NCBI GenBank assembly: GCA_040954595.2 | Contig: CM082591.2 | Coordinates: 5,363,009-5,427,008 of the forward strand | Direction of reading: 5' to 3' | Origin: Balanoglossus misakiensis | Taxonomy: Eukaryota > Animalia > Hemichordata | DNA length: 64,000 nucleotides | Shown: positions 1-64,000 of the stretch, piece after piece | How the letters are laid out: every line of letters starts with the position of its first letter | Numbering within the stretch: the stretch's first letter is position 1 | Translations under genes and position numbers: made by a program | Notes under the pieces: generated by a model | Told to the model about the DNA's origin: nothing | The model's database searches: none | Seen by the model: only the letters and a program-made list of their open reading frames with translations

Positions 1-3000
1 AGATTGCCCGGTTCCTTTTTATAACCTCTTGTTAAATTTGGGTATGATAAATTCATAAGTTGGTCGAATGGAAAACGACGTTAATGTGCTCGACTTCAGA
101 TGTAATACACGCCCTCAGTGGCTTGGCCAGTGAATTTTGGCTCACCCTCATGGCCAATAGAGTACCTGTCACTTCAATTCTTTTCACAAAAGAATTTATC
201 TGTACTAATCTGTGTATCATATTGACACATGACACATGACCCTATTTTGCATAACAAAGGTTGTGTAACTTTGCTCAATGAATTTGGTTGAATCGTCTCT
301 ACCGCATCACTGACGTGTACTGAAGTGAAAATATCACAATCGAAACTTTAATTGTCGTCAGAGTTGAGGAAACATGCAATAATAAGAGAACTTCATGACC
401 TCTGCCGCAGAATACACCGCATCACTCGTGAAAATAACTTCAGTACGGCAGAGATCGCAAGCAGATATCTTGGAGTTCAGTAATATGTCTAGTCGTCTTG
501 CGTTAACTTTGTAGGATACATGGGATATATGCTATTGGAGTTCTGAAGAAAAACAAATAAAATGAAAATATTTGGATATGTCTTTAATCCTCCATTTGAG
601 TTCATTTAATGATAATCGCATGATGTCAAATGTGATTGTACACTAACAATGAATGCGTGTATGTCAATCATATTCTTTTTTCGTGTGAATCACACAGATG
701 TATGGGAAGATTGTTTATCTGAAATGATTACGGAAATTATGCCGTGCTCTAACATAAACAAGAAAGGGGTTATCTATACTTGAGATAGCAACTAACCTAT
801 CGTTTTACCAAACTATAAAATCGGTTACCAATCTGATAAGCTTGCGAAAACTGCATGTTCGAAAGACAGACAAGACAAGCGCCAAACAACTAACGAATGT
901 AGTCTGACAAAATAAACATTCAGACGCCTTTCATAACAACATAGCTTGTCGCCAGTGTTCAAAATAGTTCCATGAAAGGTTTTTACATATACCTTATTGA
1001 ACGATAATCTACAAGGAATCAATAAAATACACATTCTATAATATTTTGGCATGTCAATATTACGTATTCATTTGTCGTTTTGAAATGGTCAATCGCGTAG
1101 CATAGAACCGTATTCCTCCCGCTCTTGCGGATTGATATGCATGATGTCATTTGTTTACATTCTGTTGCGGGTGAGATATAGACGCGCTCGAACTCTGACA
1201 CATCCGAGCGAGCGAGATATTAGTTTGTCCTGGCAATCATCGACACCGACAGTCACATAATAATCAGATCAAATCATGTGGCTGGAGACGATTGCGAGCA
1301 AGCTGCAGCTGCTACTTAGCATGCTTAGTAGGCTCATGGAGCTTCCGCAGAGGGGGAGGGGGTCGGCCGAGTGTCATGTTTTCGGTAGTGCTTTTGAATC
1401 TCGCTCAATAAAAAAGTAGTTCCGGATATTGAACGCGTCTTCCAAATATGGTCACCGGCCGCGGGGTGTGATACGTGAGACAAACTGCGCGGATGTAAGG
1501 GCGCTTTTCCCCATTAGACTTACATGGGCTCGTGAATCTAGATATATGATAATTTTACTTTCGATATGAATTAAATTCCTTATTTCCTTCAAAAGAAATT
1601 TGTAAATTAACAAGCAAAATATAACATAGTTCATTATGAAAGTGAAACAAGAACACTTGGTAATCTGTTAATAACACCATTCAGACGGGAGCTTCACTGT
1701 TTGCCTATCCATGCCAGAATTAATGACAAATGTTTTCTTTTTCATATAAAGTTTTGCCCAATCGAGAACCTGCCCATTTTAGAGCCAGCGAATGGAGCCA
1801 GCGAACTGGGAGCGGAAACAAATGGGTTATCGTTCTTTCTCTAATGCTTCCCCCACTGTATGGATGCCTTATCAAAAGAAATTAGATTGTCACCATCTGT
1901 TCATCTTCTAAAACAAGACACGCCATTTTAGAAACAACGTCACGGTGATTCAGCGATCTGATGTTTACCGTGCTGTCTTTGTATTGCATTGTTACTGTCT
2001 GTGTCGTGGGAATGGGAACTTACTGTGTTGTTTACTATCACATCATTTGAAACTAAGAGAACCAAACGTCAATGTAAATTACTCATTATCAATATAAAAC
2101 TATAACCTTTATACAGAATTTTCCACCCTGTAACACTCAAAATTTCAGAAATACATGTATATATTTGCATCCCGGAGAACCTCGTTTACGGCCAACAACA
2201 GGTAGAGTTGACTTTTCAGAGCCCTCTGAGTCAGAGGGCTCTGACTCAGAGCCCCTCAGAGTCCTCTGAAGTTTCAGAACCTCAGAACCCGGACCTCAGA
2301 ATTCTTTTTGACCTCAGATATAACCCCAAAATGCACTGTATAATTAAATATAACGATTACAAATAGGTGTAAGTGTTCCCAAAATTTAATACTCCCGCAG
2401 AAAATACGACGTATTACATTGTATGGCGAGATCGTGACTGCCATATTTGTTTTCGAAGTTTATGTCGATTTCAGATTCAGATTTGGCTACGGATTCCGAT
2501 TCACCAGTAACGCGTTTCTTTTCCTCACTGCTCCGCGAAAACCACTAACTCGTATACGATGACGTCAAACAAAGAAAGATATCATGGGATTATATGTAAA
2601 TAAAAGACGATAATGTACACGCTACAGCAGTTAACCTTCAAGTTCGTGAGACGATGCAAATATACGCCACCTGTTTCTGGCAATACAATATTAATATAGA
2701 CACCCAGCAAATCATCCTTTTGACTGACCGCCATCTTGAATCTTTGCTATTGCTGTAATTTACCAGCGTAATTTTTACCAGCCCTGAATACTGGTGAAAT
2801 CACTAGCTGAAACACTATATAAATATTACAATGAAAACTACTTTCGTGAATTCTAGTGGACGAGATTGTGCTTTATTATGAACAAGTTAGATATCTGTTG
2901 CTATCTGAAAATAGATCTGATAACCAAAACTTATTTATGAGCATGTCACAAGTTGTTTATAATTTCAGATAAACCAATCTGCCACCAATCTGTGTGATTC

Positions 3001-3765
3001 TCACGAAAAAAAGAATATAAACAAGCATGCACATGTGTATTTCTAAACAAACTGTTTTGCTCTACATTTAGAGGAACCACATCGTTATACAATCAATTTG
3101 CATTTCGCGGGATTCGGATCCACACCTACCGCACCAATTCACGTAGCAAGCAAAACCTCTACGCTAAAAACGGTAAGCAAATTGTTGTTGAATGTCTACT
3201 TCCAACAATTGCTATTTTTGTTTTATCAAGAAAATTCTGTGTTAAACATGCTGGTGAAACAATACATGCATGTCAATGATAATTTTAAAAACATTTTTTT
3301 TCGACGTATATGTACACTATTGACTAAATTTTCATGTTTTGTACACATTACCCAAGCGTCAGATTTAATAGAAAATTCATTTACTGTACACGCTGTGTCA
3401 ATTCAGGCAAAAAATATGATGCAGATAGAGAAAAATTTACTTTGTGAACTTTTGACCGGATTTTACATACTAGATAAAATTTTAATCGTCATAATATTTT
3501 ACTTAAAAAATTGCATTTCATAAAAAATACTTTGGAAACTTGAAATTTCAGGAGATAGAAGAGTTGTTATCACTAAACATCTGTTCGCGATTCCATGACG
3601 TTGTGAGTTAGTATGGATGAAATATCTCTCGCAATGAAATAGTATTGTATCTAAGTAATAAAATACGTATATACGATATCTATCCTTCCAGCAGCACATT
3701 ATATAGGGTTTCTTGTTAAAACATCCCTGTGTCTTTTCCTTCTCTGTATATAGGAAACAAACAGG

Positions 3766-6493
3766 ATGATTTGGAGCAATCTTGGGACATTATTTGCCTT
3801 ACTGTGTGTGTTACCAGAAAATGGTAATTAATAATTTCTTATTCCTTTCTTTTGTTCTGCGTAAAATCAATACCCAAAGGTACTTTGAATTCACAATTCT
3901 TTTCGTTATTATATTTGTATGTTTGTATAGCTTTTGCAGCGTGTCCATATGGCTATATTGAATGGAATGGAAATTGCTACAAAGTAGTCGAAAGCAACTA
4001 CAACTATGAGGATGCATACAGAAGTTGTACTACAAATGTACAGGGTGGTCATTTGGCCTCTATTCACTCCTTTGAGGAAAATAAATTCATACTATCACTT
4101 ATGAAAACATCTGATGTGTGGATTGGCTTAAATGACAGGACAAAGGTAGGAGTCTCTGAATATTATACCAAAATAGTAAAAGTCACCCATTTCCCTTCCT
4201 TTCGATCGGTCGAGTGTGTGACATAGGTGAAAATCATTGTTTCTGTTTGATAAGTAACAACTTGGCTTATTGCGGTAACTTTCGAAAACAAATTCAATTT
4301 TCTTGCCTGCAATCATTAGTTTATGACATACTACGGATGCTAAGCAAGGTCCATAGGAAAACTTAGGAATGAAGTCTGAAAAATTAATGTTCCCCTTTGA
4401 AAATCGTGTGTCAGTCAGGCCTCACTAATGTTACACATATAACTTTGTAAGTGTGAGAACTTAAGCACGCCATGCGGGCGAGTTCATAGCTTGAAAATGT
4501 AGTTACCCACATGGCGTAGATTATTTTACATTTGACTTGTTTTTCGACGATCTTGTAATTGACACGTCAATACATGCGGCCACAACTTGGGATTCAATCA
4601 CTATTTTTGTGAAATGCCAATAAATTTAAAACGTCTGCGTTGTCATCCACCCATTCATCCTTACAGTACAATATGTGCTTTTTGAGTGCTTAAAATGCAA
4701 GATTTGAAAAAAAGCTTCTTTCAAATTTCTCTGCTAGTCAGTGCATTGTTGGTGAGATTTTGACTTAAATGAAAATAATATCCTTAAGGTAGTACGTGCC
4801 TCGGAGAGAGATTTCATAAAAATGATACACTTAGTCCTACAAAACCTTTTTTTCTTTGCTTTAGTATAGTGCGTGGGAAGTCTTTCTGAAATCAACGAAG
4901 AAAATTTGGTTTTCACCGTCTTGTTTTCATAAATATTACTTCTTTCAATTTTCTCCACAGAGTATAGCACACATATCGGTGGCCATTTTTTTTTAAATTT
5001 TAAGTTACTTTGCCTTCATTCAAAATTTTGGTCAGCGACTCCCATTTTTATTCTCAGTCTTATGAGAGAAGGCTGTCTTGAGCAAAATGTCAGAAATACT
5101 TTAATACTTTAAGTCACACTACTTTAAATAGAGACTCCCGGTGTGTGACGCTGGCCATATGCATACACTGGGTGATATACTAGGATAATTGTGCCAATGA
5201 TGGTTTATCATGAACTGCACTAAATATTTACAGTTAGGTTCCCATTCCACACGCACTATGGTTTAGCTAGGTCATCTTATTTTGAGTAGCCAGGATAGTC
5301 AGAACGTAAGCGCTCGAGTAGGCTTATTTCATTAAATTCTTTCATTATCCAGTGTTCGTGTCGATATATTTGGATGTCAGCACGATTCCGTATAGGTACC
5401 CCTCAGTATTAGTCATCCGAGTTAGCCCTACCGACAGAGTTTAATTCCTCTTTACAATATATTCACGACACAACCGCGTGACATTTTGCCATTATTACTC
5501 TCAGGAAGGAGAATTTAAGTGGACTGATGGCACACCTGTAGGTTTTCAATTCTGGGATGCTGGAGAACCAAACGATAGATTTAGTAGTGAAGATTGTGTT
5601 GAACTGTATCTTAACTATGGTAAGATTGCAATTTCCAAAGGTTCCATGTGACGTCTACGATTTCTGCCTTGATTGTACATTGCATGGCAGTCGACAATCA
5701 CAATAAATCTTATCACCCTACTTTTAGACAATCGACAGACAGAGCATTATGGGAGTATGCATAGGCTACATGAGATTGTTTTATAGGTTGATAGCACAGA
5801 CGTAGCATCTCGTGGTTGTGTTTTCGTGTCCAATGTTGCAACTGGTATAGTTTTGAACGTCTTTGTATATAAAACAGAATCTATAAACGAAAATTATCTA
5901 ATAGCCATATCCAATTTCGAATTTCAAGATATTGAGAAATGTGTAAACTTTTATGTGTTGGTAAAATTTAGTGGTTAAATCATGCTGACCTCAGCAATTA
6001 TTTAAACATAACGGTGACAGTGTACGACTCTCCTGCATAATCGCTGCCATTGCTGCATTAGATATTTTGAATCAGATCGACAGTCAGGTGAAATGCGTAA
6101 ACAATCAATCGAACGGTTCTCTAATAGTCTTAAATACTAATTTTGATATTTGGTGGGAAAACTATAAAAATCAACTTGCTAGTCGCAGGCAACTTCATAC
6201 GTTTGCCAGGAGATTCCACATGCGCAGATAGTAGAAATCAATTTTAATCAACAAACACATGTGTATTCGGTAAATAGATACCAAAACAATTCTCCGCGAC
6301 CAAATATACCCGTAGGTGACATTTTCGCTGCAATCCAACCTGTTATTATTATAATTAGTCCGATTATTATAATGTTATAGCTTTTTATTTAATAGTTTTT
6401 ATTATTATATATGATGTTGCAGATGGCAAGTGGAACGATGGATCATGTGACTACGCGCAGCATTACGTGTGTAAAGCTCCTCTGACTGCGTAA
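3766..6493 (+). CDS. Secreted single-domain C-type lectin (EPN/WND type), 4 coding exons
   Basis: Exons 3766-3823 (signal peptide [19 protein letters not shown]), 3931-4145 ([14 protein letters not shown]...GGHLASIHS...[10 protein letters not shown]), 5505-5619 ([10 protein letters not shown]...WDAGEPND...EDCVEL) and 6423-6493 ([17 protein letters not shown]...stop). All introns are GT-AG with compatible phases (1,0,1). Canonical CTLD cysteines and WIGL, EPN and WND motifs are present. Confidence 0.93.
4784..5127. mobile_element. Non-autonomous DNA element flanked by TTAA (Kolobok-like ends) in lectin intron 2
   Basis: Begins TTAAGGTAGTACGTG and ends CACACTACTTTAA (imperfect terminal inverted repeat). 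A related partial copy lies at about 28733-28920 (shared TTCTCCAyAGA...GGCCATTTT...CAAAATTTTG...GAGAGAA...CTACTTTAA). The superfamily is inferred only from the TTAA duplication and purine-rich termini. Confidence 0.6.
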
Positions 6494-6773
6494 AGATTGT
6501 GCACATGTAATGTTTTCATGCAAAAAAATTGTTTTTGAAATCATTCTGTTATTTACTCAAATGGATGATTAAAGCTATATCCAAATAGTTTCATTAGTGG
6601 ATTTCTTCAGACCCTCACAGCATATATTCCCTGCAGTGTCCTACACGACACAAAGCGACTATTTCTGCTAGTGTGAAAGTTTTAATTCGTTGTCACTATT
6701 AGACATACATGTTCCCATGAACCAAATTAGGTCATTTTATTCAATATTCATTTTATTACACGCTTAAATAAGA

Positions 6774-6945
6774 TTAAAGGTATACAGTCACCTCCAATTT
6801 ACATACGCTCATATAAGGCTGAAATGGAGTATTTGAGTGTTCTACAGAACATATGGTGGCGCTCTTTTTTCGCGTGTGCCACCAACTGAAAAATCTGTAA
6901 TTGGCTATACTAGATCTAATTTTGCCATGGTAACTATAGCAAAAT
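6774..6945. mobile_element. Truncated copy of a TTAA-flanked MITE (TTAAAGGTATACAGTCACCTCC end)
   Basis: Same left end and internal CTAGATCT...CCATGGTAACTrTAGC as the complete copy at 36398-36516 and the partial copy at 39283-39407. The right terminal repeat is missing and 28S rRNA sequence follows in its place. Confidence 0.7.
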
Positions 6946-7073
6946 TTCCCTGCTAGTGGGTGAACAATCCAACGCTTGGCGAATTCTGCTTCGCATTGAT
7001 AGGAAGAGCCGATATCGAATGATCAAAAAGCGACTCGACGTCGCTATGAACGCTTGGCCGCCACAAGCCAGTC

Positions 7074-7104
<31 letters not shown>

Positions 7105-7189
7105 TTTGAAACCCCCAACCTGAAAACGATCGACAGGCCGCGCTTTCATGGTCTGTATTCGCATTAGAAAGCAAAATCACGCGAGCTTT
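6946..7189 (-). pseudogene. Degenerate 28S rRNA fragment (domain V, peptidyl-transferase region)
   Basis: The reverse complement reads GAAAGCGCGGCCT...GAGGTGTCAGAAAAGTTACCACAGGGATGACTGGCTTGTGGCGGCCAAGCGTTCATAGCGACGTCG...TCGGCTCTTCCTATCA...GCAGAATTCGCCAAGCGTTGGATTGTTCACCCACTAG, which matches universally conserved eukaryotic LSU sequence. It is isolated, about 245 bp long, and carries substitutions and a 5-nt insertion in conserved positions. Confidence 0.92.
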
Positions 7190-7599
7190 ATACACGCCAC
7201 CAGTGGCTTGGTTAGTAATCTCTGGCTCACCCTATATGGCTATTAAACTACCTGTCACTTCGACTCTTTTCACTGGAACTGGGTTTATGTTTATAAACTT
7301 TTACAGGAAGTACGCCCCCCCCCCAAAAAAAAAAAAAAAAAAAAAAAACAACAACTGGGGGCATAAATTCCTAGGCGAACTGGATTCAACACGACGATTT
7401 GCTAGGTCGTTGTGGTTGACACAGCTCGAGACGGTTAGTATCTCCATCTTCCGCTGTGAAGAAAGTGTTCACTGCATAACATGCAAAGTGTATGTTAATG
7501 ATTAATGTCACTCCTCCAGACATGACCTCTGAACCAGGAAGTTCGGAGATGTTGGAACTGGTCAGTCCTGCCAACAGTGGCAGCGCGAGCGGAGAAATC

Positions 7600-10500
7600 A
7601 TGACACACTTCCACAAGGCTTTTTTCACAGCTGTTGTAACTGTGCTACAAGTCGTCATTGCGATTTCAGGTAAGAAAGTCAAGATTCGTCAGTTTTAAAT
7701 GCTGTAATAGATGGCTTGGGAGAGCTCTGCTTTATGCCGGCGAACGTTTAATCCCGGAAACTTTGTCTGTTTGGAGTTATCGTTCCCAGCGATTACGTAA
7801 TCAACGAAGGACTACCGTGAGACCAAACAAACTTTTGTTAATTACCAGTGTGAACGGTCGTTTCCCTTTTTTCCTACTTTGATTCGAGCCCATGTCCCAT
7901 GCTGTGAGATAGTTGAACTTCAACGGATAGGGAATGCATGTAGTACATACGTGTAACGAAGGCCGATGGTGAATAATAGGATACCATCGGCGTGCCCTCT
8001 TCCTGCTGCACGGGAAAAAAGGAAGTTGTGTAACCTAATCTGATGGAATACGTTTGATGTAGGTGTATGGATGTGTCCGTTCTCTTCATCAAGGCCACAA
8101 CACGATTCAAGAAAAAAAAGATATAGCCATCTTAACGTCTAATTTCCATCACATTGTAACAAAGCCATTAAGGCATGACTGAACACGGGGGAAATTATTC
8201 AAAATAATTTTGAACTATTATACTATTCAAAATATAGTTCTCCGTGCAGTAGAAGTGCATATATTCTCCCGTCTCTGTGTCAGTTCTGAAAGTTAAGAAT
8301 ATTGCTACATCTATTTTTTGATAAATTCATGTGTCAAAATTGTCACAAAATCGCGTTGTAACTATAATTCGTTCCATATGATGTGTCTCTTTGCAGAATC
8401 TGAGCACGTGCGGCTAGTCCACGGAAAAACGCCGTATGAAGGTCAAGTTGAGATGTATATTGAAGAAAAAGGGGGATGGCTGCCTGTGCTATATTTCCGT
8501 ACGTCTTATGGTGAACCAAATTGGGGTTTCCAGGCTGCCAACATTCTTTGCAAAGAGTTGGGTATGTTGAATCGAAATGCAAATATTTTGATAAAGGGAA
8601 GTGCGAAATTTAAGTCTGCACTTTTAAGGGATTAAAACTTAACTACAAACGCACTGAAAAATGGTTTTGCAGCTAAAATATGCCTATCGCCTGGGAAACG
8701 CAACCGTACTTCTGACAGACACAATGCAATGATGTTGACATTGATATTACTTGACCTGGGACAACACAACTTAGACCTAAACTGATAAGTGCTCTTGAAT
8801 ACCCACGCAGCCAGAAATATATTTACCCATACGCTTGTTTATACGTCTGTAGCAATTACAGGAAGACTGTTGATGTCAGATAATCACATGTACGGAAGAA
8901 TGACTTGTCCGTCATACTTGATCTTTCACACGAAATTTAACCCATGTTAAAGTAGAAGTTGGTTTAATTTTGGTTCTGTTTTGTATATAGCATTTGGTGT
9001 TTGATGACCATATAATACAATGGACTCGCTGAGGAGGTCACTTTCGTGACCTCTATATGACCTTGCATCCTTGTACTTCTGTAGGTATGGCGTTGTCAAA
9101 ATTCAACATTTTGGCACAAGAAACGTGTAAAATATTGCTTGAAAAAGGGTTACTTTCGCAATTCTGTACACAATGTATTGACTGCAGTTTCAATTGTTTT
9201 TGTAGAAGTTTAAGTCCACCTGATAGATTCTTACCAACGGAAGTACGAGGATGTAAGGTCACGTAGGGGTCATGAAAATGCCTATAATGTCTCCTTTAAC
9301 TTACACACAGTTCCTTCTTGTCTTGTCTTCATTGAAGGATACCTCGGTGCCATGTACCACGGACGGGAAGGGGGAGCACTCGACGGCGACCAGAGACTTC
9401 GCATCTCAAATATTCAATGTGATGAAGATGATGTATCGCTCTTGAGTTGTGACTTCGATTTTTACTCTGGTGCTTACAAGACCGCGGCGACAGCTAGGTG
9501 TAACTGTGAGTATTACTCAGCCGAGTTTTAAATCTATGATGTGGACAAGTAATACAACTATTCAGATATTCACATAGAAAAAATGAAAGTGTAGGCGTAG
9601 CACACTGCGCAAAATTACAATGAGACATCCTTCCTTGAGTATCAATACTCTAGAAAATTGTCTTGATAATTTCTGAAGTTTGCAAAATCATCAGTCTCGA
9701 TATCTGTTTACTCCGATAGATAGGCCATAGATTCGTGAAATAAAACATTCGTCGTTTTCATTTCACATTAAATGGACAAAGTCTCTCTCTCGCTGCCCTT
9801 TTTTCCACTAATTATATTTGATACAAGGCACCGTTTGTTATTCTACATGTGGATATATAGTGAATGAACGTTCACCCACACACAACTTCCATCCCTCTTA
9901 TAGACAGGAGAGTGAAAAAACTCGCCAAAATGAATAATCGTTCTTTACCATTTATTCATTTTGGGCGAGTTTTTACTCTCGTATCATACAAGTGGGAAGG
10001 AAGTTTTGTGTGGTTGATCATTGATTCACTATATATCCACATTTACATTAACATAAACGGTGTCTTGTATCAAACATAATTAATGGAAAAGGGGCAGCTG
10101 GAGAGAGACTTTGTCCCTTTAATTATATATTAGCCACAATGTATTTCAAACAGACGATGCCTATCTGGGCTGCTATAGTGGTGAGTTAACAGAAACGCTA
10201 CCGTACAACAGAGATACGACAATTCAGATGTGTCTTGAGACGTGTCGTAGCAAATATCTGACTTATGCTGGCTTGCGGCGCGGTGGGTACTGTTTCTGTG
10301 GCAACGAGTCAGACTACAGATCCCTTAGCAGAGAACCTGACGATCAGTGTGGATCTCCATGTGCCGGCGACAGCAGTCATAATTGTGGAGGCAGAGACGA
10401 ACTGGCAATTTATTCGGGTGTGAGAAATCATTGAAATCTAACTTGTCCTAACAATCAAATCTTCACGTCAATGTTGTTAAAAGTTAACAAGAGTAATATT

Positions 10501-13500
10501 TACGCGACAGAATATTTTATCCTTAAATCCAAGTATTGTAGCTAAACTTTTACCGCTTGTGTTTTTCCCTTTGCAGCATCAATGGGTGGGTGTGGTGGAC
10601 GGTTGAACGGATCTGGGATTATTTACTCGCAAGGATTTCCGGGAAACTATCCAGAAGATCAAGTTTGCGAGTGGCGTGTCTCTGCACAGCGAGGAAGTGC
10701 TATTGAATTTCAAGTCGTCTTCTATGAAGTTGCTGGGCTTGGTGATAATTTGACGATAAGCGAAATTCATGGAGGAGAAACGCGAGATTTAGGTGTGGGG
10801 AATGCGTCGTGCACGAATGAAGTGTTAGTCACATTCAAGTCAGGAGCCGCCAGCTCCCGTCATTCGAGGGGAATGTTCGGTCTGAAATATGGAGGTACGT
10901 GTAGATGTTCACTCCGATTAAATTCCGACAGGAGATTAGGATATTCAGACCGGTGCCGATGTCGTCATGGCCGATGTAAGTGGTTCTATCTGTGGTAAAC
11001 CAAGTTTGTACCTATATAATCAGTGAAAACGGCTCAAAGGATGAACAAGATGGCCTATTCCGGGTTTGAGATGAATATTATATAAACATCAGATGACATC
11101 AGATAATATTATAAGTATCAACATGTGAAGGAGAAAGATATCAAAACATAATTGTATGGTGCAATAATTTTAATACTCTGTGACGCGACCTGGGTCGGAT
11201 GTGTTGAAGGTCATGTAATTTGAGATGCATGAAAGTTTCTTCTCGACATTTAGACGCATAAGCCTCTACAGCTATTTGTTTCCACTTTACTTGACCTTTA
11301 CGCAGCCTGTCATAAAACAGCGAAGCGTTTTGTTTCACTCTGTTTTGGAGAGGTAACATGTATCAAATGTTTTGTTTCAATACATTCTTAAACTCCAATT
11401 CTCCAATTACAGAAATACGGGCATGTCAGTCACCCCACAATCTCCTCGATGGAAACTTCCATCACAACGGATCGTGTCCATATCTACCCGGTGACACTAT
11501 TTCCATTATCTGCAAGACAGGTTTCAATCTCAGCACTACCCATGATGCCATACAGTGTCAACCAGATGGTACATGGGATAATGCACTCCCACAATGCACA
11601 GGTATGGTCCAGTACCCATGGTGATGTTTTGATGTATACTTCAGCAATTTAAGATTGCTACACATATTTATTTCTGCAAACAAATACATTGGACCGACGT
11701 CGACGTTCTTTGATGTCAAAAACCTATACATTATTACCGCCATTGGAATTATTTCGGGATAATTGCGCTTGGATAAAAATTTGCAAAAATTCACTGCAGA
11801 GTATAAAGTTACACTGGCTGTCAACACAAATACTACTGTATTTCCGTTGACTGAGTCAGTGACCCTATTTTAATCATTTCCCTTGTAAGTTTGATTACTT
11901 GACGATAAAGGATATTTTTGGCAAGCGGACATCGTGTAATTGTCCTCAAGTGGTACAAAAACGAGTCATGATGATACATTTAGAAAATATGTAATTTGAC
12001 TGGCAGATGTAACTCGCGTTGAGCAGTGACTTTTGGAACAAAATAAGGTGATGCAGTTCCACTAGCATAAAATTGTGCCTAAGCTATCTCTCTCCCCCTC
12101 TCTTCCCTCTCTATCTCTCAGTTATCAACTGTACAGATCCAGGTGAAGTCCAAAATGCAGACAGAGTCGGGGACGAATACAGCTACAATAGCACAGTTCA
12201 ATACATATGCGATGATGGTTACTACATCATTGGCGATGACGTCATTCAGTGTACCATCGAAGGGGAATGGACTGAGAAACCAACCTGCATTAAAAATGGT
12301 AAACATAATTATTTATGTAAAATTCACAATGTTCCACAGGAGTATTTTATCGTCAAGAAGCCCAACCCCTCCTAACAATAAACGTTAACTATAGTTTACA
12401 TTACAACACTATTATATGCACGGAAAGCCCTCAAACTCCTTCTTTAGTAACTTACTTTAAAAATAATCGATTTTCAGTTCTGCTAATGTAAACCAAGATG
12501 AACTTCTTTTGTGTAGCTCGACAATGGAAATGTTCCGTATAAAAATTGTATTTCTCGCACAGAAAGGGAAGTTATATATGCACATTAGTCGGGGAGAGGA
12601 AATGACTCGGGTCAGCTGTGTATCGGATAGCAGCCTATAGTTCATTCAACTTTCATTCATTCATTCATTCATTCAGTCAGTCATTCATTCATTCTTCCAT
12701 TCATTCATTCATTCTGTCAGTCAGTCAGTCAGTCATATGTATTTATTTTCTTTCTTTCGTAGCTACTCATCTGTCAGTGAGAAATGCGTCAACAGGAGCA
12801 GGTAGGAAGCAACATTATATTGTGAATCAGAGAGAGACTTTGGTTCAAAAGACCACTTCTCATGTTTACTCATCTTATAAAATTGATTATGTCTACGGTC
12901 TGTTAGACATACAAATTATGACTCCACGTATTTTGCGTTGTTATTCGAGACACAAAATACTGGCAGAAATAGGAAGACATCATATAGATATGGGTCCAAT
13001 CAGTTTTGTAAATATTGTTTTCCTAACCGAATTCTGTCAGCCTGCCTTGTTAAATGTATGCAAAATTTATTGGTGTAACTCATATTTTACAACGGTCTTG
13101 CTTACATTACAGCTGCGGGGATAATCATTGCCGTGGTTGCAGTGGGCCTAGTTGCCATCGGTCTGGCCATAATTGCTTACATTTGTAGACGGTATGTGCA
13201 GCAGAAAATGCAACGGCCATGTTCCATTTTACGGAATCATTTTTTTCCTGGCTGCTGTGTTTTTATCTAGTGTTGAAAACATATGCTGCGTTCTTGTGGT
13301 TAATGATTATTTACGCGAGTTTATGTGAACGCATCGGGCTCATATTTGCCGCGGAAGCCAAAATATTAGATAATGCGAACCACGTCATCTAAACTAGCAT
13401 TTGTTTAGTCTTTCTGCTTGCTCTACCATCGTATTATGTCATTGATATTTTAAATATTCTTGCTTCACGTCTTTTTCTGTTCGACATTCATGTTTCAGGA

Positions 13501-14180
13501 AAATAGGAAGATTATTCCACAAAGACGGTGGCACAACGACTACTGGACAGTCTAATGACACCATGTATGCCAATGCACTGGAACAGAGTCTGAGAAATCG
13601 TCAAAACATTGCTGTCAATCTAAATACAAGCCCTGCCCAGGACAGCAATGACTATTCCGTAATATACAGTGACACAGTGCCTGCCAAACGCACTGAGGGT
13701 GTTTTACATGGCGACCCAACACTACTGGGTGGCCATGATGATGTTGACTATGCGTGCCCGTATGAAAGCGCTGAAAACATTTCGAACCCCTGTCTTTACC
13801 GATGTGACGGTAATACAATGTCTTTTGATGATTCAATCGATGAGACATTCAGTCACAACAAGCAGAAGAGAAAATATGCGGCTACACCGAATTATGACGG
13901 TGCAATGATGACTGAAACTGGGCAGCATTGTCTGACCGGAGACAGCGGAATCGTGGAACACGTGTCGTACGAGTCCGCCGACTTTGATGACGTAGGCAAT
14001 GACGAGTACGCGGAAATTGATGATGATATTTGCATGGTGGACAATATAGCCTACGAGTCGGCGGGAACCAATGCCAGGATTGGCGGCGAAGTTGGTGGTG
14101 TCCTCGGTAGTATCGAACTCGGGTCGTCGGACAGCCTGAACGCCGATGGACCTGATTACGCTGTATTGGAAGGGCCATGA
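7600..14180 (+). CDS. Receptor A: type-I membrane protein, SP-SRCR(divergent)-WSC-CUB-CCP-CCP-TM-Tyr-rich acidic tail, 10 exons
   Basis: Exons: 7600-7669 (signal peptide); 8397-8561 and 9338-9505 (SRCR: VRLVHGKTPYEGQVEM...ILCKELGY...IQCDEDDVSLLSC...ARCN); 10154-10417 (WSC: YLGCY...MCLETC...YAGLRRGGYCFCG...PCAGD...CGG); 10577-10894 (CUB: CGGRLNGSGIIYSQGFPGNYPEDQVCEWRV); 11413-11601 and 12122-12298 (two CCP/sushi); 12763-12801 (stalk); 13113-13191 (TM GIIIAVVAVGLVAIGLAIIAYIC-RR); 13499-14180 (tail). All junctions are GT-AG and the frame stays open. Confidence 0.9.
9032..9282. mobile_element. Inverted-repeat (MITE-like) element in receptor A intron 2
   Basis: Left arm TTTCGTGACCTCTATATGACCTTGCATCCTTGTACTTCTGT is complementary to right arm ACGGAAGTACGAGGATGTAAGGTCACGTAGGGGTCATGAAA. 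This explains the mirror-image spurious ORFs at 9053 and 9057. Confidence 0.6.
9768..10122. mobile_element. About 355-bp foldback MITE flanked by TTAA
   Basis: Nearly the whole element is an inverted repeat: TTAAATGGACAAAGTCTCTCTC...AACTCGCCAAAATGAATAA, a short loop, then TTATTCATTTTGGGCGAGTT...GAGAGAGACTTTGTCCCTTTAA. A second partial copy lies at 53774-53980. Confidence 0.8.
12652..12735. repeat. (TTCA)n/(GTCA)n microsatellite
   Basis: Direct reading of TTCATTCATTCA...GTCAGTCAGTCA. Confidence 0.9.
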
Positions 14181-14359
14181 TTACTACAGTAGATACGTGG
14201 CCCCTCCATATTTTTCCCTGATGTGTATTTTTTCCAATTGTCCTAGTCTGCTTATATTTGTGTGACACTTTGTCCTCTATTGTGGAACAACTTTACAACA
14301 ACAGGATTACTATTGACAATTTATACCATTTGCCAATTATGATATACCTGAACGCTTAA

Positions 14360-14895
14360 GGCGGCTGTACAAGGTAGCCAAGGTTCTTACCAAAAATCGA
14401 GGTTCTTAAGTTTACAGCCTTAAAAGTAAAAAATACTCGAGGATCTGGCTCACAAAGTCTTATTTGTAGTCTATGCGATGATAATTGTTCATAATTAATT
14501 AACAATAATCGTTATTTATCGATCCGATATCATCAAGGTTCTTAAATAGGAATTTATACACGTGGCCGTGGTTCTTACCGAAAATCGAGGTTCGTAAATA
14601 GGAATTTATACATGTGGCCGTGGTTCTTAACGAAAATCGTGGTTCTAATTACGTTTTACAGCATCACGTATCAAAATTAGTCGAGGTTCTAGCTTACATA
14701 ATCTTATTTGTAGTCTATGCGATGACGATTGTTCATTATTAATTAACAATCACCGTAATTTATCGATCCGATATCATCAAGGTTCTTAAATAGGAATTTA
14801 TACACGTGGCCGAAATTCTTACCGAAAATCGACGTTCTTATGTACGTTTTACAGCCTAAAAAGTTAATAATAACCGGTCTAGCCCTTTACAGCGC
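14360..14895. repeat. Internally tandem-duplicated element (about 245-bp unit with about 50-bp sub-repeats) between receptors A and B
   Basis: TCTTATTTGTAGTCTATGCGATGA...GATCCGATATCATCAAGGTTCTTAAATAGGAATTTATACACGTGGCCG occurs at about 14458 and about 14702. The ends GGCTGTACAAGGTAGCC and GGTCTAGCCCTTTACAGC are loosely inverted. Confidence 0.75.
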
Positions 14896-15283
14896 ACATT
14901 TATATAGTTCGTCGAAGTATGGTCGAATCGCGTCGTAGTCTCCAAGGTAACTTGACCAAGGTTACGTCATTGCTTAGGCTGCGAGTTGAAAGGTCGGAGG
15001 TTAACGTAGGGCGTACAGACAAGGGCCGCCGCGCCCACGACAACAATCAAATGGATGGACTGACTGAACGGGTGCTTTCGTGATCATACACACGTACACA
15101 GAGTTGGTGTACCCATGATATTTTTGTCACGATATTTCGTGTCCACCCATGAGGGACTCAGCTGTGAGCGGTTTTGGTTCAGTTGACACGATCGGCCGTG
15201 ACCCAGATCGGATGAGAGAGCCATATTAACTTGCCCCTCCTTCAGTTGTCAGTATCACAAGTTAAAGCGTCTGGGTCAAAATT

Positions 15284-18200
15284 ATGGGACTATATAAAGA
15301 AAATCTCCTTTGCTCAGTCTTGACACTCTCAACTCTTCTCGTAATTGGCACAAATGCAGGTGAGTGGCTTCACTTTCTTTTACAGTATGCATATAGGAAG
15401 TGCGTCTACTGCCTGGGCGTGTATGTGTACCACAGTGACTGTGGTGTTTTGTATACATGTACATTTCAAGGCCAATCACTGCGCTGGACATTGGGCGTGA
15501 CACGACCATTCTCTGCGAAAGGGGTAAATTGCATTCGTTTCATTGTGGAAACATTTCTGCCTCTCGAATTCAAGCATATCATCATATGAGTATGACGACA
15601 TATTAGTGCCATTCAAAGTATGGACCTAAAAGGCAATGTGTGTCATATGATACTTCCGCGTGTGACGTCACAAACAGTCAGGGCTACCCACGTAATATAG
15701 TATATAGAAATACCGGAAGACGGTTTTATTTTCGCGTTTATGGAAGTTGACGGCTCCTAACATCAGTTCAGATTTTTATAACAAATTAAAATGTCTATAG
15801 ACTTTGGTTTGGTGAATTTTCGAGAGTGAACTTGTACATTGCAAACTTCAAAATCTGGGCGTAAATTACGCCATTGTCAGGCTGCGGTCGGTTGACGTTC
15901 GTTGTGCTGCAATCAGGGGAGGACCATTTAATTTCTTTGGGTAGAAGATTTATGTACGTCAGCAATTTTTCAGCCATTGTTACAACAATTTTTTATTCGA
16001 TTGGCAGTCCGCCTTTTTCTTCAAGGCACTGCAGAAGAATTTTTCCTCAACATCATCTGTCAACAATTTCCTAATCCATCCACCCCCTGAAATCAAATGG
16101 TTCTCCCCTTAGTAACGGAAACGCACTTTTTGCACTCGCGGAGCATACGGTAAAGCGTCAGGTAATATAGTCCGCAAATCCAATGGTGTTTTGCCGATGT
16201 CTAAAACTTTTTAACAACATGTTGTCAACAGATGCTTGTACTGTTTTGGACTTTGTTGTATTGTGCAAAATCAGAAGAAAAAAATTTATATAAATCCAAA
16301 CACACCATGCTATAATTGTTTCTCTTGGTAGGAAATCTTACAGAATCCGAGTCCGTTCAACTAGTACACGGGGAAACACCACATGAAGGTCGTGTTGAGA
16401 TGTATATAGAAGACGAAGGAGGGTGGTTACCCATTTTGTATTATCGTCCGTCGATAACCGGTGGTGTGCCTAGTTGGAATTTCATGGCTGCGGATATCGC
16501 TTGCAGGGAAATAGGTATGTTGTACTTGCCTTCAGTGTACCTACTAACTTCTCCTGATACAAATACGGCCTACTACTACATATAGGATAAACAGTGAAAA
16601 ATTGACACCTCCCCGAGAGTGTGACCTATCCAAACAAATGAGTTAGCTATTGTAGTTCTTTTTATTGATGATGAACTGCAAACTGTGTTTGTTTTATGGA
16701 AAAGTAAACTTAACATGTAAGCTGACATCCAGGCAAGGTAACGCAGTCTTTTACACCTAATATGCATGTGACCAAATCACTTGGTTCATCTCCGAATGTT
16801 CATAACACTCTCTCTCTCTGTCTCTAAATACATTGCTTATTTATAGAGAAACAAACACAGGTCGTCGACGAATATGCATGCGCAATTGGCACATTTTAAT
16901 CAGTTCAGTTTAGAAAAGGTACTTTACCCTGTGTCTGACGTTCTTGTATGATTGTAAAGAGTTGAATTTTTTTATTTTTTCTTCCTTCTTCAAATCACAG
17001 GATATCCAGGTGCCTTGTCTCACGGGAAAGAGGACGGTGCACTTTCGGGAGACTCGAGACGTCGAGTCACTTCTGTTCGGTGCAGCGAAGAAGATGCCTC
17101 ACTCTTAGACTGCGACTACGAATTGTCGTCTTTAGATTTTGAAGCTGCGGCCACGGTGAAATGCAACTGTGAGTGAACTACTGAAAGTACAACAACCTAC
17201 ACTCAACGTTGGTGGATTGTATATTAAAGGGGAAATCCGGTCCAGCTGATTTCTACATAATTTGGTAGCATTGAGGTCACTCTTTCAGACAAAAACATAT
17301 TCGCCATGTATAAGTCGATTTTTTACAAAATCGAGGGAAAGTTGGCAGAAATTCCAATATGGCGTTTACTGTAATTTGAATCATGGGAAAAAAATTGCAA
17401 GGACTAACTTCTGCCCACCTTGGTGTGGGTGATACCATTTTCCGATGCAGGACATTGACACTACCTCTCTCTCCCTCTCCCTCCGTCTCTCTCTGTTATA
17501 GTCATCGATTGTGGTGATCCTGGTGAAGTCGCAAATGCAGACAGAGTAGGGACTGAATACAGTTACAACAGCAATGTCACGTATGTATGCCACGATGGAT
17601 ACTACATCATCGGCAATGATGTCGTTCACTGTACTATTGAGGGAAATTGGACACAGAAACCATCTTGTCATGGTAAGCTACTTTAGTGTGTCAAAAAGGG
17701 ATAGTGAATAATATGAATGTTTGTTTATTGTGTACTTAATACAATATATTGTCTTGGGTTATGTTGGACTGTTTTGTAAATGATGTACTGCAATATTTAC
17801 AACATAGTGGGTTGATTTCAAAGACATGAAAAACATTGAAAAGCACAGGAAAAATATAGAAATGAGACCGGAAGTGTTGAAATATGTATAATAATCCAAT
17901 GTCTTTTGTTTCTTTGCATCCAAGAATATCCAATGAGTACCATCACACCTAAAACTGGATCCCACGTCAAAATTGGTATTATATTATATTATATTATATT
18001 ATATTATATTATATTATATTATATTATATTATATTATATTATATTATATTATATTATATTATATTATATTATATTATATTATATTATATTATATTATAGC
18101 TTTATACAAAGTTCACAAGTGTACAACAATATTATTTTTTTTCCTAGGTACAATTGTCGGAATTGTAAGTGCTGTTGTCGCTGTAGTTGTTGTCATGGTG

Positions 18201-19063
18201 ATTGTGGTTTTGTGTGTGCTAAAAAGGTTAGTTATGTTATGTTATACAATAATATATTACATGTATATGGTATGTTATGTTATATCTTATGTTATATGAT
18301 ATGTTATATGATATGTTATATATGATATGGTGATGTTATTCGTAATGTTGTGTTTTGTATATGTTATACGATATGATATATTTAAAGTAATGTTTTTTTA
18401 TGATATATGGTATGTAGTTATATCGTATACATGTATTATATGTTACGATGTAATTATGTTATGTGTACTTTATATCATGTTGTGGTATGTTATGTTATGA
18501 TATGGTACATTATGTTACTTGTACTGTTGGTCTTTACATCGTGCCAATATAAAACAATGACAACAACACTTTCCTGTGATTTCAGAAAGCCTGGTTGGAA
18601 GCGAGCAGGACAAGACCATAAGCGAAGTGGAAATTTTTCTGCACTGAGAGAACTTGAGGGAGATGAAACTATGGCGTACGAAGAAATACCTGATGATGTA
18701 GAGAAGAGCAGTGCAGGTGTGGCTCGCCATGGTGACAATGGAAAAAACATTTCTCAGTACGAAAAGATTGACCCGGGAACACGCTTTGAACATCAGTACA
18801 CTGGTCTTCAAGGCGACGGCAAGAATCGACGCGATTTTGCTGCGGCAAATGATGAAGAATATCAGCCGATTGATCCGTCGCTTGTTAGCGACAGCACGTA
18901 TTGCGGTCTTCAACAAGACAAAGATAATTCCGGCGATCAAGGCACGGAGCAGGAAGAGCCTGCAGCAGGGAAAGCGTACGAGTCTTTGAGGCGAAGTTTA
19001 CAGAGTGACCAAACATACACTGGTTTGAACAAGGACATCCCACATGTTGGACAAGACAGCTGA
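15284..19063 (+). CDS. Receptor B: type-I membrane protein, SP-SRCR(divergent)-CCP-TM-tail with three ITAM-like motifs; paralog of receptor A, 7 exons
   Basis: Exons: 15284-15359 (signal peptide); 16344 (or 16332)-16514 and 17001-17168 (SRCR: VQLVHGETPHEGRVEMY...IACREIGY...VRCSEEDASLLDC...VKCN); 17502-17672 (CCP IDCGDPGEVANADRVG..., closely similar to receptor A CCP2); 17925-17975 (stalk); 18148-18226 (TM TIVGIVSAVVAVVVVMVIVVLCVL-KR); 18586-19063 (tail). Splice phases are consistent. Confidence 0.9.
17979..18097. repeat. (ATATT)n microsatellite; degenerate (TATGT)n tract follows at about 18228-18515
   Basis: Direct reading. Both tracts sit in receptor B introns flanking the TM exon and generate spurious YYIIL ORFs. 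Confidence 0.95.
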
Positions 19064-20536
19064 GTATAACCACCACAGTAGGACCAGTTTGTTAAATAAT
19101 CAGGTTTTACTGTACACAGATTGAAATTCAGGACTTTCCATGCTTATGTTTCAAGGCCCATGATGGTCTTACGGGCATGTGCATAATTTTGTGTGTACAA
19201 ACATTACGTCCAATCCAAATGTTCTGCAAATTTCGCGTTTGTCACATTCAAATAGTGGACTGCCTTCGCTTCCTTCCATATTTCATGCAAAACGTATAAG
19301 TAGACTTTTGTTTTGTCCCTTCTTTTTAGCCAATTTGGAGTCTTTTTCTTGATCTTCAGATTCCTGAAGTGTACATAAATATCACAGGAATCTTTGTAAA
19401 TATATGTTTTAGTTATTTATAATGCAAATGTGTTGGTAAAGACTTGATTTGATATAACAATGTACCATTTGGAAATTCATATTTTTAAACAAAATACTTA
19501 TAGAGTGTAAATATTTAGCTAGTTCATATTCCTACACCTTTTAGAATTCTCATACAAATTTTTTTTTTAACAAATAACAATTATGTCCTCTATGTTCATA
19601 GTAATGCTTACTGTTTGGGTTAGATTGAAAATTGAATATCTTCAACTTTTAAAAACTAATCAGAATGACGTCAAAATGAAAAAACAACAGCACTCCAACA
19701 TATAATAATTACAAATGACTTTATTTCCAAAATTATTTCCAACATGACTACCGGTATTTCCTCAACTTGCATGGCTGCTGGTATAATACAAGTATAAATT
19801 CAAAAGTTCAATACATGATAAAAAATGTTATGAGTGGTCAGCTATCTCTAACTCAAAACTGTACATCATCAAATCGTTATAAAGATGTTTTAAGAAAACT
19901 GACGACCATGTCAAAGACAATTTACACATTCTATTCACTTTCACTTCATGTCTTAAAACCATACAACTAATGATACAACATCCAAGAAAATTCAAGTGGA
20001 AAGTTCACGCCTTCCATGTATGAACTTGAGTGGCGATTAGCAACTTTAATAAATTAATATAAACTGGACATTGTCAAAATTCATGTGAGCAGATTGACAT
20101 CAAGGAAAGTTGGCCAAACTTTTTCGAAGACTTCTGTGAAATAATTAGGTGACTTATAATCATGCCATCATGATTGACGAGGAAGTGTAGACCACTTTAC
20201 ACTGTATACTGACAAAAGGTTGTGAGAGAAGAAATGAAAAAAGGTCATCAAACTAATATGAATACTCGGCCATCCCCACTTTTCCGTGTTGTGGGGAGGG
20301 CATCCGTTCTCCTGGTGCAGAGGACCGGGCCAGTTTGTCTCCGTGAAATTACTGAAGATGGTGTCTAGTTAATGTACATTCACAGTAGGCCTCCGGAATG
20401 AAATGTTGCATATCAAACACTGCATCGTACCGAAGAAATCCTGTGTATAGGGTAGGTAGGATGCGTATGTCTACATTTATTTACACACATGGACTTGTTT
20501 GTACAGTGGTCCCTTTGTATTCCGTTCTTGTTTTTA

Positions 20537-23500
20537 TCAATAGAGCGAGTGTTCAGCAGCAAAAGCATGGAGATTCCCCATCTGACTCATACCACTCTGG
20601 ATGTGAGCGACGTGAATCTCTACACTGTCTTGGAAACAACTGAGGAGGGGGAAAAGAGAAAGAAACAAAACCAGATTAACAAATCATTTAATCTGAGATT
20701 TTTTTTGAAGACAAATCATGAGGGGATATACTTAGCTTCCTTATCCTATGGTCACTTTTTGACTGTACACAGTGATTTTAGCAATTTAGAAAGTGAGAGA
20801 TCAGGACTTACACTCTTACTTACCTATGGTTTCTCAGATCAATTTTCTTTTTCACTTCTTCTAATGACTCAGTCAATGTCTTCAGTTCGAATGAATTCAA
20901 GTCACTCTCTGCAAGATTCTATTAGGATGACCAGCAAAGAATAACCATTATAATATCAGTATCATGATTGCCAAAAAACACCATTCGTAAATACACAATG
21001 CAAACTGTTTATAAATTGGACGCATGCGAACACTGTAGAACATACTGGCTGCTGTAAGGTTAAAACATTCTATATCAAAAACAGCATAGCCATGCCGTTG
21101 GACATGAGAAAGATTTCAAATTCTCTTACCTTTATTTGGAGCATCAGTGACGTCAACATTGATATCAATTCGGTCAGCGATTCATTCTTCACCGTCTTGG
21201 GACCCAGCGATAGGTTGGTTTTGTGCACAAGCTCCTTAGCTTCCTCTGCACACTTTCTTTTCATTTCGTTCGGCTGGTCCATTGGCTGGAGGCCTTGTTC
21301 TGGTGCAATCTGTGAAGAAACAGGACCCAGTCAAATATAGGTGGGACAGATTTGTGACTTTCTCTGCTCTTATCATCGAGCCTGACCCAGTTATCTTACG
21401 GACAGTGCTTCACAGAGTCTAAATTTAACACTTTGAACCTGGGTCAGAGTGCAAAGGTTAAATCATAGAATTCATAAACCTTACATGTATTTAACCCTTT
21501 CACCCCTATTTTCCTGTATAGAGTCCTTATTTCACTATAGAAAACAATGGATCTGGACTGGACCATAATGGTGAAGGGGTTGGATAACTTACTTCTTGGC
21601 AGTACTGTTGCACTCCGATGAGGTACGTGTTGAGGTCTTTGTTAAGTCTTTCTAGTTCTATCACTACACTGGCGTATTTTCTCTGGAAATCGGGAGTTAT
21701 TGGCATCTGGTAGGATTTCTGTGGGGAAAAAGGACACAGTTAGAAACATATGTATTACAATCAAGAGAACCTTGAGAAACCATCAACCACTTAAAACGTA
21801 CTGAAAAGTTAAACTAATGGAGCTTTAATCTTACATCAATAGTCACTCACCATTCTTTCAGCTTCCGTGTTTAAATCTTTAAGTTTCCTCAGCTGGTCTT
21901 TCTTGATCATCAGGATTTTTGACAACCTTGTCTGAAAGATCATAAAAAAACAAGTCTGAAACAACAAATAACAGTTTTACAAGACTGAAACTGTATTCAG
22001 TTTCTGGTATCATTTAAACAAACTGCACTTGACCACATTCAGTTTCTGGTCTGAAGTAAAGTTAACTGCATGAAAGTAAAGTCCAGAAACATAAGCCTGG
22101 CATAAACTTACAACAAGAACAAGAAATTTGACTGGGAAACCACCGAGCGTGTCCCCATCAAGACCTTGCAAACGGCTTCTGAGCGGTGACGTTCCAAGAA
22201 CTGGATCATGTTCTAACTGGGGTGACTGTAACGAACCCATTGTTAACCTGTGGAGATACAAGAAACTTGAGATTATCTGATGATTGGGTGAAATGTGAAA
22301 ATGTAAATTACTTTACTATATGTGAACTTTCTTTTACCAAATCACAGTTGCTAATTGCATTCACCAACATTGCTCTTAATTTTTTCACTCTGGAAACTAA
22401 AATATACTTTGTAGTAATTACATCTACATGTGTATCTGCTAAAAAATTAGCAAGATAGGTAGTATGGTTTACCTTGGTGGTGTTAAAAATGCCGACCTGG
22501 GTCGTTGTTTTTGAATAAATGCTGCCAATGGCATGGTTTCCTGTTCTTCATTGGACTGTAATAATGAATTAGGGACAAAATAGCCACTTATTATGTGGAA
22601 GTAAGACATTATTTTTTCTCGTAGTACAACAATGACTGATGTATATCAGATTCTTAACCCCTTGACTACCTAGAGTGCAGGAAATTTACCTCACTGTATT
22701 AAAATGAATGAGCGAAAAAGTGCTGCAAACTCACCAAGACTTCCACGTCCGGAATGGTGTGCGTACCAAGCCCGGGTCTGTCGAATGTCACTCTGTATGT
22801 TGCATTTAAAGTGTCTACAGCATCTATCTGACCTGTAAATAAGCCGTCTTGCGGGACCCTGAGACGTGCTGCAACGAACATTCGACATTCAAATTAACAG
22901 CTGTAGGTATTAATAAGGTAGCCTTTCACGTGTTTCCTTTGATTTTTCATGTTGTTTTGCAATATAACCCAATGCTGCCAACTATCCGGGGTAATGGCCT
23001 ATTACTGTTCATGTACAGTGCAATGAAGGTAACTTACCTGTTACTTTTGTACCGATTACAAGTGGTAACGGAATCTCCTCGGGCAGATCTTTGAAGTCTG
23101 ACAATTCCCGCGCTTTCCTCTGCTGCAAGAGTCGCACCTTCTGTCGCTTGGTGGCCAACGCTGATCTCTCTTCTTCAAAGAACGCTGGTGAACACCTGAA
23201 CAGATTGTGGTTGGGAGATGATAATACAGTATTCATAGGCAGTCAAACCCTTGTTAGTGGCCACCCCTATATAGTGGTCACCTCTATATAGTGGCCACTT
23301 TGTTACAGTCCCTGTGCAATTCACATTGTGTTAATTAACCTCTATATATGGGTCAACTCTCTCTAAACGCCAGTTTAGGAAAATCCCTTGACTGGCCACT
23401 ATACAAAGCCTCTGCTTTCTTGAAATGATTTCTGTATACTTTTGTCTATGCAAATGCATGTAGATTGATGTGTTGTTTAAAAAAATAGCATTTCTTGTCT

Positions 23501-25797
23501 TATGGCTAAGTATACAAGTATTATATATTGGCATTAAACCACTCCTAGGCATTGGTGTACTACTTGTTTGTGACTAGGTAACATGCATATATGTACATGT
23601 ACTTGTATATAATGTGAAGTGGTTAAAACATTGTGGTATACCATTACTTTACCTGGGAGTGGTTTATTGCTTAACCCTTTCACCACCATGGTTTAGTCCA
23701 AATCTATTGCTTTCTCTGGTAAAGTTGGACCTCCATAGAGGCAACTGGGGGTGACAGGGTTAAATATTCAAATTTCGCAGGAGACATTATCCTACCTCCT
23801 CGGCTTGCCCATCAGTCTTCTGATTGTAGACCATTCAGTCCTACTCATCCTTCTGGTTTTCAACTGTGGAAAATTCTCTCTCAGACACACACAAAAATCA
23901 TTCTCTCCTTCAAACAGGGGTCTGTCATGAAACCCAAAAAAAATGTATTATTCAGTTATTCACTTCAGAGTTTGGGGAAGCACTACATTTGACACCCTGT
24001 ACGAAGGTCAGGAATTGCATCTTTTCATATTCTGATCTCTGTATGAAAAGTATTTTTGTTTGCTATCAAAAGCTCTCATAAAGCACACTGACATTCTTCA
24101 TATACCCAACATAGCTTGCCAGGGTAAACCTTACATTGAAAATGGTATTTTGTCTGCGGCAACAAATGCACATTATGTCAATTGTAATTTTCATTATGTA
24201 CAATATACAACTAAAGTCCCTTTATCTTTTTAACCCTTTCACCACCATGGTTTGATCCAAATCCATTGTTTTCTACAGTGAATTTGGACTCCTATATAGG
24301 AAACCAGGGGTGAAAGGGTTAAAAATTGGTCAAGCTGACAAGTTCACAGAATCCTATTGCCTTACCTGTCAATATTGGAATAAAACCATTCATAAATGCA
24401 CCACTTGTATGCTTTGGGGAGCTTCAGCAGATTTTTTAATCTAGCACCAATCTTTTGAGCCGCCCGCTTGTCTGGTGTAGTCATCAAGGCAGGTGTCAAT
24501 GATCTCTGTGTGTGTCAATCATATAAGAAAAACACAAACATTCCCAGACATGTCAAATGAGTAATTGATAATCTGCATAAAAGCTTATGTGTGAGGAATA
24601 ATCAAACCAACTTCAAATTACATAAGCACTTATTTTGCCACTCATGCTGACTATTATATATTATATCTCTAAGTAATGATAGTAACCATGTCTGTAAACA
24701 TCTGCAATGGTTATTCGATGCCAAATGATTGCTTAATTATTTATTAGTATTTTGAGTATATGGACTTATATTCTCTAAAAACAGTTATTATTATTATTAT
24801 TATTATTATTTAATTTCTGCGAGGCATAACTCCACATTCAATACTCAATGCCAGAACACACACCGGATGAGAATTTGGGCTGATTTTCGAAGCCTTCCTT
24901 GGAGACTTCATCGGGACAGTCGTCACGTCAGCATAGTCATCTAGTCGACGATTCCGCTTTCTATCTCTGCCAGTCTGTAAAAGGAAAGATCAACAAAAAT
25001 GACAATAAATTATATCAGTACATACCACATCCCTTATCCCCCACCCCATTTACTTATTATAGGTCCCAAGTTCACCATAGTAAAACAATGGGTTTGGACT
25101 AAACCATGCCAGCTGAAGAGGGGGGATCTAAATGCAGTGTTCTGGAATGCAGAATTTGTATGGTTTCTTAATAATCCAGACTTACCCTTCTGTAGGTACT
25201 GGGAGAGTTCTTTCCAGCGGTCTTCAAACTCATCAGAGCTTCTGCCGAACTACCTACATAAATTAGAATATATACGTTCGTGTGTTTCCCTGTGTAATGA
25301 GTGGTCATTGGTGTATGAGAGATTTCCATGATGATGATCAATATATCTTGCCGACAATGCGAGTGTTGCTAACACCGGTACTGTATGTAAACAGTACCGT
25401 AGTCCGTAACAAAATAAGCCGGTGATTTCGTCTAAAGACCAGCTGGATTTTGAATCAAGATACGCCACGTTGTGTGTTGGTATACGCGTACAAATGAAAT
25501 GCATCGAAATCATTATATTTAGGTCAGCAACGTTACGTATGTAATGTTTGTCCTCTATATTCTAAACCCCGATCGCTTCCGCACCAGACCCATTTTCTGG
25601 CATCGTACGTTTACAGCCGGTATATAAGTTTAAACAGATCAGCTCTGTTGCCGATCGGTGTGTTTACCCTTACTGCAAGTGTGGCGATACACTTTTAATA
25701 AGACAGATCGCACCGATCTTTGGGCACTGGATTTTTACAGGCAATATTAAACAATGTATGTGTTGTCCTACTTACTCTCCAACGCACTGTCCGCCAT
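20537..25797 (-). CDS. LIN9: Protein lin-9 homolog (DREAM/MuvB core subunit), 14 exons
   Basis: Exons (minus strand): 25797-25776, 25253-25186, 24974-24864, 24505-24366, 23921-23796, 23195-23038, 22868-22735, 22555-22473, 22247-22112, 21931-21851, 21718-21593, 21309-21130, 20918-20824, 20639-20537. Diagnostic peptides: LKNLLKLPKAYKWCIYEWFYSNIDRPLFEGENDF, EWSTIRRLMGKPRRCSPAFFEEER (DIRP domain), DGLFTGQIDAVD...YRVTFDRPGLGTHTIPDVEV (Tudor-like) and C-terminal CFQDSVEIHVAHIQSGMSQMGNLHAFAA. Confidence 0.97.
21491..21581. mobile_element. About 90-bp TTAA/CCC-terminal (piggyBac-like) MITE, reverse orientation
   Basis: TTAACCCTTTCACCCC...CCATAATGGTGAAGGGGTT; same family as 23671, 24230, 51520, 54635 and 61283. 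Confidence 0.75.
23240..23405. mobile_element. CAGT-terminal (Tc1/pogo-like) MITE copy
   Basis: Reverse-complement match to 49633-49796 (AGTGGCCAC...ACAGTCCCTGT.CAATTCACAT.GTGTTAATTAACCTCTATATA...CCCTTGACTGGCCACTATA). Confidence 0.7.
23671..23763. mobile_element. About 90-bp TTAA/CCC-terminal (piggyBac-like) MITE
   Basis: TTAACCCTTTCACCACCATGGTTT...GGGGTGACAGGGTTAA, with TTAA on both sides and terminal inverted repeats. Confidence 0.85.
24230..24322. mobile_element. About 90-bp TTAA/CCC-terminal (piggyBac-like) MITE
   Basis: TTAACCCTTTCACCACCATGGTTTGATCCAAATCCATTGTTTTCTA...GGGGTGAAAGGGTTAA. Confidence 0.85.
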
Positions 25798-26160
25798 CTT
25801 GGAATGGACGCGCCTCTTTTTAAAGAACCGCGGGGAACTCTGGGACATAAATAATGAGTGAAATTGATGCGTGTGTTTTCTTCCGGTTGAGTTCCGTCAA
25901 ACACAAAAATCTTCAAGGGGAGTCTAGTTGTGGGGCTACGAAACTGCAGAAATATAACATGGTAAAAGAATCGAACTGTGTAGTTTATTTATCCTTCAGT
26001 ATAAATACCACGTCAGTAGAATTTACATTAAAAAACAAACTGCAGATTGATGGATACAAAGTTCCACGGCTTTCGAATTGCGAAATGGGCATGAGAAATT
26101 AATGGCAATGGGCCTGTAGTTTATACTGATGTAAGATTTTTGATAGATAGATAGATAGAT

Positions 26161-26213
<53 letters not shown>

Positions 26214-26456
26214 CATTGTAGATAGATAGATATAATAGATAGATAGATAGGATACGCGGTTTGGCCCTGTGGTGGCGCCTGTCTGGTGATGACGTAGCTT
26301 AGTGTAAATGACGTCATAGCATTACCCACATTGCTGTTCTCTGAAATGGCTTCAGCTGTGTCACGGAAGCCGTTGTCGGTTGCGTTGTAGTGTGGCAACA
26401 TTCCTCTAAAGGGGCGGTCAGAAGTTGTAGTTGTACTGGTAGGGGTTTAGTACATC
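25798..26456. promoter_or_regulatory. Bidirectional promoter region shared by LIN9 and SPT2
   Basis: Start codons are divergent and about 660 bp apart. The region contains a YY1-like CAAGATGGCGG over the LIN9 ATG, TTTAAA next to CCGCG (25819-25832), a perfect CRE palindrome TGACGTCA (about 26309-26316) and a GC box GGGGCGG (26411-26417). Function is inferred. Confidence 0.6.
26142..26249. repeat. (GATA)n microsatellite
   Basis: Direct reading, within the LIN9/SPT2 intergenic region. Confidence 0.95.
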
Positions 26457-29400
26457 ATGAACTTTCATGATTTGTTGTCTGTTGCCGCCCAAAAACAGAA
26501 GCAAGCCGAGAAACAGGTAGGTTATGGTGTACTTCCGGCTTGTGGTGTATTGGATTGTCTTTGTAACATTGCTGGTCATTGCCAGCCAGCTGGGTAACTC
26601 ATTCATGGTGGAAGAGGTGTGAAGCGACACCTTCCTGGCGACTTGCTACTCTTGGCGACAATTCCCTTCACGGATGTGGTCATAGATCTGTTATTTTATT
26701 TACGGTCCAACATTGACCATACCGCAGCAATCGGACATTCTGTTACAAGCAGCGAATGTAAATATCACGTAATGAAATGAACATGTTGAAATATGGTTCC
26801 AGTTTTGGCCAGTACTGCCAGGGATTCGAGATCCAATCAGTTCTCGCCTTACAGGGCATTTGTAGATAACACGTTTTCTGTTTACTCTTCATATCCCTAA
26901 CATCATTGCCAATCAATCAGTTAGCGATGTACCATTGTACAGCAAGTCAGATTTATTGTGAAACGATATTCTGAACTTGAAGTCAAACTGATTGATTGGC
27001 CTAACCACAACTGCTACTACTAAAAATATTGATTGGGAAGGGGCATGATCGCAATATATATAAATGGAACAATGGGATCTCTTTTACTTTGCCAGTGTAC
27101 TGATGTCATTGTGCCATCTCTGCTTAAATGGCTGGCTTTCTGCTCTTTTACATATTGCACACCAAATGTCCTTGTACCACAGTTTCCGTATGTTACACTA
27201 CAGGCTTTAGTCTCACCAGCCATTTTAGATCACCTTTCTTATATATCACTGTCACATGACTACTGATCCAATCACACAAACATAACAATGCATAATAAAC
27301 AATTTTCTATTGTTTGCAGCTGGGACAAAAGAGATACAGCACTGTTGTACCGCCTCCCAAGAAGGAAGTGAAGAGGGTGAATACTGATGCGATCAAGGCT
27401 TTGTTAAATAAGAAAGATCACGACAAACAGCAAAAAGGTAACATTTGCAGATTCTAGGTCTGTTACAATGTTCACCTCGGAAATTCCGAGTATGCCGCTA
27501 ATGTATGTAAACATGCTGAATGACATCACAACAAAAATAGAAGATGCAAGGTCATGCAGAGGTCATCAAAATGACCTATCGTTCCATGTCGAAACAAGAA
27601 ATCCATCATAATCCTGCTTGTCCAGAAAACGTTCACAGAAAACCAATAATGCCAACATGCAGGGTGTGAATGGTGCAGTGATTATGCAGAAAGTTTAATT
27701 ATTTTTAAATGCAAACAAAAGTATCTAAATATTGCCACTATCTCCCTTTTAATCTTCTCTATTTTGCCTGCTACAGCTGTTGAAGATGTCCAGAAAAGGA
27801 AAGAAGTTAAGAAAAGCCAAAAGCAAGCCTTGCAGAATTCCCGAACAAAAGTCGCTGGTAAGCATGAGAAGGTTAGTGACGAGAGAACTAAGTCTTCACA
27901 GAAAGACAAACACGGCGCGAGTGCCAACAAAAAGAACGGACAAACGGCTGCTGTTTACAAGAGCAAGGACCACGAGAAAAGTCACAAAAAATTCATGGAA
28001 AAGGTGAAGGGGTTGGGGGACAAGGTGAGAGATAAAGAGATCAGGAAAGAACCGGTGGTTTCAAAACGTACATCCAGGGCACCTATGAAGAAACCGTCGC
28101 AGGGTGGACCGATTGATTTCAGTAAACTCATGGAGCTGGCCGCGAAGAAGCAACACGAACCCGCGCCGAAACCGCAGCGAGATGATGTGACATCTCGGGG
28201 CGAGAACGGCAGACACAGGGCCGGGAACCACCGGGAACTGTCGAATAACCACCGGGACCCGCACAGCAGCAATAGAGAAACGTCCAGAACACACACTGGG
28301 AAAAGGAAAGGAAGCGACGAACGGGGTCACCCGCAGAGGGGCGCCGAGGCCCAGCCGGCAAAAAAGCCACGGCTGAACGGACTAAGCATCAACAACGGGA
28401 AACCCGGGACTAAAAACTCCAGCCAGTCTTTGCAGAAAGACAGGAAGGAAATGCTGAACAAATCGAACAAGATGGCCGACAAACATGGGCAATACAGGCC
28501 GAGAGAGGGCGCTGTTCTACAGCCCCGGCCTGGGGGGTCAGGCCAAAAACAGCGCCCCCAACCTACTGCAAGTGCCAGTAGTAGCTCCAGAACTATGAAA
28601 GCAGATCACCAAGTCGCAAGGTCCCAGCAGCGTCCACCCGCACCATATGGCAGAAACTCAATAGACCAGGGACCTTTCAAGAGACCTGCAGGTAAATGTA
28701 TATGCAGCATTCAGTTTTTTTATTCACATACTTTTCTCCATAGACTTGACACAGAGATTGGCGGCCATTTTGATTTTGAGACAGTTCGACAAAATTTTGC
28801 TTTCTTCAAAATTTTGTTGGGTGATCCCTAATTTTTATTTTCAATTTAAGGAGAGAATAATCTGAAGGTGCCTTGAGAAAAATATGAGAGATTTTGATTT
28901 CAAGGTGCATTCTACTTTAACTTTTATTTGAGAAACCATGTCGTTCGTCTCACATTTCAGCAAGACCTCCTGCGAACGTAAAACTCAAAAGACGACAGCT
29001 GGACAGTGAAAGCGAAGATGAGGATGACGATTTTATCGACGATTCACCAGGCGACGATGTTGATGTGTCCAGCTACATCAAGGAAATCTTTGGCTACGAC
29101 AAATCTAGGTGAGTATAATTTTTTCTGTTTGTGTGTACTGTATGTACGTATGTTATTTCTGCAGATGATTAACTTTGAATGAATATCTTCATGAATATTC
29201 ATTTTCTGTTGGCAGATATGGCTATGAGAGTGAGTATGCCCTGCGCAGTATGGACGCTTCATACAGTCAGATTGTTAAGGAAGAAGCTAGGAGGTAAGAA
29301 AATGTTTCTAATGCCCCATGAGTTGCTATTTTTAGGTCCCATTCGTATGTACCATGGGACCTTATGGGATCGGTTGCGTCTGTATGTATGGATGGATGGA

Positions 29401-29819
29401 TGTATGTCTGTATGTCCGTCCACATCAAAAACTTGAAAACCGCTGCATGTATCACCTTGATATTTGGTGTGCTGATGCAGGCTGGGCTGTAGATGAGAGT
29501 TTGTTCAAATGAAGGTGTCATCGCCAAAAATATGCAAATTAGCTGGAAAAATGTGATATTGGTCAAAACTCAGTAACTCAAGAACTACTGGTCAGATTGC
29601 TTTGCAACTTGGTGTGTATTTACTTTATTGAGACCTTATATAGAGTGTTTTCATTTTGCGGTGATATCAGAAAATGGCTAATTTTGGTGATTTTTTTGTC
29701 ATTTTCCTCATTTTTCCCACAGTGCAAGAATCGCCATGGAGGAAGACTTGGAAGACATGAGAAAGGAGAAGGAAGAAATCAGAAGAAAAGCCATGAAAAA
29801 AGCCCAAAGTAAAAAATAG
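26457..29819 (+). CDS. SPTY2D1: Protein SPT2 homolog (histone H3/H4 chaperone), 6 exons
   Basis: Exons 26457-26516 (MNFHDLLSVAAQKQ), 27320-27437 (KRYSTVVPPPKKEVKRVNTDAIKALL), 27777-28691 (basic low-complexity region including PIDFSKLMELAAKKQHEP), 28961-29108, 29216-29293 and 29723-29819. C-terminal SPT2 domain: DDFIDD...VSSYIKEIFGYDKSRY...MDASYSQIVKEEARSARIAMEEDLEDMRKE. Confidence 0.93.
29330..29700. mobile_element. Helentron-associated (HINE/DINE-1-like) non-autonomous element in the last SPT2 intron
   Basis: Starts in a T-run (TTTTTAGGTCCCAT), has a sub-terminal palindrome GGTCCCAT...ATGGGACC, then a GTAT/GGAT/GTCC microsatellite and two degenerate AAAACT...TTGGTGTG core repeats. This matches the known layout of such elements; the family assignment is inference. 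Confidence 0.55.
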
Positions 29820-31146
29820 TTATATTTCATCTTCACTTGACTGGCACGGTTTACAGTGCGAGGGATTTTTTTAAAATTATGTACAGTTTTGTTTTAAACA
29901 GGAGCAGGACATGACATTCTTGAGTTATTGCGTTTTTGAGCGAGCAAGTGCAAATAAGTGTATATTTCCAGGTGCTAACAACTGGTCCCTCAAATTTATG
30001 TTTGTGAACATGTGTATTATGCACATATACTGCCTTTATTTGCATTATATCAGTTTTGTTTGCAATGGAAAAGAGAGAACTCCAGAACTTTAATATCTGT
30101 TTAATTTAAAACAAATAATAATTATGACTAGTACCTGAATTTCTCGATAGAAATAATTTTGCTCTCCAGGTAGCAGATATAAATTTAAATAGTTGAATAC
30201 CCACTAATGCTAGATATTTCATTGAAATGCAAAGAATTTATCAATTTTGCAGTAGTTTAGCATTGTCATGACCTGTTGATTTCTGTAATCAAATTAAGTA
30301 ATTTAAATCCGTGTGAGAGCCCAGGGGCCTTAGTTTAATACATGTATTTGAGAGATACAAGGTGTGGGCTCTTGCCTGGTAATTTGACTGGCTTATTACA
30401 TCCCACGTTGGCTGAACTTCTCAGGCTTACAAAGGTTACTTGATATGTATTTACAAATGAAACTGCTAGAAAATAACACAACCCAAAGTCGGTCTCGACC
30501 CATCAGGTGTTCCTATTTGTGCCAGATGTAAGTCAAAACGTTTATTTCTACTCTAAGAAGAAAAAGCTACTGAGTAAAAATCAGCTTGTGCTTTTGACAT
30601 GTTGTAAACTCAAGGAAGTGAGGAAAGTATATTTATTTACCATACACTGCAATAACAGTCACACTCTCCTGGGAATTGTCATTTTACACAAAAAATCAAT
30701 CATCGTAAATAGTTTTGGAAAGTAAATAGCTCTATTATAAGTGCTTGAATATATTCTTTTCTCTGTAATGTTTCTGACAACAATCCGATTTATCGACGAA
30801 AACATTTTGCAGAGGGCAGTCTTTGGGCATACCACATAGTAATTAGTAATCACCTTGTCAGCAAGGCCAAGTTTACATAATTATTACCTTTTTCGGTAAT
30901 AATTATGTATTTATCTGTTAACACACACAGTTCTGTGCAATTGTTTAAAAAGAGAGGTACCAGTAATTATACACTGGTATACAGTACTCTATTGCCATGG
31001 AAATAAAGCCACATATCTTTTAAATAAACTGTTCTGTATTCCTATTATAATTATAAAGTAATTATCACGTAGAATTTATCTGCGCACATACACTTGTGTT
31101 TTCAAAAGAAACATTTTAAATATACAAAGTCATTTTGTGAAAGTTT

Positions 31147-31212
31147 ACATACATAGTACATACATACATACATACATACATACATACATACATACATACA
31201 TACATACATACA
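31147..31212. repeat. (TACA)n microsatellite
   Basis: Direct reading. Confidence 0.95.
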
Positions 31213-31627
31213 CACACAACACATCAACAAATGTAGAAAGTAAGTTTTTCTTTGCTTAAATCTGAGTAGATTAGATGTTACATCTTTCTGGAGGGTTTAC
31301 TTCCGTTGCAGCCATTAATGTTAAAAAATAGACACGTTTTCATTAGGTGGGGTTATTGATACTGAGTCTCATACAGTGAATATGAAATAAATTGGACTGC
31401 AAGGGATCACCGGTGGCCTTAGTCTCCACCAGGGTGCGTGGTTCGTGGGGCGAGGAAACATTGTCGGGAGTCTGTTTGGCAGACCAACACTGAGATTTAA
31501 CGACGTCTGATTCCTACTGTCCATCCATGATACTGGCAAGACCGGCACAAAACCTCCCGTGGCCATGCCAATTGCATTAATTTAAAAGATGCGTTGCTGA
31601 TCAGAAGCAGCAGAGAAACTTTCCGCA

Positions 31628-32797
31628 ATGAAGTGGAAACGCAGATGTCCTTTTACGACAGCAACTGTATTCGGACTGTGTCTGTTTATGGTCGTTTCCT
31701 CTGTCCTGTTCAATACACCTGGATTCAGACGTTTTCTCTGCGAACAGTTGGAGTTAGGACGCGCCGACGGTTTCTCGAAGCCTGACGAGAGCATCGGTCG
31801 GGAGAAATCGGACAAGTCTGAAGTCGGCCATAAAAGGGGTAATGATGCGACGGAGTACATGAGCCTTGATGCAGAAACATACCAGTCGATTCTGTATAAC
31901 ATTTCTTGTTATGATGCGACGAACGCGTGGTCTTATACGGGAGGGTCGCTCCTGCCCGCGACCATGAGGAAAGAGCGAGGTTGCAAGCAACGGCTACCAC
32001 AATCAGTCATTGTCGGCGCAAAGAAATGTGGAACCACCGCCTTGGGGTTCTTCTTGAGCTCGCACCCTTCAGTCGCCATGCCTTTGCACGAGGTCCACTT
32101 CTTCGATGCGAACTACAAAAAGGGATTGTCCTGGTACAAGAACTCCATGCCGTACACAACACCCGACCAAACGACTTTAGAGAAAACGCCCAAGTATTTT
32201 GTCTTTCCGCACGACGTTCCGAAGAAAATACACGACGAACTGTCGCCTTCTACCAAGATCGTGCTAGTGCTCTGCGACCCTGTCAGACGAGCAATTTCTG
32301 ATTTCACCCACGAGCAAAACATCAGACAATCGCCGCTCTCTGAACGTCTACAAAGTGCGTCGATACCTCGTCATTACTATCTCGCTGCAACTTTCGCAGA
32401 ATCGATCATGGCAGCAGACAGAAACTTAAACTACTACAACGAACTTATCGACACGGGAATATACGTCAAACACATTCTGCGGTGGTTGGAGTACTTCCCG
32501 CTTAGCCAGATCCACGTCGTCGATGCCGGCTTGTTGAAGACCGACGCCCTGCTTGAGATGAGACGAATAGAACGTTTTCTGCAGCTGCCGCCATACTTCA
32601 GTCCGAGCCAATTCGAGTACGATGCCGAGACGGGCGTTTATTGCTTAGCTTTCCCGGCGAAGGAATGCCCCGCCGCCGGTCTAAAACACGGCCACGTCGA
32701 TGAAGAACTCGTACAAATTCTTAGTGAATTTTACACGCCGTATGATCGACATTTGGCAAAGTTACTAAATAGGAATTTCACGTGGATGGCCAAGTAA
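31628..32797 (+). CDS. Heparan sulfate glucosamine 3-O-sulfotransferase-like Golgi type-II membrane protein (single coding exon, 389 aa)
   Basis: N-terminal basic segment plus TM; CKQRLPQSVIVGAKKCGTTAL (5'-PSB loop); HP...EVHFFD...GLSWY...MP...EKTPKYF; CDPVRRAISDF (3'-PB); TGIY...WLEYFPLSQIHVVD; C-terminal LSEFYTPY...FTW. All are HS3ST-family signatures. Orthology to a specific HS3ST is not established. Confidence 0.9.
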   Translation: MKWKRRCPFTTATVFGLCLFMVVSSVLFNTPGFRRFLCEQLELGRADGFSKPDESIGREKSDKSEVGHKRGNDATEYMSLDAETYQSILYNISCYDATNAWSYTGGSLLPATMRKERGCKQRLPQSVIVGAKKCGTTALGFFLSSHPSVAMPLHEVHFFDANYKKGLSWYKNSMPYTTPDQTTLEKTPKYFVFPHDVPKKIHDELSPSTKIVLVLCDPVRRAISDFTHEQNIRQSPLSERLQSASIPRHYYLAATFAESIMAADRNLNYYNELIDTGIYVKHILRWLEYFPLSQIHVVDAGLLKTDALLEMRRIERFLQLPPYFSPSQFEYDAETGVYCLAFPAKECPAAGLKHGHVDEELVQILSEFYTPYDRHLAKLLNRNFTWMAK

Positions 32798-32858
32798 TAC
32801 CGTTGCTGGTTTTATGACACGATACATACATGTAGTCGTCAAGTGCCACTGTTCCAAT

Positions 32859-33235
32859 TGTACATTATTGCAAACAATGTGGTTGTTACTTTGTATTACA
32901 TTGTAGTGTCACTGCTACAATGTACATCATTGCAAACAATGTGATTGTTACTTTGTATTACACTGTAGTGTAACTGCTACAATGTACATTATTGCAAACA
33001 CTGTGGTTGTTACTTTGTATTACATTGTACATCATTGCAAACAATGTGGTTGTTACTTTGTATTACATTGTAGTGTCACTGCTACAATGTACATCATTGC
33101 AAACAATGTGATTGTTACTTTGTATTACACTGTAGTGTAACTGCTACAATGTACATTATTGCAAACACTGTGGTTGTTACTTTGTATTACATTGTACATC
33201 ATTGCAAACAATGTGGTTGTTACTTTGTATTACAC
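32859..33235. repeat. Minisatellite with 62/62/43-bp monomers forming a 167-bp higher-order repeat
   Basis: Monomer starts (TGTACAT) at 32859, 32921, 32983, 33026, 33088, 33150 and 33193. Diagnostic variants recur at 167-bp spacing. Confidence 0.92.
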
Positions 33236-34183
33236 TATACACGTTGTATCATATTTCCAAGTCAATTTGATATAACATGTATTGGGTCTCACTGAATAGT
33301 GGCAACAATGCAAATAGTGTGTTTATGAACAGAAAAGTCGCACATGTGCAGTACAGACGACTCTTCCCTTTAATATGAATCCCACATAAAGCCCTAACAT
33401 TTCAACGTAAACAGTTCCACAATCAACAAAAGTTTACTTTAAAGAACGGATAAGAGACCACAGACATTTTAAATTGTATTCACCGTCGTCTTTGATATTT
33501 ACAATGGAGTTCACTAAAGTTTTTCACAACCACACATTAATACAAAACTACACACGTTTTTTCCTGAAAATTATCACATTTGCCTATGTCTGACTCAATG
33601 TAAATGTGAGAATGAAAGAACTACTCGACTGTTTCACGCATTACTGCTAAATGCTTGCTGAAATCGGGAAGATTTTGCTACGGTCAGAACTTCTCTTTGA
33701 GAATTTAGACCATTTTTTAAGTAACAGGAATTTCCGTTTTAACGCAAGATCCAATCGGCAGAATAATTTAACATCACTCCAAATGTTAAACTGCTTTGTG
33801 CTGCTGAAAGGCAACGCTATCCTGAGATTAAGATGCTTCGTAAATAACGAGCCCTCGATGAAATTGAATTCCACTACACTAAATGCATGTTAACGTTCTG
33901 CAGTACATAAAGAGAACATGTTAAAGTACTGCAGAGTTGATTGGCGATGCCGATTCCTTTTCTTGTAATGGAGCGACCAAACGCTGATCGGCGCTGTCAT
34001 TTTCGACGAATTGGATAAAATGTCTTGAGTCTGAAATATGTAGTACTGCTCGGAGCCATTCGTTAACAAGGAGTGACGCCATCGAGTTGATTCCATGCTT
34101 GTTACTGAAAAAAAATCTAATCGACGTCCAAAACCTGACATTGCATCTGTTCAATCACTGAGCCAAAAAATATTTTTAGTTGC

Positions 34184-37100
34184 CTAGGTAACTTGACAGA
34201 TGTAGCTTCTCGTCTGTGAGCACACGTCATCATTCCATTTGTAGTTGTACCTGGACCGAAGTTCTGTATCAAACAAACAAACAAGCAAACAAACAAACAT
34301 TAATTGCGATCGGTAGGTAAAAACTGTCACTCATCATAACCTTATTCATTATCGCAGGCGTAGGCCTATATGCTGTTGTTCTGAACTGAATTTATGTCCG
34401 GATTTTTGTGATTTGTATATAGCAAAATTGATAAACATTTGTTTATTTGTATAAATTCTTATACCCACATGCAAAACGCCGTCAACGCCAGAGGCTGAGA
34501 CATGAATAATTTTGTCTGTCGTACCTATACAATGTGACGTTGCAGGGAGACTTGGTTCATTGTCGAACCAGTTGGTGTAAGACAAGGCATCTCCCGTTGT
34601 GTACATGTAAGTACTAGTCGTTGTGTTGTAGTACAGGCCAAACCAGTGGGACGCGTGTCCCGACAGCATTATGTTGTATTCCATAAACACCTAGGTAAGA
34701 GTGGAAACATGCATTTTGTGAAAATAATACAAATGACTCATATAGTAAAGTACCCCTCCGATACGGTTTCCAAGAAGGAAATTCCAAGTAGGCCTGTATG
34801 GATTTTTTTCTTCAGAGTTATCAGCAAAATTAAGAAATTAAGCATTTCAAATTAATTTGAATTGAATTTTAATACCAGAGAGTAATACCTTGGTTTGTGA
34901 ATTATCTCTGCCAATGTACCAAATGTCCAAATATTCAATTTTATTTTCCATATCCCATTCATTTAAATTACTTGTTCACTACTGCAAAATGCAGTACTTA
35001 CGCCCATTTGATTATTTCCATAAAATCATTTAGGACTTATTGCTACCTGTAACTCGGCGCTGTCAATCACTGCGAGATGGCCTCCATGATTGATGACGCA
35101 ATCGTCTTCCGCCTCGTCCCACAATAATTTCGGCGAGATGAAAATGTAGCATATTGAATTAAACGAAACGCCATTTGTGAGACACGGAATGGCTGGTGGC
35201 GGCGCTGTAAAGAGAACAGATGGTGCAAGGAATAAAGTGTGAATATTTCCAACGGTATTTTCTAACTTTATACAGAAAAATATAGATATGATAATGGAAG
35301 ACAAAAATGTTTCAATGATGAAAGTAACCTGTTAGGTTTTCTACGTTATTAAAGGGTATAAGTCATACGCGTGACGTAAGGCGTACAACATTTGCATAAT
35401 TCTGTTTTCCCCAGATTATCACTACTAACCTATCGGCGTTGCAAACACAGAATTCTCCATGATGGCGCCACACATCTGCCCGGCGTCTCCCGCGCAGGGC
35501 ACATTACACGAATCCACCGTCGCCATCTCGCCGTACCGACCGTACGTGTTGCTGCACCGGCACTCGTTCCCGGCCTGCACCGCGGCAAACAGGAAACCTC
35601 CCTGGTAGCAGTGCTCTGTGCAGACGGTGGGCGTCATCGTCGGTGACGTGGTGAGGTTATAGGGCAAATCTCTTGCGCCAAGCCCTTCATCGTCAACGTA
35701 ACAAGCTATGTAAACTATAGGAATTGTAACAGACGGAAGTGTACCTATAAAAGAATTAAAAAAGTAAGGCTTTTAACTTTCATTATTTCAACTTACAGTG
35801 GTGGTTACGAAACACGATAAACCAATCTTAGATTTGTATAACATAAATTGTTGTTGCTTTGGATGTTTAAAATAATTATGTTACAAGAACAAGAACTACC
35901 AAACTGTTCTGTGTCTGAGAACTATTTCTTCTGTTTTTACCACCGCCTGAATGTCTGTGTGTCGATCCGTCTGCTTGTCTGTGTGTTTCTATGTGAGTCA
36001 CGCAAGCTGACTGAATTGCATCTACCCATAGACCCTAAGGTCTAGCTCTATGATCTACCATGGACAGATTTGCGATGAGCCTTACTCATTGGACCGGTGA
36101 CCGAGCAGTCTGCACCGAGGAATCCTGGGTAACATTTGCATATATGTTGCTCCGCGCCGCAGTCTCCCTCACAGAGACCATTCTCGTTGCAAGGCGAGAC
36201 TGCATTGTGACAGTAGTTTGAAATACATCCCTGCAAAAATGAAGGAAAAATAACAATGAAATATCAAACTGACTGATTATAAGAAACGTTTAGGCTATTT
36301 GGCAGTCAAGTTCAAAACAAATGTTATCATTGTGCAACATATCAATATACTAGTACATATATTCAAATATGATATGCGTGTCGAATATCGTCAACCATTA
36401 AAGGTATACGATCACCTCCAAACTCAAGAACAACCCCCTAAAATCTGTGGTTGGCTAGATCTGAATTTACCATGGTAACTGTAGCTAAATTTGCGGAGGT
36501 GACCTTATAACTTTAACCATCTGGCGATCACAGTGTGAATAAGATCTCAGCTAATCCTTCCGGCAGAAAATGAAGCATACGGGGACTTACAGAACGATGT
36601 TTGTCATTTGTTGTACATTTAGATATAGGCTAATGCGCCCGATGGTTGATTCTATAGATCTGCATGGTAGCTTTATGTATTCTGTGATGGTTTAACAATC
36701 ATAATAATATTGAACTATCACGAGCATTGTCAATCGCCCTCATTAGGACCAATGCACTTTATGCATCGTTGTAACGAACCCCGATGTACAATCATGATCT
36801 ATTCATCTGACGAAAATATCCCACCGTCTCGAGGTCACTTCCAATACTTTCAGGTTGTGACTGACAACATGGTCTATCTTTATTTTGATTTATCTCCCTA
36901 AGGTCACCCAGTTTGTCGTCTGAAGCGTGAAACGACTTTAATCAATATAAACGGACGGCGTGTGCAAACTCCATCGCTCAATCATATTGAGAATATATGA
37001 GGATCGAGTACTAGTATATACGTATGGTCTACTTGGCGAGGCAGCGCACGACGTCAAGCTCAAACCAGTTTGGCGTCGACTGATTTCTCAGGGATGGGTC

Positions 37101-40100
37101 AATTCTGATCAAGCCATACCCTGTATAAATTTTATAACATTGAAAAACAAATGAATAGAACAAGCCTACACTCCCGCTTTTATAAATATGATATGCCATC
37201 CCTACTCTGTTGGTATTCATGCCCTGTACATGTACATTACGCAGTGGACAGAAATTGAGCCGTAAGCACAGTCTATTCGTCAAACGAAAAGAAAACTTGC
37301 TCGGTTAGTTAGTCGTACCAGTTTTTAATTGAAAACAAGTTGAACCCGTCTACGGGGGCCTGTCGGTTTCACTTCATGTTCTCTTACGCCTTCCGGCATT
37401 AAGCAGAGCTGGCAGCGACAGGAAACGTATTACCACCAAGGGTTTTAATTATAATATGTTTCTGGAAAATAAATTACAGTCTTTGTAATTAGTCGTGCCG
37501 CAAGTCGCTGAGTTTACACCGATGATTGAGTTGTGTTGGTTTTAACATAATTGTGCAGAGTGTATATATAATATACCGAGGAGCGACGCGCTCTTTCGGT
37601 GAGCAGAACTGTAATTTTACTTTCTTCCCCTCATTCAAAATATTGAAGGATAACCCCACGTTTTTGTCCTCAACTTTAAGAGGGAATAATGTAAAGTTGC
37701 TTTGGGCAAAATATGAGAAAACTTTTAAGACTGATTTTCGAGGGGCGTGTTAGTACATTAAACATTCGCAATCCATATTTCCGTCACAATCGTGACATTT
37801 TTCCACTGGAGCAGACAGACAGACATTTTCTGCGCTTCTATATACAGTCTATCATTATGCAAGCATTGTTTTTTCCTATTTCTAAACTGCTGGTATTAAA
37901 TATGTGACAATTACAACTCGTCGACAACACCAGGTGTATATGTAAAGCATGGCCAATCACGAAGCACGTGCCGCTTTCCTATCATCCAATGAACGATTGG
38001 AACTTGTACACCGTGTGTACAGAGATTCCCATTGGGTTGAGAGTGCTCACGCGTGATGCATGTACGTCACCAGGAGCTTTCCCACACGTAGAGGCTGACG
38101 AAGCTGGCTTCTCGTTCCAAGACTTCAGAGAACTTCTCGGAAAATTTGTAGGACAGGACCCTATATGATGTCGAAAGAGGCCGCCACCCCTTCAGTCCGT
38201 TCTCAGGTGAGCAGAAACCTAGACATAAACCCTCTCATGTAACTGATAATTTCATGTTCATGATTGCAAGGTTCCCAAGAACAAGATGGCGTCTCTCTGC
38301 ATATTCAAGTAGACGTGTAAAACTATTGGACGCCATCTTGTTCGGAAGGAACACATGCACTAAAGCTCCATTAGCTGTAACTTTTCGTTATGTTTTCAGT
38401 GTTTTAATTTCTACAGAAAATAAAGCGAACCGTTACAGCTTTTTAATGTTTCAAACTCTAAAAATTCAAATTTGAAGATAGTATACATTTTATTAAAACG
38501 TGCAAATGGTGCGACAGTGAGCAAAGACCGGAAGCAGGTAGCACTTCCGGTTCAACCTAGACGGCATTGAATATCGCGTGTGTATGTTGTTATAGATACA
38601 CTGAATAAAAATCACGTTAAATTTGATCACAAGGTTAACTAGGCACTCGCGTGAAGGACCCCCAAGACTTTGCAAGACAGCCACGCGAGGCAACAGCTGA
38701 TTGCGAAGGAGTCTCAACGAGACTACAGAGCCAGTAAAGTGAGCAGATTATAGGCTATTCACGTGTTGGAGGTTTTAATTGGGAATTTTAATGGCGACAT
38801 TTACCAGCTTGTAGATGTGTTACACTCGCGTGTGTTTATGAAATGATCATTAATTAAGGAAGCGACGGGGAGGAGTGGGAAAAGATAGGGTGTCCGTAAA
38901 CGCGAAAAGCGCGACTCCTTTCTCTCATGGTGGCATTTACCTGGCGATATACTCTCGTATACATATAAACACGTCAATTTACTTTTGGCGCTGGAAGCTT
39001 ATTGTACGCTTTCTTCCACTTCATTGGCGGTCCCCAGTCCACTGGTCCACAATGATTTCATTCACACGTAACCATCCGATTGACCTTTTGAAGTACGCCA
39101 CGCCAGGAAGAGACAGAATTACAGTTTTATTGGGGCAATCAGAGAATGAATGCAATGTTTTTAAGAATCTGCTCAGAGGTTCTGAGAAGGTAGTTTGCAG
39201 CTCAGAAAAAAACACAGTATTATTCAGCGAACTTTTAGTGTTTCCGCGACTCCATCGCAATAAGAAACCTAATGTACGGGACTTAACAGTCACCTCTAAT
39301 TTACATACGGCTGTAAGGCTAAAATGGTGTGTCTGGGTTTTCTTAAGCTTGGCGGCGCTTTTTTTTCGCGTGGCCACCCACTGAAAATCCATGACTGCCT
39401 AGATGTGATAAAATGATATATAATGTTATGTGATATATGATATAATGATGCCTTTGATGCAATTTAGGGTTTTTTAAGACCGACATTTTGACCAAAACTA
39501 TTGAACATTTCCAAAAAAGTTGACCCCGCTATCTACCGACATCCCCAACCGAAAAAAACCCAGACCATTCCTTGATAATTGCAGTAAGGTCGACACGACT
39601 GCACAATCCCTGGTTGAAAATGGAAAAAATACACAAACATTTAAAACCATTAAATCACGTCATTGCCGTTTCAAATATACGTCTCGAGAGGAGAGAGGAA
39701 ATTGATGACGAAATGCCAATATAGGCGTCCCTTGGTTAAGTCACTGCCAAATTAGAAAATTCAATGTTCATCAGTCCACAATCAGGATTCATTTGTAGTT
39801 TCATATACTCTGAGATGACCTGGTTTACGAAAAGAAATTTCTGCAAATGACGTCTTGATGAAAAACAAGGCGGACCGTGTGATCTGTAAATTGGGTTAAC
39901 TCCACTTTGACGTGAAACCGATGTCAATTGAGGGAGTATTTTAGCGCGTATAAATACTATGCACTGGCCTGGAAGTTTCTGGCCAAGCCTCGTTTCTATA
40001 ACTAACTAAACCAACTGACTGACTCGCTGCATATTGCCATTTAACTCATTGACTGACTGACTGACTGACTGACAGTGCTGTAAAGTTTAGTATTGTTGAC

Positions 40101-43100
40101 CAATTCAACACCATCAATTAATTATACCCACTCATTAAACAAATTCGGCGAGTTTTATAACATGAGAATACGTCGGCAATGTCATTTTTGGTACGGACCA
40201 ACAATTAAATGATGTAAAATTCCATCTGTAATGTTCAATGTATGGGTTGTGAATTGAGTCGTAACATCAGGTCATTGGACATGTTTAAATGAGTAGAACA
40301 ACGTAAACAGCCTATCATAACTAAAATAATGTCAAAAGTTATTAACTTTGTGTATTTAACCTTGGATATTGACGTTTGACGCGGCCCAAGGCCAAATCAT
40401 TATCCTAATGTGACACACGTCTCTGGCAATGGAACCCGTCTACATGGCGGAATTGTTGGTTAAGAAGCGACCTAATGAAAAGCAACAACTCCTTTTAGCC
40501 CAATCGTAATCGAGGTAGTCAAGGCTCTCTCTGCGCCTATTAGCGTTACCGGGAAAAATAGCCGCGTTCCATGACGTGCCAGATGTTATCATTGAATCTA
40601 ATTTATAGTTATCAGGTTAAAATGGCATTAGGTTACTAAAAGCAGTGGATTAATATCCGTCCCTGGTTGCCAGGCGTATCTTTATCAACCTTCTCGACAT
40701 TTTTTTTCGGTTTTTAGATTTTATCGGCGACACTGATACACAGGTCCCGGATGTAGAGCCGTAAATCATAAACAAAGTAATTGCTGACTGCAGACTATTA
40801 CAGTATACACTTTTGAATGGCGAAGTACCATGATTGGTCAGCCATTATATGGGTTCCTAGAGGCAGAAATCTTGAATATTTTCAGCTTCTCGAGTTAAAG
40901 GTGCACACGACCTTGAGCGAATATGCAAATCACCTGGAGGGGACGCGATTTTTTTGTCTATACTGAAAAAAAATTGCTCATAACACAAAATGTGATTCAT
41001 GAAAGTGACGAGTTACCTGCACACAGAGATACATCGCACAGATAGGCAGACAGACAGGCTATATTTTGTTTGCTTTCTTGTTGAGCGTTTTGCGAGATAT
41101 TACTAAAAAAATAATATTTTATGAGAAAGTGTGGCCGAGTTGCCCCAAAATAAAAGTTCCGAGTAGAGCGACTTGCGCATTTCTGTCCCCTGGGTAAAAG
41201 CTTTAGAAAATCATGAATTTGACTATCGATTTCTCACTAATGTATTGATAATAATCACAGTATGTTCCACATATATTTGAACAATTTCACTGTGGTTTAC
41301 CCAAGAGGGGAGTCCAATGTTCGTCCTTAAACCCAATTTGCCAGTTTCATTGTTCACTTTTATTGATGTGTCAACCAACTGCCGCGACCCCACTTAAAAC
41401 TGGCCTGTCATCGACAGCAAGGGCTTCTAGCTTCGCACTTACAATTTCTTTCCAACTGTAGCAAATAAGGGTTAATGGTTGTATTTAGAAGCCAAACCAC
41501 ACCTATAAAAATTATCGACTCCTCTCTCCGCAAAGAGAACTTGTCGCATGTCGTTCGCACTCACTCACTGCGCTCTAGTATATGAATTTCAGGATAAATC
41601 TTACAAAACAAGATTTCGTTTATCAGTGAATCGATCACTTGAAATCAAGCAGTTTTGAAGTAGCCCGTGAATTTTCATTACACAACGGCCATTTTAAACA
41701 ATTTCAGCTCATAAGGTTGACAGGATTTAACCTCTCAATGATACACCACTTTGACCCAAGGTCATCCCTCAAAACAGTTCACTTCGTATCCATTTCCGGC
41801 GGAAACAGCGTTAACGCGGGCGCTTTTTATCTCGGGCCGATAAAACCCGTCATCGTGTCTCCGTCGCACTTATAACTATAACACGCGCCGATGTTCCCTA
41901 TTTATTGATATTTATATAATAAAAAGCACTTTCTGGGTTCAGTAATACTCTGGTTTTGGGACGCCGTGCATTTTTCATTTTGTTTGCTCACTGTAGTGGT
42001 GAAGTATATAGCGGGTGAAACTGCTGAAGAAAAAAAACACGTAAAATAACTCCAAAGTTCCATATGTACACAAAACATATACTTGTCTGTCGCTCTGTTT
42101 TGCATTACTTGAATATCCTGGCGAGAACATTTACAATTGACTAGACTTTGTTGCTTTATTACTAGTAAAGTATAAAATCAATGGAGGTTGCGATGACTGA
42201 TCGTGCGTAACCTAGGTTTCTGCACACAAGCTACACGTGCCTGGTTTTCAAGAAATTGAAACCTTTGGAAACGTTTTCTGAAAAGGAGAATGTGTAGTTT
42301 TAATGGTTATAGGCACTGAAATGGGAGAAAACTTGCGAATATCGTCGGGTAATTAACAATCTCGCTGTATACAAAAACACCAGCAACCTCCGTCAAACTT
42401 CGGGCATCCAGTCAGACCTATATTTCAACGTCGTCACGTCGTTTCCATGTACGTCAACATTGTTTCCTGTTTTCGTCCGTTCCCAGACACCCTGTGTGAA
42501 TTTCGACACTTTGAAGCAGTTTATTTGTGTGCATTTGCTATAAATCTATCCAGTGACATTAGTAGATAAAGAGGAGGATGATATATTTACCTGCATTCTA
42601 ATAATTTTAATAACTTCAGCAATAACAAGATTTTCCGCGATGTGCCACTTGATTGTTTCAGGAGTGTATTTCTGACTGTCCGTGGCATAAATTTCCTGTT
42701 AACTTGTTAACTGTAAACCACAAATAGGTGTTTAGGATTGATAAAACAATCGAAAGCTGTAAACTCTCTGTCTGCCCGCCTGTCTTAACTGTCCACATGC
42801 GGACATTGTCAGCAGGTAAAAATCGGCTGAGTTATCATATGACGCAAACAGCGTTTATTGCGCCTGGTTTCGACAGGAAAAGAACGGTGTTTTGGATAAT
42901 CTGTATTTACAGCAAGAAATATAGAACCAGTGCAGAGAAACGGAGCGATGGATAATATCTCATGATACGACCCGTGTAAGATAAATGTTTTATCGTTTAA
43001 TTAAAACTCACGTGTGCGCAGTTCAACGGAGGGGGAGCGGAGTCTGATTCGATCTTCCAAATCTGTCTATCGCTTCATCTCAAACGGGGAAACGGCGGGT

Positions 43101-44323
43101 TCTGTAAACAAGTCACGCCCGGAAAATTTAGCAGACTGCAAATTTAAAGTCGTGTATTGTACAGTCAATATTCGCCTAGCATGTATGGTTTTTTTTCCAC
43201 GGTCTATCTTTGGATAGTTAAAATCGTCCATTCTCGACCCTCAAATTTTAGCTAAGAGCGAGAACATGCTCACTTGATAACTTTTGCTAATTTTCTGGCG
43301 ACCAGATGGCGATAGTGATCCGTCATTGCAACTATTGCCCCCGGTGATAATATAAAACACACGGAGGTGTTCAATTCATCTGTGCCACTTGATATATACT
43401 TGCTCATGTGTACGAATAATAATTAATATGTGCTCATATTTCTTGCCAAATATTCACATTGCGTGATCGGGTTTCTCGATACACGTCGATCTTTAATAGG
43501 CGCTGGAAAAGATAGGGTTGAAATTGTGGCTTAAACGTAATACACCTTACGCAGCAGGGAGTCAAGATGAATTTCTATCATTCGATGTGTCCATCAGTTA
43601 ATTTAAGTGGACCAACTTTCGCTGATTTCGATTTAATATTAACAGTGGTTTTCACTGATAAAACATACAATCATTAGAATCGTTTGGCGAAAACGAAAGA
43701 TATCCTGACGCACACAGAAATTCTCGTGTCGTGACGTCATGCTCGTCGTCGGGTACAGCTATCAACAAAGTAGAAGGTCCGCGTTCCTACCAAACCGTCA
43801 TGAACGACACTAAGTAAACGAAACTTAAAAAAAAAATTAAAGGATTTCGATTACGAATTTCATATTCCAATTGTATTGACATTGACAGCATTGATGTGTA
43901 TTATAAAACTTGTAACCCAAGCCAGTGTTCTGTTTTCTACCAATTCCAAATCATCACTTGGAATATGAAGTTGGTGAAAGTGGTTTCTCACGCGTTTCAG
44001 CGCGCGGAACCCGCGCGGATATGAACCAAAATGACGCGGAATAAAAAAAGACGCACACTCACCTGGTTGGGATAGCCGCCTCTGTTAAAATACTTAAAGG
44101 TGCCCGGTCCCACGCTGCTCGCCTCGCCATTCAGCAGTTGACACACGCTGGAACGTCTGTCGATGGCAAACCCGTCGCAGTCTGTCAACTCGTTGCAACG
44201 GCTTGAACACTCCACCACGCTGAAGACATAGACCTGCTCCAACATCAGCGGCAGGACACGGTCAAACTGCGCGCACAGCAGCAGGTCCGCTAAAATCGCA
44301 AAAATGCCGAAATAAGGAGTCAT
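34184..44323 (-). CDS. Secreted multidomain lectin: SP-PAN/apple-EGF-WSC-C-type lectin, 6 exons
   Basis: Exons (minus strand): 44323-44063 (MTPYFGIFAILADLLLCAQ signal plus SVVECSSRCNELTDCDGFAI...CQLL PAN-like, phase 0); 36230-36086 (EGF-like PCNENGLC...CKCYPGFLGADC, phase-0 start); 35744-35430 (WSC YIACYVD...MTPTVCTEHC...FAAVQAGNECRC...PCAGD...CG); 35204-35047, 34690-34525 and 34263-34184 (CTLD with WFGL, EPS, WND). The five 3' exons are firm. Joining the PAN exon across a 7.8-kb intron rests on phase compatibility and the need for a signal peptide. Confidence 0.8.
36398..36516. mobile_element. Complete about 120-bp TTAA-flanked MITE (Kolobok-like AGG...yyT ends)
   Basis: TTAAAGGTATACGATCACCTCC...GGAGGTGACCTTATAACTTTAA, with inverted termini. 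Relatives at 6774 and 39283. Confidence 0.75.
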
Positions 44324-47300
44324 CGTGGACGCGAATTCTCTGTTACCTGTGTCGCTGAACGGTACGCCAATCAGTATTCCCCCTGCCGCCTGGCAACATA
44401 ACATGTCAAACTAATCTACTCTGTATAGACCCGCAGTCCTCCACAAAAGCACCGGCCTATCAGCTCTGTCACGTGACCGGCTGATCAAAGAAAGGTAATT
44501 CGGAGTAAAACGAACGCTTGCCTCCACCTGACCTCGTGTGCCAGTGTGCACGCACAAACAAACAATTTTCTCCCTGTTCATCACAACTTTCATCGGTTTT
44601 TCAGTTCGTATCATTAGCACATTCGCGATCATTTTACGCTCCGTTCATTTTTCAATGGGCTGTAAAGTTCTGCCCGGCTCACACGATTCTAATGGACACG
44701 TTCTCAACAAAGGAAAATAGCTATAGCATTTTGTCTGAGCCAATAGTGTACATGGTTGTCGTTATTTGAAGACTTCCGCTTGAAACCCCAACTTGCAGCA
44801 GTAGTCGAAAGAAAATCACCTTGTGAGGAGTGTGTTAGTGTTTGTAATCATTATTCTAGACGATATTAAACAAAATAACATTTCAAAAGCGCCATTTTTG
44901 TCGAAAAAGCAACAAATGCACAGGACAGACAATAATTTTATCCTTTATTCAAATTTTCGGTTTTACTGGGAGAAACGTCGTCAAAACAACGTAAATGGCC
45001 CCTCATAATCCCGGATACGAAACCCCCTACAAATTTCAAGTTTTGACTCTCTGACATGCAGGATATGAAGTTGCCGTAAACACTCGACATTTTTTATTTC
45101 ATGCACTCCAACTTTATATTGTCTGTTTTTAATCCCCAAACAAGGGATAGTCTATAGTGAAAATACTCGCCATATGTCTAAGATTAATCACTGGCAACTG
45201 AAAAAGTCAGAATGTTGGAATTCTGACATTTTACCGAAAAGAATAATAGTTGTGATAAATTGGACAGTGTTAAAAGGCTTTAGTGTTTAAAAGAAGAATA
45301 CTACGTTTTCAGCGGAGACATCTGCTTGTTGTTCATTTGTACGATTGTTTCGACCACAGATGTTGAAGTAAACGACCGACGCATAAATATAGAAGTGAAA
45401 TATTTCTTTGCCATAAAGTTATTTTACGTACACGCACGTGAAATAATGTGCGCACATTTTTGGATTTATACTCTTGTAATCGCAACTTTGTCCTAGTTTA
45501 GGCGTTTATTCCACCTTAAATTGGTTCCTTGCTCCGAGAAAACAATAAACTTTCTGCCCATATAAGTGTCCAGTCTGCAGTATATGCAGAACATTATTTT
45601 GAATGTAGTTTGCCTTTTGAGGTAATATGCATTTTGAATCTCCCTATTTATTAAGCTGCGTTTGAATACAATCCAAGGAAAACTAGGTGACCCAGAGTTT
45701 GGTGGCATATTGGGCTCGGCAGCGCGGTTCTCTGTAGAAAATAATAATCGGTTGCACTCAGGGGGGAAATTAAAAATGTCAATTCAAATTATGTTCAGGA
45801 GATCGCTGGTGCGTGCTGCGAATAAACGCCGAAGTCAAGGTGCGTAAATTGAAATATCACCGCGGCGCGTAACGAAGGACGAATTCTCATCAGGTGATTT
45901 AGCGCAACCGATTCAGATTCATCGGGTCTACATTCGGACGAAAATGGAAAATGCCAGTTTTGATTTTTCGGGGGATTGGCCCCCTTCAAGTTGTTATGTT
46001 GTGCGACGTCGTGTGGCAAACGACACCAGAAGTCATGCAAACAGCCGCGGGTTCCATGAGACCTACTCGACGAGTGTTTACCACTGAATGCTTGCTACAA
46101 ATGCAGCAAAACCGAGCTTGTTTTTATCGCCAAAACACTTCAAGATTGCTTCGTTACCACAGAAGAGCGTTATAAGCACGATAACAATTTTGCGTCACTT
46201 GACGTATCATCATCCTGTGTTTTTGAGTGTTCATATAGACGAATCAACAGGTTCAACCCAGATCAGTAGATTATTAATACACTGTACACCCACAATTGCA
46301 CGTTTATATCTAACACAGGCGCGTGTGTAGCCTTTTGATGTCAATGTTTCCAAATGACAATACTCCCAAACTAAACGTTTTTACTCGATTCTGGAAAAGG
46401 GTTTTTGACCTTGAATTCAGAACCCTCCAGAACCCTCCACGGGAAGGGTTGGCAGCTTACCAGTTAATGCTCATGCCCACAGCACGCCTGAAATAGTACG
46501 AGGAGGTCGTCATCGACAATTGCAGAAATTCGAAGTACCGTTCTATCTAAGTCACACACGCTTCGCCTATTCCCACAAACGCTAAATACATCTTTTACCC
46601 AATGAATCACACTGGCTTTGAATTATGAACTGCACAGTTTTTGCGAGAAATAGAATTCCCCAAACAGCAGTGGAGTTAGTCTGTGCGTTAATCTTCCACG
46701 CGACCGTGCGCGCGCCTCGAGTTTGATCAGTTGAACTACGGGTAATCGACTCCTCGCGGCTATAATTTATTTTTCGTTGCACAACATATAGACACGAAAG
46801 ATTCTGATACATCACAGTAAAATATTTGCAGGTTGATAACCAGTTAAGTGTTATTGAAATGACCCAAGCTTAAAAAGTGCATTTTTGTTCAGGTGACGTA
46901 AGAGTATAATGGGGGCATTTTCGGAGCAACAGTAACCATAGCAATGCCAAATTATTGAGTGATAATCTCCTCTCTATACATTAATATGAGTGCTTTTAAA
47001 ATTGTCGGCTAACGCTCATAGTGTTTAATGCTACTTGCTTGTAGACAGGTCTGTAAAGGTGGTACCGATTTAATGAATAAATCCATTTCTATGGGCCTGA
47101 AGTGGCTCTTCGGGAAAGAGTCGGTTTGCAAAGCTCTAGGACGAATCCAGGGATTGAGAAATCAGATGGGTGTTCCAACTGCACCAACCAACGGATATTA
47201 ATGTTTGGGGTGATACAAGCATATTTGCACGAGCACTGCGAAATAGTGCAGTAGATCAATTAAGCAAGATTTAAGCAAGTCTCGCTATGAACAGAAAATC

Positions 47301-47357
47301 ATCTGTTAAATTCGATGCCATTTCTGATATTCGTATAGGTACAATGCTTTCACCTTT

Positions 47358-47573
<216 letters not shown>

Positions 47574-49082
47574 GTAAACACATACATTTCATACATAAAT
47601 GGCTGTAATCCATGCACTGGTATTTCTGGGTCGATAGAGTTCCTGCATTTGTCTCATGGTCCATATCCCTATTGCTCTGCTAATAACAAAATGATTTATC
47701 TCAGTGCTATAATTGCTCATCTATTCCAGCGAGTTAGCGTTCGATTAAAATATGTCGATTAAAAATTAAAGTATTAATGCACGAGAATGAAAAGTAACCC
47801 TGCCAGTATTGGCAATCTCAGCCAAGTGTTAAATAACAATTACTAGGCCTGTGACGGTGCAATGGAAAATACTGTATTATAATACTTTGGTAGAAATTGA
47901 AAGTAATTGCACGTGACAGTTTGATTGGATTGGAAAATTCCTTGGCGTTGAATTTAGTTTTGTCTTTGTTCCAATGTCGCGTTAAAGCAGTATGAATGCG
48001 TGGATTGATTTCATGCTATTTGGGGTTTATTAACCCCCTTTGATTTTCATATTTCGCCGGATGAGTAACATTTACGCGTATAAAAGACTTTTCAATTCAC
48101 ATTTTCAGCAAATTTGATTTTGTATAAAGATTAATATGCATGTTTGTCAAAGGCGAAGTCAAGGCAACCCGGTATAAAACGTTAAACATTCTGTCAGGCA
48201 AAAGGCACATATTGATATTTTGAGGTCACTTGCGTAGCTGTGGTAACTTTCGTGGGCTTAAGGGGTGCTGTTTTAAATAATAAAGATTTGAAAGGTGCCG
48301 GAATCGTATTTTGAAAACTTTCTGCTGCGGAAAGCATTTATTCAGACTGAAATAAAAATACATGAAATCACCAATGACCACATTACTTTACTTCTTGTTG
48401 TGAGTAAATCGATACAGTTGAACAATGGAGACTTTTTGGCTTTGCTTTTGATCGGCAACCAAATTTCGGCACTTCCGGCCACTGCTTTTTGCAGCTAATA
48501 AGCAGAAAGCATGCTACAGAATTGCCAAATAACGAACCCTCAACTGCTTAACACATTTGCTCGAATACCAAAAAGGCACTGTGTTTATGGTCGATATTGT
48601 TCTATAATTGTGGTAAGCAACGAGCGAACGCCGGTAATATATCGTCATTTCCTTGCCCTAGCTAAAGTACAACGACGCAACACGCGCGCTGAATTGATTG
48701 GATCGAACCATGCATTGCTAAATGTCCCATGGATCATTCGGGTGTGACTGTTTTTTTATATCGGATGGGAGTCGACGTTTTGGCATTCGCGGTATTTTAC
48801 CTGTCGTCGATTTTTATAAGCCTATAAAGTACAAAGGTCGTAAAATGCTTGGATAAAATTCTGTGATAGATGGGTTTGGGCTCCTGTCCCACTTCTACCA
48901 CTGGCTGCGCTGTTTTTTCTTTAGGTACAGCGCAGCCGCAATGAAAACATGGCCGCTTGGATGACAAAGCTAAGTAAATCTTTAGCCTTCCCGTAGACGT
49001 CGGAATCACTGACTGAGATTACAGTTTTATTCAACCTGAATATAAGAGCAGGTTTAAGGTTCAATCAAGCTCCTATCTCAGT

Positions 49083-49210
49083 TAGCCTTGCGTACAGGTC
49101 TGTGTGTTCCCGGCCTTTACACGGCCTCCACGTGTGGAGGTCGCGTACGCTGGGACCATGCTGTGTGTTCGCGCGTAACGCCTGGAGCACACAACCTGTA
49201 CACAGGGCAA
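49083..49210. mobile_element. 128-bp TAG-terminal non-autonomous element with a 10-bp target-site duplication
   Basis: CTATCTCAGT at 49073-49082 and 49211-49220 flanks TAGCCTTGCGTACAGG...CCTGTACACAGGGCAA (16-bp imperfect TIR). Confidence 0.75.
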
Positions 49211-49632
49211 CTATCTCAGTCAGTGATTTCCGACGCCTAGCGCCTTTGCATTTCCCTATCGATGGTTATAAAGACACTGTCAGTGAACGTAGATTATGGT
49301 TTAGCATTAGGTACCTCTGTGTGGCCCTCGCTTTTTGGCTCTGTGGGTTTAAAACACTGCATAGCCAACTGAAGCAAACGGATTAAGATGCAGAGACTGT
49401 TGACACTTTATTTATCTGCTTTGTTGATGTTTTGTTATCATTAATCGATTGTGTTTGTTTTGCAGTTATGCTGAACAAGCTACAATCAATACCCGAAAGT
49501 GAAAAATTGCTGTGACAGCCTGAAACTCCACGTGAATACCAGAGCTCTTTGAAGTCTGTGACACTCTCACCATCTGTGAGTGCAACCTGAGACTCAAGAG
49601 GTACGTCGCATTTTGTCCTTTGTGTATGAAAG

Positions 49633-49796
49633 TACAGTCAAACCTGTCTATAGTGGCCAGTCAAGGGACTTTCCTAAACTGGCCTTTGTAGAAAGTGACA
49701 TTTATATAGAGGTTAATTAACACACATGTGAATTGTACAGGGACTGTAACTAAGTGGCCAATATATAGAGGTGGCCACTAACAGGGATTTTGACTG
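49633..49796. mobile_element. TA/CAGT-terminal (Tc1/pogo-like) MITE
   Basis: TACAGTCAAACCTGTCTATAGTGGCCA...GTGGCCACTAACAGGGATTTTGACTG. An inverted copy lies at 23240-23405. Confidence 0.75.
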
Positions 49797-51519
49797 AGGC
49801 TGTTCCTTTTTGTGCGGATTCCAGCAACACAGCAGTTGGCACAGGGGTTTCAATCATGTCATGTAATACATACAGTGTACATGTATTATGGGATGAAAGT
49901 TGAGTACTTTTCAGCAATTCTGCACCATACACAGACACAGACACTTGGACCATCTCTCCTAACAACAACAGATCTTATTGTCCACGGGTTTTACAAGTGT
50001 CATGATACATACATGTATATAGTACCATCTTGTTTCTGGGCCGGAATGGGAATAGGAAAGGCACTGTTAAATTAAAATAAGACAAACCAGACACATTGAG
50101 TATGTTAAAGAATATATTTTTACTCTCTCTATGACATCAAGGTATTTAAATCTCTAGACAAAAAAAACACAGAGACACTGTCTAGAAGCTGTCTTCTAAC
50201 CATTATGTATATACACATCCGACTTTCTGTCATCAACAAGTGTACTTGTCAATTATACCTTTGGTAATTTTTTTTGCATCACATTCATCTAAACGGCGGG
50301 GTTTCCAATACAATGTACATCATCAAACAAATGACCTGTGACCCTTCGGTCAAGCAGGCCAAACCCCCCTACCAAGGCAATACCGGCAAATTGACAAGTG
50401 CAAATGCTGGACATGTTTAATAATGACAGTGACACTGACAACTTACATATTGTAACCTTGACAAGAAACTAATGTACAAATACAGACATGAGAATGGGTC
50501 TGGAGTTGATGTTGATTCGCAAATTTGGCTTTGTTCCATTCAAGCAGTGTTTCTGTCAATCATGGTCCCAAAAGGAGGCATGTGATTGGTTTTCACTAGG
50601 ATGATTTGCATAAAATTGATACAGTGTGTCAAAAATGACAGAGAAGGAAAGGTCCAAAGACTTTGCAGGAAAAATGCCAAGTTCTGGAGCTATGGTTGAA
50701 TTAACTGAATTCTAAATTAGCTAATTGAAAACACGTAGAAATTCTATCGAAAGGACATCATGACTTGATATGCTGGTTTGCCGAAATATCTAATCCCAGC
50801 TTCTAATTCCTCAGATGAAAATCTCTGAGAAAAAAAAATTCCAAGGCTGGTTTTGGAAAAAAAAAATCATATAATAGTGAATTTCATTGAAAATGGTCTG
50901 CATATTTTCAGTGAAAAGACAGCTTAAGTTAAATTTGTATGATTACTATACTTTATTTCTGAAGTTTTCCTGCAGAAGAAAAATAAGTTTCTGTAGTTTG
51001 CAAAAGTCTTCAAAGGCAAAGTTCAAATTGTCAAGTCCTTTGCACATTTTCCACTAAATCTTTAAAAAGAAATTCTCCCTTTTTGCGAAGTATTGGATAA
51101 AAATCACTTTCACTGTACTTTGTACATAAGAATACAAAAAATCCCGACAATAAATACATACCGCAAGGTATTTATACGAGAAGCGAAACTATAAAAAAAA
51201 ACATTTATAGTCCATTGATTTCTGTGGCTAGTGTAAGACAGCTAAAAATAGACAAAGATGTATTCAAATTAGCTGATTAAAATTACGAAATTCATCATTG
51301 GTAAACCTGGACACATTCATCTGTCCCATACCAGGTATAAAAATTACATTTTGGTATTAAAATGTGATTGTTTTTTTAGTAAAAAACATTAGGTTTTCTT
51401 GATTTTCTTTGATAAAGCGACGGCCAAAACTTAGGCACATGTTATAAGGCGAACCTGTTGCTATGTTACTGGGAGTTTACAAGAAGTCTGATTAAATCCC
51501 TCGCTTAGTCAATGCTTAA

Positions 51520-51610
51520 TTAGCCCTTTCACCACCATGGTTCAGTCCAAATCTGTTGTTTTTCTATGGTAAAGTTGGACCTCATCACAGGGAAATGGGG
51601 GTGGGGAGGG
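51520..51610. mobile_element. Degenerate about 90-bp piggyBac-like MITE
   Basis: TTAGCCCTTTCACCACCATGGTTCAGTCCAAATCTGTTGTTTTCTATGGTAAAGTTGGACC...GGGGGTGGGGAGGG. Confidence 0.75.
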
Positions 51611-53638
51611 CAGCATTTGAAGTGTAAACTTTGTGAGTTCAGAAACAGGGGGTGACAACACTCAATCTCACAAGTGTTCAGTCATTTTTTCCTCGTAATG
51701 AAAAAAAGACATATATTGTAGGTTTGTGTGCTTAGAAAAATACAGAAATATCAATCTGTGTTGACACTGGAAGCCCATATACACCATGTACAAAAACTAC
51801 TTGGTGAGATGTACTGTAAGAGTTTTTTTACAAAATCCATTACTGTGAATTGTTCCTGCCATAATTGTTAAAGATATAAACTCAACTCTTTGGGATAATT
51901 TTGTAATTGTATACTTTTCAAGGTTGATGACAAATCATTTCTACTACTTTTAAATTATTAATGTTATTAATTTACTTGTACGTAACCACTGCAATGAATT
52001 AATAAGTACATATTAGGGGCAATCCATTTCTACAGTGCACTTCCTATTGGTTGCTGAGGCTGGGATTGAGAAGTCTTTTCGAACTACACTGTGCCCTCTA
52101 GTGGTGGCTTTGGCAAAGCATCGCAGTTGGCTTGTTCAATCGAGACACGATCAGGATTACAAATTTCTGAATCTCTGTAACAGTGGCCCTAATTGGTCAG
52201 TTTAGTTCTGTTCTTAGTCCCCATTGGCTGATAAAACACTCATTTACATGCTACTGTGCATAGGCCTCGTAGTTAAAAGCTCGAAAACCCAAATTTGGCA
52301 TTACTTGCTGTTTGTGAAAACTGCGCATGACAATTTGGGATTGTAATCTCCAGCTCTCTGTGGTAAGAATGACAAGATGTGAATCAAGAAATAGTCTGAC
52401 TGCACTGGCATATGTATCACCCAGAAAACCCTCTGAAGGAATCTTAACAGATTCTTACAGAACACATGTGATTGTCTTTGAGATGTCTGTCATGAAACGT
52501 ACTTCAATACTGATATTGCTTCTAGTGTATTTTTTTCAAGGCACATTTCTGGCTGCAGAGTGGTGGGCTTTGTGAGACAGACTGCGAACACTCAAGACAT
52601 TCAGTGTAGGGAATTCCAATAGACTAAAATATATGCGTAGTTCCTCAGCGATAGAAGAATCTTGTCTGAAGTCTCTTAAATGGGGAAAAAATACAGCCTC
52701 CTTGTTGTCAATGAAAGTTTAGAAAACTAAAGTTCAAGGTTTCCAGTTGTGATGTAATATCTCTCCCTCATGGGGATGAGTCGAAACGAGAAAATATTTT
52801 TTTGATTTCCTCGAAACTAGTTGATTCAAGTCTCACACACACAAGAGTTGGCAAGTTCTAATGAGGTAAAATACATGGATGATTCCAGCAAGTGCTATTG
52901 GGTAATTCCAGCAAGGGCTTCTGGGTGTTCCCCAAAGGTCTCTTGGGTAATTCTGACCAAGCCAGCTCAGTGGTGGCTCCATTGTTTCAATACTTGAGAG
53001 ACTGTGTCCAGTAGTGGGTACATCAAGGTTTTGGTGTGAAGCATGCTATAGCTCTCATTTTTCAAAGTCATTCTCTGAAGGTTTCGCTCACAATTCTCTG
53101 CAGGCTGTGGGTGTGGGTTTTCATGTCATTCCAACTAAAATTGTCATTCCTTCTATCACAACTGATGTGTTGACTTCCATCTTGACAAAAGTACAACTGT
53201 CGCAGATGCCTAAAATCCAATGCACCACATTGGCCAACCATCTCTGCATCCCCAAACTCAAACACACATAGCTGGGCTGACGTTACAAGCTGGCAGACTG
53301 TTGGCAGAGGATTGCAGAATCCACCTGACATCCCCATGTACACAGGGCTGTATATCTCCATGTTACAGTCACAGACCAGGACCACCAGGCAAAAATCCTT
53401 GCCTGGGGTAAGCCTCCAAATACAATCACATTACATGGCAGGGCTGATACTCGTGGCCAGAAGACTACCCCCTTCTACAAATCCGCGAGTTGCCGTCTTC
53501 AACCACAGACAAAACAGTGTCAGCTACGCACAAGCAACACAGCATTCCGATATTCCAGACAAATCGGTCCAAGGGGAAGACTGGAACCTAACACACACGA
53601 TATGCAGCAGCTGAGGAATACATTATTTTCATCCATCC

Positions 53639-56600
53639 TTATATTATGGCTAAAACATCCCCTGAAGAAACATCTGGAAATGAAAAGAAAAAACGATCGC
53701 AATTAGTGATGTTTTGAGACGCAAAAATACAGAAATTGGCTGGCAGAACATTCAGTTACACCAGACAGTTAATAAAAACTCGCCAAAATTAATAATCAGT
53801 CTGTGCTGTTTATTCATTTTGGCGAGATCTTTACTCTCATACCCTACAAACGGGATGGAAGTTGTATGAGGTCAAACGTTGATTCACTATATATCCACAC
53901 GTACATTACCATAAATGGTGTCTTGTATCAAACATAATTAATAGAAAAAGGGGCAGCGAGAGAGAGACTTTGTCCCTTTAGTGTGACTTACTTAAACTCT
54001 GTTCAACTTCCATTGCACTTAGTTGGTTGGCCTGGCCATCGGGCGACAGGGTGGCCGTGGTCGTCGTGGCGTTCGCCGTGCGATTGTGACTCGACGGGGT
54101 CGTCGTGGCGTTCCCCGTCCGATGATGATGATGGTGGTGGCGTCGACTCGACGACAGGTTGCCATGGTGATGCCGCCGGTGCCGATGCCGGTGCGGAATG
54201 ATGCCTATTGTAACTGGACAGCGTAGTGTGAGATCAGGTTGGCAAAATCCTGAGAACGATGCTTGAAGCTGAAACGATAAAGCAAAAAAAGTTGAAGGGC
54301 CTGTCCACATAGTGTCTGACCACGTTACAATCCATATGGCCAAGCAATTGAAAATAGATCATAATCTCCCATGGTAACTGCAGCTATTACATTTATAAAA
54401 AAGAGTTTATAGCCCATTTCATGTCTCTGTGATGATATAACCATAGCATTAATATAACCTGGCTTTTCCACCTAATGTAGATGGAAATTAATTTTGTGTT
54501 TGTCAAGGTTCTTCCAACAGACAGAGTTGTATGTCAGTTCAAAAGAGATAAAACATATCTGGGTTTTAATATCTTCTGAGAGGTTTTTGGTAAGGGAGAG
54601 TAGAAAAGCACACAAGGCTATGGCACTTTAAGGGTTAACCCTTTCACCCCCAGTTCGTTTTTTAGAGGTCCCACTTTACCATAGATAACAATGGGTTAGG
54701 ACTGAACCATGGTAGGTGAGAGGGTTAAACCTGACACTCACCTCTACAAAGTACTTAATGTCGATAAATTCACACCCTTCCAAGCCCGTCGTGGCACACA
54801 TCTGGGGAACCTTCAACTCCTTCTGGACCCAACTCCTCGAACTCCTCGCCCCGCAACCATCCTCCTCCAACCGACTGATGACCTGTCTGCAGGCCCGCGT
54901 CTCGCTCTGTCTTCCCAGCACGCCGCGAGCGATAGCACCAGTGATACCAGGCGGTGAGGCCGTAAACGAAGCAATCTGTCGACGACAAGACAATAAAACA
55001 AAACATGAATTTTATTGTTCTAGTAATTAATTTTGAAATTTGCTAGGTAATCTGTCCATAACAAAAACAAAAACAAAACAAAACATGAATTTTATAATAC
55101 TAGATCAAATTTAAAATGTATAACAGTAGTTGAAATACTGATAGATATTGGCTTCAGTTTTTATCATTAAAGATAAATTCAATGTACAGTAAAATTTGTC
55201 AAAATTGGACATAAAAGGGACTGAAGAAATTGTTCGGTTTGCAGAGGTGTCTCACTGTCTGGTTTATAGAGGTTCTTTTAACATGTGGTTCTATGTCAAA
55301 AGGATATAGGAAAATGTGTTCAGTATAGACAGGTTTCAAGATAAGACAGGGTTTGGTTGAGACAGGTTTTTACAGTCAACTCTTTGGCTGAGATCTAAGA
55401 CTGCTTTCGCACGTGCATTGAAGTCTACCTCACATCTTTGGACGTATTGCTTTCATGTAAGTACATGTATACAGTCATGTCTTCTGTGTACAGTACAAAG
55501 TTCCAGGGTATGTAACATCAAAGCTTAGCAGTCCAATTTAATTGCTGTGTAATACCCAGATGACAGTAAAATACACTGTCGGGAATTGATACAGCAGATT
55601 GCGTAATTTCAATGGAATTAAGAGATTTGGTGCAAAAGCCCCAGCTGGTATACAGGAGGCAGTAATGATGAGCTATTTACTGCCGGCTATTTTTCTCCCC
55701 AATTACCATGGTTATATAACCACGGTGTCATTGACACGACAACAATGGCATAGATCAAGGTTTAAGGTCTAATTGTTGTTATTTTATGGTTCAGTAAAAG
55801 CGATCCAGTTGTTCGTCAATGCGGTTTGATTACAGACTTTGTGTTCGGTATTGTCTCCTGATTATCTGTTAATCCAATTGTGGGTTTGCATCAGACGATA
55901 GTTTGGCTGAAAGTAGATGTGGATTCGGCAGAAAGAGTTGTCATGGAGTGACTGTCAGTAGAAACTGATTTGGAGCAGCATTCAGAGTAATTCTGGCTGC
56001 CTTAAATAGGTTTTAACTTTGCACTAGTGGTCAAAGAGATAGAAGAAATGATATATTTACTGTATTTGTAGTTACCATATTAAACTCATTAAACTTTTTT
56101 CACATTTTGTTATTTTTTCTGTTAAAAAGTTTCAGAATGACCCATCGTCACTTTAGCTTATGAACTCATATGGCAAAAGTCGGCCATCTTGAAATTGTGT
56201 CGACCATATGAGATTTTCATCACTCACTTAGGTAGCTTAAAACCTATTTAAGGTAGGGAGAATTGCGGTCTAGGATCTGACTTGTTTCAGTGTCTGGGTT
56301 CTATTAGCCTAGTATCTAGCCGTATAGCGGACAAAATACCGCTAGATACTAGACTAGGGTTCTATGAACACAGCACAAACATCAGAAAAGATTTCCAGAC
56401 TGCTGTCTTTATTGAAAAAAAATTGAGACTGTAACAATGCCGGTTTCAACAGTGCAGAAAAATACCCACATTGTCTTTTCAGTAAAGTAAAATTTTTATA
56501 ACAAAAATAGTTAGTGCATCCTGAAAGAAATCAAACAGAACGTTGTTTTGGCACAACATTTATAAAAATACAGACAAATTTCAGTTTAAAAGAGAAACTT

Positions 56601-56785
56601 ACCTGTATTAGTAAAATTGTCATGCCAGTTATTCTGGTCCTACTGTTGTTGTGTAACTGCATATTGACGTACATATTTTCACCGGGCTGGTAGCCTTTCC
56701 TATCTAACTCTAACTTGATAGATAGATTGCCTGTCTTATTGCAGCAGCCGATGGCTCTCTCCTCCTCATGTTCGAAAGATTCCTA

Positions 56786-56833
<48 letters not shown>

Positions 56834-59800
56834 AAATAATTAATATTTATAGTAATATAATTAATTTTCATAGGGTACGAATATTACACGTCCATTCCAA
56901 TAGGCAAAGAAGAAGTTGCACATTGGCACTGCTTGCACAGTCCAGTTAGAAAAGGGTCTGTTTTGTGGCTACAGTCTGTGGCATAGTTATCGCACCATCC
57001 TGGGGTGCCTACTACTTGTTCAGACACATTTCTGACTTGCTAGGTGCTAGACTAGCAGTCTGCAGAGATGGGGTGATCTTCATGCAGATCCTAGCACAGG
57101 CAAGCCAATAGACATCTCAGTATGTCCCAACAGGAATATGCAAATTTTATGACAACGGCAACTATCGCACTCATAGATCCTGCACCATCTAAAAAAGTGT
57201 ATTTCTGAATATTTTGTTCTAAGTATAAACAATTTGTACCAAATGCATCCACTATTCCGTGCAGAAATGCAGGCAAACGGAAGTGCATGGTGTACTGTCC
57301 AACAGATGTCGTAAATATAGAAATTAATTACAGTCCCCGACGTCAGGCGACATTAGATATCCCTGAAGTATGTGATCTCTGATCCCTATATGTTGCACAG
57401 CTGACAGTGATTTCTCTGCACTTCTGCGTTCTATGATGATGCGATTGTCTGAGGCAGACAGACAGGCTGGGCAAGCTTACCAGTGCATCTTTCTCGTGCT
57501 CTGAGAAAGGTATGTACAGCGTGCGTGTGGCTGTACGAATAATTCTACCATTGCGACACTGCCTGCTAACTTTCTGGTGAAGTGTTGAGCATTACATTGT
57601 ATATGTCGCAGAATCAACAGGTTGATGTGTTTTTACTGTACAGGGCTCGTCTGGTACAGGCATTCCACTTTGTGCAAGATTTGTCTGGTGCTAGCTTCCC
57701 ACCAGCCCTGAGCTACCACAGTGCTAACACTACCACCTCACTGAGTCAGACTAGAACAGTGCCAACACTGAGCTAGTCTGGTGCTAACACAATGATACTG
57801 AGTTAGCACACTTTTAACATTTCCGTCATCCCTTTCACACTAACAATAACCCTGTTAGTTTTCTTTGGAACAAGACTGTACCTTAGCAAAATTTACTGAC
57901 CACAAACAAAGTAATATTCATTAAAAGCATGTAGTATATATCTGTTGGAATGAACAGAAAGTTTAAAGGTATTTTCCAAGAAAAAAATCCTTTCCCAGAA
58001 CACCATAAAGTGATGCTATACTTACATAAAGATCAACAATTTGATTGAGATCTGGCGAGGTGCCAAGCACCAAAAACTTCCTCTCCTTCTGTAAATTGTA
58101 TTTCCCCCGGATGCAGTCGGCCAGTGTGGCCTCGATCGTGTACCGGACATATCCCTTGTCCGTCTCCAGCGAGCACGGCAAGGGGCCGTCCGGCACCGGG
58201 AAATTGAACTTGAACTTGTGGGCCGCCGGGTCAAGGGTCAGCAGCTTGGGGTCTTCCACGTCGGGACCTGTGTGGAGGAGAGAAAGCACGAGACATCGTG
58301 AGACGACAGCTGGGTTTGGAGGGGATTCGCAAAATGCGGCTTTGAGGTCAGGAATGTGGTTGGAACGAAAAAGAAAGACAACTGGGTCAACAAGGGTCTT
58401 TAACTTGAGATCCTTGAGGGATATGACCACTGGAGAAAAGTAAACACAACTGAATACACATCGTTTTTTTACGAGTTGTGAAAACAATATTTAACAGCCG
58501 TACAGTATACATGTATACTGGCGGTAGACACATGCATAGACCGTAGTCTTTCTCTGGGGTCTATGCGAGACTGAGCAAGTTAATGTGGTTCTCAACAGAG
58601 GTATGTGTGCCATTCCCATGCAAAGTTCTACTATTGAGCCTTATCATATGTGATTACATAGATCTCCATATTACAATATCTAAATGATTGAACTGGCTTA
58701 GTACAGCCAAGCTACTTTACTCTGGCAAAGGGGAGAGTTTGTAATCATTATCATAATTAATTGAAATGTACCCTGCCCTGGGCTTCTCTGTGTCTGCATT
58801 GCATTTCGTTATATTTAGCTACAAACTCCAATATGACAACATTAATTTCAGTGATGAACTTCCATTTGTTAAACATGGCAGAAATCTGCCATCTTGAAAT
58901 TATGCTAATCACATGATTTTTATCACTCACCTAAGTAGGAAAAACTATTTAAGGTTGTGAGAATTGAAAAATATATCATCTTTGAGTTTTAAAGTAAAAC
59001 AACATTTTCACATTAAAAACTATAAAACATATGGGCTAGCCAATACTTTAATCTTGGGAGTGCAAATTGCAAAGTTCATCCAGCTTCTCTAAAAACAGGT
59101 GTGTGTTCTGTACTCCAGTGAACAGTGACCCCTGAAGGTCAGCAGAGGCCACCCGGGTCAGCCGAGGTCAAACAGTAGGACGCTATCAATTTATCGGAAT
59201 GTGAAATACAACTGCAGGGGGGAATCTTGAGTAACCAGCTACGTTACAATGTGTTGAGGAGAAGTCCTCTTCGCTGGCGTAACTTTATATATTCTGACAT
59301 CTAAACATACCACACACCACCACCAGTCTCTGACTTCTGTAGAATTTCAAGTCGCCCCGCATTGAAATGCCCCTATCACTTTACCAAAGTTCACTTCCCG
59401 GGATGCAACAGACGACAGGATAGATTTCATTCTCTACGCCGTATTTCTAGACAAACTCACGTCGCAGTAAAACCCGAAGTGAATATTGAATTCCATGGGA
59501 GTGCGACCACATGTCTGTTTCCGAGACACTCAGACGTGATCTCGGAAAAAAAAACAAGTTCACAACGTCTCCAGTACCACTTGTTTGTATCTCGATCAAG
59601 TGTGTCTGATTTCATCCTACTAAACCACAACATTCCTTTATTTCCTGAAAGCACAATTTTTACATACTTTTTTATTCTGGAAACAATTTATTTTAAGAAG
59701 TATATTATGAACTCACATTCCATTCTGAAGTTTCATGAAACAGACTTCTCATAAGCGTGTATATTGTACGTACATACATGTACATTATTTCTCATTGTTG

Positions 59801-60895
59801 CATTTCATTCACTTTTCTAGCAAATGAATTAACTTTTCCCTAAACTCCGACTGTGTAAAGCTATAAACATAAACACAATAATAGAAGGCTTATCTGTACA
59901 GGAAAATTAATGCAAAAATTTAAGGTAAAGGTTTTTGATTTTCTTTCCTAAATATTTGCAATTTGCAAATTGTGTTACAAATTTACAAGAATAATTCCAT
60001 ACATTGGCAATATATTAAGAGTACTATTGGCGTGTGGTACGTACACCGACCTAGCTTAACCACAGCAGAATACACCTATTTGTGGCTAGTCCAGTTAAGA
60101 GAAACAAATATTTACTCGAAAGATTTTTATCTCACATTTAACATACTACAACATGGACATATTTCTGTTTTATCTAAAACATGACACTGCAGTTTTCTGA
60201 AAAAAGTAAAAACTTCCAGACCGGAATTTATGGCTGAAATGAACAATCCAGGTGCTCGTGAATGGGATATATGTCCTATGCAGGGATTGTGAACACAGCG
60301 ACCTTGTGTGGCACCTTTACATGTATAGGCAGACCTTGACCTCCAAATCGCTTGCCATCCTGTGGTGTACATGTGTTAAAACAGCATGTACACAAGTCCA
60401 CTAACAATAGCAGTGGAGTGTATGTATGTATTCATGGCCTCCCAGTTTGCCTCAGACTTGTTGAATAGCATAAATTCACTGATCTCTCTTTACATTCGAA
60501 TGTCATTATCAACTTTACGCAAAATCAGCAGAACCCAACTATAGTACCTGGACAATTACATTGTGCATGTTTTATTTAAACTGTCAATGATGCACCAGTC
60601 CCATACTTTTTAACTGTTCAACAAAGCAGAAAATTTTGCAGAAAAGAAAATATCACCATTTATTATACCAAACATAATAGGGTCAGGAACGTACATCATT
60701 TATGATACAAAAAACTGTATCATTCTGTATATATATAAATCTAAGAACCATCTATCACACTGGCTGTCAACTACTTACCTTGGCCCCATAACGTGATCAC
60801 CTCATCGAAGTAGATCTCAGACGCTTGATAGACTCCCTTCCGTGAGCTGTCCGACCACTGAACTCGGGCTTCGCAAAATATTCTCAAATGGATAC
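53639..60895 (-). CDS. Arrestin domain-containing protein (alpha-arrestin, ARRDC-like), 5'-partial
   Basis: Exons (minus strand): 60895-60779 (GIHLRIFCEARVQWSD...YQASEIYFDEVITLWG); 58267-58026 (HKFKFNFPVPDGPLPCSLETDKGYVRYTIEATL...PDLN); 56782-56603 (GNLSIKLELDRKGYQPGENMYVNMQLHNNSR...LIQ); 54975-54742 (LKVPQMCATTGLEGCEFIDIKYFVE); 54268-53992 (LTLRCPVTIGIIP plus His-rich tail); 53673-53639 (stop). Arrestin_N and Arrestin_C signatures. The first coding exon was not found and is probably beyond 64000. Confidence 0.9.
53774..53980. mobile_element. Partial copy of the 9768-10122 foldback MITE
   Basis: AAAAACTCGCCAAAAT...TTATTCATTTTGGCGAG...GATTCACTATATATCCACA...GGTGTCTTGTATCAAACATAATTAAT...GAGAGAGACTTTGTCCCTTTA. 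Confidence 0.85.
54635..54728. mobile_element. About 90-bp piggyBac-like MITE, reverse orientation
   Basis: TTAACCCTTTCACCCCCAGTT...CCATGGTAGGTGAGAGGGTTAA, ending 13 bp from an arrestin exon boundary. Confidence 0.8.
56305..56356. mobile_element. 52-bp TAG-terminal hairpin element with a 9-bp target-site duplication
   Basis: GGGTTCTAT at 56296-56304 and 56357-56365 flanks TAGCCTAGTATCTAGC...GCTAGATACTAGACTA (16-bp TIR, 1 mismatch). Confidence 0.85.
56788..56828. repeat. (GA)n microsatellite acting as the polypyrimidine tract of an arrestin acceptor
   Basis: Reads (CT)n on the coding strand immediately before TGCTAG|GAA at 56782. Confidence 0.9.
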
Positions 60896-61282
60896 CTGGA
60901 ATGAAATCAGAACACATATATGATCAAATTCCAGTCACAATATATCGAACTATAGATGAACTCAACTAAATTAATTAATGACTATATGTCTGCTTCTTTT
61001 TTTTTTCAATCAGGAACTGCAGATATTTCTTGCTGTATCATACAAATCATTCCTAAATGCAAAGGTTGAGCACTGTGATCGTTTGGTTAACAGGTTTTAT
61101 CACAATCATGTAGATGTGACAATGATGACTATCCAAATATCCTCAGACTCATAATTAATCAGATGAAAAGATTTTACAGCAAGATTAGTTGAGCCACAAA
61201 GAATGTATAGGTTTACTTGTACTTTCAGACTGTCTCACATTTCAGTGAATGCAGCAATAGTGGTCATTTAGAAATATCTGTT

Positions 61283-61374
61283 TTAACCCCTTTACCACCA
61301 TGGTTTGGCCAAAATCCATTGTTTTCTATGGTAAAGTTGAACTATACAGAGGGAACTAGGGGTGAAAGGGTTAA
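61283..61374. mobile_element. About 90-bp piggyBac-like MITE
   Basis: TTAACCCCTTTACCACCATGGTTTGGCC...GGGGTGAAAGGGTTAA. Confidence 0.85.
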
Positions 61375-62592
61375 AACACACATGATGTAGTCATGTAGAA
61401 AAGTGGAAACGTAAACTCCCCACAAGGGCCACATGCCCTGTGCATAGCAACCGCACACGCTGCGCCGAAATATCCTTGATGTCAAAATCTCACAATCAAA
61501 ACATCAGGATGACGAGCAATCAAAATGGCGCAAAGCAAACAAATCGACTCTCTTTGTGGAGTGCCACAAAAGTGGCCTAATGAAGCATGCTGGGAGCTGG
61601 GCTACAGTTAGTTCAGATTAATTCGTGTTTACATTTACTTTAGCTTATGTCTGCTGGATTGGAATTATCACAGAGACTGCCTTTCTTGGAAGGACTAAAG
61701 CAAATAATGTACTCATCTCGGATAAGAGGGTAACATGACCTCAAAGCACCAATCAAAGCAGAGGATCTCGTTTCCTGTAGTTGAGTAAATAAATAACAGC
61801 AATCGCACTGGGGACTTTAGTGAAAAATTTCAAGTGGGGAAAGCGATGATTTTTATCACATCAAAACAGCAAGCATTCTATTATCAAACTTTCAAGGACA
61901 TGATGCATGAAATTCGTTGTTTGTCTGGGACTGACTTTTTTATTGGCTTTGTGAATCTGAACCCATCACAACAAGAATTCCATCACTTTCCTCTAAAACT
62001 ACAAGTTCACCGCAGACATTTTGTAATGTTTGTTTAACTTTAAGACTGTTTTGTGAAGTAACAATTACCTGCCTGCAAGATACATGAGAGTGACACCTAA
62101 TTCTCCAAAATAAACCTTTTCAAACTTTCATTCGTTTTTTAATACAAGAATGAGCATTTTGCTGAAGGATATTCTGTAGATGCATAATCATTAATGCGTA
62201 CTTTTATTTCATGACATGCAAACTCTTTTACACAAACCAAACCTACGCAGCGGAACAAAATCTGATAAAGTCCATGTACATTGTTTTGGAAACACACAAA
62301 AAACACAAAAACATCAGTGTCCACGACTGAATAGCCAGGTTTCAACTTATTTTATGCATGACGGGATCGCTCGTCAAACGCTCCAATTTGCTCGGACAAA
62401 AGCGTACTTGAAAGGGAAAGTTTCTTTATTTACCATGCAAAACACATTATCTCGCTTTTCCACACTATCCAAGTTACGCAGAAAGTTTCCTGGGGGATTT
62501 CCCGTTTGCCTGATGTAATCTGAAATGCCTGAGCTAAGTGAGAGAGAATTTTATAATATGTGGGTTACAAAGCAAGGTTTCACCAGCTAACT

Positions 62593-63045
62593 TACTGTAA
62601 AACGGATTATTTTTGCGAGCAATTAATTTCCGCGAAATACACGAGACCTAAAAAAAACGTTAAAATAAAAAGTCGCGTAAAAGAATTTTTCGGAGATAAC
62701 GATGCAGTGAAATCGAGAACACGAAAACTAATCCTCGCATAACAGTTGCCACTTTTGATATCGCGAACATTTCCTGTCGTGAAAATAACCTGTTTTACAG
62801 TAGGTACCTGACTTGAGTCGAAAAGCCCTTTGCTGTCACGGCTGAACTGCTCTGAAAATCAATTGCAGATTGGTGTACTGTGACCAGAAATAGAACCATG
62901 TGCATTGAATGACCACTGTCTTTGTGGTGTGGTTGCAAAGATATTGTGTAAACCCATTTCACGCGACTTTTTATTTTCACGTTTTTCTAGCTCTCGCGTA
63001 TTTCGCAGAAATTTATCGCTCGGGAAAATAACCCGTTTTACAGTA
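62593..63045. mobile_element. TA/CTGTAAAAC-terminal MITE (62593-62802) plus an inverted partial second copy (about 62955-63045)
   Basis: TACTGTAAAACGGATTATTTT...AAAATAACCTGTTTTACAGTA. The segment ending CCCGTTTTACAGTA at 63045 is the reverse complement of 62593-62685. Confidence 0.7.
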
Positions 63046-64000
63046 TATGTAGATTGTATGTCCACACGCTGAACTGACGGGTATATTATTTCATTGAGAA
63101 ATACAAACACAGGACACAATGCCCCCACTTAAAAGTAGCTACTCTCTCCCTTTCTGAGTGCAAATAATGGCACATCTGCACACTTCAGAAGCTTGGCCAT
63201 GAAAACATTCAAATGGGGAGTTAATCTGCACCAAGGTCACTTTGTGGAATTCAAGTGACTTTTTGACAGCTCCAACTTGACATTGGTCTGCCTTGACAAA
63301 TCGCAGGTGCTTTTCAAGTGGGTGCGTGTGTGTGTACATGTACATGTATGTGAAAAATGACAGTCATGTTTTTGGATGTTCGCGTGGGTCTGCGCAGAAG
63401 AACGACAAAAATGATAATTGTAATTTACCTTAAAAGATTCACAAAGCCAATTTGGAGAAATTCAGGTCTAAATTTTGGACAATTGTAATCAAATCAAGCT
63501 AAATATATCTTAATTCAATCTTCTTCGTCTTAAATTTCTTTAAATACATACAATCATCCAAAAACAGTGGTATTTTTCCTTTCTCAGAACTATGATTGTA
63601 TGAATTTATTTTAGTCAATTGCAATCAAGTTAGAATATTTTTGAATTCATCGTTACTTGTTATAAATTGCTGAAATCCAATTATCCCCCAAAAAGTGTAG
63701 GTTTTCCTCTTCAGAACTATGAAATGTACAATAAATACTTGGAACATTTGGAAACCATAGTCCAGGCAAAGAAACGAACATGTGGACAGACAAGGGGAAT
63801 TTAATAATAGTCTAGGCATATCCCTATCCTGCCATCCACATGGAAATTGAACCCTATTTAATGACGGGTGAAAGGTCCTCCTTTCTAACTACAGGCCACT
63901 GTGTCCCAGATGCTCAGCAGTGACAATTGACGCCTTCACTGTACATGTTGAAAACGCATATAGTCGGGGTTATACCACTCCTAAAAATACTGTCTATAAA

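What the first reader, a model, noticed from the sequence alone, without database searches (positions are those of the whole stretch)
18677..19027. Three tandem ITAM-like motifs in the tail of an invertebrate SRCR receptor
Seen in sequence: the receptor B tail contains YEKI-DPGTRFEHQ-YTGL, YQPI-DPSLVSDST-YCGL and YESL-RRSLQSDQT-YTGL. These are three YxxI/L-x9-YxxL units starting at 18758, 18860 and 18977, preceded by a lone YEEI at 18677. The identical 9-residue spacer and repeated YxGL point to internal triplication with selection on the tyrosines. Established: ITAMs (YxxL/I-x6-8, sometimes longer, -YxxL/I) recruit tandem-SH2 Syk/ZAP70-type kinases, and three in one chain is the CD3-zeta arrangement. 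The TM has no charged residue. Inference: a self-contained activating or phagocytic receptor that needs no DAP12/FcR-gamma-type adaptor. The 9-residue spacer is slightly longer than the classical one.
Basis: partly seen in the sequence, partly recalled or inferred. Interest (0 to 1): 0.82.

Follow-up and report, generated by a model that had tools for sequence, protein, structure and literature searches.

The report
Acorn-worm receptor with swappable triple-ITAM tail
A cell-surface receptor gene, likely from an acorn worm, ends in three copies of a paired-tyrosine motif that is conserved in a related species and likely switches on a Syk-type kinase, and database gene models suggest that this tail is one of two interchangeable signalling tails in the same receptor family.

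Summary
The three YxxI/L-x9-YxxL units and the lone YEEI are at the stated places. They lie in the last exon of a clean 7-exon model (signal peptide, SRCR, Sushi/CCP, uncharged TM, 158-residue tail); 0 of 300,000 shuffles give three units. Two Ptychodera flava (acorn worm) gene models keep all 7 tyrosines, the 9-residue spacing and much of the spacer, while the rest of the tail drifts.

New here: the tail is a module. The neighbouring receptor A has a different tail (NxxY and acidic YxxI motifs, no ITAM). In P. flava, annotated isoforms of one gene join the same ectodomain and TM to either tail, and another gene puts the ITAM tail under an A-type ectodomain. The SRCR domain has only four cysteines and a variable loop.

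Best reading: a self-contained Src-to-Syk/Shark activating receptor in a paired or splice-switched family. Binding, splicing and signal sign are untested (no genome, no RNA run listed). ITAM receptors, 9-residue spacers and tail switching are already described in Hydractinia, oyster, fly and Botryllus, so this is a new variant, not CD3-zeta kin. The scan noted similar ITAM designs on other DNA, but not this family.

The parts
15284..15359 (+). Receptor B exon 1: start codon and signal-peptide-like segment
   Evidence: Gene model; P. flava P0004 has a similar hydrophobic N-terminus
16344..16514 (+). Receptor B SRCR, first half; the usual Cys-Asp-Asp segment is replaced by a variable loop
   Evidence: 61% identical to P0004; family alignment; CD163 alignments
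17001..17168 (+). Receptor B SRCR, second half (domain has 4 Cys in all)
   Evidence: Weak Pfam SRCR hit, E 0.04; 48% to P0004; SRCR fold confirmed on the P0004 model
17502..17672 (+). Receptor B Sushi/CCP domain
   Evidence: Pfam Sushi E 2.8e-12; 75% identical to the last CCP of receptor A
17925..17975 (+). Short Ser/Thr/Pro stalk exon (predicted from splice sites only)
   Evidence: no tblastn match; frame holds without it
18148..18226 (+). Transmembrane exon, 79 nt, phase 1 to 2, uncharged, with a Cys near the cytoplasmic end
18586..19063 (+). Last exon: whole 158-residue cytoplasmic tail (ITAM-type tail)
   Evidence: matches P. flava P0001 at E 4.1e-11 and P0003 at E 6.8e-4
18677..18688 (+). 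Lone YEEI motif, a likely Src-family SH2 docking or priming site (assignment recalled)
   Evidence: Conserved as YEEI in P0004 and YDSI in P0003
18758..18808 (+). ITAM-like unit 1 (YEKI-x9-YTGL)
   Evidence: last +3 residue is Pro in P0003
18860..18910 (+). ITAM-like unit 2 (YQPI-x9-YCGL), the only unit with an acidic residue 3 before the first Tyr
18977..19027 (+). ITAM-like unit 3 (YESL-x9-YTGL)
7522..13191 (+). Paralogous receptor A, ectodomain and TM exons: SRCR-WSC-CUB-CCP-CCP-TM; its TM exon (13113-13191) is also 79 nt, phase 1 to 2
   Evidence: Model without internal stop, 729 aa; Pfam domains; P. flava counterpart P0015
13499..14180 (+). Receptor A last exon: the second (A-type) tail, 12 Tyr, no ITAM, conserved core of NxxY-type and acidic D-x-Y-x-[ED]-I motifs and a C-terminal YxVL motif
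   Evidence: homologous to the tails of P0014 (E 2e-21) and P0015 (E 1.7e-19)

Best explanation
Receptor B is a predicted single-pass surface receptor whose last exon encodes three conserved paired-tyrosine units, which likely act as ITAMs that recruit a Syk- or Shark-type kinase without any adaptor chain. Inferred steps: ligand binding by the SRCR (and CCP) domain clusters the receptor; a Src-family kinase phosphorylates the tail and may dock on the lone YEEI; each doubly phosphorylated unit binds the tandem SH2 domains of Syk or Shark; three units multiply the signal, which most likely drives phagocytosis or another innate activation. The ITAM tail is one of two exchangeable last-exon modules of the family. 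The other (A-type) tail lacks ITAMs and likely signals through PTB or single-SH2 adaptors, so ectodomains can be wired to either output: by tandem genes in this window and, according to gene models, by alternative last exons in Ptychodera flava. Shown: motifs, gene model, conservation, domain content, two tail types. Inferred: splicing, phosphorylation, kinase binding, signal sign, ligand.
For: Three units are far beyond chance. Against P0004 and P0003, 7 of 7 Tyr are identical in both; +3 is I/L in 7 of 7 and 6 of 7; spacers are 17 of 27 and 11 of 27 identical, against 21 of 103 and 20 of 103 for the rest of the tail. Spacer length is 9 in 9 of 9 units although the linkers between units vary, and all 9 have D/E three residues before the second Tyr. 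The TM is uncharged in all 6 family sequences examined. Spacers of 6-9 or 6-12 are within published ITAM definitions. Syk tandem SH2 tolerates varied spacing, unlike ZAP-70. Invertebrate ITAM-Syk/Shark signalling is shown in oyster, fly and amphioxus. Tail modularity: P0004 and P0014 are identical for 243 residues, then carry the ITAM and the A-type tail; P0003 has an A-type ectodomain with the ITAM tail.
Against: No transcript, phosphorylation or binding data. The acidic residue before the first Tyr is present in only 1 of 3 window units and in none of the P. flava units. Pfam's ITAM model and PDB sequences do not match the tail. The relatives were found by tail similarity, so some conservation is built in, and all come from one species. 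Syk or Shark could not be looked for in this genome. Amphioxus Syk suppresses NF-kB. The P. flava isoforms are automated models. The A-type tail has no conserved ITIM, so opposing function is not established.
Confidence: 0.55

Rival explanations
1. The units do bind a tandem-SH2 protein, but the output is inhibitory or non-immune: Syk acting as a suppressor, or an SHP-type phosphatase binding the tyrosine pairs.
For: Amphioxus Syk inhibits MyD88/NF-kB signalling (PMC13344425). The first Tyr of unit 1 fits the loose ITIM pattern S-x-Y-x-x-I/L in both the window and P0004. Hydractinia authors could not tell ITAM from ITIM for similar x9 pairs.
Against: Only 2 of 7 window tyrosines fit the loose ITIM pattern, both through Ser; the Ser before unit 1 is absent in P0003. 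Three repeated pairs at fixed spacing is the ITAM layout.
Confidence: 0.2
2. The tyrosines are independent single-SH2 docking or YxxL endocytic sites; the equal spacing is only a by-product of internal duplication of one segment.
For: The three spacers are homologous-looking (0 of 100,000 shuffles reach the combined score), so one duplication history can explain equal spacing. The N-terminal acidic residue of classical ITAMs is mostly missing.
Against: DNA identity between units is only 41-49%, so the duplication is old. Yet spacer length is kept in 9 of 9 units while linkers and the rest of the tail have insertions and about 20% identity. Independent sites would not need fixed spacing.
Confidence: 0.2
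3. The exon is not part of a functional receptor (wrong splice model or pseudogene).
For: No RNA evidence could be obtained (one search listed none). The intron before the tail is low-complexity and holds another in-frame AG at 18418.
Against: The model is open with GT-AG introns. P. flava models have the same architecture and switch tail right after the TM. Motif-focused conservation indicates selection.
Confidence: 0.05

Closest known systems
Hydractinia Alr receptors (PMC9546547, passages; bioRxiv 10.1101/2022.03.25.485889, passages)
   Same: Invertebrate single-pass receptors with their own ITAM-like pairs, several with 9-residue spacers; Alr1A and Alr1A-Sv2 swap an ITAM-like for an ITIM-like tail by alternative exons.
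   Different: Ig/Fn3 ectodomains and allorecognition context; the passages seen describe single or overlapping ITAMs, not three separate repeated units; the alternative tail there is ITIM-like.
Drosophila Draper-I / Draper-II and mammalian MEGF10 (PMC4503800, PMC8092387, passages)
   Same: Adaptor-free receptor; Src phosphorylation and Shark/Syk recruitment to an ITAM; alternative splicing swaps the tail; NPxY motif serves PTB adaptors.
   Different: EMI/EGF ectodomain, one ITAM, NPxY and ITAM in the same tail; Draper-II has a true ITIM, whereas the A-type tail here has none conserved.
Oyster CgIgR-CgSyk (PMC6994640, passages) and amphioxus ITAM-R/bjSYK (PMC13344425, parts 1-2 of 7 and passages)
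   Same: Invertebrate receptor with an intrinsic ITAM shown to bind or be phosphorylated by Syk.
   Different: CgIgR has five Ig domains and one ITAM with an 8-residue spacer and an acidic residue before the first Tyr; the architecture of the amphioxus ITAM-R was not given in the text seen.
CD3-zeta (CD247) (recalled)
   Same: Three ITAMs in one chain.
   Different: No detected sequence relationship. Zeta is a ligand-less adaptor with a charged TM residue and 7-8 residue spacers (recalled); here the chain has its own ectodomain, an uncharged TM and all units in one exon. The likeness is convergent.
Botryllus FcoR3/FcoR4 (PMC12582321, passages) and vertebrate paired receptors such as CD200R/CD200RL (PMC3653949, passages)
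   Same: Related ectodomains with different tails; FcoR swaps motifs by splicing; CD200R inhibits without an ITIM through DOK2/RasGAP, a possible model for the A-type tail.
   Different: Ig-type ectodomains; FcoR uses ITIM/hemITAM; activating CD200R-like members use DAP12 rather than their own ITAMs.
SRCR superfamily receptors CD5, CD6, CD163, SCARA5, DMBT1/SALSA
   Same: SRCR fold (Foldseek on the P0004 model: SCARA5 E 3.9e-8, SALSA E 3.1e-7).
   Different: Four Cys rather than six or eight; the Cys-Asp-Asp segment is replaced by a variable loop; no triple ITAM is known for these (recalled).

Membership tests
ITAM-bearing receptor | Two YxxI/L motifs 6-12 (or 6-9) residues apart | tested here: met
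   3 of 3 units, spacer 9; definitions
ITAM-bearing receptor | Classical spacer of 6-8 residues | tested here: not met
   Spacer is 9 in 9 of 9 units; 6-8 definition in PMC6771651
ITAM-bearing receptor | Acidic residue three before the first Tyr (D/ExxYxxL/I) | tested here: not met
   1 of 3 window units; 0 of 3 in P0004; 0 of 2 intact units in P0003. D/E does sit three before the second Tyr in 9 of 9 units
ITAM-bearing receptor | Motif lies in the cytoplasmic tail of a membrane protein | tested here: met
   By gene model and P. flava models; not by RNA
ITAM-bearing receptor | Tyrosines and +3 residues conserved in relatives | tested here: met
   7 of 7 Tyr in both relatives; +3 I/L in 7 of 7 and 6 of 7; one species only, hits chosen by tail similarity
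ITAM-bearing receptor | Match to the Pfam ITAM profile | tested here: not met
   0 families for the tail at E 0.05 and E 10
ITAM-bearing receptor | Src-dependent double phosphorylation and tandem-SH2 binding by Syk/ZAP-70/Shark | not testable with these tools
   Needs bench work; no genome to look for the kinases
CD3-zeta / FcR-gamma / DAP12 adaptor family | Minimal ectodomain and charged TM residue (recalled) | tested here: not met
   SRCR-CCP ectodomain, uncharged TM
SRCR superfamily | SRCR fold | tested here: met
   P0004: Pfam SRCR 38 bits against cut-off 26.1; model pLDDT mostly above 88 over residues 31-140 and Foldseek hits to SRCR structures. Window exons alone give only a weak hit (E 0.04)
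SRCR group A or B | Three or four disulphides (six or eight Cys) | tested here: not met
   4 Cys in 5 of 5 family SRCR domains, 6 in the outside relative P0009; group definition
SRCR cation-dependent scavenger receptors | Conserved acidic cation-binding site | tested here: inconclusive
   The Cys-Asp-Asp segment seen in CD163 alignments is replaced; mapping it to SALSA D1019/D1020 is my inference, and the other site residues were not mapped
Paired activating/inhibitory receptors | Related ectodomains with different tails, linked in the genome | tested here: met
   A and B are 1.1 kb apart; SRCR 57% and proximal CCP 75% identical; tails unrelated (E 0.19)
Paired activating/inhibitory receptors | Partner tail carries a conserved ITIM/ITSM or is shown to inhibit | tested here: inconclusive
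   No ITIM or ITSM in window A or P0014; one non-conserved ITIM match in P0015; ITIM-free inhibition exists (CD200R)

The most novel reading that the evidence does not exclude
Acorn worms have a family of germline-encoded recognition receptors built on a remodelled four-cysteine SRCR domain with a variable binding loop. A choice of last exon wires one ectodomain either to a CD3-zeta-like triple-ITAM amplifier or to an ITIM-free, NxxY/PTB-type (CD200R-like) damping tail, and paired genes such as A and B in this window are the split-up form of that splice switch.
Probability: 0.3. Interest if true: 0.72.

Novelty: new variant of a known kind. Interest (0 to 1): 0.52.

Why it matters
Hemichordates are a sister lineage on the way to chordates. 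They are reported among the groups with the Bcl10-linked pathway that co-occurs with Syk, but no upstream ITAM receptor of theirs turned up in my searches. This gives a concrete candidate with ready-made controls: three natural units, a naturally degenerate unit in P0003, and one ectodomain with two tails. It allows a direct test of whether ITAM multiplicity, usually tied to the T-cell receptor, arose independently in an innate receptor, and of what spacer invertebrate Syk or Shark prefers. The general principle of invertebrate ITAM receptors with switchable tails is already known, which caps the surprise.

Tried and rejected
No genome is held for the window, so Syk, Shark, Src and further paralogues could not be searched. 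No RNA run was listed; this is no evidence either way.

The word-index search with the tail found nothing (0 of 677 candidates). The exhaustive phmmer found 3 hits. One of them, P0002, is an unnamed 3,023-residue repeat protein that looks bacterial and lacks the motifs; I dropped it as chance. The profile search returned only the two input relatives. The ectodomain search returned 10 proteins: P0001, P0005, P0006 and P0009 from P. flava were analysed; the other 6, distant SRCR proteins, were used only to deepen the fold alignment and their tails were not examined.

The ESM Atlas gave only unnamed clusters, with a recognition value below the reliable range. The PDB sequence search with the tail profile found 0. 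Trees of SRCR and CCP domains had no supported branch, so orthology and gene conversion are not claimed. A second A-type or ITAM-type tail exon in the window was sought by tblastn and HMM over 2,196 six-frame segments; none was found.

The CCP domain and tail of the P0004 model had pLDDT under 50; the tail is expected to be disordered and the CCP simply lacked alignment depth, so neither was used. No complex prediction was run, since no Syk sequence was on hand and phosphotyrosine cannot be modelled. Rejected: kinship with CD3-zeta, and calling the A-type tail an ITIM tail.

Full report
Observation. All 7 tyrosines of the 158-residue tail are followed by I or L at +3. A seven-exon model (15284-15359, 16344-16514, 17001-17168, 17502-17672, 17925-17975, 18148-18226, 18586-19063) has GT-AG introns, matching phases and no internal stop; it gives a 397-residue protein with signal peptide, SRCR, Sushi/CCP, short stalk, uncharged TM and tail. 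In 200,000 shuffles of the tail, 0 had three x9 units and 1 had two; in 300,000 shuffles with any spacer from 6 to 12, 0 had three and 71 had two. In a six-frame scan of the window, these three were the only ITAM-like matches inside the exons modelled for receptors A and B; most others lay in simple repeats. Splicing could not be seen directly: no genome, no RNA run listed.

Relatives. An exhaustive phmmer with the tail gave 3 hits. Two are Ptychodera flava gene models, XP_070552426.1 (P0001, E 4.1e-11; its longer form is XP_070552413.1, P0004) and XP_070557224.1 (P0003, E 6.8e-4); the third is an unnamed repeat protein without the motifs, dropped as chance. The window is therefore likely from an acorn worm. 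P0004 has receptor B's architecture and matches its SRCR, CCP and tail exons. All 7 tyrosines are identical in both relatives. The +3 residue is I/L in 7 of 7 (P0004) and 6 of 7 (P0003, where unit 1 ends in Pro). The spacers are 17 of 27 and 11 of 27 identical, against 21 of 103 and 20 of 103 elsewhere in the tail. All nine units have a 9-residue spacer with a shared profile (Pro at spacer position 2 in 7 of 9, Leu/Thr at 4 in 9 of 9, Asp/Glu at 7 in 9 of 9), and the between-unit spacer similarity was reached by 0 of 100,000 shuffles for the three proteins together and by 112 of 100,000 for the window alone. DNA identity between window units is 41-49%. This fits an old triplication with selection on the whole 17-residue unit. 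Caveats: the hits were chosen by tail similarity, come from one species, and domain trees had no supported branch, so 'counterpart' is safer than 'orthologue'.

The tail is a module. Receptor A, ending 1.1 kb upstream, models cleanly as SRCR-WSC-CUB-CCP-CCP-TM plus a 226-residue tail (729 aa). Its SRCR is 57% and its last CCP 75% identical to B's, but its tail is unrelated to B's (E 0.19) and has 12 tyrosines, no ITAM and no ITIM. An ectodomain search with P0004 returned 10 proteins, among them P0005 and P0006; their cluster mates are P0014 (XP_070552406.1, labelled isoform X1) and P0015. P0014 and P0004 (labelled isoform X2) are identical for 243 residues and diverge right after the TM: P0004 has the triple-ITAM tail, P0014 a tail homologous to receptor A's (E 2e-21). 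P0015 is the counterpart of receptor A with an A-type tail, and P0003 puts the ITAM tail under an A-type ectodomain. So all four combinations of ectodomain type and tail type occur among the models. The A-type tails share a core with NxxY-type motifs, an acidic D-x-Y-x-[ED]-I motif and a C-terminal YxVL motif. In the window there is one exon of each tail type, and the A-type exon lies upstream of B, so B cannot use it. The TM exons of A and B are both 79 nt, phase 1 to 2, and A's TM exon would join B's tail exon in frame; no AATAAA or ATTAAA lies between A's stop and B's start, a weak hint only. The P. flava isoforms are automated models whose transcript support I could not see; a merged annotation remains possible.

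Ectodomain. The SRCR fold is confirmed on P0004 (Pfam above cut-off; confident model over about residues 31-140 and Foldseek hits to SCARA5, SALSA and M2BP). It has four cysteines in 5 of 5 family members, against six in the outside relative P0009. The Cys-Asp-Asp segment seen in CD163 repeats is replaced by a loop that differs in sequence and length between members. Acidic cation sites mediate most SRCR ligand binding (PMC7043408, passages); that this segment is part of that site is my inference. The ligand is unknown and may not be a standard calcium-dependent scavenger ligand.

Mechanism. Best reading (0.55): clustering, Src-family phosphorylation, tandem-SH2 recruitment of Syk or Shark to up to three units, and an activating or engulfment output, with the A-type tail as the alternative wiring. 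The spacer fits published ITAM definitions (6-9 in PMC9546547; 6-12 in PMC6994640), though not the classical 6-8, and Syk's tandem SH2 is tolerant of spacing while ZAP-70's is not (PMC6771651, passages). Against: the acidic residue before the first tyrosine is present in 1 of 3 units here and in none in P. flava; Pfam and PDB sequence searches do not recognise the tail; the kinases could not be sought in this genome. Syk is listed for sea urchin and amphioxus (PMC13344425, parts 1-2 of 7) and is said to co-occur with Bcl10, which hemichordates have (PMC5978004, passages and one supplement; the figures naming species were not visible). Rivals: tandem-SH2 binding with inhibitory or non-immune output (0.2; amphioxus Syk suppresses NF-kB), independent single-tyrosine sites spaced by duplication alone (0.2), or a wrong model (0.05).

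Comparison and novelty. Intrinsic ITAM receptors are described in oyster, fly, amphioxus and Hydractinia. Hydractinia pairs with 9-residue spacers, and an ITAM-like to ITIM-like tail swap by alternative exons, are described in bioRxiv 10.1101/2022.03.25.485889 (passages; its supplements were not seen). Draper-I/II and Botryllus FcoR3/4 also switch tails by splicing. CD200R shows that an inhibitory partner need not have an ITIM. The likeness to CD3-zeta (details recalled) is in copy number only. Ten literature searches, judged mostly from listings, showed no paper on this family, on an SRCR receptor with three ITAMs or on a hemichordate ITAM receptor; an invertebrate SRCR survey had 0 occurrences of 'ITAM' or 'hemichordate' in its main text (PMC10855680). 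The library lacks most subscription journals. Earlier notes of this scan show nothing near this place or similar in sequence but describe comparable ITAM designs in mussel, snail and elsewhere in this genome; these are unchecked and were used as leads only.

Verdict. Observation confirmed; interpretation partly supported; new variant of a known kind; interest 0.52. The most novel reading not excluded, a last-exon switch between a triple-ITAM amplifier and an ITIM-free damping tail on a remodelled SRCR sensor, has probability about 0.3 and would merit about 0.72.

Noticed in passing
window:13499-14180: The A-type tail has a conserved core (two NxxY-type motifs around an acidic D-x-Y-x-[ED]-I motif) and a conserved C-terminal P-x-Y-x-V-L-x-G-P end in 3 of 3 sequences; its binding partners and sign are unknown.
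   Followed up: partly
window:16344-16514 and 8397-8561: The family's SRCR domain has four cysteines and a length-variable loop in place of the usual Cys-Asp-Asp segment, a candidate specificity loop.
   Followed up: partly
P0001 and P0005 (P. flava models): Both tail isoforms also exist as N-terminally shorter models that start inside the SRCR domain without a signal peptide; possibly annotation artefacts.
   Followed up: no
window:18148-18226 and 13113-13191: All 6 family sequences examined have a Cys at the cytoplasmic end of the TM just before the basic stop-transfer residues, a possible palmitoylation site (inference).
   Followed up: no
window:14181-15283: No AATAAA or ATTAAA between receptor A's stop and receptor B's start, and a duplicated element of about 225 bp at 14374-14596 and 14614-14840, 84% identical.
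   Followed up: no
window:3760-6490: A small C-type lectin gene just upstream of receptor A (Pfam Lectin_C on exon 3933-4145; other exons read by eye), apparently secreted.
   Followed up: no
window:34349-35772 (minus strand): Exons with a WSC domain (Pfam E 2e-18) beside lectin-like segments that gave no Pfam hit; another possible recognition gene.
   Followed up: no
window:31601-32797: Single long ORF with a sulfotransferase domain; resembles heparan sulfate 3-O-sulfotransferases (label recalled).
   Followed up: no
window:54676-58490 (minus strand): Arrestin N- and C-domain exons, an alpha-arrestin-like gene or genes; a PAN-domain exon lies at 43997-44410 (minus strand).
   Followed up: no
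window:27650-28831: A 393-codon Lys/Arg/Ser-rich open frame with no Pfam hit; looks like the middle exon of an SPT2-type chromatin protein (recalled, untested).
   Followed up: no
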